Assembly (NCBI GenBank): GCA_030390025.1
Contig: JASTWF010000034.1
Location: 310,001 to 374,000 of the forward strand
Direction: 5' to 3'
DNA length: 64,000 nt
Source of the DNA: Squalus acanthias
Taxonomy: Eukaryota
Shown here piece after piece: positions 1-64,000 of this stretch. The first letter of the stretch is position 1; every line of letters begins with the position of its first letter. A model generated the notes under the pieces. That model ran no database searches, was not told the DNA's origin, and saw only the letters and a program-made list of their open reading frames with translations. Position numbers and translations under genes: made by a program.

Positions 1-570
1 GAAACATCCTCAAAAAATTCCCGAAGATTTGTCAAGCATGATTTCCCTTTCAGAAATCCATGCTGACTTGGTCCTATCATGTCGCCACTTTCCAAATGGT
101 CTGTTATGACATCTTTAATAATTGATTCCATCATTTTACCCACCACCGATGTCAGGTTGACCGGTCTATAATTCCCTGCTTTCTCCATCCCTCCTTTTTT
201 AAAAAGAGGGGTTACATTAGCCACCCTCCACTCCTTTGGAACTGATCCAGAGTCTAAGGAATGTTGGAAAATGATCGTCAATGCATCCACTATTTCCAAG
301 GCCACCTCCTTAAGTACTCTGGGATGCAGACCATCAGGCCCTGGGGATTTATCAGCCTTCAGTCCCATCAATTTCCCCAACACCTTTTCCCGACTGATAA
401 GGATTTCCCTCAGCTCCTCCCTCTTACCAGATCGTTTGATCTCTTTTATTTCCGGAAGGTTGTTTGTGTCGTCCACAGTAAACACCGAACCAAAGTACTT
501 GTTCAATTGATCTGCCATTTCTTTGTTCCCCATTATGACTTCCCCTGCTTCTGACTGCAGGGGACCTATT
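1..570 (-). mobile_element. CR1-type LINE ORF2 fragment (tether/RT N-terminal region)
   Basis: Minus strand encodes KSPGPDGLHPRVL, NYRPVNLTS and QHGFLKGKSCLTN, typical CR1 ORF2 motifs. Confidence 0.85.
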
Positions 571-577
571 CCAAACC

Positions 578-905
578 TCTCACTGTAACAGACCAATATA
601 AGTCACTCTTCTCAATTTAACACTCTTATATACACCACAACCCTCGCTGTAACACTCTGATATATCACATACCCCTCACTGTAACACTCTGATATATCAC
701 ACACCCCTCACTGTAACACTCTGATATATCACACACCATTCACTGTAACACTGATAGACCCCACACCACTCACTGTAACACGCTGATAAACCCCACACCC
801 CTCACTGTAACAGTCTGAAATACACCAACCCCCTCACTGTAACACTCTGATACACCCCTCACTGTAACGCTCTCTTACATACTGATGCACCCCACACCAC
901 TCACT
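578..905. repeat. Degenerate ~30-32 bp minisatellite (CCCCTCACTGTAACACTCTGATATATCACA)
   Basis: Visible tandem copies; reverse complement of the 30-mer array at 44938-46113. Confidence 0.85.
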
Positions 906-1354
906 GTTGTCACTGCCACTTTAATCCCTTGGGCTTCAATTTCGGTAATATGTAATACTTTATCAAGCACCTTTTCTAAAGATAAGGGAATTGGGAAAGT
1001 GTGAGTAGTATCAGTCATACAACCATAGAATTGGAGATCCAAGTGGTGTTGACAATTTGTTTAGCGAACTTGAAGCCCCACTCTGATCAAAGGTCTCGTC
1101 TGGTTTCAATCAATGAATTATAAAATCATTGCTTTTAATCCTATTTTATTATTTCTATGTATTTGTTCTGAGGATATGGGTAACACTGTCAAGGCCGGTA
1201 TTACTTGACTATCCCTAGTTACCCATGTGAAAATGGTGGGCCTTCATCTTGAGCCGCTGCAGTCCGTGTAGTCAAGCTACTCCCACAATATAGTTACGGA
1301 AGGAATTTCAGGCTTTTGACCCAGTGACGATGATGGAACGACGATATATTTGAG

Positions 1355-1770
1355 CGGAAAGGTAGCATAGTGTTTATGTTGCTGGACTAGTAAACCAGAT
1401 TCATGGACAAATTATCCAGAGTTCAAGTCCCACCAGCTGGGGAATTTAAATTGTATTAATGAAACAAATCGGGAATAAAATGCTAGTGTCAGTAAGTGTG
1501 ACCATGAAAGTACCGGATTGTCGTATAAACCCATCTGGTTCACCGATGGCCATTAGAGAAGGAAATATGCCGTCCTTATCCTGGACTGGCTGAAATGTGA
1601 CTCCAGACCCACTGCAATGTGGTTGATTCTTAACTGGTCTCTGACATGGCCCAGCAAGACACTTGCTTGTCTCAGGCGGCTGACCACCACCTTCTCAAGG
1701 GCAATTAGGGATGGGCAATAAATGCTGGCCTTGCCAGCGACGCCCACATCACAGGAATGATTTTTAAAAA
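1355..1770 (+). mobile_element. tRNA-derived SINE with LINE-derived 3' tail
   Basis: A-box/B-box-like head (GGTAGCATAGTG...GAGTTCAAGTCCC); tail CCACCACCTTCTCAAGGGCAATTAGGGATGGGCAATAAATG shared with LINE 3' ends at 23850-23935 and 42540-42620. Confidence 0.65.
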
Positions 1771-1919
1771 TGATTTATTAAGTGTCATAATGATTTACAA
1801 AGCGTCATAATATTTTATTAATAGTCATAATGATTTGTAAATGTTATAACAGTTCTGTAAAGTGGTGTAATGATTTTAAAGCATTATAAAGGTTTAGAAT
1901 GATTAATAAAGTCCTGATG

Positions 1920-2720
1920 CTGGGCCTCCTCCTCCCCGGGCGGGGCTGCTCGGGCTCCTGTGGGCCGGGCTGCTTACCTCGCCGCCCGCTCTCACGGTAA
2001 CCGGGACTCCAGCTGCGGCCGCCTTCCGGACACTCGATTCCCATCGCCAGGGAAATCCCCCGAGTTACAACCACCATTTTTGTGCGGGGCCACAGAGCCG
2101 CCATCATTGTGCGGAGCGCGGGTTCCGCTATATTTGTGCGTGGCGTCATAGCCGCCAATTTGTGAGAATTCCAAGAACCGACATTTTTGTGTGGGGCCCC
2201 ATTGCCGCCATCTGTGTGCTGGGCTACAGAACCGCCATTTTTCTGCAGCGCCCCAGAGCCGCCATCGTTGTGTGGGGCGCCAGAGTAGCCATCTTTGTGC
2301 GGATCCCAAGAGCCGCCATCTTTGTGTGAGGCCCCAAAGCCGCCATCTTGTTGCGGTGCCCCAGAGCCGCGATCGTTGGGCGGAGCCCAGAGCCGCCTTC
2401 TTTGTGCTGGGCGAGGGTGCTCCCATCTTTGTGCGGGGCGCGGTTGCAGCTACCTTTGTGCTGGCCCAAGGAGCCGCCATCTTTGTGCTGCGCGCAGCTG
2501 TTGCCATATTTGTACTGGGTCCCAAAGCCGCCATATTTCTGCGGTTCCCCTAAGCTGCCATCTTTGTGCGAGGCGCAAGAATCGCCATCTTTGTGCTTGG
2601 TGAGGCTCCCCAGAACGGCCATCTTTGTGCGGGTACCGAAATCGGCCAACTTTGTGCTGGACCCCAGAGCTGCCAATTTGGGCGGGGCGCGGGTGACGCC
2701 ATCTTTGTGCATGGCGCCAC
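1920..2720 (-). promoter_or_regulatory. CpG island with ~24 x 27-bp array of YY1-type motifs; candidate promoter/first exon of a minus-strand transcript
   Basis: GC/CpG-rich; recurring GCCGCCATCTTTGTG core every ~27 bp from ~2070 to ~2710; ETS-like CTTCCGG near 2023; minus-strand donor GAG|GTAAGC at 1978/1977. Confidence 0.65.
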
Positions 2721-2774
2721 AATATCAGGCCCAGTGATCTTTCAAATCTCAGGCTGCAAAGTCTCCCCTTCTTC

Positions 2775-3676
2775 TCATCCTTTAATGAATTTTACAATCA
2801 GAGTAAAGGGTTGTTTGCCCACATCCTTCAACTGCTCTCTGAACTTAGTCTGGGTCACAGCGTAAATCCCAGTGTTTGTGCAGCAACTCAACAGCTGCAG
2901 CATGAATCCCAGTTCCATTACATAATCAGGTAGAAATACAGACTGATACCCCAAATCCCACATCCGCCACCATATAGAATACACCATAAACATTGCCCAT
3001 AATAGGATGAAATTGCCGGAGATAACAAGCAGTAAAATGATGGATTTCCTTCGTTTCTCCATCTCTGGATCTCTGGGAATCTCCCCACTGCTGGGACCCC
3101 GGAGTCTCCTGCGGGCTGTGCTGGACAATAAAATGTATCTGACGGTGACAGCATTGAGCAGCAGAATCACAACAAATGGGACACACGGGGTGAGGATATA
3201 ATGAAGGAACTCGATTATTCCCCAGACCCGTGACAACCGAACATCCTCTGTGACATCACAAAACCAGGGGAGGTTCAGAAGCAAATACTGACCTCTGAAC
3301 ATAAAATACCAGAAGATGTTCTTTAAACCGCTCAGCACAGTCACTGTTCCAAGAACCACAGCCGCCGTTTTCTCGGTGCAATATTTAGTTTTCAGCTTCT
3401 GGCAACAAATGGCCACAAATCGATCAAAGGTGAAAGTGACGGTGAACCAGACAGAACAGTCTGTGGCTGCGAACAGCAGGACGGCGTGGATATTACACAC
3501 GGGGATCGACCGCAAGAAATCAAACTGTTCCCCATAAACAATCGGAATGTGCCTCAATATCAGGTCGAGGATAATGACCAGTAGATCCGCCGCTGCCATG
3601 GCCACCAGGTAGCGAGTGACACATTTGGAGAGACCGCACTTTCCCCGCGACAGGATCCCTGTCGTCACCAAGTTAA
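2775..3676 (-). CDS. GPR139-like class A GPCR, exon 2 (end of TM1 through TM7 and stop)
   Basis: Uninterrupted ORF with hydrophobic helices, MAAADLL (TM2), FTFDRFVAIC (TM3), SCCTNTGIY (TM7); acceptor TTTATTTCCCTTCCACACAG ends at 3677, phase 1. Confidence 0.92.
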
Positions 3677-4987
3677 CTGTGTGGAAGGGAAATAAACAGG
3701 GAAATTATTCATCAGGCTGGGAGCAAAAGCAGCAGTTTGAGGGAATTCGGGGTGAAATCTGCAACTCATTACCGACATTGAATGATATAATCTAATCCTA
3801 TTACCTGTGGAGCTGAATACAGGGCGTATTGCAAGAATAATCGGGAATACATTGTGGAATCAATAAATGAAATGGGAATAAATACAACATGAAAGTAGCA
3901 GATGTTTGATCAAGGAGAGATTAAATGATCGATCTACATTTAGCCCAGCAGACAAAAGCACCGCCCGAGGTACCAGGGACACAAAGGACCAGACCCTCTC
4001 AGGAAGCCTTCGTGTCCCGGGATCAGTCAGCATTTGGAGCGGTGCAGTTCGCTTCTGTGCCCCTGTGTTAGGGAGGGGGAAATCCGGCTTGGATTCCTGC
4101 TCCAAGTCAGAATATCCATTCTATTTAGAACTGAAAATGAATGCAACAGCAAAATACAGAAACTGCAACCTTGGCATGCAATAATTACAGGCAATTGTAT
4201 ATGAAAGTACGGATGTAATATGACAATGCTAAGATAATAAATACAAGTGCACTGCAGTTATAAAGATAACTGGGCTATCAGATATGTTTTGGAGATTGAG
4301 TTTACTGCATTTTTGTTGAAATACACAAATTCTAACTCATTGAAAGGAAGATTTGCAAGGAACATTGCAAATAATGGACTCTGAATTAAAGTAAATAGTG
4401 ATGATTGACCAGGTAATGTCCCACTAAATGCATTTATTAGCATCGGAATCAGACGACTTAGCCCACAGGCAAAGTGCCACCAAATGCTGTTGAAAAGTAT
4501 CTGAACTCAAATGGAAGAGATTTATCCTTGTACTTTTTCACCTGTTGTTTCCAACTTCTGCAGAGAATATTAGACGAGAAGATATCAAAGGATTTTCTTA
4601 TCCTCAGTACTTCAGTTACAATCAGCGGGGATTGTTTATCCTGAAGTACAGCAGGAGGCAATAGAGAATCACTCTGGGTCTCACTTACAGATCCACTGAA
4701 CTGTGACAGACGGGCATGGGATCCAATTGTAAATTCAGTACAATGATCAGAAAGAAATGTATTGAAATATGGCTGAATGAACGTTTTGTGACAATGTAAA
4801 TTATCCTTGTAATCCTACTTTAACCACCAGAAGCAGTGCCAATAATGCAGAACTGGAGAGGGTGGGAAAGGATAAACTGACTGGAACTGAATGATTAGCG
4901 GATATTTCAGACATTTAATGATGTGGATGTGATCTGCCAGGATTTGTTCCTGTGACTCTGTAAGTAACCATACCGAGCATTAGGTGA

Positions 4988-5125
4988 AAACAAAAGAAAA
5001 ATACTGCGGATACTGGAAATCTGAAATGAAAACAGAAAATGGTGGAAATACTCAGCGGGTCAGACAGCATCTGTGGAGAGAGAGAAACAGATTTAACGTT
5101 TCTGGTCGATGGCCTTTCGCCATTA
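4988..5125 (-). mobile_element. Penelope-like element terminal (pLTR) remnant
   Basis: Similar to 41755-41857 and 12438-12470 (TACTGCGGAT.CTGGAAATCTGA, CTCAGC.GGTCAG.CAGCAT, AACGTTTC); hammerhead core degenerate here. Confidence 0.55.
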
Positions 5126-5351
5126 GGTGAAAAGTCTCCTAAACCAAGACAACATTCTTCTGACCTGATACTAATGTTCAGTGTCGGTAGCAGACTGAAA
5201 TTCGTTAAATCAAGAGTCACTTCCAATAAATTTACTTGAGTTGAATATAGAACATTTGAATCTTGGTTACACAATATCACGATCAGAATCAATAGCTGAC
5301 AGCAGCGCGGATGGGATGGGGAACGAGAAAGAGAGAAACACAGTTAAACAT

Positions 5352-8215
5352 GCGGGGAAAAAGCCGGTTAGTTTGCGCCTCCCCTTAGCGCTTTCAGGGG
5401 CGCTAACGGTGTGCTCGATACTTAGCGCCCGAGCACGGCTATTTTAGCGCCACTCGCGAAATAGACCAGTCGTTTTGCAGCGGCGCTAAAGAATGCCGCC
5501 ACAGTCTCTTGCGCCCGCAGATCGTGACATCATACGAGAGTGGAACGCCCCGGTAGCACCCCGGACCGGATATTGAGTCACGTCCCCTGCCTTTCCGCCT
5601 GCCGCTAGGAACGACAGGTAGAGGGGAACGTTTTCAAGTCAGGAAGGAGCTGGGGGAGCGCTATTTAAAGGCGGCCGCTTCCTGCCTTTTCTTGTCTGCA
5701 AAATTTTTGGTACACACAGGTTGAGAGGGAGACAGACGTCTGGAGAGATTCGACGCTGACCGAAAGAGTTTTGGGTCCTGAGAACAACTTTGGAAGTTCA
5801 TTTTTATTTCAACTTCCTTCTAACGATATATGGAAGCTTCGATGGGGGCTGCACTAACTCGGGGCTTCTGCATTGTCCAGCTTCACCTTCAGAGACTGTA
5901 GAGGCGCAGAGAGACAGTTGCAAACATTGCCAGAGGGAGGAGGGCCAACAGGCCTCTGCACAGGAGACCTTATCCTCCCAGGGTATTCCGGGAGCAATTC
6001 TCCTCCTATATCCATGTTTCTGAGGAGCAGTGTTTCCAAAGACTGTGCATCAGCAAGGAGGTGGTCACTGTGCTCTGCCACCTCCTGCGACCAGATCTGC
6101 AGCCTCAGTTCAGGACCAGGACGTCACTGTCGGTGGCAGTGAGGGTGAAAGTGGCTCTGAATTTCTAAGTCAGCGGTCCCTTTCAGACTTCTACTGGGGA
6201 CATAGTGAATATCTCCCAGTTCGCTGTTCATTGTTGCATCCAGGAGGTGACAAAGGCTTTGTATAAGAGGAGACGCCAGTACATCTCTCCCCATGACCCG
6301 GGACAAACAGCACAAACGCGCATGTGGCTGTGCGAGAATAGTGGGCTTCCCCATGGTTCAGGGCGCCATTGACAGCACGCATGTGGCATTGTGGGGCAAC
6401 TCATGACAATGCAGAGGTGTTCCGAAACTACAAGGGCAGCCACGCTCTGAATGTCCAGTGGGTGTGTGACCACAGTCAGCTCATCCTTGCCGTCAATGCC
6501 CGCTATCCTGGCAGCAGCTACGATACTTTTATCCTGCGGCAGACCGGTGTCGCAGACCTCTTCCAACCACCGCATCAACCTAATGGATGGCTCCTCGGGG
6601 ACAAGGGTTATCCACTCTGAATCTGGCTGATGACACCGCTCCATAAACCCAACACCCCTGCCGAGCAGCAATACAATGAGAGCCATAGCGCCACCAGGAA
6701 CCTCAGAGCACACGACCGGTGACTTGAAACAACGGTTCCGGTGTCTGGACCACTCAGAGGGAGCCCTGCAGTACTATCCCGAGCAAGTCTCCCTCTTGAT
6801 TGTTGTGTGCTACATGCTTCATAACATTGCAATCATGAGGGCCCAGCTATTGCCACCAGGGATTGGTGCACCACCTGAGGAAGAGGATGAGGAGGAGGAT
6901 GAAGAGGAGGATCAGCAGCACCACGGTGGGAGGGAGATGCACAATGTTGCCATTGCAAGGGCCGACCGTGAATGGCTGATAAGACACCGATTCTAATCCC
7001 TTACTGAGAAGATAGCTTCTGGGATGAAGAAGCACATCACTGAAAGCATCCCGCACACCCTGTTGCCGGCCTAAGCTGCAATGATTCAAATCAGGAAAGA
7101 TTTAAAGTTAGAATTTAAAAAAATATTTATATTACAAAATCTGTGCCATTTGATCAGGACAAACAATTAGAAACAAACCCAACAATTCATGAACGAACAA
7201 AACTCGTTCTCACAACATGGAGCCAAATGGCAAAACAGTCAACAAATATGATAACAACCTCAAACTTTCCCACAAACATTCCCCCGATTTATTTACAGAT
7301 TCTACTTTTGGGACTTCGAGGGTGACCTCCACCCCCTCCGCATATCCCCCCTTCCCACCCTACTGCTCCTCTGTAATGTGGCCCCACTGGCTGCAGCAAG
7401 GCTGGCGGAAGGCTGCTGAATGCTTGATCTAGAGATTGCCTTGAAGGACGCCCTCGATCAGCTCTGGGCCTAGAGAGCCGGGCTGCTGACTGCACCAACT
7501 CTGTATGGGCGGCAGCAGTCTGGGCTGGCTGTGTTGCAGACCATGCCAAGTGCAATGGGGTAGTGGCGTTGGTGGGACAGGAATGCTGTCATCTTGAGAT
7601 GGGACAGCACCTTTCTGTTCGACTGAAATGCTGCCACTCCTCCGGGGCAGAACCTCAGCATCTGGAGCAATCAGCTCGAGCACAGATTGCTGGCCTGCTG
7701 CGGCACCGTGAGATCCCTGAGGGACTGTGGGTGACCCTGCGAGGATGGCAGTACTCATGCTTGCGTGACATCAATCTGAGACGGCATGACAGCAGTCTGA
7801 GACTGGATGGCACCATCCAATGACTGAATTGCAGCACTAAGCCATTGCGTTGCGTCGGCCTGTGCTGCAATGGATCATGCCACCTCACGCATTACACACG
7901 GCTCTGGTTCACCATGGTCTCCCTGCAATTCAACCATCCTCTGCAATGAGGCAAGGATGGGTACAAGGGCTTGCACACAGATGAAAGCTGTGCTAGCGGC
8001 GGACTCCTCCACGCTCCTAGCCATTGTATCCATGCTGTCAAGCACACTTGCCATTGCACCCATCAGCTCAGTGTTCATGCTCAAGGCTTGGGTATTCATG
8101 GCCGCGATATCGAGTTCCTCATCCAAGTGCTGTGCAGCAGACCTCGCGCACCTGCTTACCGTACCCACATGGCATTGCTGCAGCCCGCTGGGTCTAGGAG
8201 ATTCGCCCTCACAGA
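5352..8215. mobile_element. PIF/Harbinger DNA transposon, decayed, truncated on the right by a CR1
   Basis: DDE nuclease remnant on + and convergent second-ORF remnant on - (7400-8215); GC-rich subterminal region 5352-5680. Confidence 0.8.
5842..6996 (+). pseudogene. Harbinger (HARBI1-like) DDE transposase pseudogene
   Basis: GAIDSTHVAL, NYKGSHALNVQWVCD, YPGSSYD, GWLLGDKGYPL, LKQRFRCLD, CYMLHNIA across several frames; stop at 6618-6620 and frameshifts; acidic C-terminal tail. Confidence 0.85.
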
Positions 8216-8984
8216 CCCTAACATTCTGCCAATCACCTTAAATCTGTGTCCTCTGATTAGCGACCTTTCCACCAATGGGAACAGTTTCTCTCTATCTGCT
8301 CTGTCCAGAGCCCTCATGATTTTGAACACCTCTATCACATCTCCTCTCAACCTCCTCTGCTCTAAGGATAACAACCCCAGTTTCTCCAGTCTATCCACGT
8401 AGCTGAAGTCCCTAATCACTGGAATCATTCTTGTAAATCCTTCCTGCACCCGCTCTAATCATTCAAATCCTTCCTAAAGTGCGGTGCCCAGAATTGTACA
8501 TAATACCCCAGTTGAGGCTGAACCAGTGTTTTATACAGGTGCATCATAACTTGCTTGTTTCTGTACTCTATGCCTCTATTTATGAAGCCCAGGATCCTGT
8601 ATGCTTTTTTAACTGTTTTCTCAACCTGCCCTGCAAAATTCAACGATGTGTGCACATATACCCCAGGTCTCTCTGTTCATGCACCCCTTTTAGAATTGTA
8701 CCCTTTACTTTATATTGTCTCTCCTCATTCTTCCTACCAAATTGTATCATTTCATATGTTTCTGCGTTAAATGTCATCTGCCACGTGTCCGCCCATTCCA
8801 CCAGCATGTCTATATCCTCTTCAAGTCCATCACTATCCTCCACACTGTTCACTATACTTCCAAGTTTTGTGTCATCTGCAAATTTCGAAATTGTGCCCTT
8901 TACCCCCAAGTCCAAATCATTAATATATATCAAGAAAAGCAGTGGTCCTAGTACCAACCCCTGGGGAACACCACTGTGTACCTT

Positions 8985-9592
8985 TGTAGGGGAGTGAAAA
9001 GAGTTAATGGGATTGAAAGAGTTAATTTGAACTCACGTTAAATTAAAATAATAATTTCTCGTCTTCTGTATGAAACCTCCCAGGTGGGAGATAAGGCCTG
9101 GTTGAGCGTTGTGATACTTAGCAACACCCAAGGTCATAACACAATGAAAAGACTGTAAAAACCCAGACACAGGGCCTCCAAGCAGACTGCATATATACGT
9201 CATTAATGCTTTAGTTTGTAACTGACAGAGATAAGAGTATAACGAATTAATGGTTTTGTTTGTAACTGACAGAGATAAGAGTATAACGAATTAAAATATA
9301 ACGAATTAATGATTTAGCTTGAACTGATATAAATTGTTTAGAATATAACGAATTAATTGTAAGCTGTTTAAGTTTGAAATTGACATACTTGTAAACATGT
9401 GATATTTTGTAACTATGTGATTGGAGAACTCTTCAATAAAAGGTTGTCATTGACAACGAGAGGTCGAGAAGTTGAAGTCATCAGACCGAGCAAGATTCTG
9501 TGACACTTCTCCCAGGGATCTCTGAATATTAAATAAACTGTTTCTTGCTTTTACCTATAAACAGACTGGAGTGAAATAATTTCTCCCTAACA
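8985..9592 (+). mobile_element. Solo LTR inserted in the CR1
   Basis: TGTAGGGGAG...CTCCCTAACA imperfect inverted termini, AATAAA near 9436 and 9532, CR1 reading resumes on both sides; only CTT matches as target duplication. Confidence 0.7.
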
Positions 9593-11441
9593 CTTCTTCC
9601 ATTCCGGAAAACAACCGTTCACCGCTACTCTCTGTTTCCTGTCACTTCGCCAATTTCGTATCCATGCTGCCACTGTCTCTTTTATTCCATGGGCTTCAGC
9701 TTTGCTGGCAAGCCTGTTATGTGGCACTTTATCAACGTCTTTTTGAAGTCCATGTACACCACATCAACCGCATTGACCCCATCAACCTTCCCTATTGAAT
9801 CATCAATAAACACGACAAGTTAGTTAAAATACGATTTCCCTTTAACAAATCCGTGCTGGCTTTCCTTAATTAATCCACACTTGTATAAGTGCCTGTTAAT
9901 TTTGTCCCAGATTATAGTTTCTCAAAGCTTCCTAACCAGCAAGGTTCAACTGGTTGCCTTACAGTTGCTGGGTTTATCCTTACACCCGTTTTGAACAAGG
10001 CTGTAACAGTTGCAATTCTCCAGTTCTCTGGCACCACACTGTATCTAAAGAAGATTGGAAGAGTATGGACAGTACCTCCGCAATTTCCACCCTTACCTCC
10101 CTCAGCATCCTAGGAAGCATCCCATCCGCTCCTGGTGACTTATCTACTTTAAGCACAGCCAGCCTTTCTAGTACCTCGTCTTTATCAAGTTTTAGTCCAT
10201 CCAGTATCTCAACTACCTCCTCTTTCACTATGACTTTGGCAGCAGCTCCTTCCTTGGTAAAGACAGATACCAAGTATTAATTTAATATCTCGACCATGCC
10301 CACTGCCTCCATTCATTGGTCTCCTTTTAGGCCCTTAATCAGCCCCACCCCTCCTCTTACTGCCCGTTTACTATTTATATTCCTTTCGAAGACGTTTGGA
10401 TTCCATTTTTTTGTTAGCTGCCAATTTATTCTCATACTCTGTTTGCCCGTCTTATTTCGTTTTACACTTCCTCTCTCAACTTTGTGTATTCAGCCTGGTT
10501 CTCACTTGTATTCTCAACTTCACATATGTCATACGCCCTCTTTTCCTGCTTCCTCTCAGTCACTGTCTCTTTCGTCATCCAGGGAGCTCTGGCTTTGTTT
10601 GCGCTGCCTAACCCCATAGTGGATGTGTACCTCGATTGTACCCGAATCATCTCTTCTTTAAAGGCGGTCCATTGTTCTCTGACTGTTTTGCCTGCCAATA
10701 TTTGATTCCAATTTACCCAAGCCAACTCCGTTCTCCACCCACTGAAATTGGCCCTCCTCCAATTAAGTATTTTCACTCTACATTGTTCCTTGTCCTTTTC
10801 CATAGCTAATCTAAACTTGATGATACTATGATCACTGTTCCCTAAATGTTCCCTTACTGACACTTTCTCCACTTGACCTACCTCATTCCGCAGAACCAGA
10901 TCCAGCAATGCCTCCTTCCTCTTTGGGCCGGAAATGCACCAATCAAGAAAGTTCTCTTGAACTCACTTCAGAAATTCTTCCCCATCTCTGCCTTTTATAC
11001 GATGATTATCCCAGTCTATATTAGGATAACTGAAGTCCCCCATTATCACTACTCTATATTTCTTCTACTTCTCTAATTTCCCTGCAGATTTGCTCCTTTC
11101 CACTAGTTGGTGGCCGATAGAATACATCTGGTACCTCTATTGTTCCTTAACTCTAACCAAATAGATTCTGTCCTTTATCCCTCTAAGACATCCTCTCTTC
11201 TCCAGCACTTTAATATTCTCCTTTATCAATACTGCTAACTTACCAAATTTATTTCCTTCCCTATCTTTCCCGAATATCTTATACTTAGGAATATTTAGTA
11301 CCCAATCCTGCCCTTTTTAGAGCCAGGTCTTGTTATCGCCACAACATCATTTCCCTATGTGGTTATTTGCGCCTGCAGCTCACCCACCTTATTTACCACA
11401 CTTCGTGCGTTTACACACATGCACTGTAAACCCATCTGACA

Positions 11442-12420
11442 GTGTCAGCTGTGGCTCAGTTGGTAGCACACTCGCCTCTCAGTCAGAGGTTGTGGGTTCA
11501 AGTGCCCACTCCAGGAAATTAAGCTCATAAATCTAGATTGACACTCCAATGTAGGAATGAGGGAGTGCTGCACTGTTGGAGGTGCCGTCTTTCGGATGTG
11601 CCGTTAAATCGAGGCCCCGTCAGCTCTCTCAGGTGGACGGAAAAGATCCCATTGCACAAGTTCGAAGATTGTGAAGGGGTTGGATCGGGTGGATGCGGGG
11701 AGGATGTTCCCGATGACGGGTGAGACTAGAACTAGGGGACATAGTCTTAGAATAAGGGGCTGCTCTTTCAAAACTGAGATGAGGAGGAACTACTTCACTC
11801 AGAGGGTGGTAGGTCCATGGAATATGCTGCCACAAAAAGCTGTAGAAGCTACATCATTAAATAAATTTAAAACAGAAATAGACAGTTTCCTAGAAGTAAA
11901 GGGCATTAAGGGTTACGGGGAGCGGGCAGGAATTTGGACATGAGTCTAGGTTCGGATCGGTCATGGCCCTGTGGGTAGTGGAGCGGGCCCAGGGACCGTG
12001 TAGCCTGATTCTGCTCCTATTTCGTGTGTGCAATTCTGTTAGATGCAGGAGATGGTTCTGTGATAGTAGATAGTAGATTGGCGGTTAGGATCAGATCAGC
12101 CATGATCTTATTGAATGGCGGCGCAGGCTCGAGGGGCCGATTGGCCTACTCCTGCTCCTATTTCTTATGTTCTTATGTTAACAGTAGAGGAGTTATCCCC
12201 GGTGTTCTGGCCAATATTTATCCCTCAATCAAAATAACAGAAACAGTTTATCTGGTCATTATCACGTTGCTGTTTCTGGGAGCTTGCTGTGCACAAATTA
12301 GCTGCCGTGTTTCTCACATTAGAACAGTGACTACACTCCAAAAGTATCCATTGGCTGTAAAGCGCTTCGAGACGTCTGGTGGTCGTGAAAGGCGCTATAT
12401 AAATGTAAGTCTTTCTTTTT
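11442..12420 (+). mobile_element. tRNA-headed DeuSINE-like (SacSINE1-like) SINE, interrupted by a CR1 3' fragment
   Basis: Head TGGCTCAGTTGGTAG...GGGTTCAAGTGCCC; body and tail GGCGCTATATAAATG.AAG match reverse copy at 15012-15365; family name is from recall. Confidence 0.7.
11658..12178 (+). mobile_element. 5'-truncated CR1 3' end inside the SINE
   Basis: GLDRVDAGRMFP...FTQRVVGPWNMLP C-terminus; (TTCTTATG)2 tail. Confidence 0.85.
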
Positions 12421-12437
12421 CATTTATCTTAGACCTT

Positions 12438-12866
12438 GCAATAGCAAAATACTGCGGATGCTGGAAATCTGATGCAGGGGCAGGGAAAGGGTGTAGGGGA
12501 GGAAATAATAAAAGGAACGGTCTGTGATAGGGTGGAAGGCAGGAGTGGTTCAATGTTGCAAATGGGGATGGTAGAATCATCAACAGCTGCCGCCTGAAAC
12601 ATAGGGGCCGAGGTTATGGTCTGAAATTGTTGAACTCAATGTTGAGTCCAGAAGGCTGTAAAGTGCCTAATAGAAAGATGTGATGCTGTTCCTCGAGCTT
12701 ACGTTGTAAGAGGCCGAGGACAGAGAGGTCAGAGTGGGAGTGGAGCGCTTGTCACTTTAATTCTCCGCTCCACTCCCACTCTGACTGCAGCTCAGGCGGC
12801 AGCTGTTGATGATTCTGTCATCCCCATTTGTAACATTTAACCACTCCTGCCTTCCACCCTATCAAA
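12438..12866. mobile_element. Penelope-like fragment with internal inversions
   Basis: Starts with pLTR-like AAAATACTGCGGATGCTGGAAATCTGA; 12525-12597 is inverted at 12793-12865; hairpin 12728-12785. Confidence 0.55.
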
Positions 12867-13768
12867 GACTGTCCGTTTTGTTATTTCAGTGACATCCTTG
12901 ACCCTGGCACCAGGGAGGCAACATATCATCCTGGAGTCACGTCTGTGGCTGGAGAAACACCTGTCTCTTCCTTTAACCATCGAATCTCCTATCACTATTG
13001 CTTTCCCGACCTTGCTGCCCCCCTCCCACCTACAGCTCAGCCACCAATGTTGCCATGGACTTGGCTCTGGTTGTACTCCCCAGAGGAACCATCCAATACT
13101 GGTTCGAGAGTGAGATGCACTCATGGGGCTCCTGCACTAAATGCGTGGTTCTCCTTGTTTGTCTGACGGTCACACATTCCCTCTCTGCCTGCACACTCTT
13201 ATGCTGCGGGGTGACCACCTCCTGAAACGTGCTATCCACGGAGCTCTCAGCCTCACGGATGCACCGCAGTGATGCCAGCTGCTGCTCAAGCTCCGAAACC
13301 CGTGGGAAGTATCCTGGAGTTCCCACATGACACAAGGTGAGCATTCCACGGCACTGAGGTGCCCTGCCATGCCTCTATTTAATAGACTACCAACTAACTT
13401 AACGGAATTAAACTCAAGACTTCAAAAAAATCACAATCAACATACTATTTTTTCTTTGCAGCGTCCTCCCTTGTGCTGATGTCACTTAGCTAACTCCCTT
13501 GCACTCGCTCCCAGCTCCGGGTTCTCTGGCCTACCTTTATTTCCGGCCGCTCCTCTCGCTCTCTCCTCCTTCCCCTCTGCTCCTAATTCCCAAGCTTTCC
13601 AAATTCGCAACCTTAGCACTCTGTTTAGACCACTGACAAAATGGATTTCCCCACACTAGTTCTCTGATTTATTCCATACCAGGCCATCGGGATTAAAAAA
13701 TAATAAATAAATGGTCTTAAATGGCAGGATCTAAGAGAATATCCCAGTGATGGAACGATGGGACTCGA

Positions 13769-14010
13769 CTAGATTACACTGCTCCCACCTCAGTCCAGGA
13801 ATTAAATTCCCAGGGCTGCCTAGATTACATTGCTCCCACCTCAATCCAGGAATTTAATTCCAAGGACAGCCTAGTTTACACTGCTCCCACCTCAGTCCAG
13901 GAATTTCATTCCCAGGGCTGCCTAGATTACACTGCTCCCACCTCAGTCCAGGAATTTCATCCCCAGGGCCGCCTAGATTACACTGCTCCTGCCTCAATCC
14001 AGGAATTTCA
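13769..14010. repeat. 51-bp tandem repeat, ~5 copies
   Basis: CTAGATTACACTGCTCCCACCTCAGTCCAGGAATT recurs at 13769, 13820, 13871, 13922, 13973. Confidence 0.9.
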
Positions 14011-14189
14011 TTGTCAGTTAATTTCTCTATTGCCTGAAAATATAACAATAACAAGAAGAAGAAGAAGAGTGACCTTACCCAGACAAACATGTCATCGTGT
14101 TTGACCGAGGGGAAGAATAATTAAAAGGAGCAAAGGATTAATACGAAGGGATAAAAGGAAAACACTTAACATATTAACCAATGAGATAA

Positions 14190-14900
14190 ATATGCTGTAA
14201 GCACCTCAATACTCCAGGAAACTCTGTGGAAACATTGAATTCTCGCATAATCATACTCACAGAACCACACCTGTCAGTCAACATTCTCAAACCCTCCATC
14301 ACTATTCCAGGGTCTGCACAGACCCACCAGAGGTGGGGGCACAGGGGTATACAATCGGGAGGGAGAAACCCTGTGAGTCCTCAACGTTGCCTAAGGATAT
14401 AATGAAGCCTCACGGCTTCCAGTCAGACATGGGCAAGGTAACTTCCTGCTGATTACCACCTACCGCCCTCCTTCAGCTGTTGAATCGGCACATCTTCATG
14501 CTGAACACCAGTTGATGGGAGCACCGAGAGCAGAATGGGCGCAAATTATACTCTGGGTCGGGAGGGGGAAACTTCAATGCCCATCACCAAGTGTGGTTCG
14601 GAAGTACCATCATTAACCGAGCCCTGAAGAACAGAGCTGCCAGACTGGGATTGCAGCAGGTGGTGGGAGACCCAAGATGAGAGAATAGCCTGCTTGACCA
14701 CGTCCTCACCAACCTACCTATCGCATATGCATCTGTCCATGACGATATTGGTAGGAGTGACCACCGCTCAATGTGTGTGGAGAATAAGTCTCGCCTTCAC
14801 CCTGAGGCCGCCCTCCATCATATCATGTGCATCTGCCATGGTATCAATGGAATGAAGTTAGACAGAGCCAAGCGATCCCAACACATCCAATTATTTCAAA
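14190..14900 (+). mobile_element. Decayed APE-endonuclease region of a CR1/L2-group LINE
   Basis: Remnant motifs LLITTYRPP, FNAHH, LDHVLTN, IGRSDH. Confidence 0.6.
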
Positions 14901-15011
14901 GCTTTCATATCCTGTTGTGAATGGTAGTGAACAATTGAGCCGTTTCCCCAGAGCCCTGAAAATGTGTCCTTTTCAAGTTTGCATCCACTTACCTTTTGGA
15001 AGTTATAGTTA

Positions 15012-15365
15012 AGAAAGAAAGAAAGAATTGAATTGATATAGCGCTTTTCACGTTCTTGGGATGTCCCAAAGCGCTTTCAAGCCAATGAAGTACTTTTGAA
15101 GTGAAGTCACAGTTGTACTGTAGGAAACGTGCCAGCCAATTTGAGCACTGCAAGCTCCCACAAACAGCAATGTGATAATGACCAGATAATCTGCTTTAGT
15201 GATGTTGATTGAGATAAATATTGGCCAGATCATCGGGGTTAACTCTGCTGCTCTTCTTCGATATAATTTCATGGGATCTTCTACGTCCACCTTAGAGAAC
15301 AGACTAGGTTTAAAGTCTCATCTGAGAGACGGCACCTCTGACAGTGTAGTGCTCCCTCAGTACTG
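15012..15365 (-). mobile_element. DeuSINE-like SINE, reverse copy
   Basis: Reverse complement of the SINE body/tail at 11550-11655 and 12180-12420. Confidence 0.75.
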
Positions 15366-15444
15366 CCCCTCTTACAGTGATGCACTCCCTCAGTACTGCC
15401 CCACCCCCCCAACAATGCAGCACTCACTCAGTACTGGCTCGTGT

Positions 15445-17735
15445 GCAGTTTGTCACGTAGTGCAGCTTGGAACAGAGTGTTAAGCTGCGAGTTTTGTGAG
15501 TGAGGGAGTTCGGGGAGGGAGGTGTTCCTTCCTTTTTCTATCTTTGTCAGCTTCTAGGACCTGGTGAGTATTTCTACAGTCCATCGTTAAAGTAAAAGGA
15601 AGGTCTCTAGTTTAGAGTAAGTAGTGTTTAAAGGGAAGTAAGGTCCCTAGTATATTTAATATTCTTTAATTTAAAGGAAGTAAAGGGAGTAAATTAAAGA
15701 CATGGCTGGGCAGCTCGGCAGCGTGGAGTGCTCCTCCTGTGCTTTTTGGGAATTCTGGGACACTTTCGGTGTCCAGGAAGAACACATGTGCAGGAGGTGT
15801 CTCCAGCTGCAGCTAATCAAAATCCGCGATTCGGAGCTGGAGCTGCGACAGGAGTCACTGTGGAGCAGCCGCGAAGCTGAAATCTTCGTGGATAGCACGC
15901 TTAACGAGGTGGTCACACAGCAGGTAAAGAGTGCACAGGCAGACAGGAAATGGGTGACCGCCAGGCAGTGTAAAAGAACAAGGAAGGCAGTGCAGGAGTC
16001 CCCTTGGTCCATATTCCTCTCCAACAGATTTTCCGTTTTGGATACTGATGGGGGAGAAGGTTTCTCAGGGGAATGCAGCAAGAGCCAAGTCCATGGCACT
16101 ACGACTGGCTCAACTGCACAGGAGGGGAGTAAGAGCGGGAGAGCAATAGTGAGAGGGGATTCTATCGTAAGGGGGACAGATAGATGTTTCTGTGGACGCA
16201 GACGTGACTCCAGGATGGTATGTTGCCTCCGTGGTGCCAGGGTCTAGGAGGTCACTGAACGGCTGCAGGGCATTCTGAAGGGGGCGGGCGAACTGTCAGA
16301 GGTCGTGGTTCACATTGGTACTAACGACATGGGTAGAAAGAGGGATGAGGTCCTGCAACACGAATTTAGGGAGCTAGGTTGCAGATTAAAAAGCAGGACT
16401 CAAAGATTATAATCTCTGGATTACTCTCGGTGCCACGTGCTAGTAAGTACAGGAATAGAAGGATAGAGCAGATGAATGCGTGGCTAAAGAGTTAGTGCAG
16501 GAGGGAGGGCTTTAGTTTCCTGGATCACTGGGTCTGCTTCTGGGGAAGGTGGGACCTGTACAAGTCGGACGGGTTGCACCTGAACCGGAACGGGACCAAC
16601 ATCCTTGCGGGAAGGTTTGCTAGTACTGTTGGGAGGGGGGTTTAAACTAACTTGGCAGGGGGATGGGATACCGAGTGGAGCTATAGTAGGGGTGATGCAC
16701 AGGCAAATATAGAGGAAAAAACAAGTCAGTCTGGACGTCAGAGCAAATATGTAACGGCACAAGCGTATATGGCAAGGCTGGATGGCATTTATTTTAATTC
16801 AAGGAGTCTTGCGAGTAAGGCAGATGAATTGAAGGTGTTGATGAACACATGGGAGTATGATATTGTTGCTATCAGAGAGACAGGGTTGAGGGAGGGGCAG
16901 GACTGGCAGCTCAATATTCCTGGGTATAGAATCTTCAGGCGAGACAGAGTGGGGTGTAAAAGCGGAGGGGGTGTCGCAATATTAATCAAGGAGTCAATTA
17001 CAGTACTGCTGTAAGGAGCGATGATATCTTAGCAGGTTTCTCTAAGGAGGCTATATGGGTAGAAATTAAAAACAAAAAATGGGCAATAAATTTTCTGGGA
17101 GTGTACCATAGGGCCGCAAACAGTCAGTGGGAGATAGAGGAACAGATATGTAGGCAAATCTCAGCGAAGTGTCGAAATAATAGGATAATAATAGTAGGGG
17201 ATTTCAACTTCCCCAATATTAAGTGAGATAGTCAGTGTGTGAAAGGCTTAGAGGATGCGGAATTCTTAAAGTTGATCCAGGAGAGCATTTTGAGCCAGCA
17301 TGTTGAATGTTCTACAAGAGAGGGGGCGGTACTGGGCCTAATTCTGGGGAATGTAGCTGGGCAACTGGTGCAAGTGTCATAAGGAGAGCATTTTGGTGAC
17401 AGTGACCATAAGTCGTTGAGATTTAAGGTAGTCCTGGAAAAGGACAAAGATGGACGGGAAATAAAATTTCTAAATTGGGGGAAGGTCGATTTTAATATGA
17501 TAAGGCAGGATCCGACCAAATTGGATTGTATCAGCTACTTGTAGGAAAATCCACATCAGAGCAGTGGGAGTCTTTCAGAAAGTAAATAGAGAGAGTATAA
17601 CGCCAACATGTTCCCGTAAGGTTCAAGGGTGGGACCATCAAGCCCAGGGAACCCTGGATGTCAATTGATGTACAAGAATGGATTAGGAAAAAAAGAGAGG
17701 TTTTTGGCAGATACAAAGGAGTAAAAACAGTGGAA
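15445..17735 (+). mobile_element. CR1 LINE 5' half (ORF1 zinc-finger/esterase and ORF2 endonuclease), decayed
   Basis: CSSC...CRRC, GDSIVRG, DGLHLN; YFNSRSL, GDFNFPNI, GDSDH motifs with stops. Confidence 0.85.
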
Positions 17736-17739
17736 ATAG

Positions 17740-19797
17740 AGCTTTCCAGCTTAATCCCACTTTCCAGCTCTTGGTCCGTAGCCCTGCAGGTGATGGCACT
17801 TCAAGTGCATATCCAAGTACGTTTTAAACGTGATGAGGGTTTCTGCCTCTACCACCCTTTCAGGCCTTGAGTTTCAGACCCGCACCGCCCTCTGGGTGAA
17901 ACAAATTCTCATCTCCCGTCTAATCCTTCTACCAATTACTTTAAATTTATGCTCCTTGGTTATTGAACTCATGCCAGGGGAAATAGGTGCTTGGTATCCA
18001 CTCTATCTAGGCCCCTCATAATTTTATACATCTGAATTAAATGTCTCCTCTGTTCCAAAGTAAAGAACCCCAGACTATTCTCCAGTCTTGGCAACATCCA
18101 CGTAAATCTGCTCTATAATGTCTCAAATGCAATCACATCTTTCCTGTAATGTTTTGACCAAAATTGTACGCAGTATTCTAGCTGTGGTCTAATTGGTGTT
18201 TTATACAGTTCTAGCATAAACTCCCTGCTTTTATATTCTATGCTTCGGCTAATAAAACAATGTATCCCACATGCATTTTTAACCACACTATCTACATGTC
18301 CTGATAGTTTTAGAGATATGTGGAAATGTACTCCAAGGTCCCTCTGTTCCACTGCACCTCTCAGTATCCTACCATTTATTGTGTATTCCATTTTTTGTAA
18401 CCCACCACAAATGCATTACCTCACATTTCTCCGAATTGAAGTCCATTTGCCACTGCTCTGCCCACCGGACCAGTCCATTGATATCTTCTTGCAGTCTACA
18501 GCTTTCTTCCTCACTATCAACGACACGGCCAATTTTTGTATCATGTGCAAACTTCTTCATCATGGCCCCAACAGTGAAGTCTAAATCATTGATATATACC
18601 ACAAATAACAGGGGACCTTGTACTGAGCCCTGTGGAACCCCACTGGAAACAACCTTCCAGTCACAAAGAACAACCGTTGACCATTACGACCTTTGCTTCC
18701 TGCCACTGAGCCAATTTTGGATCCAACTTGCCACTTTTCCTTGAATCCAATGACCAACCTGTCATGTGGGACCTTGTCAAAGGCCTTACTAATATCTACG
18801 TGGACTACATCAAATGCACTCCCCTCATCGACCCTCCTCATTACCTCCTCAAAAAGTTCAATCAAGTTAGTCAGACACGACCTTCCCTTAACATTACCAT
18901 GCTGACTGTCCTTGATTAATCTGTGCCTTTATAAATGCCGATTTATACTGCCCCTCAGAATCTTTCAATATTGTATTCCACCACCAAGGTTAGACTGACT
19001 GCCCTGTAATTACTCGGTCTATCCCTTTCTCCCTTTTTAAACAATGGTACAACGTTAGCCGTCCTCCAGTACTCTGGCATCATGCCTGCAGCCAGAGAGG
19101 ATTGGAAAATGATGGTCTGAGCCTCCGCTAATTCCTCCCTTAAAAGCCTGGGATACATTTCATCCGAGCCTCGTGATTTATCTACTTTCAAAGATGCTAA
19201 ACACCTTAATGGTTCCTCTCTCACTAGGTTTGTCGCATTTAATATTTCACACTCCTCCTCAAAAACAATGCCTGCATCATCTCACTCTTCTGTGAAGACA
19301 GACACAAAGTGTTTATTAAGAACCATATCCACGTCTTCCGCCTCCACACACAGATTCACAGTTTGGTCTATAATAGGCCAGACTCTGTCCTTAGTTATCC
19401 TCTTGCTCTTGATGTATGTGTAAAATATCTTTGGGTTTTCCTTGATTTTACTTGCAAATATTTTTTCATGCCATCTCTTTGCTTTCCTAATTTCCTTTTT
19501 AATTTCACCCCTGCACTTTCTATACCCCTCTAGGCTTTCTGTAGTATTGAGCTCTCGGTATCTGACAAAAGCTTCCCTTTTTGTTCCCTTATCCTACCCT
19601 GTATTCCCCTTGACATCCAGGGGGCTCTAGATTTGGAAGTCTCATCCTTTATCTTTGTGGGAATATATTTGCTCTGAGCCCTCACTATCTCCTCGTTGAA
19701 TGCTTCCCACAGCTCTGACACTGATTTCCAATTTAGAAGCTGTTCCAGTCCACTTTTCCTAAATCACATCTCAGCGAAGTAAAATTGTCCTTTTCCA
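17740..19797 (-). mobile_element. CR1 LINE ORF2 (RT) decayed
   Basis: SKAFDKVPH, KFAHDTK, EYCVQFWS on minus strand. Confidence 0.85.
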
Positions 19798-19799
19798 TT

Positions 19800-20158
19800 T
19801 GGGGAGATTTAATATAGATGTTCAAGATTGTAATGGGTTTTGATAGAGCAAGTAAGTCGGTTTCCAGATTCAGAATGGTGGGTAACCAGTGGAAACACAT
19901 GTAAAGTAATTGGCAAAAGAACCAGAGGAGAAATGTAAATTTTCTTTACGCAGTGAGTTTTGATCTAGAATGCACTGACTGAGAACGTGGTGGAAGCAGA
20001 TTCAACAGTAAATTTCGAAAGGGAATGGGGTAATTAGATGAAGGGAAATTTTTTATGGGGCTCTGATTAAAGAGTAGGACTGAATTGTTAACTCTTTCAA
20101 AGAGACGGCACGGACACGATGCCCTCCGTCTGTGATGTACCGTTCTATGATTCTATGA
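19800..20158 (+). mobile_element. CR1 3' fragment
   Basis: Degenerate C-terminus and (TTCTATGA)2 tail. Confidence 0.7.
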
Positions 20159-20361
20159 GCAAGAGACAGAGAGATAGAGCAGATGGAGAGAGAAGAGGGG
20201 GAGAGAGAAAAAGTGAGAAAGAGAGAAATAAAAATTGAGACTGAAAGACAGGGAGAGGTACAGAGGGAAGGTAATTAACTTTAAAAGGCGAAATGGATAA
20301 ATACCTGAAGGGGAACAATTTGCAGGACTATGGGAAAAGAGCAAGGGAATGGGACTAATTG

Positions 20362-20855
20362 CAGGGGTGAGGCCATGGTGGGATTTGAACATGAGGAGGA
20401 GAATATTTAAATCGAGTTGTTGCCGGATCGGCAGCCAATGTTGGTCAGTGAGCACAAGGGATAATGGGTGAACGCGACATGATGTGTGTTAGGATATGGG
20501 CAGCAGAATATTGGATGAGCTCTAGTTTATGGAGGCTTGTTACTGGGAGGCCGGCCAGGGGAGCATTGGAATAGTCGAGTCTGGGTTTAACAAAGGCATG
20601 GATGAGGGTTTATGCAGTGGAAGGGCTGAGGTGGAGCGGAGATGGGTGAAATTTTGGGGGTGGTAGTCGGCAGGACTGATGATTCAGAAGATATGAGTTC
20701 GGAACTCAGCTCAGGGACAAAGAGATCGCAGAGGTTGCAAACAGCCTGGTTCAGCCTCAGACATTGACCAGGGAGGGGGCCTGAATCGGTAGATCGAGAA
20801 TGGAGTTTGGGACGAGGACCGAAGACAATGGCTTCGCTCTTCCCAAGATTTAAAT
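20362..20855 (-). mobile_element. L2-type LINE fragment
   Basis: LNLGKSEAIVFG and HWLPIRQ motifs; homologous to 26868-27520. Confidence 0.7.
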
Positions 20856-21099
20856 GCCAAACAGTAATACAGTGAAACGTGGTTGACAGACCCAATTTCT
20901 GGATATAGAGACTTACCAATGACACCAACAGCAGCAAAGAATGAAGAATAGTAATACAGTTAGCAAAGGTTTGCAGGGTTAATAGCTGGATAGATAGACT
21001 TACCAGGAACAACAACTGCAGCAAGGAGGGGAGAGTAAACGACCCGAACAGTAATACAGTAAAACATGGTAAACAGAATTGCTGGATAGGGAGACCTAC

Positions 21100-21280
21100 C
21101 AGGCACAGCAACAGCAGCAAGGAGCGGATAGTAAATGTATTGAATAATCTCAAGCACCAACTGTATCCGCCAGGTTAATGATATATAATCATATAATTCT
21201 GAAAGAAAGTTAATATCCCAGCTGAAACTCCTGCCCATTGTTGTAACATTCCAATCTACTGTTCTCAGATTCTGATCCAT
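21100..21280 (-). CDS. GPR139-like GPCR, exon 1 (N-terminus and start of TM1)
   Basis: MDQNLRTVDWNVTTMGRSFSW...IIQYIYYPLLAAVAVP then donor CCTG|GTAGGT; 181 nt (phase 1) joins exon 2 as VP-VNLVTTGILSRGKCGLS, 360 aa total. Alternative start ATG at 21238. Confidence 0.8.
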
Positions 21281-21559
21281 TGTTGTAACATTCCAATCGA
21301 CTGTTCTCAGATTCCGACTCCCTCTCTGTGGAGCAGCACGCTGATCCCTGTTAGTGCCGGAGGTGATGCTCTCACTGACACTATGGATAACACATTGAAA
21401 GGAGTCCCTTATTAATAGAAGAGGGAAACCCTGCATTGATACAAATAGAGTCCTTGGAGACTGACATTAATTACAGTCACTAAACAAACATCTTCAGTTA
21501 ACCCCTTTCAAGCCAACACTTTTTGTACCACAGTAAAGTAGAACATTTACCCGGTCCGG

Positions 21560-24500
21560 ATGTGAAGTATGAGGATTGCTGAGGGAAGGAATGGTGGAAA
21601 TAGCGCAGGCTAGGCCAGAATATTTCAATCATCCTCGGATATGGGAATTGTGCCAGAGGACAGGAGGGTTGCAAATGTTACACCCTGTTTAAAATAGGAG
21701 AGAGGGATAAACCCTGTAACTGCAGGCCAGTCAGCCTAACGTCAGTGGTGGGGAAACTTCTAGAGCCCATATTCACCGAGAAAAGTTTCTGTCTTTGGAA
21801 AAAATATGGATTGATAAATGACAAACAGCACGGATATGTTAACGGCAAAGTGTGTCTGACAAACTTGATTAAATTCTTTGATGAAGTAACGGAAATGGTT
21901 GATGAGGGTAGTGCGGTTGATGTTGTGCATATGAACATTCAAAATGCATTTGATGAAGTACAATTGAATAGACTTGTTAGGACCAAAGGGACAGTGGCAG
22001 TGGGGATCTGACATTGGCTGAGGGACAGAAAACCGAGGACAGTGGTGAACGGTTGTTGTACAGACTGGAGGGAAGTGCACAGTGGTATCCCCCAGCGGTC
22101 GCTATTCGGACCACTGCTCTTTTTGATATATATTTATGATATAGACATATAAAAAGACATATATATATATATATTCATAGACATATATACACACACACAC
22201 GCACACACACACAGAGCGGGACAGTAGTAGGCTTCAGGAGGACATAGACAGACTGGTGAAATGAGCAAAGTGATGAAAGGTGCCGTCGACAGTGCTATTA
22301 TGTGGCAATTACTCACTAATAGCCTTCTCACCGATGCCCAGTTTGAGTTCCGCCAGGACCACTCGGCTCCAGACCACATTACAGCCTTGGTCCAAACATG
22401 GACAAAGGAGCTGAATTCCAGAGGTGAGGTGAGAGTGACTGCCCTTGACATTAAGGCAGCATTGGACTGAGTGCGGCATCAAGGAGCCCCAGTATAATTG
22501 AAGTCAATGGAAAGCAGGGGGAAAATTCCCCACTGGCTCAAGTCATACCCGGAACAACGGAAGATGGTTGTGGTTTTTGGAGGTCAATCATCACAGCCCC
22601 AGGACATCGCTGCAGCAGTACATCAGGGCAGTGTCCTCGGCCCATCCATCTTCAGCGATTTCATCAATGACCTTCCCTCCATCCTATGGTCAGAAGTGCG
22701 GATGTTCGCTGATGATTGCTCAATATTCAGTTCTATTAACAACTCCTTAGATAATGAAGCAGTCCATGCGCGCATGCAGCAAGACCTGGATGACATTCAG
22801 CCTTGAGTTGATAAGTGGCAAGTAATAATCACACGAAACAAGTGCCAGGCAATGACAATCTCCAACAAGAGCCACATCCCCTTGACATTCAATGGGATTA
22901 CCATCGCCAAATCCGTCACCATCAGTATCCAGGGGGTTTCCATTGACCAGAACCTTAACTGGACCAGCCACATAAATACTGTGGCTAAAAGAGCAGGTCA
23001 AGGCTGGGTATTCTGCGGCGAGTGTCTCACCTCCTAACTCCCCAAATCCTTTCCACCATCTACAAGGCACAAGTCAGGAGTGTGATGGAATACTCTCCAC
23101 TTGTCTGGATGAGTGCAGCTCCAACAACACACAGGAAGCTTGGCATCATCCAGGACAAAGTAGCCCACTTGATTGGTAGCCCAACCATCACCATACAGGG
23201 GTAGAGAGGGTGGTAAAAAGGGAGGGTGTCGCGGTATTGATTAAATAAACTATTACAGCTGTGAGGAGAGATGATATGTTGGAGCCATCATCAAACGAAT
23301 CCATATGGGTGGAATGGAAAAACAAAAAAGAGGCGACCACACTGCTGGGAATGTACTATAGACCCTGAAAAAGTGAGATGGAGATGGAAGAACAAATGTG
23401 TCGACACATTTCTGAGAAGTGCAAAAACTATAGGGCAGTAGTAGTAGGAGATTTGAACTACCCCAATATTAACTGGGATAAGCTGGGTTTGTTTTCCTTG
23501 GAACAGAGGAGGCCTGCTCCTGCTCCTATTTCTTATGTTATGTTCTTAAACATTCACTCCCTCCACCAGCGGCGCACCGTGGCTGCAGTTTGTACCATCT
23601 ACAAGATGCACTGCAGCAACTTGCCAAGGTTTCTTCGGCAGTACCTCCCAAACATGCAGCCTCTACCACCTAGAAGGACAAGGGCAGCAGGAGCATGGGA
23701 ACACCATCACCTGTAACTTCCCCTCCAAGTCACACGCCATCCTGACTTGGAAGTATATCACCATTCCTTCATTGTCGCTGGGTCAAAATCCTGCAACTCC
23801 CTCCATAACAGCACTGTGGGAGCGCCTTTCCATCACCGACTGCAGCGGTTCACCACCACCTTCTCAAGTGCAACTAGGGATGGGCAATAAATGCAAGGCG
23901 TGCCAGCGATGACCACAGGCCATGAATGAATAAAAAAGAACAAAATAGATGGCAGATGAAATTCCATAAATTGCATCGATTTTAGAACGTTTGCCGCGGA
24001 TTGGAATGTAGCAAATGTAACCCCAATATTTAAGAAAGGAGGGAGAGAGAAAACGGGGAACGACAGATCAGTTTTCCTGACATCAGTAGTAGGGAAAATG
24101 CTAAAATATATTAAGGACGTAGTAACAGGGCACTTAGAAAATTATAATAGGATTGGGCAGAGTCAACACGGATTTATGAAAGGGAAATCGTGTTTGACAA
24201 ATTTGTTTATTGAGGTTGTAACAAGCAGAACAGATAAGGGGGAGACAGTAGATGTGGTGGATTTGGATTTTCAGAAGACATTCAATAAGGGCCACACAAG
24301 AGGTTATTAAACAAAATTGGATTGGGGGTAATATTCTAGCATAGGTTGAGGATTGGTTAACGGACAGAAAACAGAGAATTGCAATAAACGAGTCATTTTC
24401 GGTTTGGCAGGCTGTAACTAGTGGGTACCGCAAGAATCAGTGTTTGGGCCACAGCTATTTACGATATATATCAATGATTTGGATGAGGGGACCAAATGCA

Positions 24501-25415
24501 ATATATCCAAGTTTGCTGATGATACAAAGCTGGGTGGGAATGTAAGTTGTGAGGAGGATACAAGGAGGCTTCAAGGGGATATAGACAGGCTAAGTGAATG
24601 GGCAAGAACATGGTAAATGGAATATAATGTGGAGAAATGTGCAGTTAGGAAAAATAGTAAAGCAAGGTATTTTTTAAATGTTGAGAGATTCGGAAATGTT
24701 GGTGTTCAGAGGGACCTGGGTGTCCTTGTACATGAATCACTGAAAGGTAACATGCAGGTACAGCAAATAATTAGGAAAGCAAATGGTATGTTGGCCTTTA
24801 TTACAAGAGGATTTGAATATAAGAGTAAAGATGTCTTACTGCAATTATATAGGGCCCTGGTGAGACCACACCAGGAGTACTGTGTACAGTTTTGGTCTCC
24901 TTACCTAAGGAAGGATATAATTGCCAAAGAGGGAGTGCAACGAAGGTTCACCAGACTGGTTCCTGGGATGGGGGGATTGTCCTATGAGAACAGATTGAGT
25001 AGACTAGGCCTATGTTCTCTAGAATTTAGAAGAATGAGAGGTAATCTCATGGAAATATATAAAATTCTTAGAGGGCTTAAGAGGCTAGATGCAGGGAGGA
25101 TGTTTCCCCTGGCTCGGGAGTCTAGAACAAGGGGTCACAGTCTCAGCAAAAGACGTCGGCCAGTTAGGTCCGAGATGAGGAGAAAATTCTTCACTCGGAG
25201 GGTGGGGAATCTTTGCAATTCTCTACCCCAGAGGGCTGTGGATGCTCAGTCGTTGAGTATATTCAAGACAGAGATTGAAAGATTTTTGAATATTAAGGGA
25301 ATCATGGGATATGGGGATAGTTCAGGAAAGTGGAGTTAAGGTAGAAGATCAGCCATGACCTTATTGAATGGCGGAGCAGGATCGAGGGGACAAATGGCCA
25401 ACTCCTGCTCCTATT
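21560..25415 (+). mobile_element. Stack of LINE RT fragments: CR1 (21560-22260), second CR1/L2-group family (22262-23938, containing CR1 pieces 23195-23545), CR1 (23985-25415)
   Basis: QHGYVNGKVCLTNL; QGSVLGP/MFADD; 240-aa CR1 C-terminal ORF 24617-25339. Confidence 0.8.
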
Positions 25416-25689
25416 TCATATATTCCTATTTTCTAACTTTCAATATCTATCCCTGTCTTTCTCTTCCCTCTGCCTCTCCCAGCCTGTCTGTCTCTCTCTG
25501 GCTTTCTGTGGCTCTCACCCTGACTTTCTGTCTCTCTATTTCTATCTCTCAATCTGCCCACTCTCATTGTTTCTATTTCTCTCTTTGTGTCTGTCTGACT
25601 CTCTCTATGGCCCGCTCAATGACCCTGCCAATGTCTCGCTCTATGTTTCAGTCAATGTCTCTCTAAATGTCCCTCTCAATGTATCCCTG

Positions 25690-25952
25690 ATTTTAATCAC
25701 TCCAACATTGGTGGCCATGCCTTCAGCTGCCTGGGCCCGAAGCTCTGGAATTCTGTCCGTAAACCTCTCTGCCTCTCTCTCCTCCATCAAGACGCTCCTT
25801 AAAAATTACCTCTTTGACCAAGCTTTTGGTTATCTGCCCAAATATCTCCTTATGTGGCTCGATGTCAAATGTTGTTTGATAAACTCCTGTGAAGCGCCTT
25901 GGGACGTTTTACGACGTTAATGGCGTTATATAAATATAAGTTGTTGTTGTGT
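25690..25952 (+). mobile_element. L2-type LINE 3' end
   Basis: KTLLKNYLFDQAF end, GGCGTTATATAAAT tail and (GTT)n. Confidence 0.7.
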
Positions 25953-25964
25953 TTTGCTTATTTC

Positions 25965-26800
25965 CAATTTAAGAATTAACAATTAACTTTACTCCCTTGT
26001 TTATTGGTTATCATACCCAATTTAACAATTAACTGAGAGAGTTTTAACCTGTGTATTGGTTATCATACCAATTTAACAATTAACTGACAGCTTTACACTG
26101 TGTATTGGTTATCATACAAAATTTAACAATTAACTGTGACAGTTTTACCCTGTGTATTGGTTATCATATCCAATTTAACAATTAATTGTGACAGTTTTAC
26201 CCTGTGTATTGGTTATCATATCCAATTTAACAATTAACTGACAGTTTTACCCTGTGTATTGGTTATCATGCCCAATTTAACAATTAACTGTGTCAGTTTT
26301 ACTCTGTGTATTGGTTATCATACCCAATTTAACAATTAACTGTGACAGTTTTACCCTGTGTATTGGTTATCATACCCAATTTAACAATTAACTGACAGTT
26401 TTACCCTGTGTATTGATTATCATACCCAATTTAACAATTAACTGTGACAGTATTACCCTGTGTATTGGTTATCATACACAATTTAACAATTTACTGTGAC
26501 AGTTTCAGCCTGTGTATTGGTTAATTGTTAAATTGGGTATGATAATCAATACACAGGGTAAAACTGTCACAGTTAATTGTTAAATTGGGTATGATAACCA
26601 ATACACAGGGTAAAACTGTCAGTTAACTGTTGAATTGGGTATGATAACCAATACACATGGTAAAACTGTCAGTTAACTGTTAAATTGGGTATGATAACCA
26701 ATACACAGGGTAAAACTGTCACAGTTAATTGTAAAATTGGGTATGATAACTGACAGTTTCACCCTGTGTATTGGTTATCAAACCCAATATAACAATTAAA
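25965..26800. repeat. 50-52 bp AT-rich minisatellite with an internally inverted block
   Basis: TTTAACAATTAACTGTGACAGTTTTACCCTGTGTATTGGTTATCATACCCAA units; 26522-26750 are reverse-complement units. Confidence 0.9.
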
Positions 26801-26867
26801 TAATACACAAGTCAATAAAGTTAGTTATCAAGTCAAATTTAAATAACTGTAGCTCTTGTTTCCCCTC

Positions 26868-27520
26868 GAGGGATTTGAAAACAAGGATGCGAATTTTGAA
26901 ATCGAGGTGCTACTTAACCGGGAGCCAGTGCAGGTCAGCGAGCACAGGGGGGATGGGTGAATGGGACTTGGTGTGAGTTAGGACACGGGAAGCCGAGTTT
27001 TGGATGGCCTCAAGTTTACATAGGGTGGACTGTGGGAGGCCAGCCAGGAGTGCGTTTGAATAGTCAAGTCTAGAAGTAACAAAGGCATGGATGAGGGTTT
27101 CAGCAGCGGATGAGATGAGGCAAGGTCGGAGACGGGCGATGTTACTGAGGTGGAAGTAGGCGGCCTTTGTTATGCTGCGGATATGTGGTCGGAGGCTCAC
27201 TTCAGGGTCAAATACGACACCAATGTTATGAACAGTGTGGTTCAGCCTCAGACAGATGTTAGGGAGAGGGATGGAGTCAGTGACTCGGGAACGGTGTTGG
27301 TGGCAGGGACCGAAAACAATGCTTCGGTCTTCCCAATATTTACTTGGAGAAACTTTTGGCTTATTCAGAACTGTATCTCGGACAAGCAGTCTCACAATTG
27401 AGACACTGTGAAGGTGTCGAGAGAAGAGGTAGTGAGTTAGAGCTGGGTGTCGTCAGCGTACATGTGGAAACTGACTGTGTTTCTGGATGATGTCAACAAG
27501 GGGCAACGAGTAGATGAGAA
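26868..27520 (-). mobile_element. L2-type LINE ORF2 fragment
   Basis: HMYADDT, LIHAFVTSRLDYSNALL, LHWLPV. Confidence 0.85.
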
Positions 27521-27639
27521 ATCTCTCGCTCTATTCCCCTTTGTGCTGGTTGTCATGTTCAAGTTAACAATTAATGATAAATTTATTGCCCTGTGTCTTG
27601 TTGATCAAGCCCAATTTACCAATTCACTGGATCTTTATT

Positions 27640-29865
27640 CCACTGTGGATTTGTTATCAGGGAGAGCCAGCCCAGATTTGTTGAAGGCAAATCGTGTTTG
27701 ACTAAACTGATTGAGAGTTTTGATGAGGTAACAGGGTTGATGAGGGCTGTGCAGTTGATGTTCTGTATCCAGACGTTCAAAAGGCGTTTGATAAAGTTAC
27801 ACATATTCTGCTTGTTAGCAAATTAAAGCCCGTGGGATAAAAGGGGCAGAGGCAGCATGGATACAAATTGGATCAGGGACAGAAACACAGAATTGTGTTG
27901 AATGGCTGTCTTCGGGCTGGAGGGAGGTAAATAATGGAGTTCCCCAGGTTTCAGTACTGGGGTCTGGAGGGAGGTCAATAGTGGAGTTCCCCAGGGTTCA
28001 GTACTGGGGTCTGGAGGGAGGTAAACAGTGAAGTTCCCCAGGGTTCAGTACTGGGGCTAGAGGGAGGTATACAGTGGAGTTCCCCAGGGTTCAGTACTGG
28101 GGTCTGGTGGGAGGTAAATAGTGGAGTTCCCCAGGGTTCAGTACTGGGGGCTGGAGGGAGGTAAATAGTGGAGTTCCCCAGGGTTCAGTACTGGGGTCTG
28201 GAGGGAGGTATACAGTGGAGTTCCCCAGGGATCAGTACTGGGGTCTGGAGGGAGGTATACAGTGGAGTTCCCCAGGGTTCAGTACTGGTGTCTGGAGGGA
28301 GGTATACAGTGGAGTTCCCCAGGGTTCAGTACTGGGGTCTGGAAGGAGGTATATAGTGGAGTGCCTCAGCGTTCAGTACTGGCATCTGGAGGGACGTATA
28401 CAGTGGAGTTCCCCAGGTTTCAGTAGCAGGGGCTGGAGGGAGGTATACAGTGGAGTTCCCCAGGTTTCAGTACTGGGGTCTGGAGGGAGGTATACAGTGG
28501 AGTTCCCCAAGGTTCATCACTGGGGTCTGGAGGGAGGTATACAGTGGAGTTCCCCAGGGTTCTGTGCTGGGTTCTGGAGGGAGGTATACAGTGGAGTTCC
28601 CCAGGGTTCAGTACTGGGGTCTGGAGGGAGGTATACAGTGGAGTTCCCCAGGGTTCAGTACTGGGGTCTGGAGGGAGGTATACAGTGGAGTTCCCCAGGG
28701 TTCAGTACTGGGGGCTGGAGCGAGGTATACAGTGGAGTTCCCCAGGGTTCAGTACTGGGGTCTGGAGGGAGGTATACAGTGCAGTTCCCCAGGGTTCAGT
28801 ACTGGGGGCTGGAGGGAGGTATACAGCGGAGTTCTCCAGGTTTCAGTACTGGCTGCTGGAGGGAGGTATGTCGTGGAGTTCCCCAGTGTTCAGTACTGGG
28901 GTCTGGAGGGAGGTATACAGTGGAGTTCCCCAGGGTTCAGTACTGGGGGGAGGGGGGAGACATAAATATTATAGTTATAGTCATACTTTCCATTACTGAT
29001 TGATATTATTTATTATGTATTTCTAATCGCTCTTCAATGGGCATATAATTGGCAAATGTAATTTATACAGATAAATCTGAGGTATTACATTTTGGTAAGA
29101 AATGTAGAGAGGTCACATATTACTTGGAAAATAATAATCTAAATTGGGTCGAGGAGCAAAGGAATCTCAGAGTACAAATACACACATCACTGAAAGTAGC
29201 GACACAGGTTAATAAGGCCATAAAAATTAAACCAATCACTCGGGTTTATATCTGGAAAGGTAGAATTGAAAATTAGTGAATTTATGCTAAACTTGTATCG
29301 AACCTGGTTTAGACCACTCTTGGAGTGCTGCGTGCAATTCTGGTCGCTATATTCTAAAAAGGATATAGAGGCACTGGAGAGGGTGCAGAGAAGATTTACA
29401 AGGATAATACCAGAAAAGCAAAGTATACATATCAGGAAAGGATGAACAGGCTGGGTCTCCTTTCTCTTGAAGGCTGAGGGTTGACCAGATAGAGGTCTTT
29501 AAAATGAGGAAAGGTTTTGATGGAGTGGATACAGAGAGAGTGTTTCCACTTGTGGGGAACAGCAAAATTAGAGGCCATCAATATAAGGTAGTCACCAAGA
29601 AATCAATAAGGGAATTCAGAAGAAACCTCTTTACCCAGAGAGTGGTGAGAATGTGGAACTCGCTACCACAGGGAGTGGTTGAAGCGAATAGTATTGATGC
29701 ATTTAAGGGGCAGTTAGATAAGCATATGTGGGAGAAGGGAATAGAGGGTTACGTTGATAGAATTAGATTAAGTAAGACGGGAGGAGCCTCCAGTGGAGCA
29801 TAAACGCTGGCATGGACTGGTTGGGCCGAATGGCCTGGTTCTGTGCTGTGTACCCCATGTAATCC
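27640..29865 (+). mobile_element. Decayed CR1 RT/3' end hosting a 47-bp tandem expansion
   Basis: DVQKAFDK before the array; FTQRVVRMWNSLP and CR1 3' UTR after it. Confidence 0.8.
27917..28948. repeat. 47-bp minisatellite (~22 copies) derived from CR1 RT coding sequence
   Basis: Unit GGAGGGAGGTATACAGTGGAGTTCCCCAGGGTTCAGTACTGGGGTCT encodes WREVYSGVPQGSVLG. Confidence 0.92.
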
Positions 29866-29869
29866 CCTG

Positions 29870-30480
29870 TTACAGAGTAAAGCTCTCATCAAATACCTCC
29901 AGGGCAGGTACAGTGGGTTAGATACAAAGTTCAGCTCCCTCTACACTTCCCCACGAAACAGTCCCAGGGCCGGTACAGCACGGGTTAGATACAAAGTTCA
30001 GCTCCCTCTACGCTGCCCCACCAAACAATCCCAGGGCAGGTACAGCACGGATTAGATACAGAGTAAAGCTCCCTCTACACTGTCCCATCAAACACTCCCA
30101 GGACAGGGACAGCACGGGTTAGCTACAGAGTAAAGCTCCCTCTTTACTGCCACACCAAACATTCCCAGGACAGGTACAGCACGGGTTAGATACAGAGTAA
30201 AGCTCCCTCAACACTGCCCCACCAAACATTCCCAGGGCAGGTACAGCACGGGTTAGATACAGAGTAAAGTTCCCTGCAATTTGGTTCATCAACACAACCA
30301 ACTCTGATTCATCATGTGTTCAATGCAGCGTACAGCTCCCTTGACACTACCCAATGAAGCACAACCAGCTCGGGTGCAGCATGGGGTGAATACAGAATAA
30401 AGATCCCTCTATATGTAAGTGTCAAACACTCCCGGGTGAGGTATGGGCAAGGTTTATCTCCGAGTTAAGCTCCGCTCAAC
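29870..30480 (-). repeat. 67-bp satellite, short degenerate array
   Basis: Reverse complement of the unit at 34545-36900. Confidence 0.85.
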
Positions 30481-31110
30481 TTGCCACATCAAAGGCCGAG
30501 CCTGACGGCAGATGTTGAACAGCTCCCAGTATCTGGTTAGACTCTCACCTCAGCAAAATCCTGGACTGGTGGAATTCTCAGTAAAGTTCCTCACCTTTCC
30601 AATCATTGTTGAAGCTTCCCGTTTTATCCCGTGTCCGAAACTGGGGTTCTCGATCCCACCAGATCTGCTCTGTGAAACCAGAGACATTTCTCCAGTCCCA
30701 GTCAGTGAGGCGATGATTCGACTTCTCTCTCTCCATCTTCCTGAGATATTGCTCACTCCCAGAGACTGTCAATAGAAAAATGATTCATATTAATCCCAGA
30801 TCCAGTACCTGGAATACAGTGGGGCTGTTTTTGTGACTGAGATTGTATCTAATTTCATTATATTTGCAATTAATGTGTGTTTAAATTACTTACATTAATA
30901 TTAAATTTTTCCTTTCAGCCCTTTGCCCTGTTTATTGGGACTAAACTCACTGCCAGTGTCAGCTGTCACTCCAGCTCCTCCCACACTGACATCCCACTGC
31001 TGGGCGTAACCAGGGGCGGGGCCCTGTTTCCAAGTGACATCACACAGGAGCAGGGAGCCAATCAATCAAAGAGCAGCCTGGAAAAATGTTAAAGCGGCCA
31101 AGCCCCTCCC
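30480..31110 (-). other. Promoter/exon module, copy A
   Basis: Reverse-complement match to 51890-52520 and 62415-63050 with GC box, CCAAT box, GTAAGT donor and TTGACAG acceptor. Confidence 0.55.
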
Positions 31111-31129
31111 AATCCCCCCGGGGCAGGTA

Positions 31130-34100
31130 CATAACGAACATACGAATTAGGAGCAGGAGTCGGCCATTCGGCCCCTCAAGCCTGTTCCGCCATTCAATAA
31201 GATCATGGCTGATCTGATTACTCCACATTCCCGTCCAACCCCCGATAACCTTTCACCCCCTTGCTTATCAAGAATCTATCTACGTCCGCCTTAAAAATAT
31301 TCAAAGACTCTGCTTCCACCGCCCTGTGAGGAAGAGAGTTCCAAAGACTCACGACCCTGAGAGAAAAAAAATTCTCCGCATCTCTGTCTAAAATGGGCGC
31401 TCCATTATTTTTAAACAGTGACCCCTAGTTCTAGATTCTCCCACAAGAGGAAACATCCTCTCCGCATCCACCCTGTCAAGACCCCTCAGGATCTTATAGG
31501 TTTCAATCAAGTCACCTCTTACTCTTCTAAACTCCAGTGGATACAAGCCTAGCCTGCCCAACCTTTCCTCATAAGACAACCCGCCCATTCCAGGTATTAG
31601 TCTGGTAAACCTTCTCTAAACTGTTTCCAACGCATTTACATTCTTCCTTAAATAAGGAGACTAATACTGTACTCAGTACTCCAGATGTGGTCTCACCAAT
31701 GCCCTCTATAACTGAAGCATAAACTCCCTACTTTTGTATTCAATTCCCCTCGCAATAAATGATAACATTCTATTAGCCGTCTTAATTACTTGCTGTATCT
31801 GCATACTAACCTTTTGCGATTCTTGCACTGGGACACCCAGAACCCTCTGCATCTCAAAGCTCTGCAATCTCTCACCATGTAAATAATATACTTTTTTTTT
31901 TCCTGCCCAAATGCACAATTGCACATTTTCACACATTATACTCTATTTGCCAGATCTTTGCCCACTCACTTAACCTATTTATATACCTTTGTAGCCTCCA
32001 TATGTCCTCTTCACAATTTACTTTCCTACCTATATTTTTGTCAAAAATGAGAAGTCGCACAACACCAGGTTATAGTCCAACAGTTTTATTTAAAATTACT
32101 TTAAAAGTAATTTTAAATACAACTGTTGGAGTCTAACCTGATGTTGTGCGACTTCTCAATTTTGTCCACCCCAGTCCAACACCGGCATCTCTGCATCATA
32201 TCTTTTTGTTATCAGCAAATTTAGCAACCATACGTTCGGTCCCTTCATCCAAGTCATTTATATAAATTATAAAAAGTTGAGGCCCCAGCATTATCCCTGT
32301 GGCACACTACACATTACATTTGCTGAGCAGAAAGTGACCCATTTATGCCTACACTCTGTTTCCGGTTAGCTAGCCAATCTTCTATCCATGCCAATATGTT
32401 ACCCCCTACACCATGAGCTTTTATTTTCCGAAATAACCTTTGATGTGGCACCATATCAAATGCCTTCTGGAATTCTAAGTACAGTACATCCACCGGTTCC
32501 CCTTTATCCACAGCACATGTTGCTTCCTCAAAGAACTCCAATAAATTGGTTAAACATGATTTCCCTTTCACAAAACCATGCTGACTCTGCCTGATTACCT
32601 TGAGCTTTTACAAGTGCCCTGCTATAACGTCTTTAATAATAGTTTCTAGCATCTTCCCTAAGACAGGTGTTAAGCTAACTGGCCTGTAGTTTCCTGCTTT
32701 CTGTCTCCCTCCCTTTTTGAATAAAGGAGTTACAATCGCTATTTTCTAATCTAATGGAACCTTCCCCGAATCTAGGGAATTTTGGAAAATTAAAACCAAC
32801 GCATCAACTATATCACTAGCTACTTCTTTTAAGACCCTAGGATGAAGTCCATCAGGACCCGGGGACTTGTCAGCCCGCATCTCCAACAATTTCCTCAGTA
32901 CTACTTCCCTGGTGATTGTAATTTTCTTGACTTCCTCCCCCCCTTCCATTTCCTGATTTACAGCTGTTTCTGGGATGTTACTTGTATCCTCTATAGTGAA
33001 GACCGATGCAAAATACCTGTTCAATTCAACTGCCATCTCCTTATTTCCCATTATTAATTCCCCAGACTCACTTTTTATAGGACCAACGCTCCCTTTGTTA
33101 ACTCTTTTCTTTTTAGAATATCTATAGAAACTCTTACTATCTGTTTTTATATTTCTAGCTAGCTTTCTCTCGTACTCTCATTTATCTCTCCTTATTAATC
33201 TTTTAGGAATTCTTTGCTGTTTGTTTATATTCTGTCCAATCTTCTGATCTGCCACCCATCTTTTCACAATTATATGCTTTTTCTTTACGTTTGATACTAT
33301 CTTTAACTTTTTTAGTTAACCACAGATGGTGGGTCCTCCCCTTGGAATTTTTCTTTCTCGTTGGAATGGATCTATTCTGTGTATTCTGAAATATCCCATT
33401 AAATGTCTGCCACTGCAGCTCTATTGACCGATCGCTTTCTCTAGTTTGCCAGTTCACTTTAGCTAGCTCTGCTATCATGCCCTCATAATTGCCCTTATTT
33501 AAGTTTAAAAAAACTAGTCTTGGACCAAATCTTCTCTCCCTCAAACTGAATGTAAAATTCAATCATATTATGATCGCTGCGACCTAGGGGCACCTTGACT
33601 ATGTGGTCATTAATTAATCTTATCTTGTTTCACAATACCAGGTCTACTATAGCCTGCTCTCTGGTTGGCTCCAGAACGTGCTGTTCTAAGAAACTGTCCC
33701 AAAAACATTCTATGAACTCATCTAGGCTACCTTTGCCCATCTGATTTTTCCATCTATATGTAGATTAAAATCCCCCATGATTATTGCCGCACCTTTCTGA
33801 CAAGCTCCCATTATTTCTTCCTTGATACTCCAGCCTAACGTGTGGTTACTGTTTGGGGGCCTGTACACCACTTCCACAAGTGACTTCTTGCCTTCATCAT
33901 TTCTCATCTCTACCCAAACCGCTTCTACATCCTGGTTTCCTGAACTTAAGTCATCCCTCTATTGCGCTAATACCATTATTAATTTACAGAGCCACCCCTC
34001 CACTTTTTCCTAAATGTCATGTACCCTTCAATATTCAGGTCCCAATGTTTGTCATCCTGCAGCCATGTCTCTGTAATGGCTATAAGATTGTACTTATTTA

Positions 34101-34545
34101 ATTCTATTTGCGCCATCAGTTCATCTGTTTTGTTTCGAATGCTACGTGCATTCAGATACAGAGCCTTTAGTTTTGTCCTTTTATTATTTTTGTAACCTTT
34201 AGCCTTATCTGTTGATTTACTCTTAGATTTGTACTCTCTATCCCTTCCCGTCACGGTCTGTTTATCATTTCCCATATTAATACCTTTCTCTCTTGTCTTG
34301 TTTCTACTCTTTGAAATATCACATCTTCCCAGATTTGATCCCTAGCCCCCAATATTTAGTTGAAAGCCCTCTCTACCGCCCCAGTTATCTGACTCGCCAG
34401 AACACTGGTCCCAGCACGGTTCAGGTGAAGACCAACCCAATGGTACAGATCCCACTTTCCCCAGTACTGGTGCTAGTGCCCCAGGAAGCGAAACCAATTT
34501 CTCCCATACCAGTCTTTGAGCTACGCATTCATCTCTCTAATTTGA
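31130..34545 (-). mobile_element. CR1 LINE (ORF1 C-terminus, EN, RT, 3' UTR), decayed
   Basis: YLNARSI, ITETWL, GDFNLH, KSPGPDG, KAFD; inverted duplicate at 58977-62400. Confidence 0.9.
32043..32198. mobile_element. Miniature fold-back Penelope terminus
   Basis: ~60-bp inverted arms matching the ends of the 47731-49028 element, same 3' extension, degenerate ~12-bp target duplication. Confidence 0.75.
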
Positions 34546-36900
34546 TGGAACAGGGTAGAGGGAGCTTTACTCTGTATCTAACCCGTAGTGTATCTGCCCT
34601 GGGAGTGTTTGATGGGACAGTGCAGAGGGAGCTTTACTCTGTATCTAACCCGTGCTGTACCTGCCCTGCGAGTGTTTGATGGGTCTTTGTAGAGGGAGCT
34701 TTACTCTGTATCTAACCCGTGCTGTATCTGCCCTGGGAGTGTTTGATGGGGCAGTGTAGAGGGAGCTTTACTCTGTATCCAACCCGTGCTGTACCTGCCC
34801 TGGCAGTTTTTGATAGGACAGAGCAAAGGCAGCTTTACTCTGGCCCTAACCCATGCACTACATGCCCTGGGAGTGTTTGACGGGACAGTGTAGAGGGAGC
34901 TTTACTCTGTACATAACCCGTGCCTACATGCCCTGCGACTGTTTGATGGGGCAGTGCAGAGGGAGCTTTACTCTGTACATAACCCGTGCACTACCTGCCC
35001 TGCGAGTGTTTGATGGGGCAGTGTAGAGGGAGCTTTACTCTGCATCTAACCTGTGCTTTACCTGCCCTGGGAGTGTTTGATGGGACAGAGTAGAGGGAGC
35101 TTTACTCTGTATCTAACCCCGTGCCTACCTGCCCTGCGAGTGTTTGATGGGACAGTGTAGAGGGAGCTTTACTCTGTATCTAACCCGTGCTGCACCTGCC
35201 CTGGGAGTGTTTGATGGGGCAGCGTAGAGGGAGCTTTACTCTGCATCCTACCTGTGCTGTACATGTCCTGGGAGTGTTTGATGGGACAGTGTAGAGGGAA
35301 CTTCATTCCATATCTAATCCATGCTGCACCTGCCCCGGGACTGTTTGATAGAGGGAGCTCTACTCTATATCTAACCATTGTTGTATCTGCACTTGGTGTG
35401 TTTGATGGCACAATGTATAGTGAGCTATACTCTGTATCTAACCCGTGCAGTACCTGGCCTGGGAGTGTTTGTTGGAACAGGGTAGAGGGATCTTTACTCT
35501 GTATCTAACCCGTGCTGTACCTGCCCTAGGTGTGTTTGATGGGGCAGTGTAGAGGGAGCTTTACTCTGTATGTAATCCGTGCTGTACCTGACCTGGGATT
35601 GATTGATGCAACAGTGTAGAAGCAGCTTTACTATGCATCTTACCCGTGCAGTACCTGGCCTGGGAGTGTTTGATGTGATAGTGTACATGGAGCTACAGTC
35701 AGTATCTAAAACGGGCTGTACATGCCTGGGAATATTTGATGGGACAGTGTAGAGGAAGCTTTATTCTGCATCCAACCCAGTGCTGTACCTGCCCTGCGAG
35801 TGTTTGATGGGACAGTGTAGCGGGAGCTTTACTCTGTACCTAACCCATGCACTAACTGCCCTGCGAGTGTTTGATGGGACAGTGCAGTGGGAACTTTACT
35901 CTATATCTAACCATTGCTGCACCTGCCCTGCAAGTGTTTGATGGGACAGTGTAGCGAGAGCTTTACTCTGTATCTAACCCGTGCTGTACCTGCCCTGGAA
36001 ATGTTTGATGGGACAGGTGTAGAGGGATCTTTAATCTGTATCTAAACCGTACTGTTCCTGCCCTGGGTGTGTTTGATGGGACAGTGTAGAGGGAGCTTTA
36101 TTCTGCATCTAACTAGTGCTGTAGCTGCCTGGGAATCCTTGTTGCAACACTGTAGAGAGAGCTTTACTCTGTATTTAAACCTTGCTGTACCTGCCCTGGG
36201 AGTGTTTGATGGGATTGTGTAGAGGGAGCTTTACTCTGTATCTAAACCTTGCATTACCTGCCCTGGGAGTGCTTGATGGGATGGGGTAGAGGGCTCTTTA
36301 CTCTGTATCTAAACCTTGCTGTACCTGCCCTGGGAGTGTGTGTTGGGACAGTGTAGAGGAAGCTTTACTCTGTATCTAAACCTTGCTGTACCTGTCCTGG
36401 GAGTGTTTGATGGGATTGTGCAGAGGGAGCTTTACTCTGTATCTAAACCTTGCTGTACCTGCCCTGGGAGTGTGTGTTGGGACAGTGTAGAGGGATCTTT
36501 ATTCTGTATCTAAACATTGCTGTACCTGCCCTGGGAGTGTTTGATGGGATTGTGTAGAGGGCTCTTTACTCTGTATCTAAACCTTGCTGTACCTGCCCTG
36601 GGAGTGTTTGATGGGATTGTGCAGAGGGCTCTTTACTCTGTATCTAAACCTTGCTGTACCTGCTCTGGGAGTGTTTGATGGGATTGTGTAGAGGGCTCTT
36701 TACTCTGTATCTAAACCTTGCTGTACGTGCACTGGGAGTGCTTGACGGCCAGTGTATTGTTCGCTTTACTCCATATCTAACCCATGCTGTACCTAACCTG
36801 CTAGTGTTTGATGGGACAGTGCAGAGGGATCTTTACTAAGTATCTAACAAATGCTGTACCTGCACTGGGACTGTTTGATGGAACAGTGTACTGGGAGCCT
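34545..36900 (+). repeat. 67-bp satellite, ~35 units
   Basis: Unit GTGTTTGATGGGACAGTGTAGAGGGAGCTTTACTCTGTATCTAACCCGTGCTGTACCTGCCCTGGGA. Confidence 0.92.
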
Positions 36901-37225
36901 TATAACTCTATTACGTTAGAATCCTGAATAAACATTTACAAAAGGTGTATAACGGGTTATTAAGAATTATAATGATTTATAAAGGGTCATGTCCCTTTAT
37001 CATATTTTGCATCACTTTGTACCCCATTCAAATCCCTTTATAATCCTTTGTCAATCATTATTACACTTTATAAGCCTTTGTCGATCATTACCACCCTTTA
37101 TATTCCTTAACAATTCATCATAACACTTTATATTCTATTATCGACCTTTATATAAATCATTATAATACCTGATATTCATTTATAATAATTTATAACCAGC
37201 ATAATCCTTTATAACCCTTTATAAA

Positions 37226-37945
37226 GCGTCAGGATACAGCGTAGGGATAATGGGTAGGTACTCGAATTGGCAGGATGTGACTCCTGGTGTCCGGCAGGGC
37301 TGTGTTTTGGGGCCTCAGCTATTCACAATATTTATTAATGATTTAGGTGATGTCATAGAAAGTCATATACCCAAATTTGCCGATGACACAAAGATAGGCA
37401 GCATTGTAGGCAGTGTAGGTGAAACCATAACATTACAAAGGGATATTGACAGATTAAGGGAATGGGAAAAAATATGGCAAATGGATTTCAATGTAAGCAA
37501 ATGTGAGGGCAATCACTTTGGACCCGAAAATGATAGAACAGGTTACTTTCTAAATGGTGAAAAGCTAAAAAGAGTGGAGTTCCAAAGAGACTTGGGGGGT
37601 CCAGGTACATAGATCATTAAAATGTCATGGACAGGTACAGAAAATAATCAAAAAGCCTCATGGAAGCTGCTCTTTATATCTAAAGGACTAGATTACAAGG
37701 GGGTAGAAGTTATTCTGCAGCTATACAAAACCCTGGTTAGACCACACCTGGAGCACTGTGAGCACTTCTGGGCACCACACCTTAGAAAGGATATATTGGC
37801 CTTGGAGGGAGTGCAGCGCAGGTTTAGCAGAATGATACCCAGACTTCAAGGTTAAGTTACGAGGAGAGATTACACAAATTAGGGTACTATTCCCTAGAAT
37901 TTAGAAGGTTAAGGGGTGATCTGAGCGAAGTTTTCAGGATATTTT
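37226..37945 (+). mobile_element. CR1 RT fragment, cut off by a younger CR1
   Basis: QGCVLGP, KFADDTK; inverted duplicate of 54175-54895. Confidence 0.85.
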
Positions 37946-38903
37946 TATCAATGACTTGGAGGAGGGGACTGAAGGGTGGATCAGTAAATTTGCTGATGAC
38001 ACCAAGATTGGTGGAGTAGTGGATGAGGTGGAGGGCAGTTGTAGGCTGCAAAGAGACATTGATAGGATGCAGAGCTGGGCCGAAAAATGGCAGATGGAAT
38101 TTAACCCTGATAAGTGCGAGGTGATTCATTTTGGTAGGGCAAATTTGAATAAGGATTACAGGGTCAACGGCAGGGTTCTGAGGAACGTGGAGGAGCAGAG
38201 GGATCTGGGGGTTCATATCCACAGATCTCTGAAAGTTGCCACTCAAGTGGATAGAGCAGTAAAGAAGGCCTATGGTGTGTTGGCGTTTATTAACAGAGGG
38301 TTTGAGTTTAAGAACCGTGAGGTTATGCTGCAACTGTACAGGACCTTGGTGAGACCACATTTGGAATATTGTGTGCAGTTCTGGTCACCTCACTATAGGA
38401 AGGACGTGGAAACATTGGAAAGAGTGCAAAGGAGATTTGCCAGGATGCTGCCTGATTTGGGGGGGAGGTCTTATGAGGAATGATTGAGGGAGTTGGGGCT
38501 TTTCTCTTTAGAGCGGAGGAGGATGAGAGGCGACTTAATAGAGGTTCATAAGATGATGAGGGGGATAGATAGAATGGATGTTCAGAGACTATTTCCTCGG
38601 GTAGAGGCAGCTGTTACAAGGGGGCATAACTATAAGGTGCATGGGGGGAGATATAGAAGGGATGTCCGAGGTAGATTCTTTACTCAGAGAGTGGTTGGGG
38701 TGTGGAATGGACTGCCTGCTGTGATAGTGGAGTCGGACACTTTAGGAACTTTCAAGCGGTTATTGGATAAGCACATGGAGCACACCAGAGTGATAGGGAG
38801 TGTGATAGCTTGATCTTGGTTTCGGACAATGCTCGGCACAACATCGAGGGCCGAAGGGCCTGTACTGTGCTGTACTGTTCTATGTTCTATGTTCTATGTT
38901 CTA
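37946..38903 (+). mobile_element. Young 5'-truncated CR1
   Basis: ORFs 37956-38483 and 38484-38813; (ATGTTCT)n tail; closely matches reverse of 46683-47620. Confidence 0.9.
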
Positions 38904-39701
38904 TTAACGGAAACTTTACATTAACATTCGATAAAACCCCCAAGTGGCTACGCTTGTGAATTATACTTGTGTAGAAAGGACTGATACTTTGATGTTTTTA
39001 GCAATAACATGTATAAGTATAAGTGTGAGTGTAGAATAGTGAAATTCACATTACCCAAATATCTACATTCTGTGTGTCCTGTAATGACTTGTGCATAAAT
39101 TGCTAAGGCTTGCTCCAAATGTAACTGCAAAGACAGTCAGGACTAGTCAAGACTGGCTCTGATAACGGACAGTATCGCAGCTTACGCAGCGTATGAGGCC
39201 TTGTACTGCCTGTACCAGGGAAGCTAGAAATGAGAGAGATAAGGTCAATTCCAATGGGGTGAAGAACTATAAACAAGATAACGATGAACAGGGTAAAGTT
39301 GTAGGAAAAATACTGGAAAGGCGGGGCCAAGATACTAAACTTAGTCTGAGTGACAATGGTGTTTTGATCATTAGAACCTATTAAAATAGGTGATTTTGTT
39401 AAAGACCATATTTGGACAATACCCGCATGAACTTTTGATAAGATATGGGTTAAAACCTTGATACTCGAAAAACAACTTTACACAGACCCACTGCAAGAAC
39501 AAAGGAACAGACTGAAGATGACGTCACTTGTGTCCGAGAGGTTCCACAGTCCAAGGGCTGCGAGCGACTCGTTAAACTATCGCCTGCTCTTCAGTCTATT
39601 ACGCTGTAAGCTTAATAAATCTTGATCTATTGCTCAAATATACCGGCTGCTGCCTATTTGTGTCTTGTCCAAGAACTCTGAGAGATCATAAAGATCTTAC
39701 A
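38904..39701 (+). mobile_element. Probable LTR remnant lacking its 5' end
   Basis: AATAAA near 39615 followed ~80 bp later by ...ATCTTACA terminus; no TG start or TSD visible. Confidence 0.4.
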
Positions 39702-39724
39702 TTGTGTGTCATCTTTTTCTTCTG

Positions 39725-41566
39725 CATGCATCTACGAGGAGCTAGCCGTGTGGCTTCAGCAGAGGTAGAGGCAGCCTGCTCACTTCCCTGCTGCCAAGGA
39801 GGTGTAGAGCACCTTGCTGCACAGCAGTGAGGCCATGAGGACCCACGTCTATGCTGACATCCCTGTTAGAGAGGAGATCTATGAGCCTCTGCCATCTATT
39901 CTCTATAAATAGCCATCTATCCCGCATAAAGACCATGTGTTCCTCCGAGTGGAGCATTAGCTGCTCCATGTAGCTGTCCATCCTATCCACGGAGAAGCCT
40001 ACAGTCACCATCGCCTGTGACATGGTGGTGGTCATGTTGGAGATGGATTCCTCCATTCTCTGAACATTTGCAGACATCGCGCTCGCAAAACCTGTCAGAA
40101 CCCCCTGCAATTCTTGCTGCACCTCCAGGGTCGCCCTCTTTCTGGATGGCCCCCGAGGCTCAGCGTCTGCATGCAGCTGAGCGGAGCTGGGAGTCTCCTG
40201 CACCCTCTGGCAAGGAGTCTCCACTGCTCTGCCTCTCTCCACCATCTGCTTTTGCACACTTGTGAGTTGTGAGACACCAGTTGACAACACTACTCGATCT
40301 ATATCTTGTGATGGTGCACCCTCAGCGGCTGAAGGCTCCTTTGAGGAGTAATCTTCCTCTTCCTCCTGGACATTGGAGTGGGGAACTCTTAATGGACCTG
40401 TGGGAGAGTGAAGATATGAGTTAGATATGTCATATGAAGAATGGGTACAGATACCATTAGGCACATGATGACCATTCAGTGAAATCAGTGCCCATTTGAG
40501 TGATGGATGTATGCCATGTTGCTGTATGATATGTAATTCTGTCACCAGGTTGCTGAGATGTCCCCCTCGCTCCATCTCCCACCTCCAGCTGCTCGGCGAC
40601 TCCAGACATTTCTAAAGCAGCCTCCTCTGCTATTGTAAGGTTTGCAAATGATGGAGTGCCACCGCCGGTTCACCCCTTCTCCCTGTTATTGTGGGCTCTC
40701 TTTTCCTGCAAGGAGGGAAAAAAGAGAAGTTCGAGTGAGGCTGATGGAATGAATGTAAGGACTGGATCGGTTGGATATTTAGAGGGTGACTATGATGGAG
40801 TGGGGTGCCAAATACAAGTGGCCTCCTTGCGTGTTGTTAGTTGGTATGATTGCACAAGGGTGAGTTTGAGTGTGAGGGGTGGCTATTGAGATGGGGATGT
40901 GATAATGTAAATAGAAAGAGAGGGACGGGTGGACGTGCAAGGTATGTTGGTGTGAGTAAGAATGTGCAGGGGTAGAGTTGGGAAGGCAGAGTGATGGGGG
41001 TGTAATGAGAAGCATAGCAAGATGAAGGTGAGTGTGGCTTTGTACTCACGTTTCGTGATCTAATGAGATCATTGAAACGTTTGCGGCACTGCACCCAGGT
41101 CTTCCTGACAACATCCCTGCTGGTGACCCCCTCTGCAATCTCCAACCAGGCTGTTTTGGTGTCATGGGGAGGTCACATCCGTCCATTGGAAGAGAAGCGG
41201 ACCACCCTGCATACTTTGACTCCCTTCATAAGCATATGGAGGGAGCCATCAGATAACCTGGGTGCAGCACTCTGCCTCTGTGCAGTCATTGTCAGTGTTT
41301 GCAGCACTCCAATGCTGTAGTGCACTGACAGCAGTATGTTACATTGACATTCAAGTCCAATGTGGCCATGGCCCCTTAAAGATCCCGGCTGAAAACGCTT
41401 AATCAACGATGTCAACAGTCCAGACCCGCATCATTTAATTGGACCGGGTAACACGCTGGGTGGGCTCAATAGGTCCGACTAACGTACAGTCATTTTCAGC
41501 AGCGGGCTGACGACCCGCCATTGCCACCGCCCGCACCGGACCTGCCAGGTAGGCACAATTCCAGCC
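39725..41566 (-). mobile_element. Harbinger fragment carrying a decayed spliced Myb/SANT-like gene
   Basis: APRLSD...WLEIAEGVTSRDVVRKTWVQCRKRFNDL, donor near 41049, next exon EKRAHN..*TGGG from ~40706, third exon from ~40397; terminal-like GGCTGGAATT near 41556-41565. Confidence 0.75.
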
Positions 41567-41754
41567 GTGTTTTTACGGCCTTGTGGAGTCCATGATCCAT
41601 ATGTATTTTCAGTGTGAGAGGTTTCAGCCTCTGTATCATCACCTGAAGTGGCCGGTGGGCACCGTAGCTCAGTGAGGTGATAATCGATCCTCACTGTCAC
41701 ATTGTGATTTTATTATTGTTTTTGTGTGTGGCTGTATTGTACATACTTATTACA

Positions 41755-41857
41755 GGAATAACAACAGAACATGTTGGAAACACTCAGCAGGTCAGGCAGC
41801 ATCGAGGAGAGAGAAACAGAGTCAACGTTTCGGGTCCAGGGCCCTTCGTCAGAACTG
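41755..41857 (-). mobile_element. Penelope-like pLTR remnant
   Basis: Matches 4988-5125 family and contains a hammerhead motif. Confidence 0.6.
41820..41856 (-). ncRNA. Minimal type I hammerhead ribozyme motif
   Basis: AGUU-CUGACGA-A-GGGCCCUGGACCC-GAAACGUU-GACU: core boxes, stem I, stem II and palindromic stem III. Confidence 0.6.
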
Positions 41858-42074
41858 TTACTGGATATTTGTGGTGTGATGGGACACTTGGCTTATTGGT
41901 TTATGTCCACGTCTAGTGAAAATGGGGCAACTTAATGTCACCCCGCTACAAGTAGTGAACAATGGCCCAATCTGAAAATGTGAATGATCTCTTCACCAAT
42001 TGGAAGTTTCAATGGCGGTGTGTTTACCCAGGATCCCCTGCGCGACAAAAAGTGCCCTATCAATGACTGCAGGA

Positions 42075-42515
42075 TTAGACTGCGCAGGCGCGGGACCGGG
42101 GCGTGCTCTGAGCATGTGCAGTACGCATGGTGACGTCAAGAGTAATGACGGACAACAATAAAAGCTTCGGGCCGAGAGAAACAGGTCATTTTCTGTTGTA
42201 CTAATGGCCGAAAAGGCGGGTCGAGAGGCGGGAAGACATTGTGGGGGCTGGGAAGCTTCAAAACCACCGGACGCAGGGCTCAGACCCCGAATAAGACGCC
42301 GCGGGTGCCGTGTTTGCGCCGCGGCGCCAGTCCCGGCCGCCGGGTTGAGCGGGTGACTTCCCGCCCGTTTCAGAGAGGATTTCTCCGCGGCGAGAGCCCC
42401 GGTTACCCCGGCAACCGGCCGCCATCTTGGTGAAGGAAGGCGGGACTTGTCCCCGCGCCGCCATCTTGGACAGGGCGGGATCAGTGCGCATGCGCCGCCC
42501 ACTCCCAGAGCAGGT
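42075..42515 (+). promoter_or_regulatory. CpG-island promoter upstream of the zinc-finger exon
   Basis: NRF1-type TGCGCAGGCGC (~42081) and TGCGCATGCGC (~42485), CRE TGACGTCA (42131), two YY1-type GCCGCCATCTTGG (~42418, ~42457), ETS-like ACTTCC. Confidence 0.7.
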
Positions 42516-42534
42516 GCAGCAGAAGCTGTTTTTT

Positions 42535-43055
42535 ATATTCGTTTCTGCGATGAGGGCGTCGCTGGCAAGGCCAGAATTTATTACCCATCCCTAATTGCCC
42601 TTGAGAAGGTGGTGGTGAGCTGCCTTCTTAAACCGCTGCAGTCCGTGTGGTGAAGGTACTCCCACATTGCTGTTAGATAGGGAGTTCCTGGATTTTGACC
42701 CAGCGATGATGAAGGATTGACGATATACTTCGAAGTCAGGGTGGTGTGTGACTTGGAGGGGAACTTTGAGGTGGTGATGTTCCCATGAGCTTTCTGCCCT
42801 TGTTCTTCTATGTAGAAGAGTTCGCGGGTTTGGGAGGTGCTACCGATCACGACCTGGCGAGTTGCTGCAGTGCATCTTGTAGATGGTACGCACTGCAGCC
42901 ACGGTGCGCCGGTGGTGGAGGGAGTGAATGTTTCATGTGGTGGATGGGATGTCAATCAAGCGGGCTGATTTGTCCTGGATGGCGTCGAGCTTCTTGAGTG
43001 TTGTTGGAGCTGTACTCATCCAGGCAAGTGGAGAGTATTCCATCACACTCCTCGC
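42535..43055 (-). mobile_element. LINE 3' fragment (same family as 22262-23938)
   Basis: RSVMEYSPLAWMS..PTTLKKLDAIQDK and shared 3' tail. Confidence 0.8.
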
Positions 43056-43285
43056 ACACAGGGGCTGCAGAACTGGAGAGCAGAGGGAGGGAGAGAATGG
43101 GAGAGGGCAAAAATATGGTGCAATGGGCAAGGATTTCAGCACAGGGAGAGGGAGAGTGTGTGGGACAGGAATTTACAGCTTTTGGGGGAAACAAGAGAGG
43201 AAAGATTGTTCCATAGAAAGTAGAATTGTCTGTTCTGAATTTATGTCCTGTACTTAGTGATGATTTTTGTAATCTCCTTTTTCAG

Positions 43286-43982
43286 GGTATCAGAAGGGGA
43301 GGATTTGCAGACAAGAAACTCAAAACAAACATCACGCCAAGATCTGAGAGTCACTCGATTCATCAGGACCTGAATATCATCGGCCTTTGAATGTGGAAGG
43401 AGAAATCTTTCTCTGTGCTTTTGTTTGGGAAAGGATTTTACACATCACGCGACTGGGAAAGCACTGAGACCCATTCACACTTGAGCGAGAGTGTTCCAGT
43501 GCACTGACTGTGGAGAGAGCTGTAACCAGTTACACAGCCTGAAAAAACTTCGCACCATTCACAGCGGGGAGAAACCGTACACGTGTTCTGTGTGTGGACG
43601 AGGCTTCAACCGATCGTCCAACCTGGAGAGACAGATGGACCATGGAGAAACCGTGGGAATGTGGGCACTGAGGGAAGGGATTCAATTATCCGTCTCAGAT
43701 GCAAATTCATCGGTGCAGTCATACTGGGGAAAGACTGTTGACCCGCTCTGTATGTGGGAAGGGATTCAGTCGTTCACCCATCCTGCTGAAACACCAGCGA
43801 GTTCACACTGACGAGAGACCGTTCAGTTGCTTTCACTGTGGGAAGAGATTCACTTATCCCACCTCATTGAACACCAGCATGTTCACACTGGAGAGAATCC
43901 GTTCACCTGCTCCATGTGTGCGAGGGGATTCACAAGGTCATCCAGTCTGCGGAAACACCAGCGAATTCACTCAGAAAGCTGA
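43286..43982 (+). pseudogene. C2H2 zinc-finger array exon, disrupted
   Basis: Acceptor CTCCTTTTTTCAG ends 43285; ~6 fingers with HSGEKPY/HTGER/HTDERPF linkers split over frames, in-frame stop near 43668 and lost Cys/His residues. Confidence 0.85.
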
Positions 43983-44337
43983 CATTTTAAAAGTTCTTGT
44001 AAGTATTGTTATTCATAGATTATTAAATATAATACACTGGTTGACATATGGAATTATATCAATATTAAGCTGGAATAACCAGGGATTAAGTAGGTTAGAA
44101 TACACTCCAGAAAGACGTACATCTGCTGCCGAGCATGGTTGAGTGTGAAGATTGAATTTAATGCCAGCAGGGTGTCTAGAGGACTGCTGGGGAGTGTGGC
44201 CAGAGAATCAGTCCCTTTTGTAAAGGACATTGGAAGCTGTGAGGGTTTGAAGGTTACAGAAGCAGGTAATTAACACTCCTGTGTGGGAGAGTAAAGAACA
44301 AACTAATAGAGATTAATGGACAAGCACAACGAATGAT

Positions 44338-44930
44338 AACAGCTCACCTCCCCACTAAACCAGCAGCTCACCTCCCCACTAAACCAGCAGCTCACCTCCC
44401 CACTAAACCAACAGCTCACCTCCCCACTAACCAACAGCTCACTGGCCCACTAAACCAGCAGCTAACCTCCCCACTAAACCAGCAGCTCACTGGCACACTA
44501 AACCAGCAGCTCACCTCCCCACTAAACCAGCAGCTCACCTCCCCACTAAACCAGCAGCTCACCTCCCCACTAAACCAGCAGCACACCTCCCCACTAAACC
44601 AGCAGCTCACTGGCGCACTAAAACAGCAGCTCACCTCCCCACTAAACTGGCAGCTCACCTCCCCACTAAACCAGCAGCTCACCTCCCCACTAAACCAGCA
44701 GCTCACTGGCCCACTAAACCAGCAGCTCACTGGACCACTAAACCAGCAGCTCACCTCCCCACTAAACCAGCAGCTCAAGGGCCCACTAAACCAGCAGCTC
44801 ACCTCCCCACTAAACCAGCAGCTCACTGGCCCACTAAACCAGCAGCTCACCTCCCCACTAAACCAGCAGCTCACTGGCGCACTAAACCAGCAGCTCACTC
44901 CCCACTACATATGCAGCTCGCCTCCCCACT
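44338..44930. repeat. 24-bp minisatellite, ~25 copies
   Basis: CAGCTCACCTCCCCACTAAACCAG with variant CAGCTCACTGGCCCACTAAACCAG. Confidence 0.92.
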
Positions 44931-44937
44931 GAATGAT

Positions 44938-46113
44938 AGTGTTACAGTGAGAGGTGTGGTGTATATCAGTGTGTTACAGTGAGGGGTGTGGAGTATATCA
45001 GTTTAACAGTGAGGGGTGTGGGGTATATCAGTGTTACAGTGAGGGATGTGGGGTATATCAGTGTTACAGTGAGGGGTGTGGGGTATATCAGTGTTACAGT
45101 GAGGGGTGTGGGGTATATCCGTGTTACAGTTAGGGGTGTGGGGTATATCAGTGTTACAGTGAGGGGTGTGGGGTATATCAGTATGTTACAGTGAGTGGTG
45201 TGGAGTATTTCAGTGTTACAGTGAGGCGTGTGGGGCATATCAGTGTTACAGTGAGGGGTGTGGGGCATATCAGTGTTACAGTGAGGGGAGTGGGGTATTT
45301 CAGTGTTACAGTGAGGGGTGTGGGGTATATCAGTGTTACAGTGAGGGGTGTGGGGTATATCCGTGTTACAGTTAGGGGTGTGAGGTATATCAGTGTTACA
45401 GTGAGGGGTGTGGAGTATATCAGTGTTACAGTGAGGGGTGTGGGGTATATCAGTGTTACAGTGAGGGGTGTGGGGTATATCAGTGTTACAGTGAGGGGTG
45501 TGGGGTATATCAGTGTTACAGTGAGGGGTGTGGGGTATATCAGTGTTACAGTGAGGAGTGTGAGGTATATCAGTATTACAGTTAGGGGTGTGGAGTATAT
45601 CAGTGTTACAGTGAGGGGTGTGGGGTATATCAGTATTACAGTGAGGGGTGTGGGGTATATCAGTGTGTTACAGTGAGGGGTGTGGGATATATCAGTGTTA
45701 CAGTGAGGGGTGTGGGGTATATCAGTGTTACAGTGAGGGGTGTGGGGTATATCAGTGTTACAGTGAGGGGTGTGAAGTATTGCAGTGTTACAGTGAGAGG
45801 TGTGGGGTATATCAGTGTTACAGTGAGGGGTGTGGGGTATATCAGTGTTACAGTGAGGGGTGTGGGGTATATCAGTGTTACAGTGAGGGGTGTGAGGTAT
45901 ATCAGTGTTACAGTGAGGGGTGTGGGGTATATCAGTGTTACAGTGAGGGGTGTGAGGTATTGCAGTGTTACAGTGAGAGGTGTGGGGTATATCAGTGTTA
46001 CAGTGAGGGGTGTGGGGTATATCAGTGTTACAGTGAGGGGTGTGGGGTATATCAGTGTTACAGTGAGGGGTGTGGGGTATATCAGTGTTACAGTGAGGGG
46101 TGTGGGGTATATC
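44938..46113. repeat. 30-bp G-rich minisatellite, ~39 copies
   Basis: GTGTTACAGTGAGGGGTGTGGGGTATATCA. Confidence 0.92.
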
Positions 46114-47782
46114 AAAAGGGGATTGGATAAGTGGGACTTGCTGAAGTGCTCTTGCAGAGAGCCGGCACGGGCTCGACGGGCTGTAAGGCCTCCTTCTGTG
46201 CTGTAACGATTCTATGAATCGAAAGAGCCAGAGATGTACAACAACAACTTGTATTTAAATAGCACCTTTAACGTAGTAAAACGTCCCAAGGCGCTTCACA
46301 GGAGTATTTTAAGACAAACAATTTTGACATTGAGCCACATTAAGATAAATTCGGACAGGTGACCAAAAGCTTGGTCAAGGTTTTAATGAGTGTCTTCAAG
46401 GAGGAAAGAGAGGTAGCGAGGTGGAGAGGTTTAGGCTGGGAATTCCAGAGCTTAGGGCCTAGGCAACAGAAGGCACGGCCACCAAATGTTGAGCGATTAT
46501 AATCAGGGATGCTCAAGAGGGCAGAATTAGAGGAGCGCAGATATCTCGGGGGGTTGTGGGGCTGAAGGAGATTAGAGATAGGAAGGGGCGAGGCCATGGA
46601 GGGATTTGAAAACAAGGATGAGAATTTTGAAATCGAGGCGCTGCTTAACCGGCGGCCAGTGTAGGTCAGTGACCACAGGGGAACATAGAACATAGAACAG
46701 TACAGCACAGTACAGGCCCTTCGGCCCTCGATGTTGTGCCGAGTATTGTCCGAAACCAAGATCAAGCTATCCCACTCCCAATCATTCTGGTGTGCTCCAT
46801 GTGCTTATACAATATCCGCTTGAAACTTTCTAAAGTGTCCGACTCCACTATCACAGCAGGCAGTCCATTCACACCCCAACCACTCTCTGAGTAAAGAATC
46901 TACCTCGGACATCCCTTCTATATCTCCCCCCATGCACCTTTTTGTTATGTCCCCTTGTAACAGTTACATCCACCCGAGGAAATAGTCTCTGAACATCCAC
47001 TCTATCTATCCCCCTCATCATCTTATAAACCTCTATTAAGTCGCCTCTCATCCTCCTCCGCTCTAAAGAGAAAAGCCCTAGCTCCCTCAATCTTTCCTCA
47101 TAAGACCTCCCCCCCCAAACCAGGCAGCATCCTGGCAAATCTCCTTTGCACTCTATCCAATGCTTCCACGTCCTTCCTATAGTGAGGTGAGCAGAACTGC
47201 ACACAATATTCCAAATGTGTTCTCACCAATGTCCTGTACAGTTGCAGCATAACCTCACGGTTATTAAACTCAAACCCCTTGTTAATAAACGCTAACACAC
47301 TATAGGCCTTCTTTACTGCTCTATCCACTTGAGTGGCAACCTTCAGAGATCTGTGGATATGAACCCCCAGATCCCTCTGTTACTCCACGTTCCTCAGAAC
47401 CCTGCCATTGACCCTGTAATCTTTATTCAAATTTGCCCTACCAAAATGAATCACCTCGCACTTATCAGGGTTAAATTCCATCTGCCATTTTTCGGCCCAG
47501 CTCTGCATCCTATCAATGTCTCTTTGCAGCCTGCAATAGCCCTCCAGCTCATCCACTACTCCACCAATCTTGGTGTCATCAGCAAATTTACTGATCCACC
47601 CCTCCTCCAAGTCATTGATAAAAATCACAAACAGCAGAGGACCTAGCACCGACCCGTGGCACACCGCTGGTAACTGGTCTCCAGTCCGAAAATTTTCCAT
47701 CCACCACCACCCTCTGCCTTCTATGAGATAAAATTGAGAGGTCGCACAACACCAGGTTATAGTCCAACAGTTTTATTTGAAA

Positions 47783-47825
47783 TCACAAGCTTTCGGAGCT
47801 ATCGATTGCTCCTTCCTCAGGTGAA
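47783..47825 (-). ncRNA. Minimal type I hammerhead ribozyme motif (left arm)
   Basis: Reverse complement of the motif at 48896-48937. Confidence 0.7.
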
Positions 47826-48895
47826 GTAAATTAGATACAGAATCGCCAAAGCATATATAGATAGAGAACAAAGCATGTGTACCTTACAATTGCAGACCAC
47901 TAAATTAAATCATCCTGACTATCTGCCGAGGTGTGATAAAGTTAATCAAGTCAGCCAGGAAGGTACCACATCAAAGACATAGCAAGATACAACTGAGACA
48001 ATGAGGTGTAGTCGCAGGGGTTCTAACGTGTCAAAAGCTGCCGTCTGTATGTAAAACGAAAAGCTTTAAAAAAATTTACTTTTTTACTGGGAAAATTTTT
48101 ACTTTTTTACTGGGAATCACATCTGTGAACAAGCCAACGACGACTCGAGTCCGGATCACGTCATGTATCGTGACATAAACCCAAGATCCCGGTTGAGCCC
48201 GTCTTCATGAGTGCGGAACTTGGCTATCAGTTTCTGCTCGATGATTTTGCGTTGTCGTGTGTTTCTAAGGTTGCCTTGGAGAACGCTTACCCGCAGATCC
48301 GAGGCTGAATGTCCTTGACTGCTGAAGTGTTCCCCGACTGGGAGGTAACAATCCTGCCTGGCGATTGTTGCGCGGTGCTCGTTCATACGTTGTCTCAGTG
48401 TCTGCATGGTCTCGCCGATGTACCATGCCGCGGTGCATTCTTTCCTGCAACCTTAGAAACACACGGCAACGCAAAATCATCGAGCAGAAACTGATAGCCA
48501 AGTTCCGCACTCATGAAGACGGGCTCAACCGGGATCTTGGGTTTATGTCACGATACATGACGTGATCCGGACTCGAGTCGTCGTTGGCTTGTTCACAGAT
48601 GTGATTCCCAGTAAAAAAGTAAAAATTTTCACAGTAAAAAAGTAAAAATTTTAAAGCTTTTCGTTTTACATACAGACGGCAGCTTTTGACACGTTAGAAC
48701 CCCTGCGACTACACCTCATTGTCTCAGTTGTATCTTGCTATGTCTTTGATGTGGTACCTTCCTGGCTGACTTGATTAACTTTATCACACCTCGGCAGATA
48801 GTCAGGATGATTTAATTTAGTGGTCTGCAATTGTAAGGTACACATGCTTTGTTCTCTATCTATATATGCTTTGGCGATTCTGTATCTAATTTACT

Positions 48896-48937
48896 TCACC
48901 TGAGGAAGGAGCAATCGATAGCTCCGAAAGCTTGTGA
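48896..48937 (+). ncRNA. Minimal type I hammerhead ribozyme motif (right arm)
   Basis: UCAC-CUGAGGA-A-GGAGC-AAUCGAUA-GCUCC-GAAAGCUU-GUGA. Confidence 0.7.
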
Positions 48938-51889
48938 TTTCAAATAAAACTGTTGGACTATAACCTGGTGTTGTGCGACCTCTCAATTTTGTCCATCCCA
49001 GTCCAACACCGGCATCTCCGCATCATGACTTCTATGAGATAGCCAGTTACTTATTCAATCGGCCAAATTTCCCTCTATCCCACAACTCCTTACTTTCTTC
49101 ATGAGCCGATCATGGGGAACCTTATCAAACGCCTTACTAAAATCCATGTATACGACATCAACTGCTCTACCTTCATCTACACACTTAGTTACTTCCTCAA
49201 AGAATTCAATCAAATTTGTTAGGCAAGACTTAACCTTCACGAATCCGTGTTGACTATCCCGGATTAAGTTGCATCTTTCCAAATGGTCATAAATCCTATC
49301 CCTCAGGACCTTTTCCATTATCTTGCCAACCACCGAAGTAAGACTAACCGGCCTATAATTACCAGGGTCATTCCTATTTCCTTTCTTGAAGAGAGGAACA
49401 ACATTCGCCGCTCTCCAGTCCTCTGGCACCATCCCCGTGGACCGTGAGGACCCAAAGATCAAAGCCAAAGGCTCTGCAATCTCCTCCCTTGCCTCCCAAA
49501 GAATCCTAGGATATATCCCATCTGGTCCAGGGGACTTATCGACCCTCAGGTTCTTCAAAATTGCTAAAACATCTTCCCTCAGAACATCTACCTCCTCCAG
49601 CCTATCCACCTTTATCACACTCTCATCCTCAAAATCATGGCCCATCTCCTCGGTGAACACTGACGAAAAGTATTCATTCATCACCTCTCCTATCTCTTCT
49701 GACTCCATGCACAAGTTCCCACTGCTGTCCTTGACCGGCCCTACCCTCACCCTGGTCATTCTTTTATTTCTCACATAAGAGTAAAAAGCCTTGGGGTTTT
49801 CCTTGATCCGACCCGCCAAGGACTTCTCATGCCCCCTCCTAGCTCTCCTAAGCTCTTTATTTAGCTCATTCCTTGCTACCTTGTACCCCTCAATCGACCC
49901 AACTGAACCTTGTTTTCTCATCCTTACATACGCTTCCTTTTTCCTCTTGACTGGACATTCAACCTCTTTTGTGAACCATGGTCCTCTCACTCGGCCATTT
50001 CCTCCCTGCCTGACAGGGACATACCTATCAAGGACACGCAGTAATTGCTCCATGAAAAAGCTCCACTTTTCGTTTGTGCCTTTCCCTGATAGTTTCTGTT
50101 CCCATCTTATGCTCCCTAATTCTTGCCTAATCGCATCATAATTACCCCTCCCCCAATTATAAACCCTGCCCTGCCGTATGGCCCTATCCCTCTCCATTGC
50201 AATAGTGAAAGTCACCGAATTGTGGTCACTATCTCCAAAGTGCTCTCCCACATACAAATCAAACACTTGGCCCGGTTCATTATCCAGTACCAAATCCAAC
50301 GTGGCATCACCTCTTGTCGGCCGATCCACATATTGTGTCAGGAAACCCTCCTGCACACACTGTGCAAAAACTATCCCATCCGAACTGTTTGACCGAAAAA
50401 GGTTCCAATCAATATTTGGAAAGTTGAAGTCACCCATGACAACTACTCTGTGACCTCCACACCTATTCATAATCTGCTTTGCAATTTCTTCCTCCACATC
50501 TCTATTACTATTTGGGGGCCTGTAGAAAACTCCTAACAACGTGACCGCTCCTTTCCTATTTATAACCTCAGCCCATATTACCTCAGACGGCAGATCCCCC
50601 TCGAACTGCCTTTCTGCCGCTTTTAAACTATCCTTGATTAACAATGCTACTCCTCCACCTTTCTTACCACCTTCCCTACTCTTACTGAAACATCTATACC
50701 CCGGAACTTCCAACAACCATTCCTGTCCCTGTTCTAACCATGTCTCCGTAATGGCCACCACATCGTAGTCCCAAATACCAATCCACGCTCCAAGTTCTCC
50801 TACCTTATTCCGGATGCTCCTTGCATTGAAGTAGACACACTTCAAGCCACATTCCTGACTGCCGGTACATTCCTGCGACCTTGATACCCTCCTCAGTACC
50901 TCCCTACACTCACCACTGGCTCCTGGATGGGCGAACGGGACTTGGTATGAGTTAGGACACGGGCAGCCGAGTTTTGGATGGCCTCAAGTTTACATAGGGT
51001 GGAATGTGGGAGGCCAGCCAGGAGTGCGTTGGAATAGTCAAGTCTAGAAGTAACAAAGGCATGGATGAGGGTTTCAGCAGCGGATGAGATGAGGCAAGGG
51101 CGGAGACAGGCGATGTTACGGAGGTGGAAGTAGGCGGCCTTTGTTATGCTGCGGATATGTGGTCGGAGGCTCATTTCAGGGTCAAATATGACACCAATGT
51201 TGTGAACAGTGTGGTTCAGCCTCAGACAGATGTTAGGGAGAGGGATTGAGACTGTGGCTAGGGAATGGTGTTGGCGGCAGGGTCCGAAAACAATGGCTTC
51301 GGTCTTCCCAATATTTACTTGGAGAAACTGTTGCTCATGTCGGTCAAGCAGTCTGACAATTTAGACACCGTGGAGGGGTCGAGAGAAGAGGTAGTGAGGT
51401 GGAGCTAGGTGTCGTCAGCGTACATGTGGAAACTGACTGTGTTTCTGGATGATGTCACCAAAGCGCAACATGTAGAAGGGAAATAGGAGGGGGGCAAGGA
51501 GAGATCCTTGGGGAACACCAGAGGTAACGATGTGGGAGCGGGAAGAGAGGCTAACTGATATTCTGATCCTCTCTGCACAGTATGATCCCAGCCACAGACG
51601 CATCACTCACTGCAGAGAGAGAGAGAGAGAGAGAGGCAGTGAGGGAGCAGATACGTAGAGAAGGAAAGTAATACTGGGGTGGTGTTTGACGTTTAGTAGG
51701 TGCTATAGTACAAACCGGGTAATTGTGAATCAGCCACCCATTTTACACCGATGGAAATAAAACTCGGGAGAGATGTAGGGCAGGATCCCGGTTCATTCCC
51801 GGAGACGGGGCTGATTGTACACCCTGTGTTCATGCCCAGTGAGACTGCACACCAGGAGCAGAGCCTGGTCAATGCCCTGTGACACCTCG

Positions 51890-52520
51890 AGTGGGAGGGG
51901 CTCCGGCCGCTTTGTGACATCACTCCTGGCTGCTGTGTGATTGGCTCCTGGCTCCTGTATGATGTCACCTGGAGACAGGGCCCCGCCCCTGGTTATGGCC
52001 CATCAGTGGGATGTCAGTGTGGGAGGAGCTGGAGAGACAGCTGACATTGGGAGTCTGTTTAGTTCCAATAAACAGGACAATCGACAGAAAATAACAATTT
52101 AATATTAAAGTAAGTAATTCAAACACACTGATTAATTGCAAAAATAGTCAAATTGAATATATTTATGATCACAAAAATGCTCCCCCTGTATTCTGAGATT
52201 AATATGAATCATTTTTCTATTGACAGTCTCTGGGAGTGAGCAATATCTCAGGAAGGTGGAGAGAGAGAAGTCGAATCATCGCCTCACTGACTGGGACTGG
52301 AGAAATGTCTCTGGCTTCACAGAGCAGATCTGGTGGGATCGAGAACCCCAGTGTCGGAGACGGGATAAAACGGGAAGCTTCAACAATGATTGGAAAGGTG
52401 AGGAACTTTACTGAGAATCCCATCAGTCCAGGATTTTGCTGAGGTGAGAGTCTAACCAGATACTGGGATTTGATCAACATCTGCCATCAGGCTCGGCTTT
52501 TGATGTGGCAAGTTGAGCGG
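51890..52520 (+). other. Promoter/exon module, copy B (possibly bidirectional)
   Basis: TGACATCA 51915, ATTGG 51940, TGATGTCA 51960, GC box ~51980; donor GTAAGT 52110, acceptor ends 52226, donors after 52397 and 52443. Confidence 0.55.
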
Positions 52521-53720
52521 AGCTTAACTCGGAGTTAAACCTTGCCCGTACCTCACCCGGGAGTGTTTGACACTTGCATGTCGAGAGATCTTTATTCTGT
52601 ATTCATCCCATGCTGTACCCGAGCTGGTTGTGCTTCATTGGGTAGTGTCAAGGGAGCTGTACGCTGCACATGCTGTATTAGAGGGAGCTTTGCATGTCAC
52701 GCGCGCTGTACCTGCTCTGCGAGTGTTTGAGTGGACAGTGTAAAGGGAGCTTTACTCTGTATCGATCTGTCTAACCGGTGCTATACCTGCCCTTGGACTG
52801 TTTGATTGGGCATTGTAAAGGGAGCTTTATTCTGTATCTCTCTATCTAACCCGTGCTGTACCTGCTCTGCGAGTGTTTGAGTGGGCAGTGCAGAGGAAGG
52901 TTTAGTCTGTATCTCTCTATCTAAACCGTGCTGTACCTGCCCTTGGACTGTTTGATTGGGCAGTGTAAAGGAAGCTTTATTCTGAATCTAACCCGTGCTA
53001 TACCTGCCCTTGGACTGTTTGAATGGGCAGTGTAAAGGGAGCTTTACTCTGAATCTAACCCGTGCTATACCTGCCCTTGGACTGTTTGATTGGGCAGTGT
53101 AAAGGGAGCTTTACTCTGTATCTCTCTATCTAACCGGTGCTATACCTGCCCTTGGACTATTTGATTGGGCATTGTAAAGGGAGCTTTACCATGTATCTCT
53201 CTATCTAACCCGTGCAATACCTGCCCTTGGACTGTTTGATTAGGCAGTGTAAAGGGAGCTTTACTCTATATCTCTCTCTCTAACCCATACTGTACCTGCC
53301 CTTGGACTGTTTGATTGGACAGTGCAAAGGGAGCTTTACTCTGTATCTCTCTATCTAACCGGTGCTATACCTGCCCTTGGACTATTTGATTGGGCATTGT
53401 AAAGGGAGCTTTACCATGTATCTCTCTATCTAACCCGTGCAATACCTGCCCTTGGACTGTTTGATTAGGCAGTGTAAAGGGAGCTTTACTCTATATCTCT
53501 CTCTCTAACCCATACTGTACCTGCCCTTGGACTGTTTGATTGGACAGTGTAAAGGGAGCTTCACTCTGTATCTCTCTATCTAACCGGTGCTATAACTGCC
53601 CTTGGACTGTTTGATTGGGCAGTGTAAAGGGAGCTTTATTCTGTATCTCTCTATCTAACCGGTGCTATACCTGCCCTTGGACTATTTCATTGGGCAGTGT
53701 AAAGGGAGCTTTACTCTGTG
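52520..53720 (+). repeat. 67/75-bp satellite variant array
   Basis: 67-bp family unit with an 8-bp TCTCTCTA-type insertion in most copies. Confidence 0.88.
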
Positions 53721-53829
53721 TATAACTCATGCTACATGCAGGAAGATTGTGGGAAATGGAATTCAATCCGGAGAAGTGTGAGGTAATGCATTTGGGGAGG
53801 GCTAACAAGTCAACGGATCCTGCACTGAG

Positions 53830-54895
53830 GAACATAGGAAGAGGAGTCGGCCATTCAGCCCCTCGAGCCTGTTGCCCCATTCAATGCAATCATTGACTGA
53901 TCTGCGATCTAACTCCATAAACCCACCTTTGGCCCATATCCCTTCATACCTTTGGTTAACAAAAAGCAATAAATCTCCGATTTAAAATTAACAATTTATC
54001 TAGCATCAATTGACATTTGTGGAAGAGAGTTCCAAATTTCTACCACTTTGTGTGTCGAAGTGTTTCCTAATTTCACTCCTGAAAGGACTGCCTCTAATTC
54101 TTAGACTGTGCCTCCAGTCCTAGTATCCCAACCAATGGAAATAGTTTCTCGCTATCTACTCTATCTGTTCCCTTTAATATCCTGAAAACTTCGCTCAGAT
54201 AACCCCTTAACCTTCTAAATTCTAGGGAATAGTACCCTAATTTGTGTAATCTCTCCTCGTAACTTAACCCTTGAAGTCTGGGTATCATTCTGGTAAACCT
54301 GCGCTGCACTCCCTCCAAGGCCAATATATCCTTCCTAAGGTGTGGTGCCCAGAACTGCTCACAGTGCTCCAGGTGTGGTCTAACCAGGGTTTTGTATAGC
54401 TGCAGAATAACTTCTACCCCTTGTAATATAGTCCTTTAGATATAAAGACCAGCTTTCCATAAGCCTTTTTGATTATTTTCTGTACCTGTCCATGACATTT
54501 TAATGATCTATGTACCTGGACCTCCCAAGTCTCTTTGGACATCCACTCTTTTTAGCTTTTCACCATTTAGAAAGTAACCTGTTCTATCCTTTTAGGGTCC
54601 AAAGTGTTTGACCTCACATTTGCTTACATTGAAATCCATTTGCCATAGTTTTGCCCATTCCCTTAATCTGTCAATATCCCTTTGTAATTTTATGGTTTCA
54701 CCTACACTGCTTACAATGCTGCCTATCTTTGTCTCATCGGCAAATTTGGGTATATGACTTTCTATGACATCACCTAAGTCATTAATAAATATTGTGAATA
54801 GCTGAGGCCCCAAAACACAGCCCTGCCGAACACCAGGAGTCACATCCTGCCAATTTGAGTACCTACCCATTATCCCTACGCTGTATCCTGACGCT
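53830..54895 (-). mobile_element. CR1 RT/3' end
   Basis: ORFs 54592-54870 and 54094-54324; CR1 3' UTR at 53830-53950. Confidence 0.85.
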
Positions 54896-55227
54896 TTATA
54901 AAGGGTTATAAAGGATTATGCTGGGTTATAAATTATTATAAATGAATATAAAGTATTATAATGATATATAAAGGTTGATAATAGAATATAAAGTGTTATG
55001 ATGAATGGTTAAGTAATATAAAAGGTTGTAATGATCGGCAAAGGCTTATAAAGTGTTATAATGATTGACAAAGGATTATAAAGGGATTTGAATGGGGTAC
55101 AAAGTGATGCAAAATATGATAAAGGGACATGACCCTTTATAAATCATTATAATTCTTAATAACACGTTATACACCTTTTGTAAATGATTATTAAGGATTC
55201 TAATGTTATAAAGAGTTATAAGGCTCC

Positions 55228-58200
55228 CACTACACTGTCCCATCAAACAGTCACAGTGCAGGTACAGCATTTGTTAGATACTTAGTAAAGATCCCTCTGC
55301 ACTGTTCCATCAAACACTCGCAGGTTAGGTACAGCATGGGTTAGATATAGAGTAAAGAACACAATACACTGCCCGTTTTTGCACTCCCAGGGCAGGTACA
55401 GCAAGGTTTAGATACAGAGTAAAGAGCCCTCTACACAATCCCATCAAACACTCCCAGGGCAGGTACAGCAAGGTTTAGATACAGAGTAAAGCTCCCTCTA
55501 CACTGTCCCAACACATACTCCCAGGGCAGGTTGAGTACGGGTTAGATACAGAGTAACGCTCTCTCCACATTATGCCATCAAACACTCCCAGGTCATGTGC
55601 AGCACGGGTTACATACAGAGTAAAGCTCTCTCTATACTGTCCCAACAAGCATTCCCAGGCAGCTACAGCACGAGTTAGATGCAGAGCAAAGCTCCCTCTA
55701 CACTGTCCCATCAAACACTCCCAGGGCAGGAACAGTACGGTTTAGATACAGATTGAACATCCCTCTACACTGTCCCATCAAACATTTCCAGGGCAGGTAC
55801 AGCACGGGTTAGATACAGAGTAAAGCCCACGCTACACTGACCCATCAAACACTCACATGTCAGGTACAGTACAAGTAAGATACAGAGTAAATCTGCCTCG
55901 ACACTTTCCCATCAATGACTCCCAGGGCAGATACAGCACGGGTTAGATACCGAGTAAAGCTCCCTCTACACTGTCGTTTCAATACCTGACAGGGCAGGCA
56001 TATCACAGTTTAGCTGCAGATTAAATCTCATTCTAAAGGACCCATCACACACAGCACAGGGTAAGATACCGAATAAAGCTCCCTCTATACTATCCCTTCA
56101 AACACTCCCAGGTCAGGTACAGCACAGGTAAGATACAGAGCAAGGTTGCCTCTACACTGTTGCATCAAACACTCTCAGGCCAGTTACAGCACGGGTTAGA
56201 TGCAGAGTAAAGATCCCTCTACAGAATCCCATCAAACATGCCCAGGGCAGGTACAGCAATGGTTAGATATAGAGTAAAGCTCCCACTGCACTGTCCCATC
56301 AAACACTCGCAGGGCAGTTAGTGCATGGGTTAGGTACAGAGTTAAGCTCCTTGTATACTATCACATCAAACACTCCCAGGCCCGGTACTGCACGGGTAAG
56401 ATGCAGAGTAAAGCTGCCTCTGCACTGCCCTATCAAACACTCCCAGGGCAGGTACAACACGGGTTAGATACTGAGTAAAGACCCCTCTATCCTGTCCCAT
56501 CAAACACTCCCAGGGCAGGTACAACACGGGTTAGATACTGAGTAAAGACCCCTCTATCCTGTCCCATCAAACACTCCCAGGGCAGGTACAGCACGGGTTA
56601 GATACAGAGTAAAGACCCCTCTATCCTGTTCCAACAAACACTCCCAGGCCAGGTACTGCACGGGTTAGATACAGAGTATAGCTCACTTTACATTGTGCCA
56701 TCAAACACACCAAGTGCAGATACAACAATGGTTAGATACAGAGTAAAGCTCCCTCCACACTGTCCCATCAAACACTCCCAGTTTAGGTACAGCACAGGTA
56801 AGATGAAGAGTAAAGCTACCTTGACACTGACCCATCCAACACTCCCAGGGCAGGTACAGCACAGGTTAGATACAGAGTGAAGCTCCCTCTACACTGTCCC
56901 ATCAAACACTCGCTGGGCAGTTAGTGCATGGGTTAGTTACAGAGTAAAGCTCCTTCAACACTGTCCCATCAAACACTCCCAGTTTAGGTACAGCACAGGT
57001 AAGATGAAGAGTAAAGCTACCTTGACACTGTCCCATCAAACACTCCCAGGACAGGTACAGCACAGGTAAGAGGCAGAGTAAAGATCCCTCTGCAGATTCC
57101 CATCACACACTCCCAGGGCAGGTACTGCAATGGTTAGATATAGAATAAAGCTCCCTCTACACTGTCCCATCAAACACTCGCTGGGCAGTTAGTGCATGGT
57201 TTAGTTACACAGTAAAGCTCCCTCAACACTGTCCCATCAAACACTCCCAGTTTAGGTACAGCACAGGTAAGATGAAGAGTAAAGCTACCTTGACACTGTC
57301 CCATCAAACACTCCCAGGACAGGTACAGCACAGAGAAGAGGCAGAGTAAAGATCCCTCTGCAGATTCCCATCATACACTCCCAGGGCAGGTACTGCAATG
57401 GTTAGATATAGAATAAAGCTCCCTCTACACTGTCCCATCAAACACTCGCTGGGCAGTTAGTGCATGGGTTAGTTACAAAGTAAAGCTCCCTCTACACTGT
57501 CCCATCAAACACTCCCAGGGCAGGTACAGCACAGGTAAGATGCAGAGTAAAGCTCCCTCCACACTGCCCCATCAAACACTCCCAGGGCAGGTACAGCACG
57601 GGTTAGATACAGAGAAAAGCTCCCTCTACACTGTCCCATCGAACACTCCCAGGGCAGGTGCAGTACAGGTTAGATACAGAGTAAAGCTCCCTCTACACTG
57701 TCCCATCAAACACTCGCAGGGCAGTTAGTGCACGGGTTAGGTACAGAGTAAAGCTGCCTTTACAAAGACCCATCAAATACTCCCAGGCCAGGTACAGCAC
57801 GGGTTAGATGCAGATTTAAGATACCTCTGCAGAATCCCATCATACAATCCCAGGGTAGGTACAGCACAGGTTAGATACCGAATAAAGCTCTCTCTATACT
57901 ATCCCATCAAACACTGCCAGGTCAGCTACAGCTCAGGTAAGATACAGAGTAAAGTTTCCTCTACACTGTCCCATTAAACTTTCTCAGGCAGGTACAGGCC
58001 GAGTTAGATACCGAATAAAGCTCCCTCTACACTGTCCCATCAAACACTCCCAGGGCAGGTACAGCACGGGTTAGATACTTAGTAAAGACCCCTCTGCACT
58101 GTCCCATCAAACACTCCCAGGGCAAGTACAGCACAGGTTAGATATAGAGTAAAGCTCCCTCTTCACTGTCCCATCTAACACTCGCAAGGCATGTAGTGCA

Positions 58201-58976
58201 TGGGTTCGGTACAGAGTAAAGCTCCCTTTACACTGTCCTATCAAAAAGTGCCAGGGCAGTTACAGAACAGTTTAGATGTAGAATAAAGCTTGCTGTACAC
58301 TGACATCAAACATTTCCAGGGCAGGTACAGCCCGGGTTGGATACAAAGTAAAGCTCCCTTTAAATTGTGCCTTAAAACAGCCCCATGGCAGGTACAGCAC
58401 TTTTTTGAAAGAGTAAAGCTCCCTCATCACTGTCACATTAAATACTCGCAGGGCAGGTAGTGCACGGGTTAGGTACAGATTAAAGCTCCCTCTACAAATA
58501 CCTATCGAACACTCCCAGGGCAGGTACAGCACAGGGATTGATGCAAAGTAAAGCTTCCTCTACAATGTCACTTCAAATATTCCCAGGAAGATACAGCCCG
58601 GGTTAGATACAGAGTAAAGCTCCCTCTACAAAGACCCATCAAACACTCCCAAGGCAGGTACAGCACGGTTTAGATACAGAGTAAAGCTCCATCTACACAT
58701 ACCCATCAAACACTCCCAGGGCAGGTACAGCACGGGTTAGATACAGAGTAAAGCTCCCTCTACAAAGACCCATCAAACACTCCCAGGGCAGGTACAGCAC
58801 GGGTTAGGTACAGAGCAAAGCTCCCTCTACACTGTCCCATCAAACACTCCCAGGGCAGATACAGCACGGGTTAGGTACAGAGTAAAGCTCCCTCTACACT
58901 GTCCCATCAAACACTCCCAGGGCAGATACAGCACGGGTTAGATACAGAGAAAAGCTCCCTCTACCCTGTTCCATCA
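55228..58976 (-). repeat. 67-bp satellite, ~56 units
   Basis: Reverse-complement units; counterpart of 34545-36900. Confidence 0.92.
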
Positions 58977-61900
58977 AATTAGAGAGATGAATGCGTAGCT
59001 CAAAGACTGGTATGGGAGAAATTGGTTTCGATTCCTGGGGCACGAGCACCAGTACTGGGGAAAGTGGGATCTGTACCGTTGGGTTGGTCTTCACCTGAAC
59101 CGTGCTGGGACCAGTGTTCTGGCGAGTCATCTAACTAGGGCGGTAGAGAGGGCTTTCAACTAAATATTGGGGGCCAGGGATCAAATCTGGGAAGATGTGG
59201 TAATTCAAAGTGTAGAAACAAGACAAGAGAGAAAGGTATCAACATGGGAAATGATAAACATACCGTGAGGGGAAGGGATAGAGAGTACAAATCTAAGAGT
59301 AAATCAACAGATAAGGCTAAAGGTTACAAAAATAATAAAAGAACAAAACTAAAGGCTGTGTATCTGAATGCACGAAGCATTCGAAACAAAACAGATGAAC
59401 TGATGGCGCAAATAGAATTAAATAAGTACAATCTGATAGCCATTACAGAGACATGGCTGCAGGATGACAAACATTGGGACCTGAATATTGAAGGGTACAT
59501 GATATTTAGGAAAAAGTGGAGGGGTGGCTCTGTAAATTAATAATGGTATTAGCGCAATAGAGGGATGACTTAAGTTCAGGAAACCAGGATGTAGAAGCGG
59601 TTTGGGTAGAGATGAGAAATGATGAAGGCAAGAAGTCACTTGTGGAAGTGATGTACAGGCCCCCTAACAGTAACCACACGTTATGATGGAGTATCAAGGA
59701 AGAAATAATGGGAGCTTGTCAGAAAGGTACGGCAGTAATAATGGGGGATTTTAATCTACATATAGATGGAAAAATCAGATGGGCAAAGGTAGCATAGATG
59801 AGGAGTTCATAGAATGTTTTTGGGTCAGTTTCTTCGAACAGCACGTTCTGGAGCCAACCAGAGAGCAGGCTATCGTCGACCTGGTATTGTGAAACATGAT
59901 AAGATTAATTAATGACCACATAGTGAAGGTGCCCCTAGGTCGCAACGATCATAATATGATTGAATTTTACATTCAGTTTGAGGGAGAGGAGAGTTGGTCC
60001 AAGACTAGTTTTTTTTTTACTTACATAAGGGCAATTATGAGGGCATGATAGCAGTGCTAGCTAAAGTGAAATGGCAAACTAGAGTAAGCGATAGGTCAAT
60101 AGAGCTGCAGTGGCAGATATTTAATTGGATATTTCAGAATACACAGAATAGATCCATTCCAACGAGAAAGAAAAATTCCAAGGGGAGGACCCACCATCCG
60201 TGGTTAACTAAAAAAGTTAAAGATAGTATCAAACTTAAAGATAAAGCATATAATTGTGCAAAGATGGGTGGCAGGTCAGAAGATTGGACAGAATATAAAC
60301 AAACAGCAAAGAATTACTAAAAGATTAATAAGGAGAGAAAAATGAGAGTACGAGAGAAAGCTAGCTAGAAATATAAAAACAGATAGTAAGAGTTTCTAGA
60401 GATATTCTAAAAAGAAGAGAGTTAACAAAGGGAGCGTTGGTACTATAAAAAGTGAGTCTGGGGAATTAATAATGGAAAATAAGGAGATGGCAGTTGAATT
60501 GAACAGGTATTTTGCATCGGTCTTCACTACAGAGGATACAAGTAACATCCCAGAAACAGCTGTAAATCAGGAAATGGAAGGGAGGGAGGCAGTCAAGAAA
60601 ATTACAATCACCAGGGAAGTAGTACTGAGGAAATTGTTGGAGATGCGGGCTGACAAGTCCCCGGGTCCTGATGGACTTCATCCTAGGGTCTTAAAAGAAG
60701 TAGCTAGTGAGATAGTTGATGCGTTGGTTTTAATTTTCCAAAATTCCATAGATTCGGGGAATGTTCCATTAGATTAGAAAATAGCGATTGTAACTCCTTT
60801 ATTCAAAAAGGGAGGGAGACAGAAAGCAGGAAATTATAGGCCAGTTAGCAAAACACCTGTCTTCGGGAAGATGCTAGAAACTATTATTAAAGACGTTATA
60901 GCAGGGCACTTGTAAAAGTTCAAGGTAATCAGGCAGAGTCAGCATGGTTTTGTGAAAGGGAATTCACGTTTAACCAATTTACTGGAGTTCTTTGAGGAAG
61001 TAACATGTGCTGTGGATAAAGGGGAAGCGGTGGATGTACTGTACTTAGATTTCCAGAAGGCATTTGATAAGGTGTCACATCAAAGGTTATTTCGGAAAAT
61101 AAAACCTCCTGGTGTAGGGGGTAACATATTGGCAAGGATAGAAGATTGGCTAGCTAACCGGAAACAGAGTGCAGGCATAAATGGGTCATTTTCTGCTTAA
61201 CAAATGTAATGTGTAGTGTGCCACAGGGATAATGCTGGGGCCTCAACTTTTACAATTTATATAATTGACTTGGTTGAAGGGACCGAAGATATGGTTGCTA
61301 AATTTGCTGATTACACAAAGATATGATGCGGAGATGCCGGTGTTGCACTGGGGTGGACAAAAATGAGAAGTCGCACAACACCAAGTTATACTCCAACAGT
61401 TTTATTTAAAATTACTTTTAAATTAATTTTAAATAAAACTGTTGGACTATAACCTGGTGTTGTGCGACTTCTCATTTCTGACAAAAATATAGGTAGGAAA
61501 GTAAATTGTGAAGAGGATATATAGAGGCTACAAAGGTATATAAATAGGTTAAGTGAATTGGCAAATATCTGGCAAATAGAGTATAATGTGTGAAAATGTG
61601 CAATTGTGCATTTTGGCAGGAAAAATAAAAAATAAGCATGTTATCTAAATGGTGAGAGATTGCAGTGCTTTGAGATGCAGAGGGTTCTGAGTGTCCCAGT
61701 GCATGAATCGCAAAAGGTTAGTCTGCAGGTACAGCAAGTAATTAGGAAAGCTAATAGCATGTTAACATTTATTGCGAGGGGTATTGAATACAAAAGTAGG
61801 GAGTTTATGCTTCAGTTATACAGGGCATTGGTGAGACCACATCTGGAGTACTGAGTACAGTATTAGTCTCCTTATTTAAGGAAGGTTGTAAATGCGTTGG

Positions 61901-62400
61901 AAGCAGTTCAGAGAAGGTTTACTAGACTAATACCTGGAATGGGCGGGTTGTCTTATGAGGAAAGGTTGGGCAGGCTCGGCTTGTATCCATTGGAGTTTAG
62001 AAGAGTAAGAGGTTACTTGATTGAAACCTATAAGATCCTGAGGGGTCTTGACAGGGTGGATGCGGAGAGGATGTTTCCTCTTGTGGGAGAATCGAGAACT
62101 AGGGGTCACTGTTTAAAAATAATGGAGCGCCCATTTTAGACAGAGATGGGGGGAATATGTTTTTCTCACAGAGGGTCGTGAGTCTTTGGAACTCTCTTCC
62201 TTAGAGGGCGGTGGAAGCAGAGTCTTTGAATATTTTTAAGGCGGACGTAGATAGATTCCTGATAAGCAAGGGGGTGAAAGGTTATCGGAGGTTGGACGGG
62301 AATGTGGAGTAATCAGATCAGCCATGATCTTATTAAATGGCGGAACAGGCTTGAGGGACCGAATGGCCGACTCCAGCTCCTAATTCGTATGTTCGTTATG
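58977..62400 (+). mobile_element. CR1 LINE, inverted duplicate of 31130-34545
   Basis: Near-identical ORF fragments and shared lesions, including the miniature Penelope insertion at 61323-61480. Confidence 0.9.
61323..61480. mobile_element. Miniature fold-back Penelope terminus (duplicate of 32043-32198)
   Basis: Same palindrome at the same CR1 position. Confidence 0.75.
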
Positions 62401-62414
62401 TACCTGCCCCGGGG

Positions 62415-63050
62415 GGATTGGGAGGGGCTTGGCCGCTTTAACATTTTTCCACGCTGCTCTTTGATTGATTGGCTCCCTGCTCCTGTGTGATGTCACTTGG
62501 AAACAGGGCCCCGCCCCTGGTTACGGCCAATCAGTGGGATGTCAGTGTGGAAGGAGCTGGAGTGACAGCTGACACTGGCAGTGAGTTTAGTCCCAATAAA
62601 CAGGGCAAAGGGCTGAAAGGAACAATTTAATGTTAATGTAAGTAATTCAAATACACATTAATTGCAAATATAATGAAATTAGATACAATCCCAGTCACAA
62701 AAAGAGCCCCACTGTATTCCAGGTACTGGATCTGGGATTAATATGAATAATTTTTGTATTGACAGTCTCTGGGAGTGAGCAATATCTCAGGAAGGTGGAG
62801 AGAGAGAAGTCGAATCATCGCCACACTCACTGGGACTAGAGAAATGTCTCTGGTTTCACAGAGCAGATCTGGTGGGATCGAGATCCCCGGGTCGGAGACG
62901 GGATAAAACGGGAAGCTTCAACAATTATTGGAAAGGTGAGGAACTTTCCTGAGAATCCCATCAGTCCAGGATTTTGCTGAGGTGAGAGTCTAACCAGATA
63001 CTGGGAGCTGTTCAACATCTTCCATCAGGCTCGGCCTTGGATGTGGCAAG
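62415..63050 (+). other. Promoter/exon module, copy C
   Basis: Matches copies A and B; 1-bp deletion near 62885-62892 relative to copy B. Confidence 0.55.
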
Positions 63051-63660
63051 TTGAGCGGAGCTTAACTCGGAGATAAACCTTGCCCACACCTCACCCGGGA
63101 GTGTTTGACACTTACATGTAGAGGGATCTTAATTCTGTACTGACCCCATACTGTAACCGAGCTGGTTGTGCTTCATTGGGCAGTGTCAAGGGAACTGTAC
63201 GCTGTATTGAACACATGATGTATCAGAGTTGGTTGTGTTGATGAACCAAATTGGAGGGAACTTTACTCTGTATCTAATCCGTGCTGTACCTGCCCTGGGA
63301 GTGATTGGTGCTGCAGTGCAGAGGGAGCTTTACTCTGTATCTAACCCGTGCTGTACCTGCCTTGGGAATGTTTGGTGGGCAGTGTAGAAGGAGCTCTACT
63401 TTGTATCTAACCCACTGTACCTGCCCTGGGACTGTTTGGTGGGCAGTGTAGAAGAGGGAGCTTTACTTTGGATCTAACCCGTGCTGTACCTGCCCTGGGA
63501 ATGTTTGGTGGGCAGTGTAGAGGGAGCTTTACTTTGTATCTAACCCGTGCTGTACCTGCCCTGGGACTGTTAGGTGGGGCAGCGTAGAGGGAGCATAACA
63601 TTGTATCTAACCCACTGTACCTGCCCTGCAAGTATTTGATGAGAGCTTTACTCTGTAACA
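63050..63660 (+). repeat. 67-bp satellite, short array
   Basis: Inverted counterpart of 29870-30480. Confidence 0.85.
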
Positions 63661-63664
63661 GGAG

Positions 63665-64000
63665 ATTACATGGGGTAGACAGCACAGAACCAGGCCATTC
63701 GACCCAACCAGTCCATGCCAGCGTTTATGCTCCACTCGAGCCTCCTCCCGTCTTACCTCATCTAATTCTATCAGCGTAACCCTCTATTCCCTTCTCCCAC
63801 ATATGCTTATCTAACTGCCCCTTAAATGCATCAATACTATTCGCTTCAACCACTCCCTGTGGTAGCGAGTTCCACATTCTCACCACTCTCTGGGTAAAGA
63901 GGTTTCTTCTGAATTCCCTATTTGATTTCTTGGTGACTACCTTATATTGATGGCCTCTAATTTTGCTGTTCCCCACAGGTGGAAACATTCTCTCTGTATC
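63665..64000 (-). mobile_element. CR1 3' end running off the window
   Basis: ORF 63758-63988 nearly identical to 29504-29803. Confidence 0.88.

What the first reader, a model, noticed from the sequence alone, without database searches (positions are those of the whole stretch)
2070..2712. Phased array of ~24 YY1-type motifs with divergent spacers in a CpG island
Seen: a core resembling GCCGCCATCTTTGTG recurs every ~27 bp (e.g. 2258, 2285, 2312, 2339, 2473, 2500, 2527, 2554), all in one orientation, while the ~12-bp spacers differ strongly. Established: GCCGCCATNTT is the YY1 consensus, binding is CpG-methylation sensitive, and unidirectional tandem YY1 clusters are known from mammalian imprinting-control regions such as Peg3. 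Inference: core conserved relative to spacer suggests a maintained YY1 docking array (promoter, insulator or methylation-sensitive switch) in a non-mammalian lineage, rather than a neutrally decaying minisatellite. About half of the cores carry substitutions.
Basis: partly seen in the sequence, partly recalled or inferred. Interest (0 to 1): 0.72.

Follow-up and report, generated by a model that had tools for sequence, protein, structure and literature searches.

The report
Shark repeat beside duplicated receptor genes
A 27-base DNA repeat carrying binding-site look-alikes for the gene regulator YY1 sits just past the end of a shark receptor gene; it is one copy of a common shark repeat that was duplicated along with these receptor genes, and a regulatory role is plausible but not shown.

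Summary
The array is real: 24 head-to-tail units of about 27 bp at 2070-2721, in one orientation. The 15-bp core matches the consensus better than the 12-bp spacer (87% vs 71%); five control arrays show no such block. But the spacers are homologous, only 7 of 24 units keep CGCCATNTT (15 by a published relaxed rule), and the best-kept bases (TGTG) lie outside the YY1 motif. It is not a single-locus Peg3-like element. Public shark reads show the same 27-mer as a high-copy repeat in three organisms, joined in several contigs to the 3' end of GPR139-like receptor genes and to the GC-rich left flank. Here it lies 53 bp past the stop of an intact 360-aa two-exon receptor, 18 kb from that gene's start, inside a 920-bp CpG island without clear CpG decay, and before a possible first exon. 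Best reading: a dispersed CpG-island minisatellite carried in a duplicated receptor cassette, probably YY1-bindable and partly constrained. Binding, methylation and expression are untested. An earlier scan note reported a 26-bp array upstream of this receptor family; its relation to this one is unknown.

The parts
2070..2721 (+). Tandem array of 24 units of about 27 bp, consensus GCCGCCATCTTTGTG-CGGGGCCCCAGA, mean 20% divergence; 5 units carry a second spacer type (GGGGCGCGG-like)
1841..2760 (.). CpG island (200-bp windows, GC at least 0.55, o/e at least 0.65); the longest of 9 in the window
   Evidence: GC and o/e
1978..2069 (-). GC-rich segment, possible first exon of a leftward transcript (inferred); holds CCGGAAG at 2029-2023, one of only 2 in the window; multi-copy and joined to array units in another sample's contig
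   Evidence: table 8 record 9
1972..1980 (-). Splice-donor-like site GAG|GTAAGC (intron would start at 1977); AGGTRAG occurs 0.29 times per kb per strand in the window
1756..1911 (.). AT-rich 20-bp repeats, similar to blocks at 36928-37189 and 54931-55191; give minus-strand AATAAA at 1819 and 1779, the first such hexamers 3' of the receptor stop
2722..2774 (-). 53-nt stretch between the receptor stop codon and the array
2775..3676 (-). Exon 2 of an intact GPR139-like class A receptor (7tm_1, E 4e-18)
21100..21280 (-). Coding part of exon 1 of the same receptor; phase-1 GT-AG intron of 17.4 kb; spliced ORF 360 aa with no internal stop

Best explanation
The array is an old, diverged copy of a dispersed, high-copy 27-bp GC-rich minisatellite family of sharks. 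It belongs to a cassette that was duplicated with a subset of GPR139-like receptor genes: receptor 3' end, 53 bp, array, GC-rich exon-like segment with a splice donor, AT-rich repeats. SHOWN: the repeat structure, core-over-spacer conservation, the CpG island, high abundance in reads of three organisms, contig links of the array to both neighbours, and the receptor gene structure. INFERRED: the island is largely unmethylated in the germ line; 7 to 15 of the 24 units can then bind YY1; the bound array acts as a promoter-proximal activator or boundary for the leftward transcript that would begin at the array's edge, and may also lie in the receptor's 3' UTR; binding of YY1, or of a factor reading the wider GCCATCTTTGTG 12-mer, has slowed decay of the core.
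For: Core vs spacer; 0 of 5 control arrays show a significant block (p 0.14-0.92). The position that is free in CCATNTT is the least conserved of core positions 4-15 (16 of 24). ECM-rule sites: 15 of 24 against 8.0-10.8 expected under four of five neutral rate sets (p 0.002-0.07) and 4.4 under the fifth. CpG transitions 10 of 96 vs 30 of 359 at other C/G (1.25x), against 4.1x in the largest 67-bp satellite. Abundance: summed contig depth over the array is 27x (X5, organism A), 18x (X6, organism B) and 3x (X9, organism E) that of the adjacent flank; 116 X5 contigs carry the consensus base at 2273; loose-end consensus equals the window consensus. Links: X5 contig of depth 319 spans 1898-2118 and goes on into units; X5 joint of depth 458 joins a unit to 2715 onward; X9 contig 2677-3017 (60 differences) and X12 contig 2652-2809 (14 differences, 26 gap letters) join units to paralogous receptor ends; X6 contig 2599-2810 has 4 differences. 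The ZNF promoter in the window carries two GCCGCCATCTTG sites, one 14 of 15 like the core.
Against: Selection signal weakens to p 0.05-0.09 when base class and the second spacer type are both controlled; removing that type was post hoc. TGTG outside the YY1 motif is as conserved as the motif, and GCC at positions 1-3 is not conserved. Only 7 of 24 keep the full CGCCATNTT; in mouse L1, CpG changes and a GCCTT variant weaken or lose function (PMC11602158, passages). CpG controls vary (1.8-2.2x and not significant in three arrays, 0x in one), so the hypomethylation inference is weak. Array abundance relative to the receptor differs about 20-fold between runs (0.86, 0.37, 0.04), which suggests satellite-like turnover, although summed depth is not copy number. 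Some receptor paralogues lack the array (X12 loose end before 2753). The first exon rests on sequence motifs only, and its partner exon is not in the window.
Confidence: 0.5

Rival explanations
1. Neutral passenger: an ancestral GC-rich sequence that happened to hold a YY1-like word was amplified as a minisatellite, spread with receptor-cluster duplications and is decaying. The core looks conserved because it is AT-richer and because spacer subtypes arose before amplification.
For: High copy number and lineage-variable abundance; A/T positions change less than G/C (0.12 vs 0.23); OR falls to 1.5, p 0.09 without the subtype units; TGTG conserved outside the motif; 17 of 24 units lack the full CGCCATNTT.
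Against: The block contrast is absent from 5 of 5 control arrays and survives base-class stratification with all 27-nt units; no clear CpG decay at 20% divergence; the array-receptor link recurs in three organisms.
Confidence: 0.3
2. The array and its left flank are the terminal or promoter repeat of a mobile element (like mouse L1 monomers or a DNA-transposon subterminal repeat) inserted at the 3' end of an ancestral receptor gene.
For: The left flank is multi-copy; tandem YY1-bearing monomers drive mouse L1 Tf, and YY1 sites occur in many TE subfamilies (PMC11602158, passages).
Against: No long inverted repeat brackets the array in 1500-3500; no TE ORF follows it on either strand; flank depth is about 1-3% of receptor depth in all four runs, far below the unit itself in X5 and X6. 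No TE library was available.
Confidence: 0.12
3. A Peg3-like methylation-sensitive switch giving allele-specific or one-of-many expression in the receptor cluster.
For: Meets the published cluster rule by a wide margin (13 sites per 500 bp vs 3); the receptor family is very large (2,531 relatives at E up to 1e-30).
Against: It lies at the receptor's 3' end, 18 kb from its first exon, not in a first intron as in Peg3 (PMC4196374, passages); it is dispersed, not single-locus; imprinting is not known in sharks (recalled).
Confidence: 0.06
4. The array encodes a 9-residue peptide repeat or a structured RNA.
For: 27 = 9 codons; stop-free stretches up to 201 aa overlap it.
Against: Four units break the frame (26, 26, 26, 34 nt); no Pfam hit under E 0.01 in the 3 frames scanned; none of 120 receptor relatives reads into such repeats; the minus strand folds worse than shuffles (z +1.67); no Rfam hit.
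Confidence: 0.02

Closest known systems
Peg3-DMR and other clustered YY1 sites of mammals (PMC4196374, passages; PMC2665242, passages and section 14)
   Same: Tandem-repeat structure with a YY1 word in the units (GGCGCCATCTT in Peg3, about 10 sites); meets the ECMFinder cluster rule.
   Different: Peg3 is a single imprinted locus with the sites in a first intron and shown binding. This array is one of many copies, lies 3' of a receptor gene, has a strict 27-bp period, and has no binding or methylation data.
Mouse LINE-1 Tf 5' UTR monomers (PMC11602158, abstract and passages)
   Same: Dispersed tandem monomers with one methylation-sensitive YY1 site each (GTCGCCATCTTG), acting together as promoter and enhancer; the best mechanistic model.
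   Different: Monomers are much longer and few (about 3); they head ORF1/ORF2, which are absent here.
DXZ4 and D4Z4 macrosatellites (PMC3465993, passages; PMC3287207, search listing)
   Same: GC-rich tandem repeats bound by YY1, with methylation-dependent states.
   Different: Units of about 3 kb in homogeneous arrays at one or few loci; no sequence relation was tested.
Beta-satellite / KRAB zinc-finger cassettes of human 19p12
   Same: Short satellite arrays co-duplicated with members of a large gene family.
   Different: Here the partner is a GPCR family, and the unit is a CpG-rich YY1-type motif.

Membership tests
Clustered YY1 site / Peg3-type control region | At least 3 cgCCATntt motifs (one mismatch allowed in lower case) in 500 bp | tested here: met
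   13 per 500 bp in the array, at most 2 elsewhere in the window (rule)
Clustered YY1 site / Peg3-type control region | Sites embedded in tandem repeats, in one orientation | tested here: met
   15 of 15 sites on +; TRF period 27
Clustered YY1 site / Peg3-type control region | Within 5 kb of a transcription start | tested here: inconclusive
   Receptor start is 18 kb away; adjacent first exon inferred from motifs only
Clustered YY1 site / Peg3-type control region | Motif kept while surrounding sequence diverges between species | tested here: inconclusive
   Shown among units of one array with caveats; orthologous units not resolved by position
Clustered YY1 site / Peg3-type control region | Locus-specific element at the promoter or first intron of the controlled gene | tested here: not met
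   High-copy repeat in a multi-copy cassette at receptor 3' ends
Clustered YY1 site / Peg3-type control region | YY1 occupancy and allele-specific methylation | not testable with these tools
   No ChIP or methylation data available
LINE-1 monomer promoter | Monomer array followed by ORF1 and ORF2 | tested here: not met
   No such ORF on either side
DNA-transposon subterminal repeat | Terminal inverted repeats bracketing the array | tested here: not met
   17 short inverted pairs in 1500-3500, none a convincing TIR pair
DNA-transposon subterminal repeat | Match to a catalogued TE family | not testable with these tools
   No Dfam/Repbase library and no whole genome
Dispersed minisatellite family | Head-to-tail units of 10-60 bp | tested here: met
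Dispersed minisatellite family | Many arrays with one consensus in the genome and in relatives | tested here: met
   Depth, contig counts, joints and loose-end consensus in X5, X6, X9; number and places of arrays not obtained

The most novel reading that the evidence does not exclude
Sharks have turned a 27-bp YY1-site minisatellite into a standard cis-element of their hugely expanded GPR139-like receptor clusters: a methylation-sensitive, multivalent YY1 platform at receptor 3' ends that insulates or loops neighbouring genes and could set which receptor or adjacent gene is on. This would be a Peg3/L1-monomer-like device multiplied across a gene family in a non-mammal.
Probability: 0.15. Interest if true: 0.72.

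Novelty: new member of a known kind. Interest (0 to 1): 0.4.

Why it matters
YY1-bearing tandem repeats are studied mainly in mammals (Peg3, L1 monomers, DXZ4). A shark repeat family with the same design, present in many copies of graded age beside an unstudied and very large receptor family, would allow a direct statistical test of whether tandem YY1 arrays are selected or merely tolerated. If the core is neutral, it is a warning that motif-over-spacer contrast inside one array can come from base composition and repeat subtypes.

Tried and rejected
No whole genome is held, so arrays could not be counted or placed. Expression: no RNA holder listed. Run X12 is only guessed to be RNA and shows low cover on both sides of the donor. 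From its 'from_end' values I infer one paralogous piece spanning about 1976-2066, ending 2 nt from the donor; this is one contig of one study, so it is not counted as evidence. Of 24 runs listed, 4 were laid, and the output tables were cut. Pattern scans: viral contigs 0, prokaryote genomes 0, metagenomes 0 and then 2. Those 2 are one AT-rich element with three 27-bp units of the same core and an unrelated spacer; the pattern selected for this, so it is treated as unrelated. Phage blastn: no match. Rfam: none. Weak tblastn hits of 28 receptor proteins to 1862-1984 (E 0.1-1) rejected as chance; no DNA match. Structured RNA and coding readings rejected. The bacterial promoter scan is irrelevant here. 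Literature: 10 searches listed nothing on this repeat or on a shark GPR139-like expansion; the library lacks most subscription papers and repeat databases, and PMC2668202 was not held. No supplements were read; repeat libraries in shark genome-paper supplements may already name this unit. Earlier scan notes by sequence or place found no look-alike apart from one unrelated bacterial note.

Full report
OBSERVATION. The window holds 24 head-to-tail units at 2070-2721: 20 of 27 nt, three of 26 and one of 34 (TRF period 27, 65% matches). The 15-mer pattern with up to 3 mismatches has 30 matches in 64 kb, 22 of them in the array and all of those on +, against a shuffle mean of 4.5. The consensus is GCCGCCATCTTTGTG-CGGGGCCCCAGA. 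The array lies in the window's longest CpG island, 1841-2760.

CORE VERSUS SPACER. Core columns match the consensus in 311 of 358 cells and spacer columns in 204 of 287 (p 1e-6). A uniform-rate simulation never reached the observed block contrast in 3,000 trials. Five other arrays in the window show no significant block (p 0.14-0.92). The contrast survives stratification by G/C versus A/T among the twenty 27-nt units (OR 2.4, p 5e-5) and counting changes on two trees of the units (p 0.006 and 0.013). Against this, five units share a second spacer type; dropping them (post hoc; four of the twenty) gives OR 1.5, p 0.09, and G/C-only tree counts give p 0.07-0.09. The conserved block is positions 4-15, GCCATCTTTGTG. 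It includes TGTG, which is outside the YY1 9-mer, and excludes the first GCC (74%). The position that is free in CCATNTT is the most variable inside that block (16 of 24), as a YY1 reading predicts, but it is also a C. Seven units keep CGCCATNTT, the consensus given in PMC1904287 (passages). Fifteen pass the relaxed rule of PMC2665242, against 8-11 expected under four neutral rate sets and 4.4 under a fifth. So some constraint on the core is likely, and its attribution to YY1 is not proven.

METHYLATION PROXY. CpG transitions are 10 of 96 against 30 of 359 at other C/G sites (1.25x, p 0.54). The largest 67-bp satellite shows 4.1x (p 6e-7), three others 1.8-2.2x (not significant), one small array none, and four have no CpG. 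This fits low germ-line methylation, weakly.

SURROUNDINGS. On the minus strand the array starts 53 nt after the stop of a class A receptor (7tm_1). Its 120 best relatives, of 2,531 at E up to 1e-30, are all from Heptranchias, Heterodontus and Pristiophorus, and 119 are named 'probable GPR139' (mostly 73-81% identity); human GPR139 is the best solved relative. So the window is from a shark or close kin (inference). A profile of the relatives' N-termini found exon 1 at 21100-21280; the spliced frame is 360 aa with a GT-AG intron and no internal stop. The array is therefore at the receptor's tail, not at its promoter. Beyond the array on the same strand come a 92-nt GC-rich segment with CCGGAAG (an ETS-type word, label recalled; 2 in the window), a donor-like GAG|GTAAGC at 1978/1977, and AT-rich 20-mers with two AATAAA. 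This reads as the first exon of a gene that leaves the window, or as the receptor's 3' UTR, or both; neither is shown.

IT IS A REPEAT FAMILY IN A CASSETTE. Four of 24 listed public runs were laid on 1800-3800 at 80% likeness. Summed contig depth is not copy number, but the pattern is plain. In X5 (organism A; a different sample and study from the four best holders) it peaks at 472,020 on the units closest to consensus, against 2,461-2,863 on the flank. Mean array-to-flank ratios are 27 (X5), 18 (X6, organism B) and 3 (X9, organism E). Every listed variant inside the array turns a window base into the consensus base, and X5 loose ends spell the same 27-mer. Bridging contigs: X5 record 9 (depth 319, 38 differences) spans 1898-2118 and continues into units; an X5 joint (depth 458) links a unit to 2715 onward; X9 record 25 (2677-3017, 60 differences) and X12 record 2 (2652-2809) join units to other receptor copies; X6 record 17 (2599-2810, 4 differences) looks like the orthologue. 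The lowest-depth long X5 contigs listed are 18-40, so the linking contigs probably stand for roughly 8-25 near-identical copies (inference). One X12 contig has a different sequence after the receptor end, so not all paralogues carry the array. Array depth relative to the receptor is 0.86, 0.37 and 0.04 in X5, X6 and X9, which hints at lineage-specific amplification.

HOW IT MOST LIKELY WORKS (0.5). Shown: structure, abundance, linkage, island. Inferred: a promoter-type YY1 word was amplified into a 27-bp minisatellite (the ZNF promoter at 42418 has a 14-of-15 match to the core); an array became fixed between a receptor's end and a CpG-rich exon-like segment; cluster duplications spread the cassette. 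While unmethylated, several units bind YY1 and act together on the nearby start site, as tandem monomers do in mouse L1 Tf, where YY1 motifs account for monomer synergy and methylation cuts binding at least 8-fold (PMC11602158, abstract and passages). Rivals: neutral decay of a passenger minisatellite (0.3), a mobile-element terminal repeat (0.12), an allele-specific switch (0.06), coding or structured RNA (0.02).

COMPARISON. It may work like the Peg3-DMR array or L1 monomers. It is not a member of either: it is not a single-locus first-intron element and it heads no LINE ORFs. It does meet the tests for a dispersed minisatellite. Ten literature searches listed no description of this unit, within a library that lacks most subscription papers and all repeat databases. 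An earlier scan note on this genome (e1-7939187) describes a 26-bp array upstream of the promoters of the same kind of receptor and supplied the cassette comparison. I confirmed the family's size but found no 26-bp array upstream of this receptor's first exon and could not compare the two units.

VERDICT. Real, correctly spotted and partly reinterpreted: a new member of a known kind, YY1-motif tandem repeats, here as a high-copy shark minisatellite tied to receptor-gene duplications. Interest 0.4; about 0.7 if selection on the core and YY1 binding are shown.

Noticed in passing
window 21100-21280 and 2775-3676 (-): Intact 360-aa GPR139-like receptor with a 17.4-kb intron; the family has 2,531 relatives at E up to 1e-30, the best all in sharks, and no paper on this expansion was listed in two searches.
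   Followed up: partly
window 20920-21100 (-): The end of receptor exon 1 with its donor is followed by two decayed tandem copies inside the intron; a 42-bp duplication at 21235-21314 repeats the N-terminal peptide.
   Followed up: no
window 42061-43980 (+): C2H2 zinc-finger-like gene, apparently frameshifted (read by eye), with its own CpG island holding two GCCGCCATCTTG sites 39 bp apart plus RFX-like and NRF1-like words (labels recalled).
   Followed up: partly
window 5340-8240: Decayed Harbinger-type transposon (DDE_Tnp_4 pieces at 6342-6993) inside the receptor intron; its left part forms a CpG island at 5301-5760.
   Followed up: no
window 1756-1911, 36928-37189, 54931-55191: Related AT-rich 20-bp repeat blocks; the latter two abut 67-bp satellite arrays and look like an inverted duplicate pair.
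   Followed up: partly
window 27917-28948: 47-bp tandem array (22 copies) whose frames read VYSGVPQGSVLG, a CR1-type reverse-transcriptase word also seen at 8640-9032; probably a satellite born from LINE DNA.
   Followed up: no
window 25998-26750: 50-52-bp AT-rich array that switches orientation near 26520, about 4.7 kb upstream of the receptor's first exon.
   Followed up: no
L001 4083-4150 and L002 70-120: AT-rich metagenome DNA with three 27-bp units holding the same 15-bp core and an unrelated spacer, beside a short inverted repeat; selected by the search pattern, probably unrelated.
   Followed up: partly
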